DNA of 64,000 nucleotides from a virus, in the IMG/VR virus record IMGVR_UViG_3300028534_000015, positions 92,171-156,170 of that record. One strand, written 5' to 3'. How positions within the stretch are numbered: position 1 is the stretch's first letter; every line of letters starts with the position of its first letter. A program made the position numbers and the translations under genes. The notes under the pieces are model-generated. The model saw only the letters and a program-made list of their open reading frames with translations, was not told the origin of the DNA and ran no database searches. Shown piece by piece: positions 1-64,000 of the stretch.

Positions 1-345
1 ACTTTTACCAACTTTCATACTCTCCATCTCTGCTGTAAGCGTAGCGTCGATGCCATCGATGCTTTCTGGATGAAGTTCAAACAATGCGATATGTGCTTCT
101 TTCATCTCTTTCGCGTTTGGAAAGTAGTCATAACCTCTAGGAAGAGACATAGTAAACGGAATAAGATTCTGTTTAATATACGGTTGACTGTTAAGAAGTT
201 CAATGAAAGCTTTTCCGTTTTCATCTAGACTTCCGATATTTGGAAGGAGACCAGACTGGCCTCCATATTTGATGTCGAGCATAGCTGCATTTAAGGCTTC
301 GTTATCATACCCGACTGTTTTTAAACCATCTTGATTTAATGTCAT
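1..345 (-). CDS. Tail tube protein, phiKZ gp30-like (partial, runs off the window edge)
   Basis: Not in the ORF track. ATG at 345 after GAGGTG RBS; my translation MTLNQDGLKTVGYDNEALNAAMLDIKYGGQSGLLPNIG...ELHPESIDGIDATLTAE stays open to base 1. Directly downstream of the sheath gene; resembles phiKZ-like tube proteins. Confidence 0.75.
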   Translation of the reverse strand, partial: MTLNQDGLKTVGYDNEALNAAMLDIKYGGQSGLLPNIGSLDENGKAFIELLNSQPYIKQNLIPFTMSLPRGYDYFPNAKEMKEAHIALFELHPESIDGIDATLTAEMESMKVGKS

Positions 346-359
346 ATATCACCTCTCTC

Positions 360-2540
360 TTAATTTTGTAGATCTTCAAATCTATGCATAGTGATGTGAG
401 AATACTGTGAAGTTTTTCCGACACCACCATAAAGATGTGTTTCAAGGTTATAGGAATAACCTAGCTGTGCATCGTAGTCGGTAATAGTACATTCGACTTT
501 AGTTTTAAATACACCGTCAAAGATACCGTTAATCTCTGCTTCAGTTTGTTTTGTGACGTCTTGCACAAACTGTGCGTCTGTTTTATCGACTGTACCGGAA
601 TTTCTTACCCAGATATCTTGATGGACTTTTTCAATCTTAGAAATCGCAAAACCAGATGCTGGATTTTTCAATACGCTAGTATGATCTGGATAAATTGTCT
701 GAACAGCTACCCATCTATCAATCTTAAAGTTTTCTGGATATGTATATGAACCGCCTGCGTTCCATAGTACATCACAGATACCTTGTGTAGGTTCGTTTTC
801 TTGTCCAAGTCTACAGTCTTTGACATATTTTACTTTATTTCTGTCATTATCACCAACAAACAATTTTTCAGACTTCCAGATACCATTTCCGGTTCCCATC
901 ATTTCAGCAAACTTAATTGTCAGATCGTATAGTTTAGAAACTCTCCATCTCCAGTTAACACCAACAGCAAGAGCTGTACCTGTAATAACAAGAGTTTTGC
1001 TATGTTTAGTTCCATAGTATTCTGATTCAGGGAATAGTGAGAATCTACTTGTGATCATATTCACAATCGCGATTTCCTCATCTGGCTCTAGAACGACATT
1101 ATCTTTGTTAAATGTATGAGTACAAATAACAGGAACAATATCTCTTCTTGCTGTTAATGCGTTTGATATAGCAAGTTTTGTGTCTAGTTCAAATTCGCAG
1201 TCAATAATACAGTTTTCAGTATTAAGCGCTACGATGTTTACAGCGTTGTTAGGATCTTTGTACTCGTCTAGTTTTGCTCTTACAAGTTCGTTATAAGTAG
1301 CGTCATCATAGATTTCTCCATCACTTCCACCTGATAGATATAGAACAACACTGTCAGACACTGTAATGTCATCTGTCTCTTCAGAAACAACTGCATCACT
1401 TCTCACAAATGTAAAGTAATGTTTTTCCTTTACACCTAATCCTGTAAGAATATTGAAAAGAAGATCTTGTCCGGCGTATGCTCTTGTGTCATCACATTCG
1501 AATTCAGTAAACCATTCAGATGTCGCAGCATCTAGTCCGTCATCCCATGTTTTAACTTCTGTTGTAATGTAGTCCGCTTCTTTTTCAAAAAGAATATTTG
1601 AAACAGTTGCTACATTTTCGTAATATACAATAGGTTCGTCAAAATCACTATACATCATAGGCGCAACTTCGGACTTAAGATCCTCTTCATTGTTATCCCA
1701 GTAGTTTGGAAGATAATACTCCAATTGTAAAGGAATATCTGTAAGCGGATCTTTTTCTTGTTCTTTAAATACAAAGTTAACAGAGTTGCTTCCATAGAAA
1801 TGTTCTACAGGTTTCTTTTCTCCACTAGCTTTTGAGTAGCGTTTAAAGATATATCCAAGAAGTCTGTTTTTATCAATCAAGTCTTGATTTGTTTTATCAC
1901 CGATAAGTGGTTCAATTGTGAATCCTTCAAGATCAAGAATTTCACCTAGAGAAGATGCAATAAATGTAACAAGTGGATACATTGTAGAATCTTCACCATT
2001 TTTATCAGTCATGAAGCCTGTTTGAACAGATTCTTTATAAATGTCTCTTCCTGATTTTGTGTTATCGTATGTATCGTCATCGATATGTGAAAGATAAATT
2101 TTATACTTATACCCTTCAATAGTATCGCCTGTTGTTTCAGGTTCACCATCTGAGCCAATAATATAGTTACCAAGATGGTCTCTTTTATATTCTGGTAGAT
2201 CGTCAAGAGCGATATCAATCCACAAGGTTGCGTTTGATTTAACAACTAGGTTAGGATCTACAACACGCTGAATTTCTGCGATACCTGTAGCACTGAAAAC
2301 ACCTTCCATATAAAGTGTTGATGTATTGTAGAACTTTTTGTTTTTATCGAATGTATCCTGACCAAGGATATAATTCGCTTTGGCGAAGTTTGAGGTAAAC
2401 TTCTTAGTTCTACCTTTCGCTGATCTAATAAAGAACAGCGGTCTAAACTGCGCTTTTGATTCCGGCATTGGTGGTTCAGCTCTCCAGGATTGGTCATCTG
2501 TCCCAAAAGAGTTGTTCCACGGTAAGCTTGTTTTTACCAT
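360..2540 (-). CDS. Tail sheath protein, phiKZ gp29-like
   Basis: 726 aa; YLSGGSDG, FPESEYYGT, AVQTIY and AQLGYSY motifs typical of phiKZ-like sheaths; adjacent to tube gene. Confidence 0.85.
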   Translation of the reverse strand: MVKTSLPWNNSFGTDDQSWRAEPPMPESKAQFRPLFFIRSAKGRTKKFTSNFAKANYILGQDTFDKNKKFYNTSTLYMEGVFSATGIAEIQRVVDPNLVVKSNATLWIDIALDDLPEYKRDHLGNYIIGSDGEPETTGDTIEGYKYKIYLSHIDDDTYDNTKSGRDIYKESVQTGFMTDKNGEDSTMYPLVTFIASSLGEILDLEGFTIEPLIGDKTNQDLIDKNRLLGYIFKRYSKASGEKKPVEHFYGSNSVNFVFKEQEKDPLTDIPLQLEYYLPNYWDNNEEDLKSEVAPMMYSDFDEPIVYYENVATVSNILFEKEADYITTEVKTWDDGLDAATSEWFTEFECDDTRAYAGQDLLFNILTGLGVKEKHYFTFVRSDAVVSEETDDITVSDSVVLYLSGGSDGEIYDDATYNELVRAKLDEYKDPNNAVNIVALNTENCIIDCEFELDTKLAISNALTARRDIVPVICTHTFNKDNVVLEPDEEIAIVNMITSRFSLFPESEYYGTKHSKTLVITGTALAVGVNWRWRVSKLYDLTIKFAEMMGTGNGIWKSEKLFVGDNDRNKVKYVKDCRLGQENEPTQGICDVLWNAGGSYTYPENFKIDRWVAVQTIYPDHTSVLKNPASGFAISKIEKVHQDIWVRNSGTVDKTDAQFVQDVTKQTEAEINGIFDGVFKTKVECTITDYDAQLGYSYNLETHLYGGVGKTSQYSHITMHRFEDLQN

Positions 2541-2611
2541 GTTTTTTCCTTAATTTTTAATATATTAAAAATGAATTCGATAAATTCAATTAAAAGCGGT
2601 CAAAAAAATAT

Positions 2612-2636
2612 TACATTAGGGATAAACCCTAATGTA
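2612..2636 (-). terminator. Intrinsic terminator-like hairpin
   Basis: TACATTAGGG-ATAAA-CCCTAATGTA with an A run on its left (U tract on the - strand), just after the stop at 2644. Confidence 0.7.
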
Positions 2637-2643
2637 TAAATTG

Positions 2644-4443
2644 TTATCCAAATCTATTTGTTTCGGTATTAGAACCATCTTTTAATATATAAATCTCATC
2701 ATTATTTGTTAAAACTATTCTGTTGCCGAATTTATAATCGTCATCTTTTGTTTTTATCTCATATGCATTCGTAGTTAAATTAACTATGAGATAGTCTTCA
2801 TTTGTACCTAATGTATCTAAGCATAAGATAGAGTTATTTGGCAACGTAATAAGAACAAGATCGGCGTCTTTAAACTCTTCAGGATATGTATCTATGGAAA
2901 CAAATGTATCTCTAGATAGACTGTAAAGATACATTCCGTTGTATTCATCATTATCATCTGTTCCTGATGCCGTGATAAACAATGTATCATAATCGACAAA
3001 TGTAATAACGTAATTTTTATAACCTTGTTTTTCAACATCGGTTACTTTCTCTATATAACCATTATCATTATAGTAGATGCCTACGATATCGTCTTCAACA
3101 CCTATAAAATAAATTTTATCATCAAATGGATTATATGTAATAGAACTGAAACCAATAAGTTCATTATTAAAATCAATATTTGATAATTCACCTTGCTCTA
3201 AAATAGACAATGAGAAGTGTGAAACATTATATCTTAAAGTATACCAATAAGGCGTCCCGTCATCTTTTTTAGTCCCGGTAATAAATACTCTGTCATCTCT
3301 CATATGGATAACATGAAAAATTTCATCAGATAACGATTCAGGTAGTTCTAAATGTGTATCTACAGACGAGACATTATTGAGAAGAAACTTACCAAACACT
3401 AATTTATTCTCTTCAGATGTGTAAAAAAGATTTGTGTTAAAAGACAGCGGTTCTAAATAATATTTTGTTACATCAGTGTCAAAAGCAACATCAGCGTTTG
3501 TGTGTTGTAAAGTGAATGTATCTGAATACCCTAATTTAAATTTTGACATAGAACGTGTTGTGAGTGTATTTTGATAACACACAACATTTTCACCATCATC
3601 ATTTTGTATCGTAATTGTTAAATCGTATGACTTATCTGGATCGAGAGTAAATGCTGGAATAAAAACAAAATCACTATTGTCATTTATTTTAAATAACTCC
3701 ACACCTGTTTCATCTATTATCTTAAATTCAAAATCGATACCGTCTGGATTAGATAGTGTAATAGTATTATTAATTTCAGCAATAATGTTATCCAAACTCA
3801 CTGTGGGTTCTACACCACTATCTTCTGCATTTACATAAACAACTAACGGTTGTGATACCACTCTATTTTTATTTCTAAAAATAACAATTAGAACATAATC
3901 CTCATATTTAGATGTCTTTTCTGGATCAAGTTCAATCGTACAAGAAGTTAGATTTGTTTGATTATTCAAATCCATATATACTATTTCATTATTCAAACGT
4001 TTTACTATGTATGTAGTATCTTCATGCGGAACAATATCAGGTTTCATTTCAGAAAGTTCCACATTTATTTTATAGTCGTTTATTGTTAAAGAAGTAGCTC
4101 CTACTAAGGCGGGCGCTTCAACATAACTTTCAACGGATAGATATGCACCTTGAAGTTTTTGTGGAACAATTTCAATTTTACCCCACTCATCATCTTCAGA
4201 GTCTTTAATACCGTCATCGTTATTATCGTATCCTCTTTTATAGAATACAAAAAACAAATGTTCAGAAACAGGTGACGGAACATACCAGACATTTAACATT
4301 GTTAGTGAATCTATCAACTCTACCGGATTTCCGTCGTCATCGAGAACAGGATCCTCCATATTCTCATCTTTATAATATTTCCATGTAGTTGTTACATGGG
4401 TATTAATATCGCTTTCATACTTAGATATTACAACTTGTCTCAT
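2644..4443 (-). CDS. Acidic putative virion structural protein (Ig/FN3-like N-part, beta-rich C-domain)
   Basis: 599 aa, D/E/N-rich; THVTTTWK and PHEDTTYIV resemble H-x-x-T-x-W/Y Ig-like repeats of jumbo-phage tail proteins; C-domain similar to 4467..6284 and 45040..46548. Confidence 0.5.
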   Translation of the reverse strand: MRQVVISKYESDINTHVTTTWKYYKDENMEDPVLDDDGNPVELIDSLTMLNVWYVPSPVSEHLFFVFYKRGYDNNDDGIKDSEDDEWGKIEIVPQKLQGAYLSVESYVEAPALVGATSLTINDYKINVELSEMKPDIVPHEDTTYIVKRLNNEIVYMDLNNQTNLTSCTIELDPEKTSKYEDYVLIVIFRNKNRVVSQPLVVYVNAEDSGVEPTVSLDNIIAEINNTITLSNPDGIDFEFKIIDETGVELFKINDNSDFVFIPAFTLDPDKSYDLTITIQNDDGENVVCYQNTLTTRSMSKFKLGYSDTFTLQHTNADVAFDTDVTKYYLEPLSFNTNLFYTSEENKLVFGKFLLNNVSSVDTHLELPESLSDEIFHVIHMRDDRVFITGTKKDDGTPYWYTLRYNVSHFSLSILEQGELSNIDFNNELIGFSSITYNPFDDKIYFIGVEDDIVGIYYNDNGYIEKVTDVEKQGYKNYVITFVDYDTLFITASGTDDNDEYNGMYLYSLSRDTFVSIDTYPEEFKDADLVLITLPNNSILCLDTLGTNEDYLIVNLTTNAYEIKTKDDDYKFGNRIVLTNNDEIYILKDGSNTETNRFG

Positions 4444-4466
4444 ATTTAATCCCTTCCATTCTTATT

Positions 4467-6284
4467 TTACTGTAACTCATAAAGTTTATGTCCGCCGTTT
4501 GTAACAACCTCTGCTATATTAAATTTATTATCTAATGTAGTAAATATGTTACAGTAATTGAAATTCAAATCTGTATTGATAGAACGTAGTAAAATATCAT
4601 TCTCTGCATCAAACTCTAAGATATTGAAACGATGATTTAATGTGTCTCCATACGTGATAAGAACAATATTGTCATTGTCTGTTCTAAAGAGTTTTACTTT
4701 TTCGTGATCTACATCATCTAATGCTATTTTTCTTACTTCATCCGTTTCTCTATCAATAATAGTTATTAAACCATTAGCATAACAAATTAGAGTATTCGTG
4801 TCTCTTTGTCTTATCCCTGTTATGAGAATATAATCATCAACATCTATTCTATCTCTGTATTCGTCTAAGTCAGTTATAAAATCACTCTCTTCTGTTATAT
4901 CAGAAGAGTCGGTAGTAAGACTACATCGTTTAAAACTTTCTCCTGGTTTAGCATAGATAAACTCTAATGTTGTTTTATACAGATTTAATCCGCTGTTAAT
5001 ATAGTTGTCGCCATAAGGAACAACTGTATCATCTAAAGACTTTGTATAATTTCCAGTACTGTCAAAGTCTATTTTAATAACTCTTAAATCCTTCTCGCCT
5101 TCATCATTATTGGTTACGATATGAATAATAAAAGATCCATCAAGTATTTCAACATTAGATTCTATAATGTCATAAAAACCACCAAGATTGTACTTAAATA
5201 CTTCATTCATGATATTATCATTTAAATCGTAGAATAAAACATCTGTCGGAACCACAATAGGAACTAGACCAGTTGTATGTTCTTTTGTAAATGTGTTATA
5301 TCTTGGTAGATCGTATCCGGAGTATTTGATGATGTTTAACATAAATTTAGTATAATAAACATCAAATAACTCATAAAAGTCTTCTTTATCTTCACCTTTA
5401 AACATGAATGTATTCGTGACAGTTTTACCTGTAATTAATGTAGAAGTCACTCCCATTTCGTATAACTCACTAGGTTCTATAATACCTGAATGAACAATAA
5501 TCTCAAATTGATCGAACATATATTCAATACTTTCACCTGTGTAGTTAAAAATCAAATCTCCATTTTTATGATTTCTAACATTAACCACAACCAACCCTGT
5601 AGTGAGCGTGTTTGTTCTGAATGATACTAAGTTATCAACATGTCTTTTAAGAATAGGTTCACTTACAAGAGATATGAAACGTTCTTCTGTTTCTCTCACA
5701 AAGACTTTTCTGCCTGAAAAACTGTTGGTTGTTTCTGAATTAATAACTGCTTCAAAAACAACAATATTCTGATTTTTGATAACGTTGTTAGGAAGTACAA
5801 TTGTATTTAAATTCTGTGTATCGTTAGCTCTGTCTAAGATAGTATTTCCAAAAATATCTCTTACTTTCCAAGATACAGATTTAATTTCAACACTATCGTC
5901 AAATGTTTTGAAATCATCTAGGTTAACTGTAATTTGTTCACCACCAAGAAAAGTATCTCTTAAGATTTCTAATCTAGGTGTCTTAATTACAGATCTATTA
6001 CTCACAACCTGACCAAAAACACTGTGGTTTGTAATTCCGCTTGTGATGTCATAAACGTTACCGTCACTGTCTTCAACACGCACAATAATCATATAGTATA
6101 ACGTATCTCTTCTACTTATGATAACATCTTTAAACGTATACTCATATTTTTCAGCATCTGTTTTTGACGTATGTCTGTCAATCTCATTAGAGAGCGATGG
6201 ATCTGATCCTAGTATGTACTCTGTTTCTTTATGTGTAAAAGCATCGTCTACATATAAACCGTCTATTTTTAATGTTACTGACAT
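4467..6284 (-). CDS. Acidic putative virion structural protein, paralog of 2644..4443
   Basis: 605 aa; THKETEY and KSVSWKVRD motifs; similar C-terminal region. Confidence 0.5.
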   Translation of the reverse strand: MSVTLKIDGLYVDDAFTHKETEYILGSDPSLSNEIDRHTSKTDAEKYEYTFKDVIISRRDTLYYMIIVRVEDSDGNVYDITSGITNHSVFGQVVSNRSVIKTPRLEILRDTFLGGEQITVNLDDFKTFDDSVEIKSVSWKVRDIFGNTILDRANDTQNLNTIVLPNNVIKNQNIVVFEAVINSETTNSFSGRKVFVRETEERFISLVSEPILKRHVDNLVSFRTNTLTTGLVVVNVRNHKNGDLIFNYTGESIEYMFDQFEIIVHSGIIEPSELYEMGVTSTLITGKTVTNTFMFKGEDKEDFYELFDVYYTKFMLNIIKYSGYDLPRYNTFTKEHTTGLVPIVVPTDVLFYDLNDNIMNEVFKYNLGGFYDIIESNVEILDGSFIIHIVTNNDEGEKDLRVIKIDFDSTGNYTKSLDDTVVPYGDNYINSGLNLYKTTLEFIYAKPGESFKRCSLTTDSSDITEESDFITDLDEYRDRIDVDDYILITGIRQRDTNTLICYANGLITIIDRETDEVRKIALDDVDHEKVKLFRTDNDNIVLITYGDTLNHRFNILEFDAENDILLRSINTDLNFNYCNIFTTLDNKFNIAEVVTNGGHKLYELQ

Positions 6285-6299
6285 ATATTTTTCCTTAGA

Positions 6300-6641
6300 T
6301 TAAATAATTTTTATTTCTAAAAGTCTTTTTCTTAATGCTTCTTTATTTTCGTCAGAAAGCGCATTAATTTCGCCATTGGTTGTTGGTGATACTTCAAACC
6401 ATCCGATATAATCATCACCTAACTTAATGTTAAACCTCGTATAGATAGGGTCATTACCAAAATAAATTTCGCCATTTTCATCTGTGACTGTGAAATAAGA
6501 GTTAAACATATCAAGCGCATCTTTTTCCTCTTCATGAAATGGATTAGAATAATCTTCATTAAACGATGCTTCGTATTTAACAGATGTAATTTCATCAACC
6601 AACCCAAGTATGAAGATCTCATCAATATGGATAGTTGCCAT
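6300..6641 (-). CDS. Small putative structural protein (single Ig-like module)
   Basis: 113 aa, AAGGA RBS; N-terminus loosely resembles that of 4467..6284. Confidence 0.45.
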   Translation of the reverse strand: MATIHIDEIFILGLVDEITSVKYEASFNEDYSNPFHEEEKDALDMFNSYFTVTDENGEIYFGNDPIYTRFNIKLGDDYIGWFEVSPTTNGEINALSDENKEALRKRLLEIKII

Positions 6642-6691
6642 AGACTGTCCTTAAGTTATAATTCAATTAATTGTCAGAGAATAAAAAACTT

Positions 6692-6715
6692 CTAAGGAGA
6701 CTCATGTCTCCTTAG
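6692..6715 (-). terminator. Hairpin terminator after terminase
   Basis: CTAAGGAGAC-TCAT-GTCTCCTTAG with adjacent A run. Confidence 0.65.
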
Positions 6716-6719
6716 GTTG

Positions 6720-8828
6720 TTATACTGCTTCTTTTAGTTTATTGTTTAGAACTTCCCGTATCATTGCTTCAGAGTTCATTGATGTTCTCATGTCATCTCC
6801 GATACGTTTAGACAACGCTCTAATCTTATTGACAATATAAACGGTTTTGATTTCGTCTCTAGTAGCTTCAAGTTCTTCAAACAATTCAGAAATTTTATTT
6901 CTAATTCCTCGCATTTCTATCTCTTTAGAATCCTCTTTAAGTGTTTTTTCAATATTCGGGTCATTCTCTGTTACTCTAGATAAAATAGAGTTTGGACTAA
7001 TACCATAGTATTCAGAATTCTTAACATTTGTAAGGAACCAATATCCTAACAACCAAGCAATAGCGACATCATCGTGTTTATTATTGTCGTGATCAAGTCT
7101 TCCATTTTTAATTTTAAGATCACTAATTTGCCTAATGATTGCCTTATCTCTTGCTACGGATCCTGTGAATTTAAGTGAAGCAATTACATTTTCACCATAA
7201 ATCTTTTCCCTTGTTGCTTTTCCAGAACCGGCAGTAGCGTAACCAAAATGTTTTCTAAATCTATTATAGAGTCCTTGTTTTTGTTTAGCGAATGCGACTT
7301 CCTCATATCTACTAATGTTAATATCATATTCTTGAACTACCCAGTTAAAGAAACGTTTAAATGGATCTTCTCCTATATTCTCTAACATCACAGACACATT
7401 ATCCATTAATGACGAACCAGTTGATTTACGTTCTACAATCATCACTGCTTTTTTGAATTTTGTAAGGAAATCAAAAATGAATATAGAGAATTCATTAATA
7501 TTAAAATTATTGTATGCTCCAGCCCCAAGAACTTCTCCTGTTCGTATATCTCTAATGACAAGCCCCATCTCATCTTTACCAAATCCTTCTGACGGATCTA
7601 GTCCGACAATCATGGCTTGATTTCGTAAAACTTCATTAACGTATTTCTCTTCTTTATACCAGTTAATAACAAACCCTTTACTAAGTACATCTGTAAATAA
7701 AGGATCCATTGCAGAGCTATTAAGTTTCTTAATAAGTTTCTTATCGATAGGCGTAGCACCAGATCCTAAAGGCCAGATTAGAAGATAATCCGCTTCAGCA
7801 TCTTCTCCTTCTGATTGCGCATCTTTTATTTTACGACGTAACCAATCATCTGTCTTACCAAGTTGTCTGTGATTAAACTCAAGAACCATTATACCTGATC
7901 TAGAATTCTTATCAAGTACCTCTTCTAATTCTTTTCTATCTTTAAGGTCATAGAATTCTTCAGACCACTTAAGTCCTTCTGAATATTTATTATATGCAAA
8001 CTCGCCTTCTTTACTATTTCGATAAGCTGGTGTTGTTGTTAAAATAGTACCATATGGGTTTCCTGATTCTTCTGCTTCATCATTAGCAGCAGAACCAGCA
8101 GCCAAGTATGGAGAAAGTGTAATATGAATATTTCTGACGTATCCAAACTCATCAACATGTCTTGTCGGTGTTGTAAGACCCCTCAAAACGTTATAAGCTG
8201 CTTTTTCAGAACTCTGACCTACAGCCGTTACAAGTTTATTATTTCTTAATCCTATTTCGATACTGAATGAGTTGTTACTGTCTCTTTTGGTTCTAAGTCT
8301 AAGATAGTTAGGTAAGGCAGCCATACAGTCTTTTATTTGTTCGATAGAAGATGTACGTAGTGTATCGTCTTTTGTTAAAAGTGTAATAGTGCTATTTTTT
8401 GACCAGAATGATAATAGACCTGTATGTAATAGATAAGAAGTAAGAGACTTACCTGTTTGTCTTGGTTGAATAAGCAGAGTTGTAATATGGTTGAAGTAAT
8501 TCCATATTAAAGCTATGTTTCCTCTATTGGCTTCAAAATATCTAGGATTACTACTTGCTTTGGCAGGAACCCTAGCAACTTCTCTAAAAAAGTACCAAGG
8601 GTTTATTTTAACCTCTTCAAGTATCATAGCCTTTGTTTCTCTACTAAGATTTTCATCATGCGGATCAACATCTATTAACAAAGGATTAATTAGAGCAAGA
8701 GGGAACAAATAGTTTTTTCTTCCCATTAATTTTAACTTTTTAGCGAATTCTAAGAAACTCGTGTTTTTTGTTCTAATATGAACAGTTGCAGTTGGATATT
8801 TGTCCCAATCTTTCTTAAATAAAATCAT
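6720..8828 (-). CDS. terL: Terminase large subunit, phiKZ gp25-like
   Basis: 702 aa; NPWYFFRE, Walker A PRQTGKS, Walker B HVDE, TTT coupling motif, nuclease GLDPS...ER...HDD. Confidence 0.93.
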   Translation of the reverse strand: MILFKKDWDKYPTATVHIRTKNTSFLEFAKKLKLMGRKNYLFPLALINPLLIDVDPHDENLSRETKAMILEEVKINPWYFFREVARVPAKASSNPRYFEANRGNIALIWNYFNHITTLLIQPRQTGKSLTSYLLHTGLLSFWSKNSTITLLTKDDTLRTSSIEQIKDCMAALPNYLRLRTKRDSNNSFSIEIGLRNNKLVTAVGQSSEKAAYNVLRGLTTPTRHVDEFGYVRNIHITLSPYLAAGSAANDEAEESGNPYGTILTTTPAYRNSKEGEFAYNKYSEGLKWSEEFYDLKDRKELEEVLDKNSRSGIMVLEFNHRQLGKTDDWLRRKIKDAQSEGEDAEADYLLIWPLGSGATPIDKKLIKKLNSSAMDPLFTDVLSKGFVINWYKEEKYVNEVLRNQAMIVGLDPSEGFGKDEMGLVIRDIRTGEVLGAGAYNNFNINEFSIFIFDFLTKFKKAVMIVERKSTGSSLMDNVSVMLENIGEDPFKRFFNWVVQEYDINISRYEEVAFAKQKQGLYNRFRKHFGYATAGSGKATREKIYGENVIASLKFTGSVARDKAIIRQISDLKIKNGRLDHDNNKHDDVAIAWLLGYWFLTNVKNSEYYGISPNSILSRVTENDPNIEKTLKEDSKEIEMRGIRNKISELFEELEATRDEIKTVYIVNKIRALSKRIGDDMRTSMNSEAMIREVLNNKLKEAV

Positions 8829-8871
8829 TCTATACCTTTTAGGACATCAATAATCAAATTAAATTGATTTA

Positions 8872-9207
8872 ATGTTTGTAATTGTAAAAGGATATTTTTT
8901 GGCAAAAAATGTAAGAGAAAGTAAAGAATATAGGATAGCGAAAATAAAGCACCTAAGAAATAACCCTAGATGTGTAATTTGTAACGCTATAAAAGGAAGG
9001 GTAGTACATCACCTAAACTCTGTGAGATATTTTCCAGATGAAGCGTGTGATCCTAATAACCTTATTACGTTATGTGATTATAGAAAAAATGATTGCCACG
9101 GATTATTTCATAATGTTTTTAAAGGAGGAACACGAAAGAAAACCACAAAAGAAGATTTTGAAAGATTTTTAGAAGTTGTAAACCACAAAGAGAAGTTGAG
9201 ATCCTAG
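8872..9207 (+). CDS. Small zinc-binding HNH endonuclease (likely start TTG at 8899)
   Basis: CVIC...VHHL...NLITLC...CHGLFH HNH pattern; AAAGGA RBS precedes TTG 8899. Confidence 0.85.
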   Translation: MFVIVKGYFLAKNVRESKEYRIAKIKHLRNNPRCVICNAIKGRVVHHLNSVRYFPDEACDPNNLITLCDYRKNDCHGLFHNVFKGGTRKKTTKEDFERFLEVVNHKEKLRS

Positions 9208-9220
9208 GATCTCAACTTCT
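9191..9220. repeat. Perfect 30-bp palindrome at a convergent gene junction
   Basis: AGAAGTTGAGATCCT|AGGATCTCAACTTCT, no loop; contains both stop codons. Confidence 0.9.
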
Positions 9221-10429
9221 TGGCTTACTATATTTAATAGCAATTAACATAATGTAAATTGCTAATGATGTCACTACCGTAACAATTACTCTTTTTGTTT
9301 TTTTGTTTGTAGCTAATCTAACGAAATCAGCTGCTTCTTTTTTAAACTTTTTATTCTCTTTGTCCTGAACCGTAGAAGATATCCAATAACCTCTAAGAAA
9401 TTTTACTACGTCAATAATGGATTTATCATATGGAGGATATAATTCCGATTTATACAAGTAGTGTATATTTGCATTAACAGCTGTTTCTAATAATGAATCT
9501 ATAGTTCTTTTATGTTTCGTGTAATTTTCACTCATAAATAAAACAGTCTGTTTGAGTTCTTTAGGATAAAGATTTGGGTAAATGTTTTTCATAATAGTAA
9601 TATAATCTTCATAGAAAAACTCTCTAGGTTTATAAACAGTATTCAATACAGCGTTATGATATTGTTTTGTGTCACTTACAATATCTACCATAATCTCACC
9701 TTGTTCGTCATCATGACCTAAGACAGACCGAGACTCTCTTGCTGTATTAATATCCATCACCATATAAACCATACGCGTCAACTCTTTAACAGTTGAACGG
9801 ATTTTACCTTGCATATCTGTAATAACAAGTGTTACATCTTTTGTGTTGTATTTGATAAGTGCTTTTTCATGAAGTCCTTTATGAGTAACGTATTGACCAA
9901 AATATTCAAAAACACCTTTCCAACTACCTTCTCTCTTAAGAATAAATCGTCTAGGTAGTTTTTCATAGACAGTAAGTGCGATATCTTTATCTAAGTTATG
10001 CGAGAAGTAACGTGTCATGAGTGATGAATAAACCATAACAGAAAAGATATAAAATGTCTCCATAATAGTTTTATCTTTTTCTTCGACATTTTTAATGTGT
10101 GTATGGGTAAAATGCATTAGGTACATAATAAGATGATATCTTGGATTACTTGCTACATTAAACGCCGGATTGATATCATGAAGTTTATGAAGGTCTTTCT
10201 TTAATTTTTCTTGGTCTATATCAAAAATAAGATAAAATCGTTGTGCATCATCTTCCGTAAATTTAATAGTGTGCACGCCGATAAGGTTAGAGGATATAAA
10301 ATCAAGATGGTCTTTAGATCTATATAACCAATAAAGAAAAAAGTTTCTCATTTTTTTATAAAGTGTTTTTGAATCAGGTTTAATTCCCATGTTTGATTCA
10401 AATACTTTTTCTAGTTCTGTTTTTCTCAC
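9212..10429 (-). CDS. Conserved phiKZ-like virion-associated protein
   Basis: 405 aa, GTG start with AAGGA RBS; NLIGVHTIKF, FNVASNP and DMQGKIRS resemble a conserved phiKZ-family protein. Confidence 0.55.
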   Translation of the reverse strand: MRKTELEKVFESNMGIKPDSKTLYKKMRNFFLYWLYRSKDHLDFISSNLIGVHTIKFTEDDAQRFYLIFDIDQEKLKKDLHKLHDINPAFNVASNPRYHLIMYLMHFTHTHIKNVEEKDKTIMETFYIFSVMVYSSLMTRYFSHNLDKDIALTVYEKLPRRFILKREGSWKGVFEYFGQYVTHKGLHEKALIKYNTKDVTLVITDMQGKIRSTVKELTRMVYMVMDINTARESRSVLGHDDEQGEIMVDIVSDTKQYHNAVLNTVYKPREFFYEDYITIMKNIYPNLYPKELKQTVLFMSENYTKHKRTIDSLLETAVNANIHYLYKSELYPPYDKSIIDVVKFLRGYWISSTVQDKENKKFKKEAADFVRLATNKKTKRVIVTVVTSLAIYIMLIAIKYSKPRS

Positions 10430-10494
10430 GTTGTGTCCTTATAGGTTAAATCAAGTGAAATATGTTTAATATGAAACCACAAGAAAGGATTAAT

Positions 10495-11385
10495 ATGGGA
10501 ACTTCTATACCCAAACTATCCTCTACAATTAACCAAGATTTTCAGTTAAGTAATTTTATAGACTTATCAGAAGCAGAGCAGTATAATACTGAACAACCTA
10601 TCATTAAAGATATTGTCTTAACATTTGGAGACATTGCGGGTGCTTTAGGTGATCTATACAATACTGTTATGGGACTTGTTAATGAATTCCTTAGTATTTT
10701 CTCTGGATTAAAACAGTTTTTTGATAAATTAGGACTAACCGATCTTTTTAAATCCATTTTCGATTTTGTATCTAATAATACATCAGGTTTTGGATTTTCA
10801 TTGGAACAAAGAACAAATCTTAGCGACATGTATGTTAACTCCTGTCTTAACTATAATAGCTATTTAAATACAAGTTACGGAAATAAATATAATGATTTGT
10901 ATTCGTTAACATTAGTAGGTATCTTAAATGCATTAATTTGTTTGGGGACTGAAGGTGCACTTACATCTCTTTATGCTATGTTATCGGATAATACAGAACT
11001 TGATAAAACAGAAGTAGATAATATGGTCGGGTCTTCTCTATCGTATTTTATGAATGAATCAAATCCTAATTCTATATCGTTGTTTGAAGAGATAGGTACA
11101 CTAGGTTTAGAAAAAAGCGTAAGTTATTATACACCAAACATTACTGAACTTGGTTTAAAGTACATAGAAAATGATACAAGTACGAATACTGATTATAATA
11201 AACTTATAAATAGTTTTCAATCATACGATAACTCATTTGGTACTAATACATTCGATATGTCTATTTTTGAAAATACTTCAAAGATAGGCTCGTTGGCGTC
11301 ATCTGCTATTTCAACAAGAGAACCAAGTAGTGATCCATACACTGTTTCAGATGTGTCTTTTGATGACATGTTATCTCTATTTTAA
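10495..11385 (+). CDS. Hypothetical, probably virion protein
   Basis: Track ORF 10462..11385; ATG 10495 follows AAAGGA RBS; no recognised motif. Confidence 0.5.
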   Translation: MGTSIPKLSSTINQDFQLSNFIDLSEAEQYNTEQPIIKDIVLTFGDIAGALGDLYNTVMGLVNEFLSIFSGLKQFFDKLGLTDLFKSIFDFVSNNTSGFGFSLEQRTNLSDMYVNSCLNYNSYLNTSYGNKYNDLYSLTLVGILNALICLGTEGALTSLYAMLSDNTELDKTEVDNMVGSSLSYFMNESNPNSISLFEEIGTLGLEKSVSYYTPNITELGLKYIENDTSTNTDYNKLINSFQSYDNSFGTNTFDMSIFENTSKIGSLASSAISTREPSSDPYTVSDVSFDDMLSLF

Positions 11386-11396
11386 TAAGGACTGAT

Positions 11397-11741
11397 ATGA
11401 GTTTAATTTTAAGTTTTATATCTAGAATTTCTTTGAAATCTAGACTTTTGATTATTTTAGGTGTTGTTGTTATGTCGGTGTTTTTATATATAAGACACCA
11501 AGACAAAACAATTGAACGATTAAATCTTGATAAAAAAGAACAAGAAATTGTTGACTATAAAGAGTTGTTTAAAGATAAACGATTTATAGAAGCATTAAAT
11601 AACACACTTGAAAATAATCTAAGTGTTGAGAATATGGCGTTAGAAGATATTAGAATTTCACATAAACATTCTATGGAAAATAATAAATCATCTGAAACTG
11701 CTATAGATGTTTTATGGGAGGTATATGAACATGTTAAATAG
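11397..11741 (+). CDS. Putative inner-membrane spanin (Rz-like)
   Basis: 114 aa; single N-terminal TM (LLIILGVVVMSVFLYI) followed by a helical periplasmic part; overlaps a lipoprotein gene. Confidence 0.65.
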   Translation: MSLILSFISRISLKSRLLIILGVVVMSVFLYIRHQDKTIERLNLDKKEQEIVDYKELFKDKRFIEALNNTLENNLSVENMALEDIRISHKHSMENNKSSETAIDVLWEVYEHVK

Positions 11742-12036
11742 ACTATGGATTATATTTCCTCTCATATGGCTCCAGGGTTGCGTATTTGAGCCTAAACCAC
11801 AAAAACCAAAGATAATACACACAACGCCACCTAACTCTCTTCTAAGGCTATATAGAACACCGCAACCACCCGATAAAAATAACTACTTATCATTGTCTGA
11901 AAAAGATAAAGAACTTGTTTTGGCAGATTATACGGTTGACCTACTCACAACAATAGGTAAGTATAAAAGACAAACCATTAAACTTCGTAAATGGAAAAAC
12001 GAAATAAAGAAAAAAGAAAATAGTAAGGAAGAGTGA
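11731..12036 (+). CDS. Putative outer-membrane spanin lipoprotein (Rz1-like)
   Basis: GGAGG RBS before ATG 11731; signal peptide with lipobox WLQG-C, then Pro-rich segment (TTPPNSLL...TPQPP). Confidence 0.75.
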   Translation: MLNRLWIIFPLIWLQGCVFEPKPQKPKIIHTTPPNSLLRLYRTPQPPDKNNYLSLSEKDKELVLADYTVDLLTTIGKYKRQTIKLRKWKNEIKKKENSKEE

Positions 12037-12055
12037 GACTTATGTCTCACTCTTC
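12028..12055. terminator. Hairpin at a convergent gene junction
   Basis: GAAGAGTGAGAC-TTAT-GTCTCACTCTTC. Confidence 0.7.
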
Positions 12056-12402
12056 TCTTCATCTTTTTTAAACTTAATGTTATTAAGCGTGTGATATGTT
12101 GCTTCATCTTCACGCTCTCCTCTAAGTCTTATCTTAACTGTTATTGAAAACTCAACAACATTGAGAGCATTCTTTAACAGGAAGATAAATTTATTAAAAG
12201 ACATTTCTGTTAAAGCAAAATCTGCTTTAATGTTATGGGTTGTAGACCCCTTTATGCCTTTTTTATTGTTTTCTGATATATACTTGTTCACAATATCTTG
12301 CCAAGTGTATATCAGTCCTCTATCCGACAATATCTTTCTAAATAACTTAGCCAATATGTTTCCTGGCTTCGTTATTTTAATTTCGTCTTCCCGCAGTTTC
12401 AT
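12040..12402 (-). CDS. Small basic hypothetical protein, phiKZ-like family
   Basis: 120 aa; GNILAKLFRKIL...MSFNKF pattern; AAGGAG RBS; TATATTAT motif upstream. Confidence 0.55.
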   Translation of the reverse strand: MKLREDEIKITKPGNILAKLFRKILSDRGLIYTWQDIVNKYISENNKKGIKGSTTHNIKADFALTEMSFNKFIFLLKNALNVVEFSITVKIRLRGEREDEATYHTLNNIKFKKDEEKSET

Positions 12403-12495
12403 TAGTTCTCCTTTTAAGGCGGGATTGGGGAAGAGTATTTCGCGACTACACTCTTAAACCCAAAATAATAATATATATATGAAAAATACTCGATA

Positions 12496-14577
12496 TCAGC
12501 TTCTCAAATAGAGACCTGAAGTATCGAATATTGCTCCTGTGAGAGTACCAAATGTTTTACCTAACAATGAATCACCAGTTAACATACCAAGATATGATGG
12601 AGATGTCAATGCTTTTACACCCATCACAGCTCTTGATGTTTGCAATAACCCATTCCTAAATGCGTATCTTGTTGTATGGTAATCCCTTCCGGCAAATGTA
12701 GATAAATATTTGTTAAGTGCGTTATTGTCATCAAGTCCTATACCGAAAGCACCTAACAACGATTGTTTAACAGGTGCCGCGAAGTACTCTGAAAAATCTT
12801 TTATTGTAAAAATTATTTCAATTCCTAGTGTTTTCCCGTCTTTAGAGAAGGCGATATTATTTACTGCTTTCTTAATTGTAATCGATGATATCATGCCAAA
12901 ATCAATGTTAAGTTTACCTCTTAGAAAGGCTCTACATAGTCTTGGAGATTGATATACATTCTGACCAACTCCTTGCGGTAATGTACCAGCTAAAAGTGAC
13001 GATAAAACTAAATCTATATCCATAGATTTTGAAATTACATTTCCATAAGGCGGAGTAGCTACTATCTTAAATGATTGTTCTGGTAAATTAACATTACTAT
13101 CAGACCACATTTTAGGGAAGTTCATATAGCCACCATTTGTCAACGCCATAATGACATTTGATAAACCAAATGTGACTTGATCTAATGTTCCAGCGACAAC
13201 ATCTTTAATTCCATCTTGCATTTTCTTGACAGTATAGCCAAAAATATTACCGCCACTTGTACTAAACCGTAGGTCTCTTGCTGCACCACCTAATTCTACA
13301 AATTTAGATTTAGCAGGAATATCTTTAAATTCATTCGAAGCCGAAAAGTCTGATGGATTAACATATTCTACAGTTAACATCAATGTCTGTCCACCGTCTT
13401 TAATAGTAGACATAGTTGCTTCTGCATATTCTTTAACTGTTTCTTCTGCTAACTCAAACGGGAATTTCAAATATCTCCATAAATTATCAGGTTTAAGATA
13501 ATCTACAAGATCTCCACTAGAAGCTGATTCAGCTTTCGGTAGATCTTCTTCAGCTTGTGTTTTTTTAGAATAAAAGAATTCTGATTTATCTTTAATAGCT
13601 TTAAGATATGCTTCATAGTTTACTTCTCTATCAAGTTGACCAGTAGCTTCGTTAAGAACACCATCAACTTGTGATTTAATAAGTCTTGTTGAGTTAAATG
13701 CAATTGTTTCACGCATAAGTTGTCTGTTTACTTCTACTTGTGCTCTTTGTGATATAGCAAAAACATCTATGTAGTTTGTTTCACTAAAAATTGCAGGAAG
13801 TGTCTCTTTTAAAGGCGCTAGTAAGTTACCGTCAACTTTTAGGGGAAGTCCTAGTTTGTTTTCTGCATCGCTAGGTGTAATTCCTGGAAGTAATATTCCG
13901 CGTTCTGTAGCCAAGTAGTTATGTATAGCACTTACAGACGCCCAGTAATCTGGCATGTTAGGTTTAAAATGATAGTATCTAGTATCACCATTACCTACAA
14001 ATGCTTTAAGTCCAAAAATACCCGCATATACCAAAGCTACATTTACATTAAGGGTTACTATTTGTCCTAGTACACCTATAACTTCTCCTACCGTATACCA
14101 TTTCGTATCTCTACCCTCTTTTGCAATAACAGATTTTTGATAATCTGCAGAACGCGCATAAAATGATAGCATAGATATAAATTCAGGAACCCCAAATTCT
14201 AGAACAAGTATTTCTCTGTTTACATCTATATAGTCACCGTAGCATCTCCCAACACCGATATTCCAACCGCTTACTTTATCATTTTCTATTTTAAAGTCTG
14301 CAGGACCGAAACCTTTTGTTCTGTCAAATCTCCTACCCATTCTCGGAATATCTGCATATCTTGTAAATTGATATTCTGGGTTAATTGTAAGAGACCCACC
14401 GATAGATGTATCGGTCAACATTCTATCTGAAAATGATGAAAAAATATTTACTCTTGCTTCTTCGTCTAGTTTTTTAAGATCAACAATAAAAGCATCTGTT
14501 AACCAATCTGAATCAAACACATTAGCTAAAGGATCTGTGTAAGTTATGGTTGACTCACCTGTATTAATAGTTGGCAT
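12496..14577 (-). CDS. Tail/baseplate virion protein, phiKZ gp182-like
   Basis: 693 aa; TDTSIGG..INP..QFTRYADIP, FGVPEF, FPKMWSDS, PYGN.IS motifs. Confidence 0.65.
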   Translation of the reverse strand: MPTINTGESTITYTDPLANVFDSDWLTDAFIVDLKKLDEEARVNIFSSFSDRMLTDTSIGGSLTINPEYQFTRYADIPRMGRRFDRTKGFGPADFKIENDKVSGWNIGVGRCYGDYIDVNREILVLEFGVPEFISMLSFYARSADYQKSVIAKEGRDTKWYTVGEVIGVLGQIVTLNVNVALVYAGIFGLKAFVGNGDTRYYHFKPNMPDYWASVSAIHNYLATERGILLPGITPSDAENKLGLPLKVDGNLLAPLKETLPAIFSETNYIDVFAISQRAQVEVNRQLMRETIAFNSTRLIKSQVDGVLNEATGQLDREVNYEAYLKAIKDKSEFFYSKKTQAEEDLPKAESASSGDLVDYLKPDNLWRYLKFPFELAEETVKEYAEATMSTIKDGGQTLMLTVEYVNPSDFSASNEFKDIPAKSKFVELGGAARDLRFSTSGGNIFGYTVKKMQDGIKDVVAGTLDQVTFGLSNVIMALTNGGYMNFPKMWSDSNVNLPEQSFKIVATPPYGNVISKSMDIDLVLSSLLAGTLPQGVGQNVYQSPRLCRAFLRGKLNIDFGMISSITIKKAVNNIAFSKDGKTLGIEIIFTIKDFSEYFAAPVKQSLLGAFGIGLDDNNALNKYLSTFAGRDYHTTRYAFRNGLLQTSRAVMGVKALTSPSYLGMLTGDSLLGKTFGTLTGAIFDTSGLYLRS

Positions 14578-14612
14578 ATGAATCCTTTATTTTATACTCA
14601 ACCAAATAATAC

Positions 14613-14640
14613 AGATGGTAGGTCTGATGACCTACCATCT
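14613..14640 (-). terminator. Hairpin at the end of the protease gene
   Basis: AGATGGTAGGTC-TGAT-GACCTACCATCT. Confidence 0.6.
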
Positions 14641-15402
14641 ATAAATACAATTTTCACCTTGACATTCACTAAAGAATTTTTCAACAGTATCTACAAAATC
14701 CATGTTGACACTAGATTCAAGACCTTCTGTGACTTCCTTATCATGAATCGCTCTAAGGTCAGAGAGTGTTTTCTTAAACTCGCCTACTTCTTCTTGATTT
14801 GCTAAATCGATAGATAAAAGTTCCTCGTTACCGACAGTTAACCCAACAGAAGAAACTTTATCTGATTTATTAACTCCATTTATTGTTACAAAGTCCCATG
14901 TAACAAGAACTATAACAGTTCTTACATATCCGGACTGTCTACAAATGGTTCTTACACTAAAAGATGCATTGATATTGTCATCTTTAAACGCATCTTCCAT
15001 TACATGCTTTAACTCACCGAAAGGTTTTACTTTTAAGTAAACTACTGCTTCTGTTTTATTTTTATTAAATTCAACAATAACATCTTTAATGAAACCGCAT
15101 ACTCTATCAGGAACAATCCTAGCAAGACGTGTAAAATATTCTTTATCTGTCATACCAGGAAGTCTTTCAGGGTGTCCGTTTTCACTAAACAATTTACCTG
15201 CAGTAACTCGCATCATAAATGGAGAGGATCTCTCTAGTGTTTTTATCAATTCCTCTGAAAGTTCGTAAACAATACCTGCTGAATTAGGAACGCCGAAAGT
15301 TCCTGCTCTTATTGTATAATATCCTTCATTATCTGGTTCAAAACCTCCGTTTTGTCTAACCATCTCCGCGACGTTTGAAGTAAAAACTAATCTTTCTCCC
15401 AT
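14632..15402 (-). CDS. Prohead (head maturation) serine protease, phiKZ gp175-like
   Basis: 256 aa; NSAGIVY, ENGHPE (His), KPFG, FSVR (Ser), TWDFV motifs. Confidence 0.85.
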   Translation of the reverse strand: MGERLVFTSNVAEMVRQNGGFEPDNEGYYTIRAGTFGVPNSAGIVYELSEELIKTLERSSPFMMRVTAGKLFSENGHPERLPGMTDKEYFTRLARIVPDRVCGFIKDVIVEFNKNKTEAVVYLKVKPFGELKHVMEDAFKDDNINASFSVRTICRQSGYVRTVIVLVTWDFVTINGVNKSDKVSSVGLTVGNEELLSIDLANQEEVGEFKKTLSDLRAIHDKEVTEGLESSVNMDFVDTVEKFFSECQGENCIYRW

Positions 15403-15411
15403 ATCTTTCCT

Positions 15412-16131
15412 TTAAAGTTTATAAAATTTTTCTATATCTGTTTCTTCTTGCGGTTCTTTATTAAGAACTGAAGTCTCACCTTGTGTGAAATATCTTCCTG
15501 TCAACTTCGCAATATTTGCTTCAATACCGTTAGCGACATCACCTAGTCCGACATATTGATATTCACCAATTTTTAAATTCCTTAAATCAGAATTAACTAA
15601 TCTAAGTTGTTTTGATACATCATTAGGGTCTCTGACCATTATTGAAATAGTTGCTTCAATACCTGCGGGATTATCTCCTATATTAGCACCACTGTATTTG
15701 TTACTTTTAATAAAGAAATCAAAAAGATCATTTGGTGTTATATAAAAAGGAACTTTTCCTTTTACAAGAAATTCATTTACGATAGAGAAAATAAATCCAC
15801 TATCTTTAATAACCTTCTTGCTTTTTATTAAAAAATTCCCTTCAGGAATAGTGAGTTTGATAAACTCTATATCAGATATTTTAACCTCTTCAATAATCGA
15901 CGGCTCTATTTCTGTATATAAAGGCAATGATGACAATATAACATTGTTTTTTTCATCTCCAACCATATACGTAGAGACAACTTTCACAGTCTCTTCTAAC
16001 GTAGCAAGACCTACGTCTACAAACCTCTTAGGAAAGTAAACGTAAAGTTCTTTAGTCGTTTTAACGCCTTGACCGCTATTTTTAAGATGTTTTGCAACTA
16101 TTTTAGACGGATTAAAATCAGTTATTTTCAT
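15412..16131 (-). CDS. Conserved hypothetical, phiKZ gp176-like by position
   Basis: 239 aa between protease and vRNAP operon; KGKVPFY and KLTGRYF motifs. Confidence 0.55.
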   Translation of the reverse strand: MKITDFNPSKIVAKHLKNSGQGVKTTKELYVYFPKRFVDVGLATLEETVKVVSTYMVGDEKNNVILSSLPLYTEIEPSIIEEVKISDIEFIKLTIPEGNFLIKSKKVIKDSGFIFSIVNEFLVKGKVPFYITPNDLFDFFIKSNKYSGANIGDNPAGIEATISIMVRDPNDVSKQLRLVNSDLRNLKIGEYQYVGLGDVANGIEANIAKLTGRYFTQGETSVLNKEPQEETDIEKFYKL

Positions 16132-17443
16132 GAGTCAATCCTTTAGAGACGACTCTCCCGATAATTTCAGCCAATGTCGCAACAATAGCTTGATCTCTTG
16201 TGAAGCCATATTGTGGTGATTCATAAATATGATAAGTTCTCATAAATACATCAAAACCTGTTTTAGTGTAAATCACTTCTCTAAAGATTCTCTCTATGTA
16301 TTTAACAACTTCTTTATGGTCAGTTAGAACTGGTCTGTTATAAATGAAGGTTTTAACATTATTAATAACGTCTCTTGTCTCAACAGTATCCATTTCTCTT
16401 TCTTTAATGTATTTTGTTAATTCAGAGATAATAATAAGTTTAAGTTCTCTCTCGCTAACTGCGTGCATTTCTACAACTGTATTTTTGTGGCGCTCTGTCC
16501 AAAGTTCAACAAAGTTTTTTGAGTTATTGATGACTTCGTCATATTTTAAACGCTTTAGTTTACTGTCGAGTTTTAATCCGGCGCCGAATAGTACTTCTAT
16601 AGGGTATTCTTCATTGATAAATCTTTCAAAAGGTTTTTCTAGAACTATCACAATGTTTTCTGAGCCAAATGTAATAAAAATATTGTTCATAGAAAGTTCT
16701 TCGAAAGACTTAATAGCCTTAGAAACTACTTCATTAATTTTTTGTAGAAGTGCTTCTACATAGTCAGAATTATCTGTAGTAATAAGACCGAATGAACCGT
16801 TTTGTAATTCTAACGCGATAAACCAACTCATGAAAAGTGCGTCAGTATTTGCAGCGTTTTCAACAGTGAGTCTTAGTCTAAGAATATCTGCTTTAAGCGG
16901 TGTGTCAAAACCATAGAATACGGAATTAATAACACGTTCTATTTCTTCATCTTCAAATTTATCAAAATACTCACCGATCGATCTTTTTAGATCTGATTTA
17001 GCATTCTTGAAGAAATTTCTGATTACTTCAGGTGTCAATTTGATATTCTTTCTCAAACCGTCATGTAGTACATCAATATTGTTTTGTGGTCTGTTATTAA
17101 TTTTATCGATAGTTCCTAATTCCTGAAACTCAATAAGTGGTTCTGGAATTGAAATGACTTTAACTATTGGTGTTTTAACAACTGAAGTACGTTTAGATGT
17201 TATTTCTGTATACGCGTCATGAATAGATTCTGAAACTTTAAAGATATCATTTAGAAATGACTTAAAGGTCATGATTTCATTAGCAAGCGCTTCGGATACT
17301 CTGTCTTTCATGCTAATAAACATCGGAGAGAGATTAAACTCATTTTCAGATAACATATAATCGTAAACAAGACTTCCCTTGCGCGGTGTTACTACTCCTA
17401 CAACATTCTCGATATACGCTGCTTTTTCTTTAATGAAACTCAT
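16118..17443 (-). CDS. Conserved hypothetical/virion protein, phiKZ gp177-like by position
   Basis: 441 aa; synteny; EVLFGA motif. Confidence 0.5.
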   Translation of the reverse strand: MSFIKEKAAYIENVVGVVTPRKGSLVYDYMLSENEFNLSPMFISMKDRVSEALANEIMTFKSFLNDIFKVSESIHDAYTEITSKRTSVVKTPIVKVISIPEPLIEFQELGTIDKINNRPQNNIDVLHDGLRKNIKLTPEVIRNFFKNAKSDLKRSIGEYFDKFEDEEIERVINSVFYGFDTPLKADILRLRLTVENAANTDALFMSWFIALELQNGSFGLITTDNSDYVEALLQKINEVVSKAIKSFEELSMNNIFITFGSENIVIVLEKPFERFINEEYPIEVLFGAGLKLDSKLKRLKYDEVINNSKNFVELWTERHKNTVVEMHAVSERELKLIIISELTKYIKEREMDTVETRDVINNVKTFIYNRPVLTDHKEVVKYIERIFREVIYTKTGFDVFMRTYHIYESPQYGFTRDQAIVATLAEIIGRVVSKGLTHENN

Positions 17444-17619
17444 TTATTTCTCTCCTTTTCAATTTGATCTTGAATACCCTTTGTAATCAAGCTTATCTGT
17501 GTTTTCTTTGTCTCTGGAGACATATTAATTCCGTTAATTCCTAGAGAGTTTTTTCTAAGAATAGTTGATAGAATAATTTGCGACACATCAATCGCAGCTT
17601 CAATAGGTGTTTTGTCCAT
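17440..17619 (-). CDS. Small hypothetical protein (59 aa, not in ORF track)
   Basis: AAAAGG RBS, ATG 17619, MDKTPIEAAIDVSQIILSTILRKNSLGING...EKERNK; stop overlaps next start (ATGA). Confidence 0.65.
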   Translation of the reverse strand: MDKTPIEAAIDVSQIILSTILRKNSLGINGINMSPETKKTQISLITKGIQDQIEKERNK

Positions 17620-17659
17620 AATTATTACCTTTTATGTCTGTTAATTTCAATGGAAAAGA

Positions 17660-20600
17660 CTAGCTTTTCCATATTTTTATCATTTGTTCTTGAATAAGAA
17701 CAACGCCTGTTGTTAAAAGTGCTGTAATGTCAGCGCTCTCTACAATTCTATTGTCTTTAGATTTTGTAGAGAACTTAAGATCAATTGGTCTTCCATCTTT
17801 TGTTCTTACTTTATTATCATGATTGGCAGAAACCGTGAACTTTAGCTGATTTCCAAGAACACCTTTGTCTCCATTAGTAAATCTTAAAGGTTTTTCGATA
17901 TAGATTTTAATCTCTACTTTCCCTTCTTCTAATGGTTTCCCTTTAATAGAATAAGATGAGTTCACTCTAAATTCTATATTGTGTTCTTCTTCTAACGTAG
18001 TTACAATTTTCTTTAGTGAAGCAGAAAGTTCTTTCTTCTCACAGTTGTAAAATACTTTGATGTTTTTTACATATCCATCTTTTTCTGCTTTTGGTGATGC
18101 GTTTCTAGACTCCTTAAGGATTCTTTCCGTCTCTTCATCAATGACATTCATAGTGCCTTCACGTACTTCAACGTTTTTAAAAATAGATAAAATAGGATCA
18201 TGATATTTAACATAGTCACCTATGCTAACCAAATTCTTTATAACGTCTTTAGCGTCTACAACTATAGATCGTACTTTTGTTAAAGGTGTTGTTAACTTAT
18301 TACCGAAGTTAGGTGATACTGTCGTAGAGTCTTCATATGTTTCATCTATCTCTTGGAAAGCAACAGTTGCCAAAACACCTGTTTTTATAGCTACGGCTTT
18401 TTTATCATAAATATCTCTCTCGAAGAATAACGTATCAAATGCTAAAATTTGATCTTTTTCAAACCTAGAACCTTTTCTAAGATCTGTGTCTAGTCTGTGC
18501 ATATACGTGATGCCTGCTTCTTCTTTTGTATTCCACTGCTTAAACTCAATTGTTTCTGTTTTCTTATCTACATACAGAACAACAAGTTTTTTATCGGAAA
18601 CACTTTTTACGATCCCGTCTAATCTCGCCTTTTTGATAAACTTTGAAGGTATTCTATCACCTATAACTGTATCATAACCTGTTGATACAGGAAGAACAAC
18701 AGCATATAACATAGGAACTAAGTGACCATTCATAATGGATGTAAAGTTCATACGTTTCAAATCATCTCTATTGTTAAACGGAGCAAGCATTGTAGAAGTA
18801 CTCATAATGTTAACCTCATTGAGTTCTTCAATAGGCTTGACATCTACAATACCTCTTGTATTTTTTAATTTAGGCGCTGCTGAACTGTAAGCAGTGATTC
18901 CTACATCTCCACTATCTTTTACTGATTCCGATGTTATTCCTATTTCAGATTCATGAATCTCTCTTGCTTCACCAACAACAGTTTCTTTACTTCTACCGAA
19001 CTCTCCTGTTAGAACAATGTCCTCATACTGCTTTAACATAGCAATAGGATTAAGGTCCTCTTGTAACATCGTCGCACTATCTTCATTCAATTTTCTCATT
19101 GTGTCAAAAGGGTTTACATTAACAGTATTATTATATGTTCCAACACCGTTATAAAAACTTCTAATAGCATCAACGTTTGTTTTATACATCATACCAGCTA
19201 TTCTATCATACTGTTTAATCATCATATTTTTGATGTTGTTAGGATGATTAACATAGTCAGTTGTTAAAATTTCACACGCTCTAAGTAAGAGCTCTCTAAA
19301 TATAACTGGTTCTTTAATAAGCTCTAAGACTTCTTTTGTAATAGGATCTATAAACATCTTATCCATTAAGAACATTTCTGTTACTTGGTATTTAGACATT
19401 CCTATCATATAACAGAAATCAACAAGACCGCCATGTGTTGAAAACTCTGAAAAATCTATGTTTTGTAGTTCTTTTAATTCAGTTAATCCATAAAGTACTA
19501 AACCTATAATAGGTTCAGAATTTTCTATCTTTAACATTGTGTCTCTAAATTTGATATAAAAATAGGACCCGTCTCCCTGTTCTTTTATTCTGCCTGAAAC
19601 TTTTTCATACTTAACATTAAGTCTTTTTAAAAGACCTCTAAACCCATACATATAAGCTAAGAATAAACCTACAGGTAGTTCAAAGCCTTTTACTCTCACT
19701 GTAGCAAAATCTAAAGGAAGAATGCTTTTATTTATATTAAAAAACTTATACATATCAATATCGAGATTTTTTAATTCACCTTTATGATATGTGTAAATAG
19801 TATTATTCATATCTATAAGATAGTAAGTGTTTCCTTTCTTACCAAATAGAACTTTGTCTTTTCCTTCCATTTTTTTAAGGAGTTTTTTATCTCCATTCTC
19901 TACCTGTTTAGATCTTTTATGATAGTTAAAGAAACAGACAATACCGTTTATCCTAACCATAGACATAAATCTTCCAAATAGAGTGTATTGATAAGGAAGT
20001 TTGACTTCATAAATTTCGTTTTTAGACTCAATGACAAGATTGACGCTACTATCTTTGTTTGTAGCTTCTGTCTTAAGATACTGCATAATTTTGTAGCCTC
20101 TATCTTTAGACTCTAGTCTTGAACGTTCTACAAAGAGTTTTCCGTAGAATGAAGATAATGATGATTCACTTCTAGAAATCTTACGTATAGGCAAATCTGT
20201 CTTTTGTTTACGCATAATATATGTATTACCACTTTGCATAAACGTTCCATCTTTTTTAAGACCGGGAATAATATGTCGAATAATCTTTTTATTACCGTTT
20301 GGTAAAACAGTATGAAGTGTGTAAGTTTGCTCTTCTCCTAAAACTGTATTTTTCTTTTCTATAGTGAAATCTTCAACAAGTATACCTGCAGATTGAATCG
20401 AAACAGCTATATTCTTAATGTCTGTCTCGTATGTTTCCTCAATATACTTTTTCATAAAAGGTGTGAGTGTGTCTTCTAACATTGTTTTATCGTCTACAGT
20501 AACACGGTCATTTAACTTAACGTCTTCTTTTCTTAACTCAATTACTTCTTCTGGTATTTTCTCAACTTTGAATTTAGAGTTTTTCAGTCTTTCTTTCAGA

Positions 20601-21751
20601 CTTTCTGCTTTCTTTTCAGAAATAACACCCATAGATGTAAATTCATCAAAGCTTCTAAGTCCTATCTCTATCTCTGTTTCGTCTGTATTTGAAAGAAGTT
20701 TTTCTTCTTCTTGAGAAAGAGATTGTTCGATAACAGCTTCTACTAACGCGTCTGAATCTTCTAAATGCTCCACTGTTTTTTCTATCTCTTCTGAAACAAT
20801 AGCGTCCAGTTCTTTATCGGAAATTTTTAAATTACCAACACCATCGTCTTCAATAACTTTAAGATTATCTGGAATAACACTATTTCCATCTAATTTTTCT
20901 AATGGAATTGAGTCTGATTGAATAACTTTAATGATGAATAATAAGAATAACTTCGCAGCTAGTAAACCTTTTTTCTTAGACATTGTAGTTTTATGATCGC
21001 ACCACATTGTAGAAGACATGATATACCCTAATGAAACAATTGACGCTTTACTTCCATAAGTGAATATGAAATAAACATTAAAGCATTGGTTTTCAGAGAA
21101 GTTATCAAAAGGAGACTCTTTTCCTATCTTTGATAGATACTTAAACATCTCTAAAAGAAATCTATTGAAGTCTGTGTTAAATACTTCTTCAGATCTCTTT
21201 ATGTCTTTCTTACTGTATTCAATAAACTCTTTGATTGTCGGAATCGGTTTTGAAATAGGTATGTGAACAAATCTTGTTCTTTCCATACTAATACCGTTGT
21301 TAATACAACTTACAACAGTTGAGAATTTGTTAATGGTTCTTTTATAGTTTTCACCCTTTGTTGTTTTATATCTATATAACTCATCTAGTAAGTTATAATT
21401 AAAAACAATCGGTATTGATTTCTCAACATGAACAAGCTTAATCCTGCTTTTCACATATTCAAATCCTTTGTCTTCTCTCTTGAACGATGTTAAATAACTA
21501 TCGACATTAACATGCTTACGTTTTACAGGATACATAGGATTAGAGTATTCTGTAGACGTATACATTTTAGGCCTACCTTTTACATATCGTAATAGAGGGT
21601 TGTTTGAGTCTGGTTTTAAACCATTTTCTAAGAATGAGATAAATGAAGCATTCTTAGTGAATTTAAACAACTCTGACTCAAACACAATAGGCGACACAAA
21701 ATGTCCTGTTCGTGTCATACCTACTCGTTTATAAACATCTTCTATTGTCAT
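17660..21751 (-). CDS. Virion RNA polymerase beta-like subunit (N-terminal part), phiKZ gp178-like
   Basis: 1363 aa; MRKQKTDLPIRKI, SSFYGKLF, ESVKDSGDVG, DDLKRMNF, TYEDS, GDKGVLGNQLK, NRIV beta-type motifs. Confidence 0.9.
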   Translation of the reverse strand: MTIEDVYKRVGMTRTGHFVSPIVFESELFKFTKNASFISFLENGLKPDSNNPLLRYVKGRPKMYTSTEYSNPMYPVKRKHVNVDSYLTSFKREDKGFEYVKSRIKLVHVEKSIPIVFNYNLLDELYRYKTTKGENYKRTINKFSTVVSCINNGISMERTRFVHIPISKPIPTIKEFIEYSKKDIKRSEEVFNTDFNRFLLEMFKYLSKIGKESPFDNFSENQCFNVYFIFTYGSKASIVSLGYIMSSTMWCDHKTTMSKKKGLLAAKLFLLFIIKVIQSDSIPLEKLDGNSVIPDNLKVIEDDGVGNLKISDKELDAIVSEEIEKTVEHLEDSDALVEAVIEQSLSQEEEKLLSNTDETEIEIGLRSFDEFTSMGVISEKKAESLKERLKNSKFKVEKIPEEVIELRKEDVKLNDRVTVDDKTMLEDTLTPFMKKYIEETYETDIKNIAVSIQSAGILVEDFTIEKKNTVLGEEQTYTLHTVLPNGNKKIIRHIIPGLKKDGTFMQSGNTYIMRKQKTDLPIRKISRSESSLSSFYGKLFVERSRLESKDRGYKIMQYLKTEATNKDSSVNLVIESKNEIYEVKLPYQYTLFGRFMSMVRINGIVCFFNYHKRSKQVENGDKKLLKKMEGKDKVLFGKKGNTYYLIDMNNTIYTYHKGELKNLDIDMYKFFNINKSILPLDFATVRVKGFELPVGLFLAYMYGFRGLLKRLNVKYEKVSGRIKEQGDGSYFYIKFRDTMLKIENSEPIIGLVLYGLTELKELQNIDFSEFSTHGGLVDFCYMIGMSKYQVTEMFLMDKMFIDPITKEVLELIKEPVIFRELLLRACEILTTDYVNHPNNIKNMMIKQYDRIAGMMYKTNVDAIRSFYNGVGTYNNTVNVNPFDTMRKLNEDSATMLQEDLNPIAMLKQYEDIVLTGEFGRSKETVVGEAREIHESEIGITSESVKDSGDVGITAYSSAAPKLKNTRGIVDVKPIEELNEVNIMSTSTMLAPFNNRDDLKRMNFTSIMNGHLVPMLYAVVLPVSTGYDTVIGDRIPSKFIKKARLDGIVKSVSDKKLVVLYVDKKTETIEFKQWNTKEEAGITYMHRLDTDLRKGSRFEKDQILAFDTLFFERDIYDKKAVAIKTGVLATVAFQEIDETYEDSTTVSPNFGNKLTTPLTKVRSIVVDAKDVIKNLVSIGDYVKYHDPILSIFKNVEVREGTMNVIDEETERILKESRNASPKAEKDGYVKNIKVFYNCEKKELSASLKKIVTTLEEEHNIEFRVNSSYSIKGKPLEEGKVEIKIYIEKPLRFTNGDKGVLGNQLKFTVSANHDNKVRTKDGRPIDLKFSTKSKDNRIVESADITALLTTGVVLIQEQMIKIWKS

Positions 21752-21765
21752 TTTCTTATTTCCTT

Positions 21766-23394
21766 TTATAGTTCTTTTCTAGTTTTACTGTTCTTGTTCT
21801 TTTTTGAAAGTGTTTTTATAACTTTTTCAGCAATGTCATCAACAAGTGAAAGTCTTGGTGTACCTGAAGGTGAAACAAAGAAAGAGATATCTGAAAGAAT
21901 TTTTTTCATTTCATCTACAGTATCCTCTGTCATGTAACCCAATACCGTACCTTTATCACCATCGAAGTCTGCTCCGAGTCCTGGGAGTCTTGTAAAGTGT
22001 AATCCTGTCGTATTAACCCACGCTGTGCCAAATTTAATATATCGTTGGTAAACCTCGCCTGTTTCTCTATCTGTTACTTTTCTAAAATCATTTGTAGTGT
22101 AAAGCAGAATTTTACTGTAGTATGTCGAACCGTCTTCAATAACAGGGTGTCGTGTTACAGTAATAGGATATTTCTTTGCTACATCTTTTGTTATAAAAAA
22201 TAATAGCTCACCGTAAGTAATGGGTCTAACAAATTTTCTTTCATTTTCATCTACGTCATTTATATCTTTAACAATCATTACTTCTTTGCCATTATCAAAG
22301 ATAAGTCCAAATACTTTTCCTTCTATTAATATTTGACTCTCTTTGATCTCGTCAGAAGTACAACGATTTATAATAGAATTAAAACCATCGACAGATGTCC
22401 ATTGTTCGTATGGTTTTTTATCTATCTCATAAATCTTCTTTTGTAGTGTTTTAGGATCATATAATTCTGCTGTAAAATCAGTAACAGCAAATTTGTCATT
22501 AATAAAAAGTTCTTTAAGTTTATAATGTACCAAAGGAAGAAATGCTGCGGCAACTTGCACAACGCCTAAAATGGTTTCTTCTACTCTAAGGCCAGAATGT
22601 TTATCTTTTAGATTAGTGATAGTAGCCGGAATTCCAGAAAAGACATTTCTTGTCCCGTGTGTTATTCCTCTCTTAATCCATTTACCTCTCATGAGTTTAT
22701 TTTTACCATCTATAATAGTAAAGATATATTTATAAAGAGCGTAGATGTCCATTTGAAGTTTAAGTCTTATAGGATCGATAATTGAAATTTCATCGCTATC
22801 TAGATCAAATGTACCAACAAGGTTTTTATCTCTTAGAACATTTCTATAAAAATCATTTATCTCATCTTCTGTGATTTTACCCTTCTCTTTAATTTCATAT
22901 TCGCGCATACCTGCAGGAAGAACATAAAGATTTTTAATCTTATATTTTTTCATTTTGATGAATTTTTCTACATTATCGATCTTTTCATCTCTCTGCTTTG
23001 AATTGTTTCTTTCAAACTTCAGATACGGTATTGACTTCATAAAGAAATCGAACCCTGTCTGTCCGTCAGGATCTTCTATAAAAACACCTTTTTTCTTATC
23101 GAGTGTGACAGTTATTTTACTCTCCATAATTTTCATAAAGATACTATTTAAAGTAATAATCTTTGCGAAGAAATCAGGATGCATAATGTATGTTTTAAGA
23201 TTAATAAAACCGAATGTATTCATACGTTCTTTACTACCAGGAACAGAAAATATTTCTACGGAGTATAAACCTTGTGTTGCGAACTCATGTCCTGTAGCGT
23301 CTAGTATATTTAAATCATCGACCTCTCCGAGTAGGGATACTTCTTTATCAGATGCATCTAATGGTAAAAGCGTTACTTCTTTTTTGGAACTCAT
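21766..23394 (-). CDS. Virion RNA polymerase beta'-like catalytic subunit, phiKZ gp180-like
   Basis: 542 aa; GLYSVEIF, VLPAGMRE, GTRNV, TRHPV and catalytic LGADFDGD. Confidence 0.92.
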   Translation of the reverse strand: MSSKKEVTLLPLDASDKEVSLLGEVDDLNILDATGHEFATQGLYSVEIFSVPGSKERMNTFGFINLKTYIMHPDFFAKIITLNSIFMKIMESKITVTLDKKKGVFIEDPDGQTGFDFFMKSIPYLKFERNNSKQRDEKIDNVEKFIKMKKYKIKNLYVLPAGMREYEIKEKGKITEDEINDFYRNVLRDKNLVGTFDLDSDEISIIDPIRLKLQMDIYALYKYIFTIIDGKNKLMRGKWIKRGITHGTRNVFSGIPATITNLKDKHSGLRVEETILGVVQVAAAFLPLVHYKLKELFINDKFAVTDFTAELYDPKTLQKKIYEIDKKPYEQWTSVDGFNSIINRCTSDEIKESQILIEGKVFGLIFDNGKEVMIVKDINDVDENERKFVRPITYGELLFFITKDVAKKYPITVTRHPVIEDGSTYYSKILLYTTNDFRKVTDRETGEVYQRYIKFGTAWVNTTGLHFTRLPGLGADFDGDKGTVLGYMTEDTVDEMKKILSDISFFVSPSGTPRLSLVDDIAEKVIKTLSKKNKNSKTRKEL

Positions 23395-23456
23395 TCTTTT
23401 TTCCTTTGATAACAGGGTATAATAAATAATGTTATACTTTTCTCAAAGGAAATGAG

Positions 23457-26400
23457 ATGAGTGATGAATTTGACGACTTCGATGATTTTGATTTAGATGA
23501 TGATGTTAAAGAGTCTGGTTCTGATAGAGAACCAGTTGAAGGAGCTTTAAAAGAAGGAGCTGAAAGTTTTAAAGAGAGTCTTTTAGAAGACGATGAAATA
23601 GGTAAAAAAGCTGCTGTTGGAATTGGTAAAACACTAGCAACAAATCTTGTTGGTGATAAGACTGTTTCTAGACTTACAGAAACAACAGGATCGTTTGTTG
23701 ACGAGTTTGAAAAATCTGTATCTGAAATAAGAAAAGAATCTAGGCCGATAGCAAAAGCAATACGTTCTATTTCTCCAGACCAAGATAGTGTGGTCGGTCA
23801 AGTTACACATAAACTTGCAGACATTATTGGTGGAGAAGAAGGTGAAGGAGGAAATAGCGGAGAACAGAGTTATGATGAACTCTTAAGTGAACGTGTTAAC
23901 AGTGCGTTATCTTCCTTAACTCTTAATAGAGAAAAAGACGAGATTGATAAAGAACTTGCTACAGAAGCAATGAAGTTTAAACAGATGAACGATCAGATAA
24001 CTTTACTTCAAAGTATTGCTACTGATATGTCTTCATCTTCAAACTTCTTAAGAAAATCTACTTTAGAGTTCTATAAAAAACAACTTGAGTTACAATACAA
24101 ACAAGTGTTTATCTCTGGAGATATTCGAAATATCCTCGCATCTGGATTTGATAGACTAGGTAAAGAACAAGATATTATCGCTAAAAATACAGCACTTCCT
24201 GATTTTGTTAAAATGCGATCATCTGAAGCTTTACATGCTGCTATTAGACAGAAAATGCATGATAGTATGATCCAAACATTCATCGGTAAAAATGACTGGA
24301 TGGATAATCTTAAAAGAAATATTCTAGGAAGATTTAACGCTTCTAAAGATAAAATAAAAGATAGTGTAACAGGAATTTCTGGAATTATTCAGGATATTGA
24401 AGAAGCTAATTCACAGTTAGAAGATGCAGGAATGTCAAAATCATCTATGGCTGGAGATTTAGCAGGTGACGCGGTTAAAGAAAAAGGTTTCGGTGTTATC
24501 GGTAGAGCACTGGCGAAATCTCCATTCGCTAGAAAGATTACTGGAGACCTTATTCAAATGTCAACATCTATGCCTGAATATTTGGATAAAGTTTCGAATA
24601 AACACGGTGATAATGTAATCGGTAAAACTGCTAGCTTCTTTAGAGACTTAATGAGAAATCCGTTAGAGTCTACAGATACAGGACTTGGTGTCGGCGGTTT
24701 AGATCAACCGACTATTTTTGATGGAAGAACCAAGACGTCTATTGTTACAGTCATTCCAGGGTTACTAGCTAAAATACTTAATAGTGTAGAAAAACTTAAA
24801 AACAAGAATGCTGAAACACTCCACTTCAATTACACTAAAGGAAAATTTGAACGCGAGAGTGCGTTTGATAGAAGTTTTGATGAAGAAGTTAAACTTAAGA
24901 TGTTTACTTCTGGCGGTGTAAAAGCTATCGATACGTTTGTCTCTAAACTCCAAGATAATGTAGGAAAGAAATCAACGCTTTATCTGGATCCTAAAGAAGT
25001 AAGAAACTTTAAACGTATTCTTTATAAATACGTTATGAGTAACAACTCATTAAATCCAGAATATTTTGAAGATGCAGGTTTATATGACAATATGAATCCT
25101 GTCATGGCTACAAAAATAAGAGGACTTATAAAACGATATTTATACAAAGACGGAAGTTTAAACCAAGAGCGGTTTGATAGTTTGTCAACTACATTAAGAT
25201 CTGCTAGTTCAGGTATTTTTAATCCTACTAAATTCCTAGAAGACAAAAAAGATTCTGGAGAGATTGAATTCTTAGAAAAGAAAGGCCTTGTTAAATTCGA
25301 TCCACACAGACAAGAATATGTGCTTGATATGAAAAAATATCTTTCGTATTCAGAAGGATTTGTCAATAGTGTAGGAAGTCAAGGTTATGAAGATTATTTA
25401 TTTAACAGAAATGTTTCAAAAGAAAACGAGGAGACGATTAATAAATCAGAACCTACATCTTTATTAGATGTGGTAAAAGCCGCAAAAGACGATATTAAAA
25501 AAATAGACCCTGATAAAGCTAAAGACGCGACAAAGAAAGGATTCAAAAAGTTTGTTAAAACTGCCAAAGATCTTGATGAGAAAGTTGCTAATATGTCTAA
25601 ATCAGACTGGTCTGAGTTAGGAATAGATACAAAAAATAAAGCGTTGAAGTTTATTACAGATAACTATGATAAAAATGTATCTGATGAATACAAAAAGAAA
25701 ATTGATGAGAGTCTGAATTACGTTTTTAATTCTAAAGGTTACACGTATTTAGAAAGTAAAATAAAAGATGCACATTCTTATTTAAAAGACAATGATAGAA
25801 AATCAATCCTTGATGATCTTCATAGATTAAAACGTAAAGGACTTGTCAAGTCAAGGAAGTTTATTAAAACAGTCAAAGCACTCAAAGTTGAAGATTTAAA
25901 ATTCGCAGGAATCAATACGTATGAAGATGCTGTAAAACATGTAACAGGTATTTATGGAGATCATGATATTAAAACTCTTAAAAAGATTGAGAAAATTTTG
26001 CAAGATAAATACGATGATTTCAATAAAGATGAAACACAGAATTACTTTAGTAAGAAATGGAATAAATTTAAATCAAGACTTCGAGGAGAGAAATCTCGTG
26101 TGATATCAAAGTTTAATAAAGTACTTTCACATTTCAAAGGGTGGACGTATGACGACTTTGATAAGTTAGGTATAACGAACGCTAACGATGCTGTAAGACA
26201 TATTCTTAATACTATTGATTTCACACCTACTAAAAAAGAGATGCGTCAGTTATATGATACAATGAGTAACATCTTTACTGTTCGTGATACTGTAAACAAA
26301 ACAAATGATTTTGTCAGTAATAAAAAATCAAGTTTTAAAAAGACATTTGATAAAAAGAAACAAGAAGTTAAAGATAATGTTAAGAAACCTAGTTGGTTAG

Positions 26401-29339
26401 ATTCTTTATTAAAGAAAGAAGATAAAAAACTTGAGTTTTGGTCATATCTCACTAATAAATTCAAACGCGAAGAAAAGGAGAAGAAAGAAAAGAAAAAACG
26501 TTCGTTCTTTGATAAAGACGGAGACGGTAAACGTAACGGTAGTTGGATGGAGTATTTTGAAAGAAAAGGCAAAAAGAAAGATAAAGAACCAACAAAAAAA
26601 GAGATAGAAGAAAAAGACAAAAAGTCTGGCGGTTTATTTTCTATGTTGGGTTCTATTATCAAGTTTGCAACTTTCCCTATAACAAAAACATTAGGTGGTA
26701 TTTTCTCTGGACTATCTGGTGTTAAAACTATTCTAGGCGGATTAGGATCCATGCTTGGTGGTATTGCTGGCGGTTTGGGATTTGCGCCTTTAAAACTTGG
26801 TTGGTGGGCGACTAAGAATCTCACTAAAGGTTTATTTGGTTTAACAAAGATAATAGGGAAATCAGCATTAGGTAGTGCAAAAGTTCTTGGTTCTGGTGTT
26901 AGTGGAATTAGTAGTCTTGTTTCATCTGTAATAAAAGGAGGTAAATCTCCGGTAGTTAAGAAGTCACTTAAGCTTTTAGGAAAGTTTGTTAAATATGTTC
27001 CTGTCATAGGACCTATTTTAGCACTAGGTCTTGATTTCGGTCTTGATTATTTCTTCGATGATGCTGAGCTACCTGAAGACATCATGAACCCTAACGGATC
27101 TAAAGACAATGAGGTTACACCTAAAAAAGTTGTTGCTAAAGATACAACCATTGGACTAACAGATGATCTTAAACCGTATAAAGAAAAAATGACAGAGTCT
27201 TCTAATCAATACAGAAAACTTCTTTCAGAATACCAAAATGAAAAAGATGATAAGAAAAAGAAAGAGCTTTATGGTAAACTAGAGCAATCCAGAAAGAATA
27301 TGTTGAAAGATGTAAAAACGTATCAAGAAGCATATCGTTCCAAACAAGAAACAGGAAAAGTGTCTGTAAGTAATAAAGATATGTTTAAACCTGTTTCCGA
27401 CCCTGCTGGATATGCTGGTAAGAAACTCACAGGTTTAGCAAAAACATCAGGAACGATTACAAGAATTGTAGAGGCAAAAAACAACTATGCTTCTGCGCAT
27501 ATTCTTAAAGGAGAATCTTGGGTATCGTTTGGTGCATATCAGTTCATTGAGAAATTCGGTCATATTAGAAATGTTCTTACTATATTACTTAAGAAAAAAC
27601 CTAAGTATGAAGAAGAGTTAAAAACTATCATACGTGGTTTTGGAAAAGACGGTATGTATCAAGGAAGTAGAGAGTATCTTATAAGTTTCCTTAAACGAAT
27701 AGGATTTACTCCAGAATCTATACATGCGCAAGACGAGTATTTTTATAAGGAGTTCTTCCTTAAAGGACAAAAGATTGCGCATAGTGCAGGACTTAAAGAT
27801 AACTACACAGTTTTACATATCATTGACCATTATCATAATGCAGGACCTATGGCAGCTAAAACTGTAGCTAAAGCTACTGCTAAAGTAGGCGACACTTTAG
27901 ATAGTGCTGTCAATGCTAGAATTAATTGGTATAGATCAAAGAATTCTAACTATGTTCAAGCATGGGTAAATAGAGTAAATAAAGTCTCTAAACTTATGAA
28001 AGGTCTCACAAAAGGAACTGATTATAAAGTCATCTCTCCTGAGACATACAATCAAACGTATACGTCGTCAGATTCGTCTACAACGTCGTCTAACGACACT
28101 ACATCTACTGGTATGAAGTCAAGAGTTTTAGACGGTATTAAGGGCATTGTAGAGATGTTTAAAGAGATGTTTGGATTTAATCAAGAAGCAACTGATAGTC
28201 TTATTGGTCCAGATGCTGTTGAAGTTGAAACAAGTAGTTCTACAACAGATATTTCAAACAACCCTTTAAGAAGAAACAACGCTACAAAATTTAATCCACT
28301 CATTCATGATTGGAAGACAAGTAAGCGTTACGATTCTCTTAATGAAACAGCACAGGAGTTTTTTGCTAAGTTCTCGCATTTTGTTGAACCATACGGTATT
28401 AAACTTATGATACCAAAATATGGAGGAAATAGACATCCGGACAACCAAAAACATCTTTATGCTATAGGTAGAACTATAGAGAAACATAGAAAACCTGTGA
28501 CATGGACATTAAAATCTAAACACATTGGTGGTGCAGCGATCGACATCATTTCTCTTAAAGGTTTTAAAGACGTTAAAACGAATGCTTCTATCGCAAAACT
28601 TATGCGAGCTTTCGCAGACGCTAATCCAGAGTTTCAGGCACATTTCTTAAATATCGAAAAAGACCCTAATCATGTTGACTTTCCTAAATCAAAAAAGATA
28701 AGACCTATCAATGTGGAAGCGGAAATAGATGGTGTTAAGAACCCTAAAGAAGAACAAAAGAAAATTGAAGAAGCATATACCCAAACAGAGAAAGCTAAAT
28801 CTGTTAAGTCTTCTCCATACACAGGAACGTCTCTAAGAGGTGTAATAATTCCTGAAGACCATAGATTAGAAAATGCGTTAGGCAATAAGAAGAGTCCTAC
28901 TACCAAAAAACGCATTCCTGCTTCTGAATATAAAGGAATGGTTAGTAGTGTTATAACAAATGTTCCTCCAGAAGTTTCTGAAATTGAACATAAAAAGACA
29001 GATAAAAAACCTGTTGTTACACAACAAACTAATCCACATACATTTAACAGACAGTTAAAGGAAGCAAAACAAGCAGTACAAACACATGTTAAGACAACTG
29101 ATACATTAGAGAAATACATAGATAGAAACGGAAAGACATTAATCAATATACATTCTGTTCTTGTAGATATCTACCGTACTAATTTGGATATGTTAAAGGA
29201 AATGAAAGAAAAAGGTTCTGGAGAACATAAACATAATGATAAAGACGGATATGTTGCATATGATCCACATATAACACAGAAGAAAAAGAAACCGAGAGTA
29301 ATTACGGAACCTTCTGTCGGTGTGGATACAAGTGTTTAA
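23457..29339 (+). CDS. Tape measure / lytic tail protein, phiKZ gp181-like, with lysozyme-like and M15 peptidase domains
   Basis: 1960 aa; LELQY, KNTALPDFVK, VIPGLLAKIL, DKDGDGKRNGSW; Gly-rich hydrophobic segment; SFGAYQF; SKHIGGAAID...DPNHVD. Confidence 0.85.
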   Translation: MSDEFDDFDDFDLDDDVKESGSDREPVEGALKEGAESFKESLLEDDEIGKKAAVGIGKTLATNLVGDKTVSRLTETTGSFVDEFEKSVSEIRKESRPIAKAIRSISPDQDSVVGQVTHKLADIIGGEEGEGGNSGEQSYDELLSERVNSALSSLTLNREKDEIDKELATEAMKFKQMNDQITLLQSIATDMSSSSNFLRKSTLEFYKKQLELQYKQVFISGDIRNILASGFDRLGKEQDIIAKNTALPDFVKMRSSEALHAAIRQKMHDSMIQTFIGKNDWMDNLKRNILGRFNASKDKIKDSVTGISGIIQDIEEANSQLEDAGMSKSSMAGDLAGDAVKEKGFGVIGRALAKSPFARKITGDLIQMSTSMPEYLDKVSNKHGDNVIGKTASFFRDLMRNPLESTDTGLGVGGLDQPTIFDGRTKTSIVTVIPGLLAKILNSVEKLKNKNAETLHFNYTKGKFERESAFDRSFDEEVKLKMFTSGGVKAIDTFVSKLQDNVGKKSTLYLDPKEVRNFKRILYKYVMSNNSLNPEYFEDAGLYDNMNPVMATKIRGLIKRYLYKDGSLNQERFDSLSTTLRSASSGIFNPTKFLEDKKDSGEIEFLEKKGLVKFDPHRQEYVLDMKKYLSYSEGFVNSVGSQGYEDYLFNRNVSKENEETINKSEPTSLLDVVKAAKDDIKKIDPDKAKDATKKGFKKFVKTAKDLDEKVANMSKSDWSELGIDTKNKALKFITDNYDKNVSDEYKKKIDESLNYVFNSKGYTYLESKIKDAHSYLKDNDRKSILDDLHRLKRKGLVKSRKFIKTVKALKVEDLKFAGINTYEDAVKHVTGIYGDHDIKTLKKIEKILQDKYDDFNKDETQNYFSKKWNKFKSRLRGEKSRVISKFNKVLSHFKGWTYDDFDKLGITNANDAVRHILNTIDFTPTKKEMRQLYDTMSNIFTVRDTVNKTNDFVSNKKSSFKKTFDKKKQEVKDNVKKPSWLDSLLKKEDKKLEFWSYLTNKFKREEKEKKEKKKRSFFDKDGDGKRNGSWMEYFERKGKKKDKEPTKKEIEEKDKKSGGLFSMLGSIIKFATFPITKTLGGIFSGLSGVKTILGGLGSMLGGIAGGLGFAPLKLGWWATKNLTKGLFGLTKIIGKSALGSAKVLGSGVSGISSLVSSVIKGGKSPVVKKSLKLLGKFVKYVPVIGPILALGLDFGLDYFFDDAELPEDIMNPNGSKDNEVTPKKVVAKDTTIGLTDDLKPYKEKMTESSNQYRKLLSEYQNEKDDKKKKELYGKLEQSRKNMLKDVKTYQEAYRSKQETGKVSVSNKDMFKPVSDPAGYAGKKLTGLAKTSGTITRIVEAKNNYASAHILKGESWVSFGAYQFIEKFGHIRNVLTILLKKKPKYEEELKTIIRGFGKDGMYQGSREYLISFLKRIGFTPESIHAQDEYFYKEFFLKGQKIAHSAGLKDNYTVLHIIDHYHNAGPMAAKTVAKATAKVGDTLDSAVNARINWYRSKNSNYVQAWVNRVNKVSKLMKGLTKGTDYKVISPETYNQTYTSSDSSTTSSNDTTSTGMKSRVLDGIKGIVEMFKEMFGFNQEATDSLIGPDAVEVETSSSTTDISNNPLRRNNATKFNPLIHDWKTSKRYDSLNETAQEFFAKFSHFVEPYGIKLMIPKYGGNRHPDNQKHLYAIGRTIEKHRKPVTWTLKSKHIGGAAIDIISLKGFKDVKTNASIAKLMRAFADANPEFQAHFLNIEKDPNHVDFPKSKKIRPINVEAEIDGVKNPKEEQKKIEEAYTQTEKAKSVKSSPYTGTSLRGVIIPEDHRLENALGNKKSPTTKKRIPASEYKGMVSSVITNVPPEVSEIEHKKTDKKPVVTQQTNPHTFNRQLKEAKQAVQTHVKTTDTLEKYIDRNGKTLINIHSVLVDIYRTNLDMLKEMKEKGSGEHKHNDKDGYVAYDPHITQKKKKPRVITEPSVGVDTSV

Positions 29340-29353
29340 AAAAAAAGAGTTAT

Positions 29354-29381
29354 CTCAGTAGAGGCTTACGCCTCTACTGAG
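29354..29381. terminator. Hairpin at a convergent gene junction
   Basis: CTCAGTAGAGGC-TTAC-GCCTCTACTGAG; GTAA (GNRA) loop on the - strand holds the stop codon. Confidence 0.7.
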
Positions 29382-31069
29382 TCTTTTGACAAATCGTCAT
29401 CGTCTACCTGAACTTGTTCTGCAAGTTCATCATCGATGATTCTTCCGGATAGCAGAAGCTGAAGTGCTTCTAACACATAAATGTCATCATCTGTTAAGAT
29501 AAGTTTTCCGGTTTGTCTGTCCCACTTTGTATAAGGATTAACATTCAGCATAGGAGTTGCTGCTTTCTTACGTAAATGAGGGACGGTTCCGATAACATAA
29601 TCTATTGCCTTAAGCGATCGTGTACTTCGGGGGAATGCTGATTTCGGCGCTTTTAAAACGCCATTCCCTCTCTCCTGTAGTTCAATTCTTCCCGTACACG
29701 TCGTAAACATCGAATCGGTAGTTGAGTCCAGCGGCAATAGTGTTAAGTTAACACCTTTGTTACTATTTATTCCAAATATGGTTTTTGTGTTTATCTTACC
29801 AGTTACTGTTTTCTTGATAAGGTCCACATTTGGTTTTCTGTTGTTTACATGAGCATTAATCTCATGAATAAGTCTATTGATATTATAGATGAAAATATAC
29901 ATGAAGTAATTTCCTGTCTCTAGGAATCTAGAGAAATCTTTAATAGACTTATGTTGTTTATAAGATACAATTAGATCTTCGTAATCTTCTGTGATTTCTT
30001 TTAGTAGGTCAAAGAAATCATGTATGTTCTCTCTTCCTACCATCTCTAATTTTCTCTTACTGTCACTATCCAGATAACCCTCCATTTGAACGAAGCGTTT
30101 CTGTGTTAGTATGGTTGACTTACCAACCGAATACCGATCGCGGTAAGAGAGTCTACCGATAAGCTTAAGCCACTCACCTCTCTCATCGTTTTCTGCTCCT
30201 TCTAAAATATATTCTGCTATAAACATTGCGTTTGATGGGAATATATCGAAGCTATACAGGATAGACGCGATCGTCTTTTCCACTATTGGACTATCCTGTT
30301 TTTTGTTTATGTAAAAGACTACGTTGTGAGGATTAAGTAAATCGCCTCCTTTTACCTCACGCGGTGGTTTCCCAGTTGAACTGTATAAATTGTAGTCTTT
30401 TGCATATTTAGTGTAATTTGATGTTCCGAACTCTACTTTAAAGTCTTCTACACCAAATCTCCTCATCGTTTCTTTAAATCCGTATTTTCCTACATAGAAA
30501 TTCATCACAGGAGACACTATGTTCCCGATTGTTTTTTCATCTTCAAGTTCTGTAGTGGAAGCCAGAGACTCGCTGTAGGTTATGTTGGTAAGAACTTTCT
30601 CACCATTTTTCATATGTTGTCTAGGAATAGACTTTAAGAAGAACTTTATTCCTAATACTTTCACAAATACAAAATCAGGACCAGGCGTAATTACTCCGTC
30701 TGATAAAACAGGTAAGACGCCGTATTTTGTTCCTGATAATGTAAAGACTCCTGCTTGTCTAACAAAAGGAGGAGCTGTGTACGTTGAAAACTCCTGACCA
30801 TCAAACTTAAAGAACAGTTCCGCATATCGAATGTCGGTTCTATCTATATCTACACCACCTTTGGCTCGGAGACGATATTCGTCAACATCGTCTGTCAGTT
30901 TGAATCCTAGGTATTCAAACCTATCTGCACAGCCTTTTGTGGAAGTTTTAAAGACACTGTCTATGATTTCGATAGTGTTTGACAATTCGTCTACAGCTCT
31001 ACCATTTATAGTTAATGGATCTGGTTTCAGCGTATCCGCCGCATAAATCTTTTTTAAGATAGCGTGCAT
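29366..31069 (-). CDS. Non-virion RNA polymerase beta-like subunit, phiKZ gp123-like
   Basis: 567 aa; FKFDG, PFVRQAG..TLSGT.Y.V.PVLSD, YLDS, NPY motifs as recalled for gp123 homologs. Confidence 0.72.
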   Translation of the reverse strand: MHAILKKIYAADTLKPDPLTINGRAVDELSNTIEIIDSVFKTSTKGCADRFEYLGFKLTDDVDEYRLRAKGGVDIDRTDIRYAELFFKFDGQEFSTYTAPPFVRQAGVFTLSGTKYGVLPVLSDGVITPGPDFVFVKVLGIKFFLKSIPRQHMKNGEKVLTNITYSESLASTTELEDEKTIGNIVSPVMNFYVGKYGFKETMRRFGVEDFKVEFGTSNYTKYAKDYNLYSSTGKPPREVKGGDLLNPHNVVFYINKKQDSPIVEKTIASILYSFDIFPSNAMFIAEYILEGAENDERGEWLKLIGRLSYRDRYSVGKSTILTQKRFVQMEGYLDSDSKRKLEMVGRENIHDFFDLLKEITEDYEDLIVSYKQHKSIKDFSRFLETGNYFMYIFIYNINRLIHEINAHVNNRKPNVDLIKKTVTGKINTKTIFGINSNKGVNLTLLPLDSTTDSMFTTCTGRIELQERGNGVLKAPKSAFPRSTRSLKAIDYVIGTVPHLRKKAATPMLNVNPYTKWDRQTGKLILTDDDIYVLEALQLLLSGRIIDDELAEQVQVDDDDLSKDSVEA

Positions 31070-31101
31070 TATATCTCCTTTTGCTTTTTCTAATTAAAAA
31101 G

Positions 31102-31455
31102 CTATTGATAAAAGTATTTTTCAATAGCTTCATTGATACCGAGTATAGCTAGGTTAGTTTCTACTGAAACATCCCTACCTAACGACTTGTCGTTAAAAGC
31201 ATTTGTAAGGATCGAGAGAGTAGAGCCAAGAATTATATGTTCTGACTTTGTCACTCTCTTTATTCTTTTTGTTGTCATATTGGAAAACTTTTTATGTTTC
31301 CCTGTAGCCAAGTAGTTAAAAAACTCTATCTTTCTTCTATAGAGATCTTTTTGGCTCTTTTTAAAGTTTCCAATAATAGAAATATCTTTAATTAATTTTC
31401 TGATATTTCCTTTACCTGTTACGTTTACACACATAGGCGCTTTTTTAAATTTCAT
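31102..31455 (-). CDS. Hypothetical protein (start corrected to 31455)
   Basis: AAGGAG RBS before MKFKKAP; the upstream Cys-rich extension in the track overlaps the next gene. Confidence 0.55.
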   Translation of the reverse strand: MKFKKAPMCVNVTGKGNIRKLIKDISIIGNFKKSQKDLYRRKIEFFNYLATGKHKKFSNMTTKRIKRVTKSEHIILGSTLSILTNAFNDKSLGRDVSVETNLAILGINEAIEKYFYQ

Positions 31456-31478
31456 GTTTACTCCTTTTTTTTTTCTTC

Positions 31479-32735
31479 TTAGAAGAAGAATTTCATAACA
31501 GCCATTGCTACAGTAACAACTCCTGCAACAACAGCACCTATTGTTTTCCACGCACTAGAGGTTGCGTCAGAATATGATTTAGCTGACGTAGCCTCGAATT
31601 TTTTCTCTTCCGTTTTGCGTTTTAATTCTTCAGATGCTATTTCATACTTTCGCATAAGAATTTCATGTAACTCCTTTGCTCTAGATAATTCAGCATCTTT
31701 TTCTTTTAGATCTTTTTCTAGTCGCATCTTTTCTAGCTCATGGTTTCTTTTTTCTTCTTCCATCTCTGCTTTAATTTCCGCAACTCTTAGATCCACCTCT
31801 TTCTTTAACATGTCCTGATCAATTCCTTTCAAAGCAGCTTCTGATTTCAGAAGATCTATTCTTTGTTGAATATCACAGTTATTTTCTGCATCTACATAGT
31901 TTTCAAAGATTCCTATTTCAGATGCTTGTTCTAGACTGTATTCAGTCACCTCATCTTGACCCTTAAATGTTTTTACAACAGTAATACCGTCGGCTTTTTT
32001 ATTATCTCGTTTAACCGGTATTGAGACAACACTGCCTAAGATATTTGTGTAGTAACATTTTGTAGGATTTTTACTATCTCTGATAGTGATAGCGACACCT
32101 GAATTTACCTTATCAAAATCATCAGAAGTTGGATAAGGTAATGTTGGATCATTAAGAATGATCATAGCTTGCTGGTTCTCTAGAACAAAGAAGTTTTCTC
32201 CTTGAACTTCAGAGAGTGATACAAAGCTGTATTCTCTGTAATAGTCAACAGACCGCAAGAATTTCTTGAAGTCTATGAGTCTATCAGAGAATGAAGACTG
32301 GTGATCAGACAAGAATGATCTTGCCCCAGCACCGCCATCGACATCAGTAAACCTGGATGTCACAACTTTTATCTCTTCAGTATCAAAGAGTTTTCTTTTT
32401 TCTAGAGAATTTCCGAACTCTTCTATGACTGCATCTTCTTTTACCTCCTTTAGTGATTGGTATGAAGTACATATGAAAAATCCTCTTTCGTGATTAGCAG
32501 GTATATACCGTATAGGTATTGTAATACCGTTTTTAAATTTCACATAGGATTTAAGCTCTGGGTCGATGTTTTGAAAGTAGACTGTGCTTTTATCTTTTAA
32601 ACTTCTTTCATCTGGTTGAACAGATGATGTTCCGTCTACTTCTTGTTTTTCAATAATAATTTTATAGTGTTTTTCTTTAACATTACCTTTACTATCATAA
32701 ACAATTTTATGAGGTACGTTTTCTATCACTACCAT
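31479..32735 (-). CDS. Hypothetical protein with coiled coil and C-terminal membrane anchor
   Basis: AAGGA RBS before ATG 32735; E/K coiled coil then AVVAGVVTVAMAVMKFFF. Confidence 0.6.
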   Translation of the reverse strand: MVVIENVPHKIVYDSKGNVKEKHYKIIIEKQEVDGTSSVQPDERSLKDKSTVYFQNIDPELKSYVKFKNGITIPIRYIPANHERGFFICTSYQSLKEVKEDAVIEEFGNSLEKRKLFDTEEIKVVTSRFTDVDGGAGARSFLSDHQSSFSDRLIDFKKFLRSVDYYREYSFVSLSEVQGENFFVLENQQAMIILNDPTLPYPTSDDFDKVNSGVAITIRDSKNPTKCYYTNILGSVVSIPVKRDNKKADGITVVKTFKGQDEVTEYSLEQASEIGIFENYVDAENNCDIQQRIDLLKSEAALKGIDQDMLKKEVDLRVAEIKAEMEEEKRNHELEKMRLEKDLKEKDAELSRAKELHEILMRKYEIASEELKRKTEEKKFEATSAKSYSDATSSAWKTIGAVVAGVVTVAMAVMKFFF

Positions 32736-32790
32736 TTTTATTTTCCTTATATAGTATTCGTTTTTATAATATATAAACAAATTAACACCG

Positions 32791-32822
32791 ATATCACTGA
32801 GACTTAAATGTCTCAGTGATAT
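32791..32822 (-). terminator. Hairpin
   Basis: ATATCACTGAGAC-TTAAAT-GTCTCAGTGATAT overlapping the stop at 32813. Confidence 0.6.
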
Positions 32823-33193
32823 GGTAAAGTATCTTCTTTAATTCTTATTAAGAAAGTATTAAATTCATCTATATAAGAATTATAGATATTAATATATTTT
32901 TTGTCTTTTAAAAAGTCTTTAGAATTCACCTTTATTAATCTTCTTACTTCTATAATAACGTCTTCTATGTCTTCTGGAATATTTTTATCTCCACTTAGAA
33001 ATACGTTTGTTTTAATCTCCGTTTTTTTATCTGGACAATAAAGGTGTTTCATATCGGTTCCTGAACTTAAAAAAGTCTCTATTAATTTTAGAATCCGTAA
33101 TAAACTATAAATACTATCGAAACTAGATGTGTAGTATTCTTCCTCTATGAACATTTTAAAATACTCTTTTTTCTTTCTAAATATACTAAACAC
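32813..33193 (-). CDS. Hypothetical protein
   Basis: 126 aa, GTG start with AAGGAG RBS. Confidence 0.55.
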   Translation of the reverse strand: MFSIFRKKKEYFKMFIEEEYYTSSFDSIYSLLRILKLIETFLSSGTDMKHLYCPDKKTEIKTNVFLSGDKNIPEDIEDVIIEVRRLIKVNSKDFLKDKKYINIYNSYIDEFNTFLIRIKEDTLPYH

Positions 33194-33260
33194 GTGTTCT
33201 CCTTTTTATCATTAAAAATATAAGTTGTATATTTTTTGATAAAATACACAAGGACTTATT

Positions 33261-33716
33261 ATGCCTGATAAAAAAGAAGAAGAACAAAAAAGTTATAACA
33301 TCTTTACACCTGAACAAACAGCTAACTTGGCTAAACTTTATAATCTACAAGAAAAAATAGTAGATACTATGTTTGAAGGCGGACGTGTTCCTACTTCTCC
33401 AAGAGAAGTAGAAGTAGCAAACACCACGATTAACTCATTAAGAGATTCTATTTTCCAACAAACAAAACTTGAACTTAAAAAAGAAGATAATGAAAATCAA
33501 GCTGATTTGGCTGCGATGGCAGCAGAACTACTTGATAAAGTAGATGAGATTAAATCCGAAAATGGAGTTTATATTCCTAAAGCCACATCACAAGATTTAT
33601 CTGAATTTGAAAATAATATAGATAGCATTGATATTGAAGTTGTTCCTGGAGAACTAGAAATAAGACCGGAACCACTTAATCCGTCTGATTTTGTAGGAGA
33701 TAAAGAAGATGTATAA
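33261..33716 (+). CDS. Hypothetical acidic protein
   Basis: 151 aa, AAGGA RBS; first gene of a three-gene operon. Confidence 0.6.
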   Translation: MPDKKEEEQKSYNIFTPEQTANLAKLYNLQEKIVDTMFEGGRVPTSPREVEVANTTINSLRDSIFQQTKLELKKEDNENQADLAAMAAELLDKVDEIKSENGVYIPKATSQDLSEFENNIDSIDIEVVPGELEIRPEPLNPSDFVGDKEDV

Positions 33717-34524
33717 TACAACAAAAACAATTTATTCTATTATTCAGGACACATATAGAACATACGGAAGAATTTATAAACCTCTTCCTAATACAACACT
33801 AAATGAAAAATTCGGTATAACTACAGATATTATTTTTGAGAAAAATCCTGTATTGAGTTATTACGCTATTGGTCTAGACTATGAGGATATGCTTGAAGAT
33901 AGTGATGCGAATATAGATAATGTTAGACATGAAATTTATGACGGTTCACTATTCAGACATGCGCCTTTAATAGCTAGAAAAAAGTCCATAGGTTTTACGT
34001 TAAATGAACTTGATAAGTATCGTATGTTTGTTGAAAAAGATATCAACGGTGAAACATATATTTTTGCTTTTGTTAAAGTCATCGATACTATCTATGATAG
34101 TGATAAAATTCTTCTTGCTACTTCTACAGATAATAACGAACCAGAATTAAGTGTATTTAGTACTGAAAACACAAATACACTTAATCCTACTCCTAAGACA
34201 CGTGATGATGTGCTAGACAGCACTATTGATTACTTAACGTTTAAGATGTACGCTACAGTCATTCTTGACGCAGATGAGTTAGACGAGCTAAGAAATGCAT
34301 CTAAACTCCTTTATGGAGATGATGTAAATGTTTCGTTAGGTGAGGTAGGTTTTATTTCCGGAATAGATCTAACTAACGGATCTAATAAAGAATTATATAA
34401 TGCTACTATTGAATACTTTGTTAAAGTTCAACATCTTCTTGACGATAATGAAATAACGGATGTGTTCAAGAAGAGTGTTGAAATTGGTGGTATGACACCT
34501 AAACCTTTTAGGATCTACTGGTGA
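33709..34524 (+). CDS. Conserved phiKZ-like virion structural protein
   Basis: 271 aa; LPNTTLNEKFGI...YYAIG, LNPTP, LGEVGFISGID motifs. Confidence 0.6.
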   Translation: MYNTTKTIYSIIQDTYRTYGRIYKPLPNTTLNEKFGITTDIIFEKNPVLSYYAIGLDYEDMLEDSDANIDNVRHEIYDGSLFRHAPLIARKKSIGFTLNELDKYRMFVEKDINGETYIFAFVKVIDTIYDSDKILLATSTDNNEPELSVFSTENTNTLNPTPKTRDDVLDSTIDYLTFKMYATVILDADELDELRNASKLLYGDDVNVSLGEVGFISGIDLTNGSNKELYNATIEYFVKVQHLLDDNEITDVFKKSVEIGGMTPKPFRIYW

Positions 34525-35069
34525 GAATTATTGCATTTGATCCCAGCACGAATGACGTAGGCGTAGCATTCTTTACAATAAATGATGATGATCTTAGTAT
34601 AGAACATATTGATACATATACTATAGTTTTACAACGAATCACAAACATGGGACTAAAGACAAACGACCTTATGACAGCTAGGTTAAATCTTCTTCGTAGA
34701 GTAACTGAATCTATTGTTAGAAGATTTAAGCCGGATATATGTGTTTATGAAAATCCATTTATAGACAAGTTTAAGTTAGGCAGCGCAATACCATTAGGTA
34801 AAAGTATAGGTGTTATAGAAACTGTACTGCAAGACTATAACAATAATATGCACATTATTAAATTCTCTCCTAGGAGTGTTAAAAAATATATAGATGCAAA
34901 AAAGATAGATGATAAACTAGCGATAAAAGAAGCTATTAATAGAAATTTAGAACTTACCGATATTGTTCCTGATTTAAATGGAATATCAGAACACGAAGCA
35001 GACGCTATAGCGATAGCATATTCTTTTTATTTAGAGTTTAAAGCAAATCCTTTGTCAATTCTTACATAA
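34521..35069 (+). CDS. ruvC: RuvC-like Holliday junction resolvase
   Basis: IIAFDPS...YENP...SPRSVKK...EHEADAIAIA catalytic pattern. Confidence 0.88.
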   Translation: MRIIAFDPSTNDVGVAFFTINDDDLSIEHIDTYTIVLQRITNMGLKTNDLMTARLNLLRRVTESIVRRFKPDICVYENPFIDKFKLGSAIPLGKSIGVIETVLQDYNNNMHIIKFSPRSVKKYIDAKKIDDKLAIKEAINRNLELTDIVPDLNGISEHEADAIAIAYSFYLEFKANPLSILT

Positions 35070-35094
35070 CTACTCGCAGATGCGAGTAGTTATG
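35065..35094. terminator. Hairpin at a convergent gene junction
   Basis: CATAACTACTCGCA-GA-TGCGAGTAGTTATG. Confidence 0.7.
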
Positions 35095-35096
35095 GT

Positions 35097-37460
35097 TTAA
35101 AAACCTAAATCGTCTCCGCCGTCATCACTTTCTGGTTCGTTTTCTTGTCCTTCGTCTTCATTGTTATCGTTTTCAGACTGACTATCGGAATTTTCCTCTT
35201 CTTCAACTTCTTCCTCAAATTTTTCAAAAATCCTATTAGACTTTGTTGAAATTCCTTTAAGTTCTTTTAATGGTTTCTTAAGCGCCTCTGTAAGTTGTTT
35301 GAGATATATATTGTTATCTATTAATGGATTAAATGTACTTTCTCCAGTAATTGCTGTAGAAACAATATTGCTTAGTTCAGGCATATAACCTATACTTGCT
35401 ATGTAATCTCTCATGATGGACGCCTTGATTATTTTCTTCAATGCTTCTGCATTAACACCAAGTTCACCAACCATCTCTTCTGTCATAAACTCATCAGATA
35501 TATAGAAATCTAAAACATAATCTAACTCGTCAGCCTTATCTTTAACATCATTTTTAGCTCTGTCGTCTTCTAATGTTTTAATTTCTGGTAGATAAATTCT
35601 GTATGAATTAATAAACTTCTTCTTAACCGTTTCAATGATTAATTTATCAGGATAGTTTTTCTTCTCTATTTTTCTAAATAGAGATTTTATCTTTGGTATT
35701 CTTGTTTTTATTAATTCTTCAAGTTTAAAAAGATAGAGACCGTCAACGCTAAGAAGTTTTCTAACATTTTCTGTTAGCATTTTGTTAGTTGCTTCTTGAC
35801 GTTCTTTAGCTCTAAGTGTTGCCATAGCATTTTTAAAAATCATTTCTGTTGCAAATTGGATATCTTTACTACCGTTAATGAGTTCAGGAACAGCACCAAA
35901 TGACATCACAATTCTGTCTCTTAATTCTTCGTCTAATGAATCATCTGGAAGTTTAATATCGCGCGTTGTCTCGTCGAATTCGTATGATATGTCTGGTAGT
36001 TTTTTATTCTCTGTTTTAAAATAGAATCCCATGCTATGTAACCAATCAGACAGATCGTTCACTGTTCTAATACCAATAGGTAATTCCATAGGTCTGTTTC
36101 TAAGAAATTCCTCTATCATAGTATCTCTTGTCGTTTCAGGATCAGGGTCTTGATCGTCTATTTTAAGCGTTACTTTTACGGTAGGTATACTGTTCTTTAC
36201 TTGGGCGTTTAATCTAGAGAACAAAATAATAGATCTAATACTTGTTAAAACCGAAACTCTCTCTAATAAAGACTCACCTGTTCCATTTTTTCTATAGTTA
36301 TATACAAGACTCTCTAAATGTTCATTTGGAACATAGATAACAGTTGTCTTCTGGTTTTTTAGAATTCTGTTAAACATAATTAGTCTAACATGTTCAAGTC
36401 GTGAAGTATCTTTTAATACTACATTTTCTTCACGCATGATTGAAAGTAGTGTTTCATCTAGTTTATTATCAACAAGACTTTTTAAAGTTTCTGATGATAT
36501 CTTAGGTTCTTTTATCATGGTTCTTGATAATTCTTTTTTGACTCTTTCCATAATGGAGTTATCGTTAGCAAGCTTTGATACAAGACCTGCTTCATCAAGA
36601 ATATCATCATAACCCGTTTTGTCTGTGATAAAATTACCATTTGTATCTAATAAGACAAACCCGCCTATCCATGTTTCATTGTCATTAGGTAACGTAACAG
36701 GTACAAAACTATCTGCTGGTATCTTTATTCTTAGAGGAGTGTCTGTTGGTATATTCTCTGTGTGAATTGTATCTAATGACAGAAAATCGATTGCTTTGAC
36801 GTTCTCTAATCTTTTCAGAACTCTTTCTACGTCATTAAAATCATTTAAATTTGTTGAACCTGATTCTTCTAATCCAGGAACTACTTTATCTGTTTTTGTC
36901 AAAAGAGGACTAATATTATTTGTAATATTTGTTCCTAAAAATGTTTCATTTTTAGGTTTACGTTTAGACTTCTCTGTTTCTAAATCAAATCCATCAAACG
37001 TAACCTCTTCAAGACCAGGTCTTGTATTAAATTCTGTCAAAAATTCTTGTATGTTTGACGGAACAATCATTCTTACATACATGCCCTTAAAGAACAAAGC
37101 TTCTTTCACTTCTTTAAAGAGGTTGTCCTTTATTTTATAATGCTCTTCGATATGATCTTTCGTTAGCCTTATAAGCTCTTGTTTTAAATCCGCATTAAAC
37201 GCTTTAAAATCAGACGCATGATTAAGTGTTCTTGAAACAGCGTCCTCTGGAGAAATAATTGATGTTGTAACAGCATCCATTACAAAATCGATATCTGGGA
37301 ACAACATAAACAAATCATCTTGTTGTCCTGTTTTATCCTTTGTGAATCGAGTTATTTTCTCTAACTCACTTCTTGATACAGTTATGGTACTTTTAGTATC
37401 ATCTTGTTTTTTCATTGATGAAACTAATAGATCAGGGTTTATGGGTAATCTTTTATTCAT
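35097..37460 (-). CDS. Portal protein, phiKZ gp129-like
   Basis: 787 aa; LFPDI...SIISP, FVLLDTNG, YRKNGTGESLL, DDQDPDP, FAT motifs; acidic tail; divergent from a gp128-like gene. Confidence 0.75.
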   Translation of the reverse strand: MNKRLPINPDLLVSSMKKQDDTKSTITVSRSELEKITRFTKDKTGQQDDLFMLFPDIDFVMDAVTTSIISPEDAVSRTLNHASDFKAFNADLKQELIRLTKDHIEEHYKIKDNLFKEVKEALFFKGMYVRMIVPSNIQEFLTEFNTRPGLEEVTFDGFDLETEKSKRKPKNETFLGTNITNNISPLLTKTDKVVPGLEESGSTNLNDFNDVERVLKRLENVKAIDFLSLDTIHTENIPTDTPLRIKIPADSFVPVTLPNDNETWIGGFVLLDTNGNFITDKTGYDDILDEAGLVSKLANDNSIMERVKKELSRTMIKEPKISSETLKSLVDNKLDETLLSIMREENVVLKDTSRLEHVRLIMFNRILKNQKTTVIYVPNEHLESLVYNYRKNGTGESLLERVSVLTSIRSIILFSRLNAQVKNSIPTVKVTLKIDDQDPDPETTRDTMIEEFLRNRPMELPIGIRTVNDLSDWLHSMGFYFKTENKKLPDISYEFDETTRDIKLPDDSLDEELRDRIVMSFGAVPELINGSKDIQFATEMIFKNAMATLRAKERQEATNKMLTENVRKLLSVDGLYLFKLEELIKTRIPKIKSLFRKIEKKNYPDKLIIETVKKKFINSYRIYLPEIKTLEDDRAKNDVKDKADELDYVLDFYISDEFMTEEMVGELGVNAEALKKIIKASIMRDYIASIGYMPELSNIVSTAITGESTFNPLIDNNIYLKQLTEALKKPLKELKGISTKSNRIFEKFEEEVEEEENSDSQSENDNNEDEGQENEPESDDGGDDLGF

Positions 37461-37492
37461 TACGGTCCTTTATCTGCCAAAAAGGAGTTTTA

Positions 37493-39571
37493 ATGGCAAC
37501 ATCGTCAAATTATAACATTAATCAAGTTTTACAACTCACAAAGAGTTTAGTGATTTCACATCACCCGACAGCAATGTCCAATAACCTAGAAATGGTTAAA
37601 CGTTTTGGATCATTTTACAAATACAATAATGACGATTTCAGAACATGGAAATATTATATCAATATGACAGGTGAATATCATGATCTTGATGACTATATGT
37701 ATCCAGACGGAATACAGGTTAAAGTACTTGAAACAAACACTTACCAAAAACTCACAAAAGATTTATTGGATACGTACCCTGTAACCAAACAAGCTATGCA
37801 GACACAAGATTTAATCTATAAGGAAGCTGTGTCTAAATATCCGTTCTCTGAAAACCTTATTCATGGTATTACTTACCCTACTACAATGGACGATATTTAT
37901 CAGAACGAAGATGGAGCAATTTTAAATTATTATAAAGATGCTGTAGAAGAAAATGAATATAATTTAATTCCTGAATTGGAATTATTTTTAAAAAATTATA
38001 TATCACGTTGGTCTATAGCAGAGTATCAGTTAACTGATGATCTTTATAGTGGCGGACTGATTACTGTTTTAACGCCTATTATTATTGGAAAAATTATAAA
38101 CATTAGACTTAGTAATATAGGTACAGATAGAGTTAACTCCTTCTATATGAATGCATTTTTTGATAGTAATTTACAATTAAGTTCTGATGCCAATATGTTA
38201 CCAGATGATGTTAAAATGTGGTTATACAAAAATCTTAAGTTTCTTATAAAACATACAGGAAAAGAAGAAAATATACTTATCATTATTGAAGAGGTGATGA
38301 AAAAGGTTGGTGTTGATCTTAGAGAGTTCGTTATTAAAAAAAATGCACTATTAGAAAGTTCTGATAATTTAAAACTCATTAGGTATGGAGATTTAAATGA
38401 TGTACCAAATATTGTATCATTAAACGACGTGCTTAATATAGAGTTTTACGAAAGACCTATCACTGAAGACGAAATGAACACCATAAAAACTCCTAAGTAT
38501 CTTGTAGAAAGAACCAAGCTCTTATCTCTAGATTACATTAAGACAGGAAAAATATTCCCACTTAATAGAGCTATTCTAATATTTGAAAGTTGGTTATATA
38601 AAATTTTTAATTCAGATAGTAAATCAGATACTGTCTTTAAAAGTTTTAGAGATAGTAACACAGGTATTACGTATAACCTGTCTGAAAAAGTTGCTGGGTA
38701 TTTAGTTATAAAATGGTTATTTGAGTTATATGGTTATTCTGATAGAGAAGTAAGTATATTCACACTTCAGTCTATTCCTAGAGACACATTCGAAACAGAT
38801 AATTTAATTAGTGAAACATCTGTTGTATATGATATGCGAACGATGCTAAATAACGCGTATGAAAAACTAGACTACAACAATGATATCGTAACAACACTAA
38901 ATAGCATGATAGACTTTTATGATAGAACATGGACATATTTGAATGATTATGACAATCCTATTCTTAGAAGTGACGGGAATTTGATTTTAGAAAGAATATT
39001 TGCTCCTGTTGAAGTAAGAATTTCTGATAGTCCTATGGTAATAGATGATATATTTTCAGACCCTATTAAATATACAACAAATTACGATTACAGAAAATCA
39101 ATTGATGATTTGATATTTGTTTTTACTGGATTTAATATAGATAGATTAGGTAAAATTAATAACATGCTTGAAGCCTTTACTAATATTCTATTAAAACTTA
39201 CATCATATACTACACAAGTTTCATATAGTTCTAATTACCCTACACTTTATATAACAAACGAATTCAATGGTGATATTAAAGGACCTAATTTGATTAAAGT
39301 CAAAAGCGCTGTGTCTGTTGCTGTAGAACCACTTGTTTATTATAGCAGATTAGATGCGCGATACAATCCGGATCTTGCTTATGAGTTAGATCCAGGAATT
39401 GGACTTGTGACTAATATATCTGAACCATTACCTAATATAGAATTAGCAGCTATCGCTAGAGACGGAATGGAATTACCATTTGACCATAACATTACTATTA
39501 AGTACTTAGAAGATTATGATGATTCTATCTCAAACACACATTTTGCATATAATTTACCAGCTACACTATAA
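37493..39571 (+). CDS. Baseplate/virion protein, phiKZ gp128-like (start corrected to 37493)
   Basis: TWKYYINMTGEYH, WLYKNL..L.KHTGK, KLTSYT motifs; AAGGAG RBS. Confidence 0.7.
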   Translation: MATSSNYNINQVLQLTKSLVISHHPTAMSNNLEMVKRFGSFYKYNNDDFRTWKYYINMTGEYHDLDDYMYPDGIQVKVLETNTYQKLTKDLLDTYPVTKQAMQTQDLIYKEAVSKYPFSENLIHGITYPTTMDDIYQNEDGAILNYYKDAVEENEYNLIPELELFLKNYISRWSIAEYQLTDDLYSGGLITVLTPIIIGKIINIRLSNIGTDRVNSFYMNAFFDSNLQLSSDANMLPDDVKMWLYKNLKFLIKHTGKEENILIIIEEVMKKVGVDLREFVIKKNALLESSDNLKLIRYGDLNDVPNIVSLNDVLNIEFYERPITEDEMNTIKTPKYLVERTKLLSLDYIKTGKIFPLNRAILIFESWLYKIFNSDSKSDTVFKSFRDSNTGITYNLSEKVAGYLVIKWLFELYGYSDREVSIFTLQSIPRDTFETDNLISETSVVYDMRTMLNNAYEKLDYNNDIVTTLNSMIDFYDRTWTYLNDYDNPILRSDGNLILERIFAPVEVRISDSPMVIDDIFSDPIKYTTNYDYRKSIDDLIFVFTGFNIDRLGKINNMLEAFTNILLKLTSYTTQVSYSSNYPTLYITNEFNGDIKGPNLIKVKSAVSVAVEPLVYYSRLDARYNPDLAYELDPGIGLVTNISEPLPNIELAAIARDGMELPFDHNITIKYLEDYDDSISNTHFAYNLPATL

Positions 39572-39591
39572 GGACGTGTGTCCTTATAGTG
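39564..39591. terminator. Hairpin at a convergent gene junction
   Basis: CACTATAAGGAC-GTGT-GTCCTTATAGTG containing both stops. Confidence 0.7.
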
Positions 39592-40249
39592 CTAGTTTTA
39601 AATGTATTGCTTTAAAATAGTTTTGTACCGATTTGGTTGACTGTGAACCTTCCGCATATTGCTCTATGTCTTCTAGAGTCACGTTTCCGTACTTCTCTAT
39701 GAAAGCTTGTAATGCTTGTTCAGCAGCTTCGTCTCCTGATCTAGACATCATCAGTTCTTTTAAGGCTGATTCATATCCTTTAGCGTTAAAGATACCTAGT
39801 TCTTTCTGTGTAATCTTAGCTGCTCTAGAATCATTTGTTACCTGTCCAGTAATCGCATCTCTAGAACGATTATGTTTCGGTATTGAGATTCCTTTTACAG
39901 CATGTTGTGAAAGTCTTTTTACTGGAACATACAACGTTAACGTTTTTACTTTTGATAAAGAAAACTTATTTGTTCCAGGAATTTTTTCAACAATAGGTTG
40001 GTAAGGATCATATCCTAAATCTCTAATGATATTTAGTAATTTTTCTTTATCGATAGGTTTTCCATCATTTTTATTCGGAGAAATTATTCTGATCGTTTTT
40101 CTTCCTTTCTCTAGATCTGTCATAAAATCACTGAACTCTTTATCACTCATTGACTTAAATAAGTTCTTATGTCTTTCAACATCTTTTTGAGAACCTATTT
40201 TAGCAATGTGTTTAAGACAGAATGCTTCTACTTCTTTTCTCTTTTTCAT
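39584..40249 (-). CDS. Virion RNA polymerase beta-like C-terminal subunit, phiKZ gp149-like
   Basis: 221 aa; PVKRLSQH..K, DAITGQV..SRAAKITQKE, ELMMSRSGD correspond to beta C-terminal conserved regions. Confidence 0.8.
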   Translation of the reverse strand: MKKRKEVEAFCLKHIAKIGSQKDVERHKNLFKSMSDKEFSDFMTDLEKGRKTIRIISPNKNDGKPIDKEKLLNIIRDLGYDPYQPIVEKIPGTNKFSLSKVKTLTLYVPVKRLSQHAVKGISIPKHNRSRDAITGQVTNDSRAAKITQKELGIFNAKGYESALKELMMSRSGDEAAEQALQAFIEKYGNVTLEDIEQYAEGSQSTKSVQNYFKAIHLKLAL

Positions 40250-40255
40250 AATTTA

Positions 40256-41104
40256 CTACCATAAATAAATTACGACGTCATCAACGGGTGTTTCTTTAAA
40301 GATAATCTGATGTAGTGTTGGTGTTGATCTAACAGGAAGAATTGCACTTATAGAAAATAGTTCATCAGATTCTGCATCTCCGAATAAATTTGTCGATGAT
40401 CCTAAAGAAATAACTTCTATTACTTTACTAGCGTTACCTGTTGTAGTAAAGTAATCGTCATGTCTCATATATGTTCTTTGTGTAGTATGATTTGGAAACA
40501 CGTCAGCAAAAGGCATAAGATATGTAGCAATGCCTGTAATGACATTAGGAGTTGGGAATTTCTGACTATCTCTTTGGTCAACTGCTTCCGGTTTTGTTTT
40601 ATTGACGTTATACTTAGTACTATATCTTCCTGAAGCACTTTGAGTTTCTGGTCGTCTTTGGAATACAGTACATCCTATAATTCTTTCTACTACTTTAAGA
40701 TCAGAATCTGTGTTAGCGTCACCATAAGTCTCAAGATCAGGGAGAATTAAAATATCACCATATTTTGCATCATACCATACTACATTATACTCTGATAACA
40801 TAATGCTTTTTGCATGTCCTATGTAAACAAATCTATCTTGCATGTCTGGATCATAGAGCGCATTGGTAACTTTATCATCTGTTCGTTTTGCAGTAAAGTC
40901 TCTTCTTAGTCTTACATTATAATCAATCTCTTCAGCTGTATGTTTAATTTCTGTGGTATTTTCATAGATACCATTTAGCTGTGAAACAGCAATTGGGATT
41001 GTTCCTTCATCACATCTAATTTCAATTCTTGCGTTCTTTGATGTATCTTTCTCAGCTAGGTTGTTAACAATTAACGCTTTTCTTACTTTTGAAGTATCAG
41101 TCAT
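40256..41104 (-). CDS. Hypothetical protein
   Basis: 282 aa, AAAGGA RBS; no motif recognised. Confidence 0.55.
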   Translation of the reverse strand: MTDTSKVRKALIVNNLAEKDTSKNARIEIRCDEGTIPIAVSQLNGIYENTTEIKHTAEEIDYNVRLRRDFTAKRTDDKVTNALYDPDMQDRFVYIGHAKSIMLSEYNVVWYDAKYGDILILPDLETYGDANTDSDLKVVERIIGCTVFQRRPETQSASGRYSTKYNVNKTKPEAVDQRDSQKFPTPNVITGIATYLMPFADVFPNHTTQRTYMRHDDYFTTTGNASKVIEVISLGSSTNLFGDAESDELFSISAILPVRSTPTLHQIIFKETPVDDVVIYLW

Positions 41105-41130
41105 ATTATTCCTTTAAATGTTATTCATTT

Positions 41131-41157
41131 TAAGAAAGCCGCTATTCGGCTTTCTTA
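41131..41157 (-). terminator. Hairpin at the end of the recombinase gene
   Basis: TAAGAAAGCCG-CTATT-CGGCTTTCTTA; stop codon in loop. Confidence 0.6.
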
Positions 41158-42647
41158 TCTGCTTCTTTGTTGTCTTGATTGTATTTTGAAAAATGTTTTC
41201 TCCATTTTTTCTTCACAGTTACTTTATCGTCTTCTAACCAATACGGGATTTTTAAGCCCTTAGCGACTTCTAATAAATCGAATATAGATAAATACGGCGG
41301 TACTTCGTCAGTGTATTGATCTATAGTCCACCAACTTCTTGACTCCAATAATGTATTCATATCGTATCTCTGATCTACAATATTTTTATAAATATTTTCA
41401 GGAGTATCGTATAAATGTTTGAAACCTGGCTGATATTTCATCATAGCTCTTAGGAACGCCGTGAACTCAATTGCTTTTCCTAATCTTTTGTCTTCCTCTG
41501 CCAGTTCTCTGATAGTGCTTTTTCTTAACTTAACATCAGGATATAGATCCATCCAGAACGATAAGTTTGACCCAGATACACCAAAATTATTTTCACGTAC
41601 TTTTGTATAAAAATAGTTTGTTAATTCTACTTTAACGCCTTCTGATTGTGAAACGACATATTCAATAGTTGTACCGCTAGGTCCAGATTTTGATCTTAGG
41701 ATTGTCATCTTTACTAAGTTAAGGTCTGTCTCATAATCATCAGGCGCTGAAGACCTAGGGAACTCTGGCATTTTTGTTGTCGGGTTCTTTAATGCTGTAG
41801 CTGTATGTGCAAATAATGAGAGTAACGTTAAATAGTTATTCTTACCAGACACACCTTTGATTTCCATATCACCTTTAAGATATTGATTTTGTTTTTCCGG
41901 TCTATTATACTTATTCCCGCCAATATTTTTATTTTCTCCAGTATGCGCTACATACCCGAAATAAGAATTTGTTCTTCTTGTAATTGTTGGTAATGTTCCT
42001 ATAAATTTAGATTTAAACAAACCTCCTTTTAGGTAATATGTTTCTGTGCCTTCCTCACCATTTTTTGATTTTGTTAACATATCCATCGCGCCTTCTGGTT
42101 CAAACTCTGACATAGAGTCTGTCAAGTGCATGATTGGGAAAAGTGCTTTGTATTGTTCGCCTGAATATTTATCTGTGAACGCTGTGTATGTAACTTTCTT
42201 CTCTTTCTCTCTTTCTTTATTAAACTTGTTAAAATCGACGACCCACTCATTTGCAGAACAGTCTGCTTTAGTAAGAACTCTAAACATTCCTTTATCGTAA
42301 TTATATATCATATCCTTTGGAAGATTTTCTGTCTTGTTAAGTCTGTCTTGCACTCTATCAAATTTAACATTTGTTTCTGTGTCATATAAGTTAATTATAG
42401 GTTTCTCAATTTTCTTTAATGTGCCGACATACATTCTATCTAATGCTGTCATTGTTAGGAACTGTAGTATTGTTGACTTATATGCGTTTCCTGGTCCTAT
42501 GACAACATAAACACTGTCTAGACCACCAAGGAGAATCATCTCCCCTTTAGCTCCTTCTTGAAATGTTCCTGTGATAATATCTAAAATTGTACTTGTATTT
42601 ATCTGAAGATTTTCTGTGGTTGTTTTTGTTAAACCGAATGTTGCCAT
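41142..42647 (-). CDS. uvsX: UvsX/RecA-like recombinase, phiKZ gp152-like
   Basis: Walker A GPGNAYKST, YDTE, TDS, RSKSGPSG; start 42647 after AAAGGA. Confidence 0.82.
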   Translation of the reverse strand: MATFGLTKTTTENLQINTSTILDIITGTFQEGAKGEMILLGGLDSVYVVIGPGNAYKSTILQFLTMTALDRMYVGTLKKIEKPIINLYDTETNVKFDRVQDRLNKTENLPKDMIYNYDKGMFRVLTKADCSANEWVVDFNKFNKEREKEKKVTYTAFTDKYSGEQYKALFPIMHLTDSMSEFEPEGAMDMLTKSKNGEEGTETYYLKGGLFKSKFIGTLPTITRRTNSYFGYVAHTGENKNIGGNKYNRPEKQNQYLKGDMEIKGVSGKNNYLTLLSLFAHTATALKNPTTKMPEFPRSSAPDDYETDLNLVKMTILRSKSGPSGTTIEYVVSQSEGVKVELTNYFYTKVRENNFGVSGSNLSFWMDLYPDVKLRKSTIRELAEEDKRLGKAIEFTAFLRAMMKYQPGFKHLYDTPENIYKNIVDQRYDMNTLLESRSWWTIDQYTDEVPPYLSIFDLLEVAKGLKIPYWLEDDKVTVKKKWRKHFSKYNQDNKEADKKAE

Positions 42648-42724
42648 TCTTATTCCTTTTCTCTTTTTTATCAAGATAAATATCGTATTTCATTTTTCTT
42701 TGAATATTAAAACAAAGGCTTGAA

Positions 42725-43567
42725 ATGAAACAGGAACAGATAGTAAACTATCTATTAACAAAAGATCCGTCAGACGAATTGGTGTCTGGTTTAGAAGAGG
42801 GTCTTATTGATTCGGTTACAGAAAAAGTAATCAATTTCGTACAAAATTCTAAAGTAGATATCTCCACAAGATTAACAGGTTTTCAAGATTTTATTTATAG
42901 TAGAGGATCTGTAAGATTTCCTAAACAACTTATCGAAACAGAAAAACGCATTCTTGCTTCGGAAACAAAGTTTACAGAAATTTACAATAGACCAGTTGCT
43001 AAGGTTATTGGTCTTGAAACACCGCTGATTGAACTTGTGAGTATTATCTATGATTTCTTTAGTCTCTCTAACCACAAGGAGACATTTAAAAATATAGATG
43101 AACTTGATTCGATTGTTTCAAGACTTCTTAAAAGTAAAGAAGAACGTTTACAGTTTAGACGTTATTCAAAGCTGGATAAAATAGAAAAAACACTTGTAGA
43201 AGAACCAAAAGAAAGATTAAGAGGCATTATTAACCCTGCGAATCTGGAAGAATTTGCAGAAATAGGTAAACAAATCGGAAGTACATCACAAGCTCTCGAA
43301 TGTATAACCATGCTTAAAGAGATTCACAAAAACTTTGATGACAAAGACATATTAAAAATTAACAAGCTTGTTCATAAACTTAACAAGAAACTTAATATGT
43401 TATTTGATGTTGTTGAATCTGATCCAACTATGACAAAAGAATCTGTTGAGAATATAGCACAAGTCATTAAAATCTTTGCTAACTACTTAACAGGAATCAG
43501 TATGTATTTTTGGTACTATACCAAAACAAGTGAAGTAATTATTAAAATAGGTAAATTTTATAAGTAG
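42725..43567 (+). CDS. Putative head/virion protein with N-terminal propeptide
   Basis: 280 aa; SGLEE near the N-terminus matches the G-x-E cleavage motif of capsid and portal. Confidence 0.5.
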   Translation: MKQEQIVNYLLTKDPSDELVSGLEEGLIDSVTEKVINFVQNSKVDISTRLTGFQDFIYSRGSVRFPKQLIETEKRILASETKFTEIYNRPVAKVIGLETPLIELVSIIYDFFSLSNHKETFKNIDELDSIVSRLLKSKEERLQFRRYSKLDKIEKTLVEEPKERLRGIINPANLEEFAEIGKQIGSTSQALECITMLKEIHKNFDDKDILKINKLVHKLNKKLNMLFDVVESDPTMTKESVENIAQVIKIFANYLTGISMYFWYYTKTSEVIIKIGKFYK

Positions 43568-43590
43568 TACGGGATTTCTCCCGTACTACT
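43563..43590. terminator. Hairpin at a convergent gene junction
   Basis: AGTAGTACGGGA-TTTC-TCCCGTACTACT. Confidence 0.7.
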
Positions 43591-45007
43591 CTATAATTAC
43601 TTTATTGGAATAAATGTTTGTCCATACGATAACATCGTCTGTTTCTTCTATATGAAGCACAGTTACATACGATGCTACAATGTCGTGAAGTCTTTTTATA
43701 AACACATAAACTTTTGGTTTATAACTTTCTAATCTTTTAAGTGTGTTTCTATCCACTATATCAATACCGCAGATTAATTTTAATCTGTACGTTTTATCTT
43801 TTTCTAACTTATCTTTAAAGATATCGTTATGTTTAAATTTAACAGCTGTTTTGAATTTGTTATCTACTTCTTTTTTTATTTTATATTTATCATCATAATA
43901 ATGGTCTGTTATATCTATAACACCTCCATCTATACCTATGTCTCTTTTAAGAACATGAGTAATGATAAAATCCCTACCTGCCATGCCTATAACACTACAG
44001 TTTTTCATTCCGGCATTTGCAATACCGACAGGTTTGATTTCAGAAGCAATATAATTCCCACTCAAAGTACGGACAGTGATTCTATTATGATCTCCTTCAA
44101 CAAGAGTAACAAACGCATGTTCACCATAGATTTGATAAAGTCTTAATGAATCAGCATTATAAAGATTCTCCGTATGTATGTTACAAATAACTTCCATATC
44201 TTTTAAGGACTCTCTAAGAAGAGATTTTATTAATTCTATCTCTTCAATAGGATCTTTAGGCAAGTACTGATAGTAAGCAACATAATCAGTTTTAAGACCT
44301 ATAGGGTCATCTTTCTTATAGTTCGCTAAACAGTATGCCTCTTTTTGATTTTGTTCAGGATTATTTCTATAGATTAAATGTCTTGAAATAATAAAATCAG
44401 ACTTTGTTTTCTTCGGAGTCCAATAATACTTAGGGTCTGATTTAATTAACAATACTCTGTTATTAGTTTTTAAATACTTATTAAAAATAACTTCTGTAGA
44501 ATATACAGTTTGCATAAATCCTGGATTATCTTCTACTGTATACAATAGAGAAACAGATAAGTTCTTACTTCTAAGTTCTTCTAATAATTTCATATGTGAA
44601 GATGAAACAAAATCTATATTATTTATCTTGTCTTTTAATAATGCTTGCATCTTTTGGTCTATTACCCATAACTCTAATTTTTCATAAGAGCTTATCAAAC
44701 CTAATAATTCTTCTATTATGACATCGTAAGGATTTTTATCTACAAGCACCTCTGCTTTATCTATAAATAATGTCGGTGTTACTTCTTTGGCTTTTTTCAT
44801 CATTTTTTGTGATTTTGTAACATAGCCGTAGTCGGTCAATTCTAGTTTATTTGGTTTCTTGTTTGACTTTTTAAATTCGTCAAACTCTATAATATGTTGT
44901 GTGATAACAGATACTGTTTTATCGTTAATGTTTTTTAATGTTGTGTTAATATAAACTACTGCTTTCATCTTAATTCCTGTTTTGTTTTCATTAAATAATT
45001 GTTTCAT
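43586..45007 (-). CDS. RNase H-like protein, phiKZ gp155-like, apparently degenerate (likely start 44968)
   Basis: Size, position, KYYWTP, DIVDRNTLKRL and terminal WTNIYSN resemble the family; canonical YTDG motif not seen. Confidence 0.5.
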   Translation of the reverse strand: MKQLFNENKTGIKMKAVVYINTTLKNINDKTVSVITQHIIEFDEFKKSNKKPNKLELTDYGYVTKSQKMMKKAKEVTPTLFIDKAEVLVDKNPYDVIIEELLGLISSYEKLELWVIDQKMQALLKDKINNIDFVSSSHMKLLEELRSKNLSVSLLYTVEDNPGFMQTVYSTEVIFNKYLKTNNRVLLIKSDPKYYWTPKKTKSDFIISRHLIYRNNPEQNQKEAYCLANYKKDDPIGLKTDYVAYYQYLPKDPIEEIELIKSLLRESLKDMEVICNIHTENLYNADSLRLYQIYGEHAFVTLVEGDHNRITVRTLSGNYIASEIKPVGIANAGMKNCSVIGMAGRDFIITHVLKRDIGIDGGVIDITDHYYDDKYKIKKEVDNKFKTAVKFKHNDIFKDKLEKDKTYRLKLICGIDIVDRNTLKRLESYKPKVYVFIKRLHDIVASYVTVLHIEETDDVIVWTNIYSNKVIIE

Positions 45008-45039
45008 AAATTTAAACTGAAAATATTTAAAGGAAAACT

Positions 45040-46548
45040 ATGATAGAAATAGGAAAAAAATACGCATTTGAAGCGTATAGTCCATACGACTCTTTTATAA
45101 GTCCAAATAAAGCATATTTGGTAGTAACAAAAAGACCCATATTCGATTTAAAGAATGCTGGAGTAGACGTATTTAAAGAAGTATATGAAGCATACGGAAG
45201 GACAGAAGAAGAATACTTAAATGATATCAATAATAATGTTTATATTCTAACGTTAACAGAAGACACTGTTAATAACGGATATGTTCCTGAAAATATGGTA
45301 ACTATTTTAGATAAATCATATTCAGGTTTACTTTATAACGAATTCTTAGTTGGTATCAAAATAGGTTTATTTAAATCTGACTTTGATTTCACTAACTTCC
45401 AGAATGAGTTAGAAGAATTCGTTAGAAGTTCTCTAGGAGTTGACGCTAAAATTCAAATATCTAAATCTTCCTCTGAAACATACTTAAGCGAAGAAACATA
45501 TACAGAGTTAGAAAATACCCGAAAATCTGTTTCTGATAATAGCATATTTTCTAAATATGAAAGATATGAAGACAGAATAGAACTTCTTGAAGACAAAATA
45601 AAAAGAGTAAATTTTGCACTTATCGTTGATGCTGAAGATAATATTATTCCAGACGCATTTGATGGTAATTTATTAGTGAACCTTATTCCCGAAATGACGC
45701 CAATAGAACATATTATGCAAAGTTCGTTTACTTTTAAAAATTGTTTGTCATTTGTATATTTCAACCGTAATGTTTATTATACTGTAGAAAGTGATAACAC
45801 AATAAAACAATTCAAAGTTTTTGACGGACAAGTTATCGATATAAAATCGTTTGTTACAGATGAAATACAAGACGCATCTAACATTTATGTGTTTCCAGTA
45901 GAAACAGACAGACTTGTTGTTTTCTATTTTATCGATTCAGATTTAAAGTATAGTCTTATTGATGGGAATACATTGGAGGAAATTAAAAACGATATTGTAT
46001 TAAGTGATATTGATTTACCTAGAACATATTTACCGACATATGTTACAGATAATCATTTCAATATTGGATTTACAGATAGCGATCAAGTTTATCGTTGTAA
46101 AATTGCTTTTGATTTTGAGACAGACGATGTGTTAATAGAAACAGATGTTATATCATCTATCACTATTAATGATTCACCATTAGATGAAAACTGTTTATTC
46201 TCTTTAACTGTTTCTGAATTAACCGGACTTATTGAATACAACGGATATTGCAATAATGTTGACGTATCAGAGGACGGGTTGTTGGTTGGTGATAATGATT
46301 TTAGTGACCACTATCTTGGTACTGGTGTTATTACATTAAGAACATTCGAGAAAGATAGATTTGTATGGATTTATAACAAAGATGGATTTATTTCTATTAA
46401 AACAGTTGACTCACAAGGTGAAACATACGGAGAAATACTAAATTCTGATGTAGAGTTTAATACAAATATACTTCAGACCTTCGACAATAGCCTAATTACG
46501 CCTAAAGTAACTTCAGATACATCTTTTATGCTAAAAAAAATAATATAG
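45040..46548 (+). CDS. Putative virion protein: phiKZ-like N-domain fused to acidic beta-rich C-domain
   Basis: 502 aa; C-terminal ~300 aa similar to those of 2644..4443 and 4467..6284. Confidence 0.5.
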   Translation: MIEIGKKYAFEAYSPYDSFISPNKAYLVVTKRPIFDLKNAGVDVFKEVYEAYGRTEEEYLNDINNNVYILTLTEDTVNNGYVPENMVTILDKSYSGLLYNEFLVGIKIGLFKSDFDFTNFQNELEEFVRSSLGVDAKIQISKSSSETYLSEETYTELENTRKSVSDNSIFSKYERYEDRIELLEDKIKRVNFALIVDAEDNIIPDAFDGNLLVNLIPEMTPIEHIMQSSFTFKNCLSFVYFNRNVYYTVESDNTIKQFKVFDGQVIDIKSFVTDEIQDASNIYVFPVETDRLVVFYFIDSDLKYSLIDGNTLEEIKNDIVLSDIDLPRTYLPTYVTDNHFNIGFTDSDQVYRCKIAFDFETDDVLIETDVISSITINDSPLDENCLFSLTVSELTGLIEYNGYCNNVDVSEDGLLVGDNDFSDHYLGTGVITLRTFEKDRFVWIYNKDGFISIKTVDSQGETYGEILNSDVEFNTNILQTFDNSLITPKVTSDTSFMLKKII

Positions 46549-46551
46549 CCT

Positions 46552-46575
46552 CTGAGGACGCTTACGCGTCCTCAG
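46552..46575. terminator. Hairpin at a convergent gene junction
   Basis: CTGAGGACGC-TTAC-GCGTCCTCAG; GTAA loop with stop codon on the - strand. Confidence 0.7.
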
Positions 46576-47032
46576 GGATAAGCACTGTTTTATTCCAGAG
46601 TTCAACTAACTTTTTGTATTTATCGTTCTCTGTTCTATCCGTAAGAATAATATCATACGGAATACACACGACAGTATAGTTGTCGTGATAAGCAATACTA
46701 TCTCTCACTGTATTGAAATAATACGAGAGATAATCATTGAATACAGAGAACCACTCTTCGGCTTCTCTGTCACCATTATCGACTGCTTCTTGAATGTCTC
46801 TCAAATCAGTCTTTAAAGAACTTATTTGATAAACACCTTTATTAAGTTGTTCAGTTATAAACTCATAGACTTCATCAGATATCTTGTCCGAAAGTTTAAA
46901 CACCGCTAACTTAAAAAAGTCTTCTTTTGTAACTTCGTTGTCTAGAACGAAGCATTTGCGTTTCATAATCGGAATAGGAGAAACCTTTTTTAGTTTCTCG
47001 ATAGACTCTTTTGTCAGTTCTTTTGTATACAT
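46562..47032 (-). CDS. Hypothetical protein
   Basis: 156 aa, AAGGAG RBS. Confidence 0.6.
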   Translation of the reverse strand: MYTKELTKESIEKLKKVSPIPIMKRKCFVLDNEVTKEDFFKLAVFKLSDKISDEVYEFITEQLNKGVYQISSLKTDLRDIQEAVDNGDREAEEWFSVFNDYLSYYFNTVRDSIAYHDNYTVVCIPYDIILTDRTENDKYKKLVELWNKTVLIPEDA

Positions 47033-47043
47033 TTTATCTCCTT

Positions 47044-47955
47044 TTATAGTATAACTTTATTTACCGTTGCACCGTCTGTTTTATAAAGATTCCCTCTTAT
47101 ACAAAAGTATAATGTATCAACCTTAAATCTTTTAAAAATCTTACTTAGTAAAGACCATGATTCTAATTCTATTGGATCTGTCACATATCTTAACTCTTCA
47201 GCAAGTGGTTCAAAATCTGAAAATGCTACGTTTGTTGTTTCTACCACATAACAGAAGTCTCCGTCTGATTTAATAGAAGAAACAACATCGGTAGCTTTTG
47301 AAACAAAAGTGTTAATGGCTTCTTTTGTGTCATCGTCTGTATCGTCAGAAGATAACTCCGATTTTAATGATGCAGCTGTTTCTCTAAAAGTGGTATCGAA
47401 TACGTAGTACTCTCCTAAATAATTCACCATTAGGTTGGTTAGTGTATCATTTAGTGAATCAGGAATCAAAGAGACTATCTGTTTCTTTAATAAACCTGAC
47501 TTGATTGATTCAATAGCAGATTCAATCTTTTTTAACTTTTCATCGTCTATTAAATCTATATATCTTTTTGTTTTAAGATACATCTTTTTGTTTCTGTCAC
47601 CTACAAGCGCTAAGTTATTTTTTATTATAAAAATAACTTTACCGATATCTATCGGTTGCTTGTAACCTTCCATATTTGAGAAGTCAGAAACAAAAGCATC
47701 TAAACTAACTCCTTGATTGACCTTTGTCAACTTAGAAGGCACGACAACTTCTTTTTCTATCACTTCTCTGATCGTCGTAGTCTCTTGTTGATTTTGTTCT
47801 GGTACATACCCGCCATACGGATCGTCAGAAACCCCAAGCGTGTCAAATCCAGATGTTCCTGTTCCTATGTTAACAGAACCACCTGTTTGTGCACCGTAAC
47901 CATATGGATTTTGCTGATCTCCATATAGTGATGCTAATGGATCATTAGTATACAT
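47044..47955 (-). CDS. Hypothetical protein with low-complexity G/Y/Q-rich N-terminus
   Basis: 303 aa, AAAGGA RBS; TATATTAT motif upstream. Confidence 0.6.
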   Translation of the reverse strand: MYTNDPLASLYGDQQNPYGYGAQTGGSVNIGTGTSGFDTLGVSDDPYGGYVPEQNQQETTTIREVIEKEVVVPSKLTKVNQGVSLDAFVSDFSNMEGYKQPIDIGKVIFIIKNNLALVGDRNKKMYLKTKRYIDLIDDEKLKKIESAIESIKSGLLKKQIVSLIPDSLNDTLTNLMVNYLGEYYVFDTTFRETAASLKSELSSDDTDDDTKEAINTFVSKATDVVSSIKSDGDFCYVVETTNVAFSDFEPLAEELRYVTDPIELESWSLLSKIFKRFKVDTLYFCIRGNLYKTDGATVNKVIL

Positions 47956-48032
47956 TTAAATCCTTTTTTTTTTAATTTTAACTTCTTCCGGATTGAAGTC
48001 AATGATATAATATATAAGTAAAAAAAATACCA

Positions 48033-48059
48033 TATCCGAAACCCTTAGGGTTTCGGATA
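48033..48059 (-). terminator. Terminator of the major capsid gene
   Basis: TATCCGAAACCCT-T-AGGGTTTCGGATA followed on the - strand by a U run. Confidence 0.75.
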
Positions 48060-48090
48060 CGTTTATTTCAAAAGTACTTGAATTAAATTA

Positions 48091-50169
48091 CTATTGTACT
48101 TGTTGTTGAACAACATAAAGGTTTTTGTTAGAAACAACTTTGTCGAATCCAATAACGTCTAGCTCGATACCAATTGGTAGTCTGTTATGGAAATCGAATG
48201 CTGGTTGTACTACCGTTCTTTTAACTGTTGAGTTATTGCCGAAGTTACCGCGTACGTCAATAACCGGCGTAGGAACAACTACTCTTAGAGTATTTGTTAG
48301 AACAGTCATTGTGTTACCTGATGGTTTAACAGTAGGAATAACTCTTACTTTATTTTTAAGAAGCTCATGGTTATGACCAACTACTTCTACATTGTAATAG
48401 TCGTTTTTGAATACTGAACCATCTAGATCAAGTGCAGTTTTGATCTTTTCGTCAGTAACGATAGTTAGAGTTGGTTTTTGACCAATTCCCAAAATCTTAT
48501 GTGCACTAATGAATCCAGACTCTTCTTCAAGTGTATTCATCATTTGCTTAATGTTGTTAGCGATTAGAGCTCCGATGTTCTTGATAGTTGTAGTTGTTTC
48601 TTGCGCATCAACTTGGTTATATAGATCAATTTCTCTAAATCCAATATGTGGATCAACTACACGTTTCGCAGTGATAGCCACCGCATCTTTAAACGCTTCA
48701 GTATCGCCTTGTTCTTGCAAATTTCTCCATTGTGCAAACTTTGTAGTGAGTGCCGCAATTGCATTCGTAATCACTTCTACATTAACAGAAGAATCAATGA
48801 TACTAAGTGCAGTTTTCGGATCTGAAGAGAAAAGTGACGTATTAACATAAACAGCTGTTTTATAACCTACTTCTAGAATTTCACTTTCTGTTCTTGTATT
48901 AACTTCGATTCCGAATGTTTCGAGGTTTTCGTTGGTTTTGATCGCTTTTTGATAAGTAGCTTCAATTTTTGTCTCGACGTTTGCAATAACATCTGCAATA
49001 GCATCATATTTAGCATCACCAGCAGTTACTTCGTTACCATCAGCATCAATAACTTTATCAAGAGTAAATCTTGTTGACAATGTTTGGAACTGCATTGTCA
49101 TGGTGTTTAGTGAACCGCTTACAGAGTATCTTAGATAAATTTTGTATCCAGGAATATCTAGGTTTGTGATAACGTCTGATGTCTCACCATTGATATCTTT
49201 GATTCTATCGGCATCAATAAGAATTCTCATGTTGTTCATGTTGAGCTGCATATCTTTTACACTACCAACGTCAGTTGTTTGCCACTTAGAGTTTCCGTTT
49301 AGTTCAGTTAGAACTCTATGTAGAGATGTATTGCCATCACCATCTGTGAGTCTATAGTATACCCATTGTGTCTTGATGTTTCCGTCGAAGTTTGTTAGAT
49401 ATGAAGGTCTTTCACTAACATTAGCAGATGTGTCAAAACACAATGCTCCGAAGTCAATGGTGTCGATGTTTGTTTTAATAGGTGCTGTAGATTTGTTTGT
49501 TTCAGTATCTACGAATGTAGCTTCTCTAAGAAGATACGTGTCATTCTCATCACCTGGATATGGTACAAGTTTAATTCCGTTGATCGCAAATGGGTTTCCA
49601 GTTGAATAACGTACCATTTTAACAATAGAATCACCGATAGTGTCATCATGTAGATTACCTGCAGCATCTCTTGTATATTGATTTTGAACAATTGGTGCTG
49701 TGTGGATAAATCTATATCCTCCGCTTGTCATACTTCCAGAAATAGTAGGATAGATCTTTTCTACAAATGTTTCATTAGACGCGATAGATGCGTTTACTGC
49801 TACTTGGATTTCTTTATAAGCCCCAACTACATCTGCACCAAACTCTTCATTACCAGCAATGAATTTACCGCTACCATTGTCAGAAAGTGCTCCTGCAATA
49901 ACATTTTCTGGTTTAGAAGCAAGTGCTTGATCGTATTGTGACATAAGATCTGAAATACCTCTGTAATCCAGACCATCAAAGCTGAATGCTTCTAGTCCTG
50001 CTTTAAGAACTGCATCACGGTTTCCTTCTTCTGCAAAACCATCGAATACATCTTCATAATCATTTTTAGACGTTTGATCTCCAAAATCAAACCCTTCTTC
50101 GTTACCGGCGACAATATTAAACGTTGCGCCTTTTAGCGCTTCGTACAAGTCCTGAATATTTTTACTCAT
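48091..50169 (-). CDS. Major capsid protein, phiKZ gp120-like
   Basis: 692 aa; AGLEAF, FVEKIYPT, STAPI, TVVQPAF.H..LPI motifs; biased codon usage; context (small gene then divergent DnaB) as in phiKZ. Confidence 0.88.
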   Translation of the reverse strand: MSKNIQDLYEALKGATFNIVAGNEEGFDFGDQTSKNDYEDVFDGFAEEGNRDAVLKAGLEAFSFDGLDYRGISDLMSQYDQALASKPENVIAGALSDNGSGKFIAGNEEFGADVVGAYKEIQVAVNASIASNETFVEKIYPTISGSMTSGGYRFIHTAPIVQNQYTRDAAGNLHDDTIGDSIVKMVRYSTGNPFAINGIKLVPYPGDENDTYLLREATFVDTETNKSTAPIKTNIDTIDFGALCFDTSANVSERPSYLTNFDGNIKTQWVYYRLTDGDGNTSLHRVLTELNGNSKWQTTDVGSVKDMQLNMNNMRILIDADRIKDINGETSDVITNLDIPGYKIYLRYSVSGSLNTMTMQFQTLSTRFTLDKVIDADGNEVTAGDAKYDAIADVIANVETKIEATYQKAIKTNENLETFGIEVNTRTESEILEVGYKTAVYVNTSLFSSDPKTALSIIDSSVNVEVITNAIAALTTKFAQWRNLQEQGDTEAFKDAVAITAKRVVDPHIGFREIDLYNQVDAQETTTTIKNIGALIANNIKQMMNTLEEESGFISAHKILGIGQKPTLTIVTDEKIKTALDLDGSVFKNDYYNVEVVGHNHELLKNKVRVIPTVKPSGNTMTVLTNTLRVVVPTPVIDVRGNFGNNSTVKRTVVQPAFDFHNRLPIGIELDVIGFDKVVSNKNLYVVQQQVQ

Positions 50170-50195
50170 ATCTTTCCTTTTAAAATGTTTGAATG

Positions 50196-50217
50196 TTTTT
50201 TTCCTGCAGGAAAAAAA
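50196..50217. repeat. 22-bp palindrome upstream of the capsid gene
   Basis: TTTTTTTCCTG|CAGGAAAAAAA. Confidence 0.6.
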
Positions 50218-50218
50218 G

Positions 50219-50761
50219 TTATACTATACTGATGAACGCATCTCTTATAGGTTTTATAAGAAAATTATTCTCTTCAGCTTTTTTGAGTATATAAGCATAA
50301 AGCTCAACTAATAAAGTTTTATCACCTGTTAAGATATAACTAACAAGGGTATCGCTTACTTTTACCATAATAAAACCATTTGTAATAGATATTTCATATC
50401 CGTCTTTTTCTAATGTTTTATCATCACCCAACGCTTTTTTTATAGCTTCTTCTTTATCGTACGGTCTGCGTTCAACATCACAAACGTTTTTCTCTTCGTA
50501 TGAGATTCTATTCAAAAGTCTATCAAAGTCCTTATCGGTATCGAAACTTTTTAACACGGTTCCATTTATCCAAAGATTTGATTTTCCTAAAAGTTTACAT
50601 ACAAAATCAAATTTTGCTGTTCTGTCAAAATTACCTTTACCTAGTTTCTCTAGGAGGTAATCTACATTTTCTGCTCTTGCTTCTGTGATAAGTTTGTCAA
50701 TCGTTAAACCTTGAACTTTCATCATCTTTAATGTGCTCTCTGGCACAAATAGTATTTCCAT
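50219..50761 (-). CDS. Hypothetical, phiKZ gp119-like by position
   Basis: 180 aa between DnaB and capsid genes. Confidence 0.55.
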   Translation of the reverse strand: MEILFVPESTLKMMKVQGLTIDKLITEARAENVDYLLEKLGKGNFDRTAKFDFVCKLLGKSNLWINGTVLKSFDTDKDFDRLLNRISYEEKNVCDVERRPYDKEEAIKKALGDDKTLEKDGYEISITNGFIMVKVSDTLVSYILTGDKTLLVELYAYILKKAEENNFLIKPIRDAFISIV

Positions 50762-50843
50762 TTAAAATCCTTTATTAAAACTCATTTAAAAAATCTCACC
50801 ATACTGTTTTACAATGAAAGCAGAACATAAAAAGGACACACAT

Positions 50844-52346
50844 ATGGAAAGTATTAATATACTTTTATCAGTTATACGTCTTCTATTTTTAGAGCGTATT
50901 GATTATGAAAAAACAAACAACGACAGCAGAGACGTTATTAAAGAACTCATAGAGCTTATGGGATCGTTAGGAAAGAACTTTAAAAATAAGAATAGTGAAA
51001 AAATTGAGTTTCTTATGTCGTATGTTCTATCACTTGTTGAAGAATTTGACAACAACCATTATGACATAGAACACATCAAACAATCATTGTCTGATATTCT
51101 TGGCGAAGACAAAAAGGTTGACAGCCTTGTTGAGTCTTTAAAAGAACAACTAAGTGATGATGAACGAACAGAAAGTATATTAAGAATACGCGGCATCATC
51201 AACACACATAAGAAAAAACTTCTACTTAAATCTTTTGCAAATAAACTTCAAAAAGACACAAGTAATGGTTTTAAAGGAATTGGTAACTTTAATGAATATA
51301 TAGAAAACAATATCAACTTCTTTGAAGAATTAAGTGGTGGCGATGTTGAACATGATACAAATATCAAAAGTAGTTTTTCTATTTCTGATACAGAAAGTTT
51401 ATCAGAAACCATTGAAAAATTAGGAGATGAAAAAAATAACGGCTTTCTACTTAAAACAGGTTTCAGAAGATTAAATACTGTTCTTGATGGCGGTTTTAGA
51501 CGAGGTGAACTTGCTATGGTTGCTTCTAGAGAGGGCGGATATAAATCAGGTTTCTCTAGAAGTACATTCATTCAAACACTTACAGAAAATGCACCAAAAA
51601 CAAAAGACCCTAACAAAAAACCTTTGGCTATAATTTACAGTTTTGAAGATAATGAAAGAATTATTCTTAAATTCTTATATGAATACTTCAAATCTTGTGA
51701 GGGCAAAACAGATAAGATCGAGGGCGTTCCGTCTAGAGAAGCTGCGGAATATATTAAAAGTGAAGCGCTTAAAAATGGCTGGTATCTTGAAATTCTTGTT
51801 GTTGATCCATCTAACTGGGGATTTCGTGATGTCTTTAACAACATTGAGTATTGGGAAACCCAAGGATATGAAGTTGTATCTGTTCTTTTAGATTATATTT
51901 CTCTTTTAAACAAAAAAGGTTGTAAAGGAACAGGAACTACGGGTTCAGAAACAAGAGAGCTTTTCAGACGCATTGGAAATTACGGAAGAGCAAAAGATAT
52001 CTTTATGTATTCACCGCATCAATCGAGTAGTGCTGTTAAAAGTCTACTAGATAACGGAGCAGAAGAAAGTGAAATTCTGAAGCTAATATATGGTAGATCA
52101 TATTATGCGGATAGTAGACAAATCTCACAAGAGTTAGATGTCTCTATTCTTACTTACCCTGTTATGCATGAAGATGAGAAATATCTTCATATCGCTGTAG
52201 ATAAACATAGAGGTTATGTTTTGAATTACCAGAAAGCTTTCTGGTTTTACAAATTTCCAAAACACGATATGCCTATACCTAAAGACACACATACCAAAGA
52301 TATGTCTATAGAGTCATTAGGCGGTTCAAATACTGATTTATTTTAA
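50844..52346 (+). CDS. dnaB: DnaB-like replicative helicase, phiKZ gp118-like
   Basis: LKTGF..LN..L.GGFRRGE, Walker A GGYKSG, SFED, LDYI, SPHQ, QELD, DKHRG; start 50844 after AAGGA. Confidence 0.9.
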   Translation: MESINILLSVIRLLFLERIDYEKTNNDSRDVIKELIELMGSLGKNFKNKNSEKIEFLMSYVLSLVEEFDNNHYDIEHIKQSLSDILGEDKKVDSLVESLKEQLSDDERTESILRIRGIINTHKKKLLLKSFANKLQKDTSNGFKGIGNFNEYIENNINFFEELSGGDVEHDTNIKSSFSISDTESLSETIEKLGDEKNNGFLLKTGFRRLNTVLDGGFRRGELAMVASREGGYKSGFSRSTFIQTLTENAPKTKDPNKKPLAIIYSFEDNERIILKFLYEYFKSCEGKTDKIEGVPSREAAEYIKSEALKNGWYLEILVVDPSNWGFRDVFNNIEYWETQGYEVVSVLLDYISLLNKKGCKGTGTTGSETRELFRRIGNYGRAKDIFMYSPHQSSSAVKSLLDNGAEESEILKLIYGRSYYADSRQISQELDVSILTYPVMHEDEKYLHIAVDKHRGYVLNYQKAFWFYKFPKHDMPIPKDTHTKDMSIESLGGSNTDLF

Positions 52347-52367
52347 AAAGAAAGGAAAAATACGATT

Positions 52368-52757
52368 ATGAAAGTTTTAGATGCCGGGCATAAATACTTA
52401 CTTAAATGTAACGGATTAAAACCGGACGCGTGCAGTATTGAACTTGTTTTTTTCAAAGATCCTAAAATTCACGAAATAGGATATGATGGAACAACTATAC
52501 AAGAAGTTTTAAGAGCGTGTATAGATAGAGTAAAATTTTTTGACCTCAATTGTAGTGATAATACTATGAAGATAACAGACGACTTACTTAATCATCTGCG
52601 TTCCGCGTTAGCTTTATTAGAAAAAAGACATATTGACAGATGGGTTCAGTTAGGATACCTGATAGAAGATATAGAATTAAACGGAGCAAACGATCACTTT
52701 ATACCTAACAAATCTCTCTATCTTAAAAACACTGAAAAGGATACATCTCATGAATAA
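52368..52757 (+). CDS. Tad1-like putative anti-defence signal-sponge protein
   Basis: GHKY...LVFFK...GTTIQEVL...IDRV..F...LNHLRSALALLEKRHIDR aligns by eye with the Tad1 pattern HxY...I.FQKG...G....LL....DRL..F...LTH.EEAL.W...R..DR. Confidence 0.6.
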   Translation: MKVLDAGHKYLLKCNGLKPDACSIELVFFKDPKIHEIGYDGTTIQEVLRACIDRVKFFDLNCSDNTMKITDDLLNHLRSALALLEKRHIDRWVQLGYLIEDIELNGANDHFIPNKSLYLKNTEKDTSHE

Positions 52758-53169
52758 TTTACTTTATTCACTTATTTTCGACTCTGTTAAACAGGATAAA
52801 GATTTGTTAGCTGTTATCACTAAGGAAGAGGAAGTTATTCGACTTCTTCCTTATCATATTGTTAACAAATTCTTTAAACAGAAATTAAAGAAGGGATTAC
52901 AGGATAACCCAAATAAGTATGTGAGTTATATATCACAATTCACTAACACGGAATATTTAGAAACAAACCAAAAGATATATGAAGAGCTTGTTTCTGAATT
53001 GAACATTTTACACTATTTAAACCCGAATGATTTTTTTGCGGACGGGTTCGAAAAAGCTTTGAGTTTCGATGACGTCATACGCGGTGAGTATGAAGACACT
53101 ATTGACATCATAGCTATAGTTGTCTATATAGAATTTAAAAAATCAATACGAACACATTTAGGAGATTAA
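52750..53169 (+). CDS. Hypothetical protein
   Basis: 139 aa, overlaps upstream stop. Confidence 0.55.
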   Translation: MNNLLYSLIFDSVKQDKDLLAVITKEEEVIRLLPYHIVNKFFKQKLKKGLQDNPNKYVSYISQFTNTEYLETNQKIYEELVSELNILHYLNPNDFFADGFEKALSFDDVIRGEYEDTIDIIAIVVYIEFKKSIRTHLGD

Positions 53170-53172
53170 AAA

Positions 53173-53661
53173 ATGATTATTGCTTTAGGAAAAGACGATA
53201 GAGTTGGAAAAGATACTGTTTTTAAAATTATTAAAAAGACGATAGACAGTGCTGAAAGATTTTCGTTTGGTGATGTTGCTAAAAAATTTTACGCCAACTC
53301 ACTTGGTATAGACGTAGATGAGTTAGAATTCTTGATAAAAAACGATCCATATTATAGATCAGGAATTAGAAGTTTCTCTAAAGAATGCGTTAAAGAGAAT
53401 AAACGTATTTTTACAGATCCTATTTTGAATAAAATTAAACAATCTAATTCTCCTATAAAGGTTGTAACAGATCTTCGTTTTACTCATGAATTGGAAGCAT
53501 TAAAAGAATTAGATGAAGTATTGCATACGGTTCTTATCCTAAAAGATGGTGCAGTTGGGAATAGTAACTTATCTGATTCTGATTTTGAATTTGTTATTTC
53601 TAATAACGGAACTTTAGATGATCTAGAACGAGAAATAATATTTCTTTTACACGGACTTTAA
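53173..53661 (+). CDS. Deoxynucleoside monophosphate kinase-like P-loop kinase
   Basis: GKDDRVGKDT, FGD..K, VVTDLRF..E, ISNNGTLDDL motifs. Confidence 0.8.
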   Translation: MIIALGKDDRVGKDTVFKIIKKTIDSAERFSFGDVAKKFYANSLGIDVDELEFLIKNDPYYRSGIRSFSKECVKENKRIFTDPILNKIKQSNSPIKVVTDLRFTHELEALKELDEVLHTVLILKDGAVGNSNLSDSDFEFVISNNGTLDDLEREIIFLLHGL

Positions 53662-53688
53662 CTACTATGGTCATTAGACCATAGTAGT
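53661..53688 (+). terminator. Hairpin
   Basis: ACTACTATGGTC-ATTA-GACCATAGTAGT right after the stop. Confidence 0.6.
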
Positions 53689-53725
53689 GAAGTTTTATAT
53701 TGATTAACTTAATAAAAGGCAAATT

Positions 53726-53959
53726 GTGGAAAATGCAATAAACACAACAAAAAATTTCTTTATGTTTATAAAAGAAATTTATGTCAATGTACTCATCTTC
53801 ATTGCGTCGTTATATGTCGCAGCTAAAGAGAGTCCGATGGCATTTTTGGCTGGAGGGTTATTAGTTTTAGGACTTGTCATATTTTATGTTCTTATTTTAA
53901 AGGTTTTGTATGGAAGAAGAAAAAGAGGAGGTACGCGTAGACAAAAAGAAAAAAGATGA
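53726..53959 (+). CDS. Small two-TM membrane protein with basic tail (holin candidate)
   Basis: 77 aa, GTG start; two hydrophobic helices; RRKRGGTRRQKEKR tail. Confidence 0.5.
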   Translation: MENAINTTKNFFMFIKEIYVNVLIFIASLYVAAKESPMAFLAGGLLVLGLVIFYVLILKVLYGRRKRGGTRRQKEKR

Positions 53960-54176
53960 CGAAGAAATCTTAAGGATTTTTTCTTTAGTTGTCATCCTGT
54001 CTGTTGTAATTGCTGATTATCTAGGATATCAATCACAATACAGTAGTTTTCTTCTTGGTGGCTCAGCTACAGTCTACGCTTTAGGTAGAAAAGGTTTACT
54101 CATAATTATCGCTAAGGCGACTGGTTATAGTATAAAAGAAATAGATGATTTCATTTATAAGAAAAAAGACAGGTAA
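53910..54176 (+). CDS. Small membrane protein (holin/antiholin candidate)
   Basis: 88 aa; hydrophobic helices and charged termini; overlaps the previous ORF. Confidence 0.5.
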   Translation: MEEEKEEVRVDKKKKDDEEILRIFSLVVILSVVIADYLGYQSQYSSFLLGGSATVYALGRKGLLIIIAKATGYSIKEIDDFIYKKKDR

Positions 54177-54202
54177 CTATGTGGCGTTTGCCACATAGTT
54201 AC
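54173..54202. terminator. Hairpin at a convergent gene junction
   Basis: GTAACTATGTGGC-GTTT-GCCACATAGTTAC. Confidence 0.7.
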
Positions 54203-54909
54203 TATTCGTTTTCTGTTTTCTCTTGTTCTGTTTTCGGAGCTTCTTCGTTTTTATCTTCTTCTGTTAGCTCATCTTGCTGACGCTTTGATTCCATGTATGC
54301 TTTTCTTTGTGCTTCCTCTTCTTGTTTTACTTTAACGAACACATTAAAGTGCTTCTCGAAGATAGGTTCAACGTAAACAAGTTTTGACTCATCAAAATCT
54401 TTAAAGTTATTCTTAACAGATTTTGATAGAATGCCCCCTGTTTCGTTATCTACTCTAATAACAAACATAGGAATCTTTTCTAAATCTTCTTCTTTAGTGA
54501 TTACTGTATCGGCTCGATGAATGTATACGATACTTTCTTTTTCTCCAATTACAAAAGTGGATAGACAAACACCTGAAGTAATTTCTCTAACGATTGTTTG
54601 GCAAGGATTTAGATCAGGTAAGACATGTCTCATATTGTTAGCGATAACATTTGCGATAGACTTCGCATTAACGTCTAATGCCCCAGCTTCTCTAAGTTCG
54701 AGTCCGAATTTACCTAAGAAAAGAGAAATAGAGTATAATAGTACGTCAGGCTCTACACTTTCTTCTTTAGCCGCTACTTCTCGATAACCTGCATAGAGTC
54801 TGTTTATCTTCTCTTGCTTAATCTTTAGAATTTTTTGCTTTTGTTTTTCCTCATCATGAACTTCTTCTTTTGTTTCTACAGTTTCTGGTTGCGGTTGTTG
54901 TTCTGACAT
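54202..54909 (-). CDS. Hypothetical protein
   Basis: 235 aa, charged termini, AAGGA RBS. Confidence 0.6.
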   Translation of the reverse strand: MSEQQPQPETVETKEEVHDEEKQKQKILKIKQEKINRLYAGYREVAAKEESVEPDVLLYSISLFLGKFGLELREAGALDVNAKSIANVIANNMRHVLPDLNPCQTIVREITSGVCLSTFVIGEKESIVYIHRADTVITKEEDLEKIPMFVIRVDNETGGILSKSVKNNFKDFDESKLVYVEPIFEKHFNVFVKVKQEEEAQRKAYMESKRQQDELTEEDKNEEAPKTEQEKTENE

Positions 54910-54952
54910 TATTTTTTCCTTTTATGATTTTATGCAATTAATATAACACTTA

Positions 54953-56041
54953 TTAAATAATTATAGGTATTAAATCTCCTCTTAATGTAACGTTTACTTT
55001 AGACCCTATTTCTAAACCTTTTGCTTTTATATACGAAGGCGAATGAACATTTACCTTATTAATTTCTCTACCACTTAAAACAACAGGCTCAATAATTGCA
55101 ACATAAGATTTTCCTTTGGGTACGTCTTTAACTATTATCTCTTTAATGATAGAAATTTTTGAAGGAGACTTAAACTTAAGCGCTATTGCGCCTAACATAT
55201 AATTTTTTGTTTTACCTGCTAAAAGATATAATTCTGGATTTGATATTGAAATAACAATGCCGTCTTTTTTATATCCTTTATCACGAGCTTTGTATTGATC
55301 TTTATAAAAATTCATGATATCTTTTTCAAGATGTTCAGAATTAGATTTAATCACTACAAATTTTATTTCGTGTTTTCTATTCATCAACATCAAAACTGTT
55401 GGTAAGTCTTTTTTGTGTTTAGATGAAATAGAATGAAACACAACATCTAAAAGATTTAATTGTTCTTCAATATGGTCTTTTTGTGATAGTACTGATGTAA
55501 CAGCTGTTAATTTTGATGAGAATGATTTTCCCGATATTGCTTTTAGCTGTTTTAAATTTTTATCACTTATTAAAACCTCTGCGTCTAGATGCATGTCTTT
55601 TATCTCTAAATTATCAGGTAACAATAACGGAACTCTATTTATCAACTTGTCTGTTATAGAAATTTGACCTTTATTAGATCTAGTTTTTAATAAAACATGT
55701 TTTAGAAGTTTATCCTCATAAACAACTCTTACTCTTACACCATCAAATTTTGGTGATAAAACTAAAGAAAAATGGGTATTTATCTTTCTTTCAATGCCTT
55801 TTATCCACGTTATTATATTACTAATATCGTAAGTCTTTTTTAAAGACAGTACTGGAACATCGATAAAAACCTTTTCTCTTTTACCTAACGAAACAGCAGA
55901 ATGATTAAATTCTTTTCCTGTTCGCTTCTCTATTTCTTCGACCAATGCGTCATACTCACGGTCAGAGAGCTTCGTCTCTGATCCGTTATTGTATAATTTA
56001 TCGCATTCTTCCATTAAACGTAATGCTTCATTGAAATTCAT
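54953..56041 (-). CDS. ligA: Minimal NAD+-dependent DNA ligase (domain Ia, adenylation and OB only)
   Basis: YNNG...LSDREYD, LSLKK, PKFDG (motif I), AEV, DGIVI, AIALKF, EPVVLSG, RGDLIP then stop; 362 aa. Confidence 0.85.
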   Translation of the reverse strand: MNFNEALRLMEECDKLYNNGSETKLSDREYDALVEEIEKRTGKEFNHSAVSLGKREKVFIDVPVLSLKKTYDISNIITWIKGIERKINTHFSLVLSPKFDGVRVRVVYEDKLLKHVLLKTRSNKGQISITDKLINRVPLLLPDNLEIKDMHLDAEVLISDKNLKQLKAISGKSFSSKLTAVTSVLSQKDHIEEQLNLLDVVFHSISSKHKKDLPTVLMLMNRKHEIKFVVIKSNSEHLEKDIMNFYKDQYKARDKGYKKDGIVISISNPELYLLAGKTKNYMLGAIALKFKSPSKISIIKEIIVKDVPKGKSYVAIIEPVVLSGREINKVNVHSPSYIKAKGLEIGSKVNVTLRGDLIPIII

Positions 56042-56831
56042 TAGGTATTTCCTCGTTAAGGAGAAGTTCTTTATACTCTTTCGGTAAAGACTCTTCCATT
56101 TTTTTAGCGAGTACTCTAATTTGTTCCCAAGCCGATCCGGAGTTTCTAAGATTATAGAAATTCATAAAACTCCTCATGTTGATCTTCATTACAACATCTG
56201 TCGAGAAGGCATCAGAGATAAGCATCTTAAACGGATCTCCTGCGTTACGTTTATTTTTGGATTTCATGAATACTTCAAAATCCTCATTTAAATTCCCAAT
56301 AGCCTCTTTTGATAAAACTTTAGATAACATATCAGGATCGCTTTTAAGAATTTCTCTAAATTCGGTAATGAAGTTTTGATATTTCACAATACGTAATGTA
56401 TTGTCATCAGACAACACGAACATGTCTGGAAAATACTCCATGAACTTCGTAGCGTTTGGTCCGTTTAATGTATTGTAAATATACCAAATAAGATATTTAA
56501 CTACTTCAGATAGCGTGTATCTTGTTGACTTAACAGCGTATGACGCAATTCTATGCCTTGCTAATTCCTGTAAAACACCTCTTGACGTTCCTTCGATAAA
56601 GAAAATCATATCGGCGAATTCTGCCATAGCAGTGTGGAAGTTAACATGTGTTAGATTTCTGATAAACTTGGTATCAAAATCATTTTCTTTCTTAAGTTCT
56701 TTTGTGTCTTTAAAAGATTTTACTGATTCGTTGACTGATTTATCGAACGAGTCATACGCATTTCTAGCTGCAATTTCCACTACCTCTATAGGTATTGTGT
56801 GTATAAGTGTTACTTTTGGTTCTTTAAACAA
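56028..56831 (-). CDS. thyX: Flavin-dependent thymidylate synthase
   Basis: SRGVLQELARHRIASYAVKSTRY (RHRx7S), INMRS..NF..LR...A..QIR.LA. Confidence 0.93.
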   Translation of the reverse strand: MFKEPKVTLIHTIPIEVVEIAARNAYDSFDKSVNESVKSFKDTKELKKENDFDTKFIRNLTHVNFHTAMAEFADMIFFIEGTSRGVLQELARHRIASYAVKSTRYTLSEVVKYLIWYIYNTLNGPNATKFMEYFPDMFVLSDDNTLRIVKYQNFITEFREILKSDPDMLSKVLSKEAIGNLNEDFEVFMKSKNKRNAGDPFKMLISDAFSTDVVMKINMRSFMNFYNLRNSGSAWEQIRVLAKKMEESLPKEYKELLLNEEIPNEFQ

Positions 56832-57504
56832 AACGTGCTTCCTTATTAAGTTTATATAACGACTCCAACTTTTTATAGAGACTATTAAAATCCCATTTTG
56901 GACATTCCTGCATTAAATCTGTAAGAATATAATTATCTTCTTTCATAAAATAACGACCTTTTACATTCCAAATCTTTTTGTATGTTCCATCAACATATCC
57001 GTTTTTCATTCTGAAAGTATTGAGTACCAGTTTTCCTTTGTATAGTTCAATAAGATCATCTGTTGACATACCGATATTATGTGCTAATCTAACAACATCT
57101 GTTAGAATGTCTACAGACTTAAACATCTTATTTGCAAAGAATATAATAGATGTTTCGTCTATTTTTTCAGCCGGTTTCTCGTTTAGTACATTAAAGAAAT
57201 CATTAGATACACTCACACGCGCGTAATTCATTTTTCTAACGATGAAATCCGATAATGCAAAGAATAAAAGATCAACAACTTCCATCTTTGCATTTTCAAA
57301 ATCAACACTTCCTTTTTTCCAGTGCTTCCAGTCAAAAGAATCAATAAATTCAGCCAACTCCATATTGAAACAAAGTTGATAGTCAATTCTTTTACCGTTG
57401 TAAGTAACTAGATCAAATACGTAATTTTCGTTCCCTGTGGACAACTTATTTAAGTCATCCTGTTTAATTAAAAGTTCTGAAAAAACTTTTTCATAATCAT
57501 TCAT
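56824..57504 (-). CDS. dut: Dimeric all-alpha dUTPase (Campylobacter type)
   Basis: [37 protein letters not shown] motifs. Confidence 0.9.
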
Positions 57505-59926
57505 TTTCCTTTTCCTTTTTTGGTGTTTTAGACGCTGCTACAACAGTGTCATCTTTCGAGAGTTTTATTACCCTAACTCCCATAGCTTGTCTTGAAAGTT
57601 TTGATATCTGCCCTACAGGTATTCTAACTGTTAACCCTGATCTTGTTAGCAGCATTACGTCATCATTCTCAGATACTTTAACAGTTGTGACGACTTTGCC
57701 TGTCTTCTTATTTAATGTTATCGCAATAACCCCATAGCCGCCATTACCTTGTGCTCTGAAATCTGCTGAACATAATACCTTTCCTATACCATTTTCTGTA
57801 ACAATGAAGATTCTGTCATTTCCGTCTGATACAGGAACTGCTCCAACTAACTCATCACCCGGATGCGTTCTCATAAATGTAACACCTCTTGTATTTCTAG
57901 ACAGATGTCTAAATGTATTTATTTTACATTTGAGTGCTTTTCCTTCTTTTGTAAAGGCTATGACATGTTTATCCTTCAACGTAGCTACAAACGCATTAAG
58001 AATCTGATCACCATCGCCAATTTTTATATCATTCGCTCCATTTGTTCTAAGCGTTTCATATTCTTTTAACGATGTCTTTTTGATAATTCCTTTCTTTGTA
58101 ATTATCACAAAACTATTGGTTTCTGAAAAAGACGAAACCGGTATGAAAACTTTAGGTTTTGACGAGGTTGTGATAAGGTTGACGATCGCTCTTCCTTTAG
58201 CTGTTTTCGATGCTTCTGGTATTGTATAAACTTTTAATGAATACACCCTACCGTCTTCTGTCAGGATAATTAAAGTATCATGACTATTTGCTGTGAAAAA
58301 GTCTGATACAAAATCATCATCATCGACTTTAACCGCTTTTGAACCTTTTCCATTCCTTGACTGCTGTCTAAAGGAGTTAATGTCCATACGTTTAACATAA
58401 CCTTTATATGTAATAGAAACTAATACAGGAATGTTAGGTATGATATCCTCTACAGAACGTTCTATATAATTCTCTTCAATTTGAGTTTTTCTTGTTCTGT
58501 GTAAAGTTCTAGAAATAATTTCATTTAATTCTTCTTCTATCACTCTATCGATATTCTCTGTAGAAGAAATAACACTCTCGTGATATTTAATTTCTTCTTC
58601 AAGCTCTTTTTTTCTTTGTTTAAGTTTTTCTGCTTCAAGACCTGTTAGTCTTTTTAGTTGCATCGATAAAATGACGTCACACTGTACTGGTGTGAATTTC
58701 ATTTTTGTCATTAGAGTTGCTTTAGCAATCTCTGTTGTTTTAGACGCCTTTATGAGCTTTATAATCTTATCAATCATACTTGTTGCTTTAATAAGTCCGA
58801 TTGTTTTTTCCAATCTATCTTTAGCGACTCTTATAAACTCTATAGATCTTTTTATGATAACAGATCTTCTAAAGTTTACAAATTCTGTAAAATACTCGAT
58901 AAGGTTAAATATTTTAGGTTCGTCTTTAAGAATTGCTCTGAACTTTGTTGAAAATGTTGTTTCCAAAGCAGTCTTTTGGAAAAGATTGTTTAAGATAATT
59001 TCTTTAGGTAGATCACCTTTAAGTTCAACAACAATTCTAATACCGTGTCTGTCTGATTCATCTCTTACAGTCTTTATTCCCTTAATGTCTTTTGAGTTAC
59101 CAAGATCTGCTATGTGAGAAACAAGTTTCGCTTTATTAACAGCATATGGTAGTTCTGTTATGATAATCGCGTCATGTCGTTTGATTTTCTCAAACGCTGT
59201 TTTAGCTCTTATCTTTATGCTACCCTGACCAGTTTTAGCATAGTCTAATATACCTTTTTTTCCGAATATAATTCCGCCTGTTGGAAAGTCTGGTCCGTGG
59301 AAATCTTTAAATATATTCTCCCATGTTGGAATTTTACCAAATAAAAATTTCTTTGCCGTTACACAAACCTCAACAATGTTATGTGGCGGTATTACTGTAG
59401 ACATACCTACTGCAATTCCATTACCGCCATTTACAAGCAAATTCGGATATTGCACAGGCAGTACTTTTGGTTCTAATTCTGAATCATCATAGTTAGGAAT
59501 AAAACTTACTGTTCTATATTCAATATCTGCAAAGAACGTTTCTACAATACCTTCAGGTCTTACTTCTGTATACCTCATAGCAGCAGGATTATCTCCGTCT
59601 ATTGAGCCGAAGTTTCCCTGTCCGTCTACAAGAGGTATAGACATAGTAAAATCTTGTGCCATACCTACCATTGCGTCATATACACTTGTATCGCCATGTG
59701 GGTGATATTTACCGATAACATCGCCCACAACTCTAGCTGATTTTTTATATGCTGATTTCTTAGTAATTCCTAAATCATACATTGCATATAAAATTCTTCT
59801 GTGAACAGGTTTAAGTCCGTCATGAACACTTGGAAGTGCTCTATCGACTATTACAGATAAACTATATGTCAAATAAGCATCTTCCATGTGTCTTTTTATA
59901 TCTATGGTTTCTTTTTTAGAGTCCAT
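57497..59926 (-). CDS. gyrA: DNA gyrase subunit A, full length with C-terminal pinwheel
   Basis: [33 protein letters not shown] (catalytic Tyr), GyrA-box-like QSRNGKG, repeated CTD blades; start 59926 after AAAGGA. Confidence 0.95.
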
Positions 59927-60713
59927 TGTAATCCTTTTCATCATTTCTTATATTAACAAATCCATTTAAAAATAGTGTGTCTTTTATATCAATCTTTTCA
60001 GATTTCACACTAATAACCGCTTCACTATTTTTAGGAACATATACTTCGTCAACCGAAAGTACTTTGAAAAATGATTTCTTGGACCTAATAAGGAATTTTG
60101 TTGGATCTGACCATGGAAAAATTACAGCATTCTTATTTAATTCAAAATCAGACAGTCCGTGTTTTTTAGCGTATTCGTCTAAGAGTTTTTCTGACTCTGT
60201 GTTAAAATTAATATCATTTGGTTTCAATGTTTCCAACTTGCCAGATTTCACATTGTAAGAACACAATTCTCTTTTAAAATCATCATATTGAACAAGTACA
60301 TCTAACACGCCTCCATTCATGCTGATGAACTGGTACTTTCTAATGTTCTTAAGAACATTGAAAGGAAAGAACTTAACGACTATATTCTCAGCAGCTTTGA
60401 ATACCATCATTACACCAAATACGCCATCGTATGTGCAGACAAAGATGTTAATGTATCTGGTAGACTCTATATTGGCGACTCCTAAACTTGATACAGATTC
60501 TATCTCTAGGTCTAGATCATGTTTTATAAAAAGCGGATTTCTAATACCGTCGTTAAAGTATATAATCTTATCCGTTACTGTTAACATTCTATTTTTAGCA
60601 TGCGCGCGAAAAACAACTGTATTGAAGATATTGATTTCGCCTCTTTTTACTTTATCGGCGTAATCCCCGCTTTCCATTGTTTTTAATCTTTTTTTCATTA
60701 CATTTGTAGACAT
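59916..60713 (-). CDS. Hypothetical protein, first gene of the gyrA operon
   Basis: 265 aa, AAGGAG RBS; stop overlaps gyrA start. Confidence 0.6.
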
Positions 60714-60743
60714 TTGTTCTCCTTTTATGTCTTATTTTTTTTT

Positions 60744-60785
60744 TAGCTTTAAAGCACCTCTTTTTAAGTCATTTTTATAATATAT
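60744..60785 (-). promoter_or_regulatory. Repeated early promoter/leader element, copy 1
   Basis: + strand TAGCTTTAAAGCACCTCTTTTTAAGTCATTTTTATAATATAT, near-identical to 63361..63405; contains TATATTAT on the - strand. Confidence 0.7.
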
Positions 60786-60845
60786 AGACTTAATATTTTT
60801 TATATTCAATAGATTAATTTTAAATAAAAAAAATACCGACCCTTT

Positions 60846-61421
60846 TTACAGGAGTCGGTAAATTTTAAAAGTAAAATAATCTATTAAGACATACATAATT
60901 AATAACATAGATAGACCGATATATTTATCGATATTTAAAAATGAAACAGACATCGCTAAACCGTATCCAAACATTCCAAAAACTGTCTTAATGTTTGTTT
61001 CTTTGTCTCTAACAAAATCCATAATTTTATGCGGACTTCTAAACTCTTTTGTTATGTAAACGTAGAAACTATTAAAGAATATTGTTGAAAATAACATTCT
61101 TAATGGTTTTGTTATAAGACTCATAATAACAAAACTGTCCATACCAAATATGATACCGACTATTAAAACTATGGTTGATAAAATATCTGATATTAGACCA
61201 ACCAAAACATGTGTCTTAAAATTAGGAATTATTTTCTTTACTCTATTATAAAGTAGCATAAATGCAGAAACTGTAAACATAGATATAGAAATAATAAACT
61301 CAACTTCGTTTTCGTTTCCTAATAGTTTATATGACGATGTCATATATGCAACAAACAATCCTATAAAAAGATTGGACAATATATGAATTCTCAAATAGTT
61401 AACAATTATCTCTTTCTTCAT
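60846..61421 (-). CDS. Multi-pass membrane protein
   Basis: 191 aa with about 5-6 hydrophobic helices; GGAGG RBS. Confidence 0.65.
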   Translation of the reverse strand: MKKEIIVNYLRIHILSNLFIGLFVAYMTSSYKLLGNENEVEFIISISMFTVSAFMLLYNRVKKIIPNFKTHVLVGLISDILSTIVLIVGIIFGMDSFVIMSLITKPLRMLFSTIFFNSFYVYITKEFRSPHKIMDFVRDKETNIKTVFGMFGYGLAMSVSFLNIDKYIGLSMLLIMYVLIDYFTFKIYRLL

Positions 61422-61446
61422 TCTTCCTCCAAAAAAAAAATATTTT

Positions 61447-61654
61447 TTCCTGTTTCGGAGTCTTAAGACTCCGAAACAGGAAGACGTCTTGCTATTTGAG
61501 CGGCAAGACGTCTTACTCTGTCTGTCATTGTTCCGTCAATGACAGACAGAGTGAATCTCGATTCACTCACGCGAGTTAAAATAACTCGCGTGTTAAAAAT
61601 TTTAATTGTCATGATAACTCCTTTCTGATCTATCACTCATGACAATGATAGATC
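61447..61654. repeat. Array of back-to-back inverted repeats (structured RNA or cruciform locus)
   Basis: Stems at 61447-61482 (36-bp perfect palindrome), 61481-61514, 61515-61552, 61549-61568, 61568-61592, 61593-61605, plus alternative pairs 61605-14/61637-46 and 61627-35/61646-54. Confidence 0.92.
61463..61612 (-). CDS. 49-aa Arg-rich ORF inside the hairpin array (not in ORF track)
   Basis: AAAGGAG RBS then ATG 61612; MTIKIFNTRVILTRVSESRFTLSVIDGTMTDRVRRLAAQIARRLPVSES*; TAA at the apex of the 36-bp palindrome. Confidence 0.55.
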   Translation of the reverse strand: MTIKIFNTRVILTRVSESRFTLSVIDGTMTDRVRRLAAQIARRLPVSES

Positions 61655-61688
61655 GTTGATTTATACTATAATAATAATATATAAATAA

Positions 61689-62219
61689 CTATTTTTGAGA
61701 TATCCATTCGTGTCCGTTTAGAAGTATTTTTTCATTAACAGATTGATCACTTAGTAAGAACTTTTTATATTCTCTAACTAATTCAGTTTCGGTCGGTATT
61801 TCTTTATCTATAATAATTTTTCTCATGATTTCAAATTCAAACTGGTCCGCATCGCTATCAATTACAAGATAAACAAAAACATCTCCTTCTATGGTCTTGA
61901 TATAAAACCCTACTGTATCTAAATCATCGCTAATAGACGTCATCTCTGCTTTCTTTTTTAAGAGTGCGGAAATGATATCAAAAGACGACTTTGAATTACA
62001 TACGACTATGAGTGAATCAAATACTGTGGTTAAAAAAATATTGTCTTTAATTTCCCTTACTGTATTGTTTTTTAAAACAATAACAAACTTTGACTTATTT
62101 AAATATACAGATAATTCTGTTTCTGTCACTATTGTATTTTTAAATGTTTTCTCCCATATTGTTAGTCTTGTTCTTTTTTTAAAGAAAGGATCTTTAAAAA
62201 ACTTTGTAAAATTCATCAC
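61689..62219 (-). CDS. Hypothetical protein
   Basis: 176 aa, AAAGGA RBS. Confidence 0.55.
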   Translation of the reverse strand: MMNFTKFFKDPFFKKRTRLTIWEKTFKNTIVTETELSVYLNKSKFVIVLKNNTVREIKDNIFLTTVFDSLIVVCNSKSSFDIISALLKKKAEMTSISDDLDTVGFYIKTIEGDVFVYLVIDSDADQFEFEIMRKIIIDKEIPTETELVREYKKFLLSDQSVNEKILLNGHEWISQK

Positions 62220-62226
62220 TGATCCT

Positions 62227-62388
62227 TTATTGGTATTGTTGATTAAGGGTTTGTAGTTTGTCTTCTAACGCGTCTATTTTCTCATTAAGTGTTTTATTCA
62301 TTTTTATAAGATATAACATTACATCTTCAATGTTTTTATCTTTATATTCTTTCTCATTAATCGGCAATTCAATCTCGTGTGTGGTCAT
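62227..62388 (-). CDS. Small coiled-coil hypothetical protein (53 aa, not in ORF track)
   Basis: AAGGA RBS; MTTHEIELPINEKEYKDKNIEDVMLYLIKMNKTLNEKIDALEDKLQTLNQQYQ. Confidence 0.6.
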   Translation of the reverse strand: MTTHEIELPINEKEYKDKNIEDVMLYLIKMNKTLNEKIDALEDKLQTLNQQYQ

Positions 62389-62518
62389 TATTTTTTCCTT
62401 TATTTTTTATCATATAATTTAAAAAATGTAAAAAAAAAAATGTAGCTCCAAAAAAGGAGCTACTTGATCTCACGAGAGGTGGTCGATTAGGAGAAAACGA
62501 CACTTTCTTTTTACCTCT

Positions 62519-62734
62519 TCAATATAATAGTGTATGATTATTTTTATCTGGAGGTTTTTCCGATTCTCCTTTTATATCTTTATTTAATATCTTATAATTA
62601 ACTACGACTCTCCTTTTAAAATTTTTGTATCCTAAGTTCAACTTATTTCTATACTCTTCAACTTCATAAAATGAATAAACAATATAAAAACACCCCTCTA
62701 GTAAAAGATCTTTTAATAAACTATGATACATCAT
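62519..62734 (-). CDS. Small hypothetical protein
   Basis: 71 aa; overlaps the end of the upstream gene on the same strand. Confidence 0.4.
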   Translation of the reverse strand: MMYHSLLKDLLLEGCFYIVYSFYEVEEYRNKLNLGYKNFKRRVVVNYKILNKDIKGESEKPPDKNNHTLLY

Positions 62735-63335
62735 TTAACCTTCTAATTGCTTCTTTTATTAAGTTGTCTGTTAGTTCTAAATTGAACACAGCGTAAGGAC
62801 TTTGTTCTTTTATATTTGACAAAATCTCTTCTTTAGAGAATGTTTTCGCTACTGATTTTACGATAAGTACTTTCCAATCCGCTGTTCTCTGACTTGCGTC
62901 TCTAATAGATATATCAAATAACACTTTTAGAATTGCTTCTTTGCTATATTTTTTTAGTTCGTCGAAAGAATGCCTTTGGATAATTCTCATAAAAGTATCA
63001 ATACTCAAAACCTTTAGGTCGTTATTATTTTCAGTATTCTTAGGTTTTTCAACTTCTTGTTTTAATCTACTAATCTCTTGTTTTAATCTATCCAACTCTT
63101 GTTTAATCTCTTCAATTGTCATGTCTTTTTTCTCCTCTTTTTTAAGTCCTTCTAATATATCGCTAACAATCGCATAGAACAATTCTGGTTGACTTAATTT
63201 GTCAATGATAGTATTATAATGTTCTATACGATCAAGTTTTTGTAACAAATACATATCGCCAACTGTGGATGAATTAAAGAAGAGTTTAATATCTTCTTCA
63301 TTAGCGTATTTTTCTATCAATTCTAAAATTTTCAT
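62721..63335 (-). CDS. Hypothetical protein with short coiled coil
   Basis: 204 aa, AAGGAG RBS, downstream of repeat copy 2. Confidence 0.6.
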   Translation of the reverse strand: MKILELIEKYANEEDIKLFFNSSTVGDMYLLQKLDRIEHYNTIIDKLSQPELFYAIVSDILEGLKKEEKKDMTIEEIKQELDRLKQEISRLKQEVEKPKNTENNNDLKVLSIDTFMRIIQRHSFDELKKYSKEAILKVLFDISIRDASQRTADWKVLIVKSVAKTFSKEEILSNIKEQSPYAVFNLELTDNLIKEAIRRLNDVS

Positions 63336-63360
63336 TTTCTCTCCTTTAGAAAATAACTGT

Positions 63361-63405
63361 TAGCTTTTTAAAGCACCTCTTTTTTAAGTCATTTTTATAA
63401 TATAT
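63361..63405 (-). promoter_or_regulatory. Repeated early promoter/leader element, copy 2
   Basis: + strand TAGCTTTTTAAAGCACCTCTTTTTTAAGTCATTTTTATAATATAT. Confidence 0.7.
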
Positions 63406-63486
63406 TAATATTATTTTTTAGACATAAAAAAAAATAAATTCAGATTATTGAATTAGCGAACAGGAGAAATTCTCCTGTTACCGACT

Positions 63487-63861
63487 TTATGGGTAGATAA
63501 GATCCTTTAAATACTCGTCGAAGAGTAAATCTTCTTTCACTCTTCTAAGTATTTTTGATTCTTTTAGATCATCAAACTCCGCAAAGAGTCTGATGACCAC
63601 GGAATGTGCATCACAACGAATCATGTTTTTTAGCTTTTTACTAAAAAACTTTCCTGGTTCAAGATCCGAAGGTGCGTACTTGACAAGTTGTGTGAACCTG
63701 TGGAATATTTTATACTCATCATTTGTCATCATATAACCAGGATAAACCATCACTCCTCCATCAATTAACTCCATTCCTACTTTTATAGAATTTTGCAAGT
63801 CTTTCTCAGTCACAAACTCCGACAACCCTATAATCTTACCATTAATTTCTACTGTTTTCAT
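63487..63861 (-). CDS. Hypothetical protein
   Basis: 124 aa, AAGGAG RBS. Confidence 0.6.
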   Translation of the reverse strand: MKTVEINGKIIGLSEFVTEKDLQNSIKVGMELIDGGVMVYPGYMMTNDEYKIFHRFTQLVKYAPSDLEPGKFFSKKLKNMIRCDAHSVVIRLFAEFDDLKESKILRRVKEDLLFDEYLKDLIYP

Positions 63862-64000
63862 AGTTTCTCCTTTGTTAGTTAAATATGTGTATTTACCTAT
63901 GAAAATAAATACACTGAATTATAAGTTCTTTTTTATTAAGAACGCCTTAGTTTAAACCATATTAATAATATGTAAATAAAAAAAAGAGATATCCTGTTAA

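Follow-up and report, generated by a model that had tools for sequence, protein, structure and literature searches.

What is a short stretch of phage DNA that is built almost entirely of hairpins and that can nevertheless be read as a gene? This question is raised by positions 61447-61654 of the window analyzed here, the whole stretch of 64,000 nucleotides that corresponds to positions 92,171 to 156,170 of the IMG/VR record IMGVR_UViG_3300028534_000015 and to which all coordinates refer. The hairpin array at this site is real. The site holds six hairpins that abut one another, all but one of which are perfect, and every inverted repeat listed in the original prediction was recovered at its place. 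On the minus strand, in the order in which they would be transcribed, the array begins with H0 (61627-61654), a further hairpin beyond those listed previously, which folds with an 11-bp stem including one G-U pair and a 6-nt loop. It is followed by H1 (61568-61592; perfect 11-bp stem, 3-nt loop, -15.5 kcal/mol) and H2 (61549-61568; perfect 9-bp stem, 2-nt loop, -7.8 kcal/mol), the latter having 4 nt in common with H3 (61515-61552; perfect 16-bp stem, 6-nt loop, -25.7 kcal/mol). H4 (61481-61514) has a perfect 12-bp stem and a 10-nt loop (-17.1 kcal/mol), with a 10-bp palindrome nested in each arm. The last hairpin, H5 (61447-61482), is a perfect 36-bp palindrome of 18+18 bp with no loop (-27.0 kcal/mol); it is terminator-like and carries the stop codon of the open reading frame at its apex. 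A trivial palindrome with A/T 6-mer arms, at about 61593-61605, is also among the listed inverted repeats.

The folding of the array far exceeds what its composition predicts. In the comparison with dinucleotide shuffles that had been proposed as a check, the minus strand of a 266-nt stretch reaches -111.5 kcal/mol (shuffles, -53; z of -14.2) and its plus strand -106.5 kcal/mol (shuffles, -46; z of -14.1), and none of 200 shuffles folded as well. When the entire 156-kb genome is shuffled at order 1, 15-18 perfect stems of at least 9 bp result, and the chance expectation is ~0.02 hairpins per 208 nt compared to the 6 observed. According to the hairpin-coverage scan, the array is the densest hairpin spot of the genome, perfect stems of at least 7 bp covering 62% of 300 nt versus a genome mean of 5.5%. 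As originally described, it is also richer in G+C (39-43%) than its flanks (about 25-27%).

The stems all differ in sequence, and the direct repeats in the repeat list arise only from palindromic arms. Since no stem has a second copy anywhere in the genome, the earlier statement that the array is neither a CRISPR nor a tandem repeat holds, and the idea that the array offers DNA-binding proteins a set of docking sites was set aside for the same reason. No repeated unit of the kind present in CRISPR arrays, REP/BIME elements, iteron origins, or attC arrays was found. Hairpin promoters of the N4 type, with stems of 5-7 bp, were likewise set aside, because the stems here are much longer and have no shared sequence. 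Searches for tRNA and tmRNA genes were negative. Rfam gave no match at gathering thresholds over the whole window and, at E values up to 1, only sub-threshold hairpin look-alikes; together with the lack of Pfam and PHROG matches, this agrees with the original statement that no known family could be recognized. One arm-and-loop pattern of the 16-bp stem was absent from the metagenome collection, and one such pattern of the terminator was absent from the viral collection. The pairing is Watson-Crick and strand-symmetric, so that action at the RNA level and action at the DNA level are not separable by it.

The surroundings of the array suggest how it might be expressed. Judged from its signals, the stretch looks like a complete early transcription unit on the minus strand with a predicted transcript of ~235 nt. 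The TATATTAT motif that had been pointed out is present on the minus strand at 61674-61681, within a putative early promoter core, ATATATTAT, at 61674-61682. The published early consensus of the AR9 virion RNA polymerase is AAATATATATTAT-(6N)-G+1 (PMC5312081). The minus strand at 61688-61666 reads TTATTT-ATATATTAT-(6N)-A-G, and this ATATATTAT-(6N)-A/G unit matches the AR9 consensus in core and spacing, with the upstream AAAT of the consensus replaced by a T-rich stretch. The predicted start lies 6 nt downstream of the core, at about 61667/61666, and promoter copies with a readable start base have A or G there. The motif is strand-specific in this genome (17 minus versus 1 plus) and in the relative G001 (22 versus 3 between strands); the A/T-rich upstream flank is kept by about 15 and 17 copies, respectively. 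Many copies are preceded by a terminator hairpin and a T run, and the leaders of other early units in this genome likewise begin with a hairpin. Split subunits of a multisubunit RNA polymerase were identified by PF00562 and PF00623, both above cut-offs in this genome; in G001, PF00562 is above its cut-off and PF00623 falls just short (23.4 versus 25.3 bits). As far as these sequence features indicate, the transcription system of this giant phage links it to Bacillus phage AR9.

Within the predicted leader, the ribosome-binding site AAAGGAG (61618-61624, minus strand), which had been described correctly, precedes the ATG by 5 nt, and sites of the same type precede other genes of this genome. 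Both the site and the ATG are unpaired in the best fold, in which the leader with H0 reaches -14.6 kcal/mol. In an alternative leader fold (61605-61646, minus strand), 61637-61646 pairs perfectly over 10 bp with 61605-61614 and encloses the ribosome-binding site and the start codon; when forced, it reaches -11.7 kcal/mol, 2.9 kcal/mol from the H0 fold. At the other end of the unit, H5 was called as a terminator with 16 pairs (8 of them G-C), a 4-nt loop, and the tail AAAATATTTT followed by more U, and it was the sole terminator-like site called in 60700-61800, shuffles giving 0.2. The tail (61431-61446, minus strand) consists of four A, then U-A, and then ten U; the U run thus begins 6 nt past the stem, and a short spacer of this kind is also found in the other terminators of this phage. 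Neither the folds nor the list of repeats showed an antiterminator pairing that competes with the H5 arms. The idea of early expression contained in the original prediction is thereby strengthened, both by the AR9-type promoter core and spacing and by the terminator-like hairpin with its U run.

The 49-codon open reading frame that had been noted, here ORF49 (61463-61612, minus strand; ATG at 61612, TAA at 61463-61465), is present as described, with 8 Arg and 1 Lys. Codon statistics and a structure model suggest that it looks coding. Its codon log-likelihood is +0.17 per codon, compared to -0.13 to -0.99 for the other five frames and to a 95th percentile of -0.27 for off-frame scores, although its score lies under the 5th percentile of real genes. 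AlphaFold2, run on the single sequence without an alignment, predicted three strands and one helix with a pLDDT of 86.5 and a pTM of 0.60. Open frames through an array of this kind are, however, not a rare chance event, with a probability of 0.056 when one particular frame is considered and of 0.14 when any of the sense frames may be open. The G+C content at second codon positions is 0.48, so that the composition of the peptide appears to be dictated by the stems. An origin from foreign G+C-rich DNA was rejected, since the codon statistics fit this genome.

No relatives of ORF49 were detected. A HMMER search of 1.84 billion representatives returned only ORF49 itself and chance matches to tandem-repeat proteins; those of 418, 1777, and 3015 amino acids were rejected, tandem repeats multiplying a weak match (the 418- and 3015-amino-acid proteins were inspected). 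There was no match in Pfam, PHROGs, or the ESM Atlas, no paralog in the genome, and no match in G001, and the best Foldseek hit in the PDB had an E value of 1.9, with no usable fold match. A type I toxin-antitoxin pair, with its small hydrophobic toxin and overlapping antisense RNA, does not fit: the peptide is basic and not hydrophobic, and the two consensus promoter-like sites called on the opposite strand at 61639-61672 show no excess (6 found versus 6.9 in shuffles).

Downstream of the array lies a 191-amino-acid open reading frame (60846-61421, minus strand) with its own GGAGG site at 61426-61430. The hydrophobic runs in its translation suggest that the product looks like a multi-pass membrane protein. 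We found no promoter of its own for this gene. Because the next early promoter lies past the gene, at about 60777-60785, the gene would be reachable from the early promoter only via read-through of H5. The gyrase A gene is located about 1.5 kb downstream of the array. The search for a related locus in other phages, named as a check in the original prediction, yielded nothing: among 5.8 billion proteins the 191-amino-acid protein matched only itself, nothing close to it, to the 176-amino-acid neighbor, or to gyrase A was found in viral contigs, and a nucleotide search of the phage collection with the locus gave no match.

Arrays of the same kind occur on conserved genes. A conserved helicase gene of the same genome holds 9 perfect hairpins in its coding sequence, whereas 300 synonymous shuffles average 0.24 and never exceed 4, and its 5' part folds with a z of about -13 relative to such shuffles. 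Conserved helicase motifs lie within this array; the alignment of the protein with its homologs spans the full length and continues through the array, for which reason an intron or insertion was rejected. No close relative of the helicase was found in cultured phages. The helicase array is not conserved in the relatives, where its codons are unpaired (35% paired versus 25% background) and the compensatory pairs number 11 versus about 10 in controls. In G001, 10 hairpins lie in the 5' quarter (codons 14-136) of a conserved 589-amino-acid gene, the ortholog of which is 58% identical across the array in protein and only 53% identical in DNA. Of the G001 pairs, 58% are still paired in the ortholog, compared to 34-40% with a slid partner and 38.5% (maximum 52%) with moved geometry, and two-sided compensatory pairs number 26, whereas 500 controls average 7.8 and never exceed 17. 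The comparison revealed 13 G-U and 15 A-C states on the sense strand and, hence, no wobble bias. In G001, an insertion and a rewritten segment of the peptide fall at hairpin arms. Helicase and ribonucleotide reductase genes adjoin the array in relatives, and similar arrays, with conserved proteins in frame, are present in independently assembled sequences of other samples.

All three arrays start 15-380 nt past the predicted start of an early promoter, and bases in hairpins reach a density of 50-80% in them. Their G+C content is 39-48% versus 32-36% for their genomes, with no specific rise at third codon positions. Of the promoter-proximal early regions in this genome, 5 of 15 have a z of -4.9 or below, compared to a median of -0.6 for random segments; dense arrays are found at only 3 of the about 32 early promoters scored in both genomes. 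Ordinary coding segments of these phages also beat synonymous shuffles (z of -2 to -9), so that the arrays stand at the far end of a broader trend instead of forming an entirely separate state. Given that like arrays lie on real genes in this genome and in a relative, the array looks like a previously undescribed nucleic-acid structure overlaid on coding sequence, and the arrays appear as a lineage-specific class that overprints the 5' parts of genes, namely the helicase gene and, in the relative, the 589-amino-acid gene. The dual structural and coding character that had been proposed is therefore backed by the codon statistics and the confident fold of ORF49 and by sister arrays on undoubted genes. 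The more specific roles proposed with it (decoy, antitoxin mimic, processing substrate) found no support: nothing points to any of them, and there are no one-unit repeats, no hydrophobic toxin, and no antisense partner.

The reading that we prefer, tentatively and as something short of probable, is that of an early RNA that is coding and structural at once, with a terminator that gates the downstream gene and with stems that template switching probably produced and keeps perfect. The virion-carried polymerase would start at about 61667 and yield a ~235-nt RNA that is almost wholly paired, comprising H0, the exposed ribosome-binding site and start codon, the ORF49 codons as five abutting perfect hairpins, and the terminator H5. 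The hairpins would represent a second, selected layer of information on the coding sequence; folding as a chain on the nascent early transcript, they may shield and stiffen it. The rate of ORF49 translation might be set by the H0 fold versus the fold that hides the start codon. Most transcripts would end at H5, and the 191-amino-acid gene would be expressed by read-through only. As the stop codon lies within the terminator, translation could open H5, and a ribosome at the ORF49 stop may thus melt the hairpin and raise read-through. The perfection of the stems could result from intrastrand template switching in replication, by which one arm is copied from the other; perfect stems can arise and persist through template switching (PMC8794818). 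Several observations count against this reading. Tolerance of G-U pairs would be expected under selection at the RNA level, yet pairing follows Watson-Crick rules only, and sense and antisense folds of the array are equally stable. The lack of conservation of the helicase array, the low codon score of ORF49 and its lack of relatives, the appreciable chance of an open frame, the stem-dictated peptide composition, the 6-nt gap before the U run, and the lack of a competing antiterminator weigh in the same direction.

A wider proposal, which we regard as possible and rather doubtful, is that early genes of AR9-like giant phages carry, over their first few hundred bases, an undescribed class of cis-elements in the form of dense arrays of unrelated perfect hairpins, made by template switching, kept by selection for pairing, and acting on transcripts of the virion RNA polymerase or on the displaced DNA strand. 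Such elements might replace ribosome coupling, block R-loops or RNases, or time the shut-off of early genes, and in ORF49, as the extreme case, the stems would have shaped the protein sequence itself.

Several other explanations have to be weighed against these proposals. It is very improbable that the array is an assembly or amplification artefact, that is, a set of fold-back chimeras in a metagenome contig. The locus comes from a single assembly and a second copy is absent from all collections searched; however, fold-backs give one large inversion and not six different short stems, promoter, ribosome-binding site, reading frame, terminator, and downstream gene form a coherent whole, and the like arrays from independent assemblies carry conserved proteins in frame. 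A purely non-coding early small RNA of ~235 nt, serving as a structured regulator, sponge, or decoy, with the frame as an accident of G+C-rich palindromes, is distinctly unlikely. The appreciable chance of an open sense frame, the lack of ORF49 relatives, and a codon score below that of typical genes speak for it. What argues against it is that the ribosome-binding site and ATG are well spaced and unpaired in the best fold, that ORF49 alone of the six frames scores as coding, that its single-sequence fold is confident, and that the sister arrays certainly lie in translated sequence.

The two remaining explanations concern the DNA itself. That the array acts as a DNA-level element through cruciforms or single-strand hairpins, with transcription and the reading frame being secondary, we consider unlikely; it could serve as an origin of replication or of R-loops, as a hot spot of programmed breaks or recombination, or as a supercoil-sensitive gate before the phage gyrase operon. 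The strictly Watson-Crick pairing, equal on both strands, fits this explanation, as do the lack of a sense-strand wobble bias in the ortholog comparison, several loopless palindromes, loop absence not being needed by an RNA hairpin, and the position of the arrays among replication genes (gyrase A and helicase; helicase and ribonucleotide reductase in relatives). Phage origins need not show skew. On the other hand, each of the strong arrays, of which there are at least two here and one in the relative, lies directly behind an early promoter in gene-sense direction, iterons and shared motifs are absent and all stems differ, frame and protein are kept through the arrays, and G-C skew tracks gene orientation only, with no further break at the arrays in a contig that is only about 58% of the genome. 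For the same reasons, an origin, packaging, or resolution site, which the original prediction had offered as an option, is not favored.

Alternatively, the arrays could be a mutational by-product without function, if promoter-proximal, heavily transcribed DNA were a hot spot of template switching, by which chance quasi-palindromes would become perfect and their arms would stay alike, while selection removes only those stems that damage the protein. We give this explanation, too, a low probability. Perfect stems and nested palindromes, the lineage-specific occurrence of the arrays, with the helicase array being unpaired at the same codons in relatives, the insertion and rewritten peptide at the G001 arms, and the mild genome-wide excess of folding in coding sequence are all in its favor. 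Template switching makes two-sided changes in one step (PMC8794818), and quasi-palindrome mutations rise in highly transcribed DNA (PMC3820800), both of which would fit. Yet the great majority of the early promoters scored lack a dense array, hairpin positions and 26 compensatory pairs are kept between orthologs with 53% DNA identity, and the arrays are G+C-richer than their genomes. Moreover, nine hairpins run through conserved helicase motifs, and drift alone is unlikely to fix such a cost.

If the hairpins are functional, a double-stranded DNA phage would load a second structural code on its protein-coding sequence at very high density, with pairing that persists as the protein diverges. 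This would bear on how virion-delivered RNA polymerases handle the first transcripts in giant phages, on the reach of template switching in phage genes, and on the origin of new small proteins from palindromic DNA. If they are a mutational by-product, the arrays would mark template-switch hot spots tied to early transcription.

Among known systems, the leader-peptide attenuators of bacteria resemble the locus in their short reading frame, structured leader, and terminator before the regulated gene. The stop codon within the terminator is the only feature that fits a switch between mutually exclusive terminator and antiterminator helices set by the position of the ribosome. The array lacks an antiterminator pairing for H5 and a regulatory codon run, its four extra perfect hairpins would have no role in attenuation, and the polymerase is a phage enzyme; the best Rfam leader match, the Phe leader, is on the wrong strand and scored 23.5 bits, the cut-off being 55. 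Clusters of palindromes are also known from the hr regions of baculoviruses and the injection-stop region of phage T5. These and REP/BIME elements are similar to the array in having many inverted repeats in a few hundred bases; they are made of one repeated unit or of non-coding DNA, whereas the array here has different stems and an open frame.

In RNA viruses, replication elements and packaging hairpins act as cis-acting structures inside coding sequence. As in the array genes, their pairing is kept by compensatory, largely synonymous change; in contrast, the array here lies on a double-stranded DNA genome, its stems are perfect, strand-symmetric, dense, and unrelated, and it has no known tie to a binding protein. 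Quasi-palindrome mutations are known from phage T4 rII. Template-switch mutations of this kind share perfect stems, nested palindromes, two-sided changes, and rewritten peptides at the arms with the arrays, but the events described in PMC8794818 are single and scattered in genomes, compared to 6-10 hairpins within a few hundred bases behind a promoter. In AR9 itself, no hairpin array was found in the first 100 kb, where the top coverage of 0.45 belongs to an A/T-rich intergenic site (z of -4.4), and ORF49 has no counterpart. The early units of AR9 and PBS1 (PMC5312081) nevertheless have the same promoter core and the same spacing to the start as the unit described here. Their early operons often begin with a small reading frame and end in long perfect hairpin terminators, as is the case at this locus, and multisubunit phage RNA polymerases and a phage gyrase are common to both.

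The window covers the final 64 kb of a viral metagenome contig of 156,170 bp (G+C 32%), which is estimated to be 58% complete, so that the genome should comprise about 270 kb. All inverted repeats that the original prediction had placed at 61447-61654 were found in the sequence, and they constitute a real and extreme hairpin array. Its perfect stems measure 18, 12, 16, 9, and 11 bp, neighbouring hairpins abut or share 1-4 nt, and a sixth hairpin, H0, the 5'-proximal one of the predicted transcript, lies at 61627-61654 on the minus strand. Single hairpins of the unit reach -7.8 to -27 kcal/mol each. Folding of a 266-nt stretch gives -111.5 kcal/mol for the minus and -106.5 kcal/mol for the plus strand, compared to -53 and -46 kcal/mol for dinucleotide shuffles (z about -14 on both strands). 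Shuffled genomes hold 15-18 perfect stems of at least 9 bp per 156 kb; about 0.02 such stems are expected by chance in an array-sized stretch, compared to six observed. The array is also the hairpin density maximum of the genome, with 62% of 300 nt in perfect stems compared to a mean of 5.5%. An Rfam search of the stretch matched no family, in line with the earlier statement that no known family was recognized, and searches for tRNA and tmRNA gave no match. Seven of the long perfect hairpins listed genome-wide are loop-less palindromes, compared to about three estimated by hand for RNA tetraloop hairpins, and this excess hints that DNA symmetry, besides RNA folding, shapes the long hairpins.

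The array is organized as an early transcription unit, with its own promoter at one end and a terminator at the other. All neighbouring genes are encoded on the minus strand, as is the upstream motif that had been noticed before, ATATATTAT at 61682-61674, an AR9-type core. The early-promoter consensus of the Bacillus giant phage AR9, which is used by its virion-carried RNA polymerase, is AAATATATATTAT-(6N)-G+1 (PMC5312081), and by sequence comparison the motif is a match to it. The spacing in this consensus therefore places the predicted transcript start at about 61667, and H0 begins 13 nt after it. The ribosome-binding site AAAGGAG (61624-61618, minus strand) and the 49-codon reading frame behind it, ORF49, were located as described; ORF49 starts with an ATG at 61612, carries the successive hairpins H1-H5, and stops with a TAA (61465-61463) at the H5 apex. 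No terminator-like site other than H5 with its U-rich tail was called in the region. Directly behind it, a GGAGG site precedes the ATG (61421, minus strand) of an ORF of 191 aa that contains several long hydrophobic stretches, a probable membrane protein (60846-61421), and the next early promoter follows at about 60785, beyond this ORF. On the other side, a 176-aa protein is encoded at 61689-62219, also on the minus strand. Neither flanking protein had a confident Pfam or PHROG match or relatives among viral contigs, and a search of the 191-aa protein against 5.8 billion proteins found only itself. The leader fold that includes H0 (-14.6 kcal/mol) leaves the start site free, and a competing fold (-11.7 kcal/mol) encloses the ribosome-binding site and ATG in a perfect 10-bp pairing. 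For both an AR9-type early unit and an intrinsic terminator, the features tested are present here.

The promoter core is strongly strand-specific, with 17 minus-strand copies versus 1 plus-strand copy in this genome and 22 versus 3 in G001, the nearest relative found (a 164,667-bp viral contig). An A/T-rich upstream flank is kept in about 15 and 17 of the copies, respectively, an A or G sits 6 nt downstream of the core wherever this is readable, and a perfect-hairpin terminator with a T run precedes many copies. Both genomes encode pieces of a split multisubunit RNA polymerase. In the window, ATATATTAT occurs on the minus strand only (about 63397-63405, 61674-61682, 60777-60785, 48007-48015, 32766-32774, and 12468-12476), and some copies directly follow such a terminator, forming terminator-promoter modules.

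Scanning the whole contig revealed a second array outside the window, at genome 27010-27418 (1511-1919 of the helicase locus L005). It lies in the gene of a 370-aa helicase with Walker A, DECH, and TAT motifs (Pfam Helicase_C, DEXQc_Suv3, DEAD), where nine perfect hairpins (stems 9-16 bp) run through the conserved motifs in codons 33-169; synonymous-codon shuffles of this gene (n = 300) gave a mean of 0.24 hairpins and a maximum of 4. Every gene other than the array-bearing ones has two perfect hairpins at most. G001, whose helicase is 48% identical, contains one array, the densest of all (80% coverage), with ten perfect hairpins within the first 136 codons of a conserved ORF (589 aa, unknown function) that follows the helicase (G001 115007-115372, L007 4636-5001; counterpart in L019 at about 12190-12560). 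The ortholog of this ORF in L019, an independent assembly, is 58% identical at the protein level, and the proteins align from a Met-Arg-Gln-Val start, which places the G001 array within translated sequence. The sister arrays overlie real genes. An early promoter precedes all three arrays; the distances from predicted start to array are 15, about 160, and about 380 nt. A fourth, looser hairpin chain follows the promoter at genome 20096, where it takes up the initial 300 nt of the first ORF (about 170 aa, genome ~19650-20096, outside the window); its hairpins are mostly imperfect, and its first 250 nt fold with a z of -8.4. No comparable array was detected in the first 100 kb of AR9 or in four other contigs with this helicase.

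Some further structures were noted in these loci. Codons surrounding the helicase's DECH motif form a palindrome in four separate lineages (L007 3283-3312, L019 10278-10311, L020 10310-10339, and L008 3362-3383; stems of 8-14 bp, 6-nt loop), and this spot carries two overlapping stems of 8-9 bp in the genome under study. The leader of about 330 nt that separates the 589-aa gene from its early promoter (L007 4265-4595, L019 ~11830-12150) looks by eye much better conserved in DNA than the coding sequence after it; Rfam returned nothing for this leader at E up to 1, and it may be an uncatalogued structured RNA. At G001 92927-93278, a 350-nt ORF-free gap with several perfect hairpins and G-rich runs sits upstream of an early-type promoter-like motif.

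ORF49 has coding statistics in its frame (codon log-likelihood +0.17 per codon, compared to -0.13 to -0.99 in the remaining five frames and an off-frame 95th percentile of -0.27) and correct spacing to its ribosome-binding site, and AlphaFold2 without an alignment predicted three strands and one helix (pLDDT 86.5, pTM 0.60). Several results argue against a gene: the codon score falls short of the 5th percentile for real genes, the probability that a frame stays open by chance across an array of this kind is 0.056 for one given frame and 0.14 for any sense frame, and Pfam, PHROG, and other protein or structure searches returned no homologs. In addition, second-position G+C is 0.48, compared to 0.24-0.35 in neighbouring genes, and the Arg, Ser, Thr, and Ala content of the peptide therefore follows from the stems. 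ORF49 is probably translated, and a non-coding small RNA whose frame is accidental appears quite unlikely.

Concerning the origin of the pairing, the helicases of G001 and L019 are 82% identical and the DNA of the array region just 53%; 58% of the G001 array pairs are still able to pair in L019, compared to 34-40% with the partner slid and 38.5% (maximum 52%) with the geometry moved downstream. Pairs changed on both sides number 26, compared to an average of 7.8 and at most 17 across 500 controls. At the corresponding codons, L019 also forms hairpins, although weaker ones. Compensatory change, put forward originally as a check of the 61447-61654 locus, is seen in the G001/L019 array. The comparison indicates that what is kept is pairing, not sequence, within limits set by the helicase array not being common to relatives, by an insertion and a rewritten stretch of peptide that fall at hairpin arms in G001, by almost purely Watson-Crick, strand-symmetric pairing (2-9 G-U among 78-148 pairs; antisense fold of the array under study as stable as the sense fold), and by sense-strand G-U states in the ortholog being no commoner than A-C (13 versus 15). 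These features fit intrastrand template switching, in which, as PMC8794818 describes it, one arm is copied from the other and two-sided changes arise in a single step; we consider it unlikely that the array is a template-switch hot spot without function. The same features are also compatible with a role at the DNA level; a cruciform, an origin, or a comparable DNA element seems improbable to a similar degree, and an assembly artefact is very improbable. Ordinary coding segments of both phages form stronger folds than their synonymous shuffles as well (median z about -1.5, some -5 to -10; about -0.6 in AR9), which suggests that local pairing is in excess throughout this genome and G001; the arrays (z -13 to -15) are therefore the extreme end of a wider tendency.

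We tentatively favour, with somewhat less than even confidence, a mechanism in which the RNA would be produced early and fold while emerging. H0 would serve as a protective 5' hairpin, as in other early leaders, and the alternative leader fold would tune translation of ORF49. Most transcripts would end at H5, so that the gene of the 191-aa membrane protein would be expressed via read-through, which may rise when a ribosome completing ORF49 melts H5. Template switching would account for the origin and continued perfection of the stems.

In comparison with known systems, the unit failed the defining tests of repeat-based arrays (CRISPR, REP/BIME, iterons, attC) and of a type I toxin-antitoxin locus, and a leader-peptide attenuator was rejected, as there is no antiterminator. 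It corresponds to no Rfam, Pfam, or PHROG family, and the literature searched yielded no account of early DNA-phage genes whose 5' coding regions are densely packed with unrelated perfect hairpins. That the unit belongs to a new class of cis-element is conceivable, though doubtful. The closest parallels are structures within coding sequence, of the kind that RNA viruses have, and hairpins made by template switching.

What the first reader, a model, noticed from the sequence alone, without database searches (positions are those of the whole stretch)
61605..61654. Two mutually exclusive leader folds, one hiding the start codon of the hairpin ORF
Seen on the - strand RNA: GAUCUAUCA-UUGUCAUGAG-UGAUAGAUC forms a hairpin that leaves RBS and AUG free. 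Its loop segment AUUGUCAUGA is also the exact complement of UCAUGACAAU, which contains the start codon. The two pairings overlap. Inference: a translational switch of the kind used by type I toxin mRNAs, thermosensors or attenuators.
Basis: partly seen in the sequence, partly recalled or inferred. Interest (0 to 1): 0.7.

Follow-up and report, generated by a model that had tools for sequence, protein, structure and literature searches.

The report
Start-codon-capturing leader hairpin, jumbo phage
The hairpin is real and is one of at least four copies, in the early-gene leaders of an uncultured phiKZ-like phage, of an RNA element whose loop is complementary to the gene's own start codon; it is most likely a built-in translation brake that folds as a pseudoknot rather than by refolding between two exclusive structures.

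Summary
On the minus strand, a perfect 9-bp hairpin (61654-61627) has a loop segment (61646-61637) that is the exact complement of ten bases spanning the ATG (61614-61605). The ribosome-binding site AAAGGAG lies between them.

It is not chance. The same layout recurs before three other genes of this 156-kb genome: a 9-bp stem, a 9-10-nt loop pairing with -2..+7 around the AUG, and the SD in the spacer. The stems are rewritten with compensating changes. The loop and start context co-vary between this copy and the others. A random loop matches this well with P of about 1e-4.

A promoter matching the published virion-RNA-polymerase early promoter of phage AR9 (TATATATTAT, then G) ends 20 nt upstream of the stem. 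The predicted start is near 61666, so the transcript should contain the whole element.

The "two exclusive folds" reading is only partly supported. The hairpin forms first. The nested alternative is 2.9 kcal/mol less stable and lies behind a barrier of about 19 kcal/mol. The two helices overlap by one base, so an H-type pseudoknot that pairs the AUG is the likelier closed state.

There is no Rfam match. The 49-aa ORF and both neighbouring genes are orphans. The scan noted a similar start-codon-masking leader in another giant phage (e1-5511789).

The parts
61699..61704 (-). GATATC upstream promoter element, inside the 3' end of the 176-aa ORF
   Evidence: It lies 15 nt before the 10-mer here. 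The same hexamer lies 13-15 nt before the 10-mer in at least 10 other copies in the genome.
61674..61683 (-). TATATATTAT core of a phiKZ/AR9-type early (virion RNA polymerase) promoter
   Evidence: More than 12 intergenic copies, all on the gene strand. It matches the AR9 early consensus AAATATATATTAT-(6N)-G, in which G is the mapped start (PMC5312081).
61666..61667 (-). Predicted transcription start (conserved G at 61666, 7 nt after the 10-mer)
   Evidence: A conserved G follows the 10-mer by 6-7 nt in the family and by 6 nt in AR9. This is inference; no RNA data exist.
61627..61654 (-). Stem S1 (9 bp, 61654-61646 with 61635-61627) and 10-nt loop UUGUCAUGAG (61645-61636)
   Evidence: It forms co-transcriptionally at length 40 and scores -14.6 kcal/mol when extended to 11 bp.
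61637..61646 (-). Anti-start segment b (AUUGUCAUGA), almost wholly in the S1 loop
   Evidence: Exact complement of 61614-61605 (pair I8).
61618..61626 (-). Shine-Dalgarno AGAAAGGAG inside the 12-nt spacer (61626-61615) between S1 and b'
   Evidence: The same AAAGGAG sits in the spacer of the paralogous copies.
61605..61614 (-). Start segment b' (UCAUGACAAU), holding the AUG at 61612-61610
   Evidence: It is the only perfect 10-bp match to this loop among 147 gene starts.
61463..61612 (-). 49-codon ORF made of five further perfect hairpins: 61592-61568, 61568-61549, 61552-61515, 61514-61481, 61482-61447
   Evidence: Fold z-score is -13. No protein homologue other than itself among 1.8 billion representatives.
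61447..61482 (-). Gene-end hairpin (17-bp stem) with the ORF's stop codon in its loop; T10 follows at 61440-61431, then GGAGG (61430-61426) and the ATG (61421) of the 191-aa membrane ORF
   Evidence: A stop codon inside a perfect gene-end hairpin is the rule in this genome: 29 of 59 stems of >=10 bp lie at gene edges.
63855..63914 (-). Paralogous copy 2 before the 124-aa ORF: S1 GUGUAUUUA/UAAAUACAC (63914-63906 with 63895-63887), loop UUUUCAUAGG, 23-nt spacer with AAAGGAG, b' CUAUGAAAA (63863-63855)
   Evidence: Its early promoter 10-mer lies at 63974-63965.

Best explanation
The element is a cis-acting translational operator in the 5' leader of an early phage mRNA. The predicted promoter is of the type read by the polymerase that phiKZ-like phages carry in the virion, with a start near 61666. 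The first 40 nt of the transcript fold into stem S1. Twelve nucleotides later the start region emerges and pairs with the exposed S1 loop over 6-9 bp centred on CAU/AUG. This gives an H-type pseudoknot in which the Shine-Dalgarno sequence lies in the connecting strand and the AUG is base-paired. The open form (an 11-bp hairpin with a closed 6-nt loop and a free AUG) and the closed form (9-bp S1 plus the loop-start helix) are roughly iso-energetic. The element therefore lowers, and could gate, initiation on the 49-codon ORF. Because that ORF runs through the hairpin array into the gene-end hairpin, initiation on it may also affect expression of the 191-aa membrane gene behind it. Shown: the sequence architecture, its recurrence with covariation, its non-randomness, the promoter match and the nested-fold energetics. 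Inferred: the transcription start, the pseudoknot rather than refolding, the repressive direction, and any trans-acting factor.
For: (1) Recurrence with identical geometry in the same genome. Copies lie before orf124 (window 63914-63855) and orf208 (genome 23247-23192), and at genome 21753-21698 before an uncalled ORF; a weaker fifth lies before orf297. Each has a stem of 8-9 bp, a 9-10-nt loop and the SD in the spacer; b' starts at -2 in the first four and at 0 (the A of ATG) in the weaker orf297 copy.
(2) S1 covaries. Seven of its 9 pairs differ between orf124 and orf208, all compensated, while the loop and the start context stay fixed.
(3) S2 covaries. Between orf49 and orf124, three pairs change on both sides (G-C/U-A, G-C/A-U, A-U/G-C) and none breaks. 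The weaker orf297 copy adds three more. Each loop matches its own or its family's start far better than the other family's: 10 against 5, and 9 against 4.
(4) Chance is excluded: P is 5e-5 to 1.6e-4 for orf49 and 3e-4 to 1e-3 for orf124, with 3 of 147 starts against about 0.1% of other ATGs.
(5) The transcript should include the element, given the early-promoter family and the AR9 consensus with its mapped start.
(6) Kinetics favour a pseudoknot. S1 forms before b' exists, and the barrier to nested refolding is about 19 kcal/mol. A rough pseudoknot energy of -15 to -17.6 compares with -14.6 for the hairpin alone.
(7) Other early leaders of this phage also pair the AUG. The helicase leader does so in a plain 8-11-bp hairpin, AAUUCAUA with UAUGAAUU.
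(8) The one polymorphism between the contig's overlapping ends falls in the unpaired spacer of copy 2.
Against: There are no expression, 5'-end or structure-probing data, and the host is unknown. The copies are paralogues within one genome. Copies 2 to 4 share loop and start sequence, so independent support for S2 rests on two comparisons (orf49 and the weak orf297). Only about 50 kb of distant relatives could be read; it yielded one weak candidate (L009, gene at 9113, loop with UUUUCAU). Twelve AR9 early leaders lack the element. The pseudoknot energies use generic penalties, not a dedicated predictor. With no nucleotides left between S1 and S2, the full 9-10-bp S2 is sterically impossible, so only 6-7 bp can form alongside S1. 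AUGAAAA-type starts are common, so the U-rich loops of copies 2 to 4 also match several non-cognate starts.
Confidence: 0.6

Rival explanations
1. A true two-state switch. The leader refolds between the hairpin (AUG free) and a nested 10-bp helix (AUG hidden) in response to temperature, a protein or an RNA.
For: Both bare helices have nearly the same stability, -10.0 and -10.4 kcal/mol. The best full structures differ by only 2.9 kcal/mol. Lambda cIII mRNA is a precedent for such a switch (my recollection, not checked here).
Against: The hairpin forms first and holds 99% of the ensemble. The direct-path barrier is about 19 kcal/mol. Temperature does not discriminate between the helices. In copies 2 and 3 the nested alternative is 3-5 kcal/mol worse than the hairpin.
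Confidence: 0.1
2. The hairpin is an operator for a phage or host RNA-binding protein that reads the conserved loop (UUUCAUAGG type). Complementarity to the start region is a by-product.
For: The loop is conserved on rewritten stems in copies 2 to 4, which is the classic look of a protein-binding hairpin. An earlier first-stage note read it this way (e1-5324675).
Against: The orf49 loop differs at three positions, and each difference is matched by a change in its own start region. A protein reading a fixed loop does not predict that. The two readings do not exclude each other: a protein could clamp the pseudoknot, as S15 does on rpsO.
Confidence: 0.12
3. S1 is only a 5'-proximal stabiliser that shields the early mRNA from 5'-end-dependent RNases. 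The match to the AUG has no function.
For: S1 begins about 12 nt from the predicted 5' end. Other early leaders carry small hairpins at a similar distance.
Against: This does not explain the loop-start complementarity (P of about 1e-4), its repetition or its covariation.
Confidence: 0.08
4. A DNA-level element: interleaved inverted repeats that bind a repressor or extrude as a cruciform next to the promoter.
For: All stems are perfect Watson-Crick pairs. GATC sites flank S1. The phage encodes a GyrA-like gene (Pfam families listed).
Against: The centre-to-centre distance of b and b' varies (32, about 40 and 42 bp). The crossing arrangement has no obvious DNA meaning. The extended stems use U.G pairs that exist only on the transcribed strand. 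All copies lie on the sense strand, directly before an SD and ATG.
Confidence: 0.05

Closest known systems
E. coli rpsO (ribosomal protein S15) translational operator
   Same: A hairpin loop pairs with a downstream segment at the start codon to form a pseudoknot. The SD is in the connecting strand. The pseudoknot is in equilibrium with an open hairpin form and represses initiation. (My knowledge of the system; not re-read here.)
   Different: There is no sequence or Rfam relationship. No repressor protein is known here. The element is phage-encoded and repeated before unrelated orphan genes rather than serving one autoregulated gene.
Lambda cIII mRNA alternative structures
   Same: A phage early mRNA whose start codon and SD are either open or occluded, which sets the rate of translation. 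(My knowledge.)
   Different: In cIII the alternatives are nested, and the shift is reported to depend on RNase III and temperature. Here the nested alternative is kinetically blocked and a pseudoknot is likelier.
PeSL cassettes (promoter-early stem-loop) of T4-type phages, PMC2839356
   Same: A repeated composite module of early promoter plus stem-loop plus SD, placed in front of orphan accessory genes. This phage repeats terminator, GATATC, T-run, promoter, leader hairpins and SD in the same way.
   Different: PeSL promoters are sigma-70-like, and their stem-loops sit in or beside the promoter and act as terminators. Here the promoter is of the AR9/phiKZ virion-polymerase type, the hairpin is in the transcribed leader, and its loop matches the start codon.
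5'UTR-derived short structured RNAs of phiKZ, PMC10914365
   Same: In phiKZ, many transcripts end at terminators inside 5'UTRs and give abundant short structured RNAs. From the promoter to the gene-end hairpin, the unit here would be about 220-230 nt, upstream of the 191-aa gene.
   Different: The unit here carries a strong SD and a 49-codon ORF. Nothing shows that it accumulates as a separate RNA.
Start-codon-masking repeated leader in another giant phage (scan note e1-5511789)
   Same: As described there, one promoter plus a folded leader is reused before unrelated genes, with one loop complementary to each gene's own start codon.
   Different: It lies on other DNA that I did not examine, and no homology is implied.

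Membership tests
phiKZ/AR9-type virion-RNA-polymerase early promoter | AT-rich consensus TATATATTAT followed after 6 nt by the start G | tested here: met
   61683-61674, then a G at 61666 seven nt later. There are more than 12 copies on the gene strand. The consensus is from PMC5312081. The phage carries a phiKZ-type RNAP beta subunit, sheath and major head protein.
phiKZ/AR9-type virion-RNA-polymerase early promoter | Mapped 5' ends appearing early and independent of protein synthesis | not testable with these tools
   No RNA data; the genome is metagenome-derived.
H-type pseudoknot translational operator (rpsO-like) | A hairpin loop base-pairs with a downstream segment covering the start codon, with the SD in the connecting strand | tested here: met
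   S1 is 9 bp, the loop 9-10 nt, b' runs from -2 to +7 and the spacer is 12-23 nt.
H-type pseudoknot translational operator (rpsO-like) | Both helices supported by compensatory changes | tested here: met
   among paralogues of one genome only. A MAFFT/RNAalifold run was out of register and is not used.
H-type pseudoknot translational operator (rpsO-like) | Homology to the S15 leader or another catalogued leader | tested here: not met
   No Rfam family reaches its gathering score. All weak hits are hairpin artefacts.
H-type pseudoknot translational operator (rpsO-like) | A trans-acting repressor that stabilises the pseudoknot | not testable with these tools
   No candidate was identified.
Two-state mRNA switch (lambda cIII type) | Two exclusive structures that can interconvert on a biological time scale | tested here: not met
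   The energy difference is 2.9 kcal/mol, but the direct-path barrier is about 19 kcal/mol and the hairpin forms first.
Type I toxin-antitoxin mRNA | A small hydrophobic membrane peptide | tested here: not met
   GRAVY is 0.05, the best 19-aa window scores 0.58, and there are 9 K+R against 4 D+E.
Type I toxin-antitoxin mRNA | An overlapping or nearby antisense RNA gene | tested here: inconclusive
   The only plus-strand sigma-70-like hits (61639-61672) point away from the ORF and are no more frequent than in shuffles.
RNA thermometer (ROSE, fourU) | The SD or AUG is held in a weak helix that melts selectively with temperature | tested here: not met
   The SD is unpaired in both states, and both helices lose stability in parallel from 20 to 50 C. 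Temperature sensitivity of S2 itself cannot be excluded.
Leader-peptide transcription attenuator | Alternative antiterminator and terminator helices set by ribosome position | tested here: not met
   The hairpins in the ORF are independent perfect stems with little competing overlap. A stop codon inside the gene-end hairpin is the genome-wide norm.
PeSL mobile regulatory cassette | A sigma-70-like early promoter with a stem-loop in or next to it, acting as terminator | tested here: not met
   The promoter type and the hairpin position differ. It is a functional analogue only.

The most novel reading that the evidence does not exclude
Jumbo phages may carry a portable early-gene leader in which a CAU-bearing loop captures the gene's own start codon as a pseudoknot, keeping early accessory messages silent until a phage-made factor opens them. 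That factor could be, for example, the Suv3-like helicase, whose own gene is the most structured stretch of this genome. This would be a programmed translational timer layered on the virion-polymerase early programme. The similar leader noted in another giant phage hints that the design may be widespread.
Probability: 0.12. Interest if true: 0.8.

Novelty: new variant of a known kind. Interest (0 to 1): 0.55.

Why it matters
Gene regulation in phiKZ-like phages has been described mostly at the level of their two RNA polymerases, and little is known about translational control of their early genes. A small, repeated leader with covarying helices, a clear sequence rule (loop complementary to -2..+7 of the start) and a predicted promoter is directly testable with reporter fusions and compensatory mutants. 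It would also give a compact, tunable translation brake: S2 strength ranges from about -5 to -10 kcal/mol among the copies. It changes the reading of the neighbouring "hairpin ORF" as well. That unit is an early transcript with an ordinary gene-end hairpin, not a classical attenuator.

Tried and rejected
- Relatives of the locus: none found. The 191-aa neighbour has no homologue but itself. The 176-aa and 191-aa ORFs have no relatives in IMG/VR or INPHARED. The 49-aa ORF has no credible homologue among 1.8 billion representatives. An exact-pattern scan of viral contigs for the copy-2/3 loop-SD-start cassette found nothing.
- L001 is the same phage from another assembly and is identical at the locus. 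L002 simply breaks inside the 36-bp palindrome.
- Pfam and PHROGs on seven neighbouring ORFs gave nothing above threshold.
- The only distant relatives (major head protein 34% identical, helicase 48-54%) come from records not held for whole-record search. About 50 kb of them share the promoter motif but gave only one weak candidate element.
- Twelve AR9 early leaders are short (26-94 nt) and lack the element.
- RNAalifold on a MAFFT alignment of the five hairpins was out of register for two rows and is uninformative. The full-length MAFFT alignment split one stem. Covariation was therefore counted per sequence in a script.
- A first genome-wide MFE scan timed out and was repeated with smaller windows.
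- Initiator-tRNA anticodon-arm mimicry was considered because of the U-CAU-R loops. It was dropped because loop size is inconsistent (6-10 nt) and the stems are AU-rich, without the G-C pairs of initiator tRNA.
- Kissing dimerisation through the self-complementary UCAUGA applies only to this copy, not to the family.
- The motif TATAGTATAAAT as a separate -10 box is not enriched.

Full report
**What is there.** GATCTATCA (61654-61646) and TGATAGATC (61635-61627) form a perfect 9-bp stem around the loop TTGTCATGAG. ATTGTCATGA (61646-61637) is the exact complement of TCATGACAAT (61614-61605), which holds the ATG at 61612-61610. AAAGGAG (61624-61618) lies 5 nt before the ATG. The ATG opens a 49-codon frame made of five more perfect hairpins. 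The last hairpin (61482-61447) carries the stop codon in its loop. It is followed by T10, GGAGG and the ATG of a 191-aa membrane ORF. The 241-nt stretch folds at -106.5 kcal/mol, z = -13. No Rfam family matches, at gathering or at permissive thresholds.

**What genome this is.** The window is the last 64 kb of a 156,170-bp contig. Its first and last 133 nt are the same apart from one base, so the unit is 156,037 bp. PHROGs identify a phiKZ-type multisubunit RNA polymerase beta subunit, tail sheath, major head protein and terminase. The major head protein is only about 20% identical to any deposited phage and 34% to one metagenomic protein. This is therefore a deep, uncultured phiKZ-like lineage.

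**Transcription.** Printing all gene junctions showed a repeated module: gene-end hairpin, GATATC, T-run, TATATATTAT, then a conserved G 6-7 nt later.
- More than a dozen copies exist, all intergenic and all on the gene strand.
- The core equals the experimentally mapped early promoter of Bacillus phage AR9, AAATATATATTAT-(6N)-G, where G is the start. That promoter is read by the virion-borne polymerase (PMC5312081).
- The copy in front of the finding has GATATC at 61704-61699, the 10-mer at 61683-61674 and the G at 61666.
- The predicted transcript therefore starts about 12 nt before the stem and contains the whole element. The upstream 176-aa gene has no terminator, so read-through transcripts would contain it too.

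**The element is a family.**
- I asked, for every called gene start, whether a segment covering the start codon has a complement within 70 nt upstream. The finding came top with 10 bp, and the 124-aa ORF was next.
- A second scan required that complement to lie in the loop of a hairpin. It returned three starts with the same geometry. A scan of all other ATGs found a fourth copy before an uncalled ORF, and a scan of SD-preceded starts added a weaker fifth.
- The copies are:
  - orf49: GAUCUAUCA, loop UUGUCAUGAG, UGAUAGAUC, 12-nt spacer, UCAUGACAA.
  - orf124 (window 63914-63855): GUGUAUUUA, loop UUUUCAUAGG, UAAAUACAC, 23-nt spacer, CUAUGAAAA.
  - orf208 (genome 23247-23192): ACUCUAUAA, loop UUUCAUAGG, UUAUAGAGU, 21-nt spacer, CUAUGAAG.
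  - Genome 21753-21698: an 8-bp version of the orf124 stem.
  - orf297 (weaker): AAUAGAAU, loop AAUAGCAUGG, AUUCUAUU, 20-nt spacer, AUGCUA.
- In every copy the SD AAAGGAG lies in the spacer. The start-side arm begins at -2 in the first four copies and at the A of the ATG in the weaker orf297 copy.
- Copies 1 to 3 follow a recognisable early promoter; copy 4 has a degenerate one and the orf297 copy has none.

**Covariation and chance.**
- Seven of the 9 stem pairs differ between orf124 and orf208, each compensated, while loop and start context are unchanged.
- Between orf49 and orf124, three loop-start pairs change on both sides and none is broken. orf297 changes three more.
- Loops match their own family's start far better than the other family's: 10 against 5, and 9 against 4.
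- Shuffled or random loops reach the observed helix with P = 1.6e-4 and 5e-5 for orf49, and 1.1e-3 and 2.8e-4 for orf124.
- The full architecture scores >=17 at 3 of 147 starts. It does so at 6 of 5,467 other ATGs, one of which is the fourth copy.
- The single polymorphism between the contig's overlapping ends lies in the unpaired spacer of copy 2.

**Switch or pseudoknot.**
- Nested-fold thermodynamics give the hairpin, extended to 11 bp through U-A and U.G, -14.6 kcal/mol. The best structure containing the start-hiding helix scores -11.7. Ensemble shares are 0.99 and 0.01, and the two bare helices lose stability in parallel from 20 to 50 C.
- Growing the transcript from 61666 shows the hairpin complete at length 40, while the start segment appears only at 53-62. 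The direct-path barrier from hairpin to the nested alternative is about 19 kcal/mol.
- Spontaneous refolding is thus too slow to matter in an infection.
- The two helices share only A61646 and cross each other, which is the topology of an H-type pseudoknot. S1 of 9 bp, S2 of 6-7 bp (GUCAUGA with UCAUGAC), 2-3 nt before S2, one G after it and a 12-nt strand carrying the SD is a standard geometry.
- With generic Dirks-Pierce penalties the pseudoknot comes out at -15 to -17.6 kcal/mol for orf49. For copies 2 and 3 it is -8.5 to -10.5, close to their hairpins.
- I therefore read the two states as a closed-loop 11-bp hairpin with a free AUG, and a 9-bp hairpin plus a loop-start helix with a paired AUG. 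This step is inference; no pseudoknot predictor or probing data were available.

**Context that changes neighbouring readings.**
- Perfect hairpins at gene ends that overlap the stop codon are the rule here: 29 of 59 stems of >=10 bp lie at gene edges. The stop codon in the loop of the last hairpin is therefore ordinary, not evidence for an attenuator.
- The 49-aa peptide is basic and not hydrophobic, is an orphan, and was not called in the other assembly. Its SD is nevertheless as good as that of the best genes.
- A genome-wide window scan puts two regions far above the rest. One is this unit (z -6.65). The other is the coding sequence of a Suv3-like SF2 helicase at genome 26.55-27.4 kb (z -6.8). 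The helicase leader also hides its AUG, in a plain hairpin.
- In phiKZ, many transcripts end inside 5'UTRs and leave short structured RNAs (PMC10914365). A 220-230-nt RNA from 61666 to the gene-end hairpin would fit that pattern.

**Comparison with known systems.**
- By mechanism, the closest are the rpsO/S15 operator (loop-to-start pseudoknot in equilibrium with a hairpin) and lambda cIII (open and closed start region). Both comparisons rest on my knowledge.
- By genome organisation, the closest are the PeSL cassettes of T4-type phages (PMC2839356).
- It belongs to none of these families. There is no Rfam match, the promoter type differs and the hairpin position differs.
- Twelve AR9 early leaders are short and lack it.
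- About 50 kb of distant relatives share the promoter but gave only one weak candidate.
- Earlier notes of this scan had seen the repeated cassette and the conserved UUUCAUAGG loop in this genome, and a start-codon-masking leader in another giant phage. The new points here are the link of the orf49 hairpin to that family, the loop-start covariation that argues for RNA-RNA pairing, and the kinetic argument for a pseudoknot.

**Verdict.** It is a new variant of a known kind of translational operator. Interest is moderate, and higher if the design proves general in jumbo phages.

Noticed in passing
genome 26402-27514 (outside the window; L003:403-1515, minus strand): A conserved Suv3-like SF2 helicase gene (Pfam Helicase_C, DEXQc_Suv3; 63 homologues at up to 54% identity) carries nine perfect hairpins of 8-16 bp inside its coding sequence. 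It is the most structured stretch of the genome (z -6.8). A homologue in another phage contig (L013) is also unusually structured in its first 400 nt; two others (L009, L011) are not.
   Followed up: partly
L003 about 1201-1240; L009:10278-10311; L013:10310-10339: In three distant phages the helicase motif II region encodes I-V-D-E-x-H-F-I-N-D, whose codons are reverse complements of each other (ATCGTTGATGAA with TTCATCAACGAT). This gives a 12-14-bp hairpin at the same place in each gene. It is unclear whether the protein motif or the hairpin is under selection.
   Followed up: no
window 61699-61704, 63988-63993 and at least 9 other sites in the genome: GATATC lies at a fixed 13-15 nt before the early-promoter 10-mer, even where no terminator hairpin or T-run precedes it. 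It may be an upstream promoter element; the AR9 consensus quoted does not include it.
   Followed up: partly
genome 87024 down to 86564 (L004), minus strand: An early promoter is followed by about 460 nt without a convincing ORF, ending in a cluster of three perfect hairpins and a 16-bp terminator-like stem. This is a candidate long early non-coding RNA.
   Followed up: no
genome 21705-21676 (L005:2376-2405), minus strand: The fourth copy of the element fronts a 9-codon ORF whose well-spaced SD and ATG overlap the start of a longer ORF in the +1 frame. This could be a frameshifted gene, or an upstream mini-ORF coupled to the main one.
   Followed up: no
L002 (Logan SRR8439170 contig end); window 61447-61482: An independent assembly of the same phage breaks exactly inside the 36-bp perfect palindrome. 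This is probably a de Bruijn graph artefact at palindromes, and it may cause such hairpin units to be lost from short-read assemblies.
   Followed up: no
window 63868-63874 versus genome 1-11: The contig's two ends overlap by 133 nt with one C/G difference, which lies in the unpaired spacer of leader copy 2. The genome unit is 156,037 bp.
   Followed up: yes
window 61637-61642: The orf49 loop contains the self-complementary UCAUGA, so two RNA molecules could in principle kiss loop to loop. The other copies lack such a palindrome.
   Followed up: no
L009:9020-9120: A distant relative has a hairpin (UUUAAUGG with CCAUUAGA) whose loop contains UUUUCAU, 48 nt before a gene starting AUGAAAA. This is a weak candidate for the same kind of element.
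   Followed up: no
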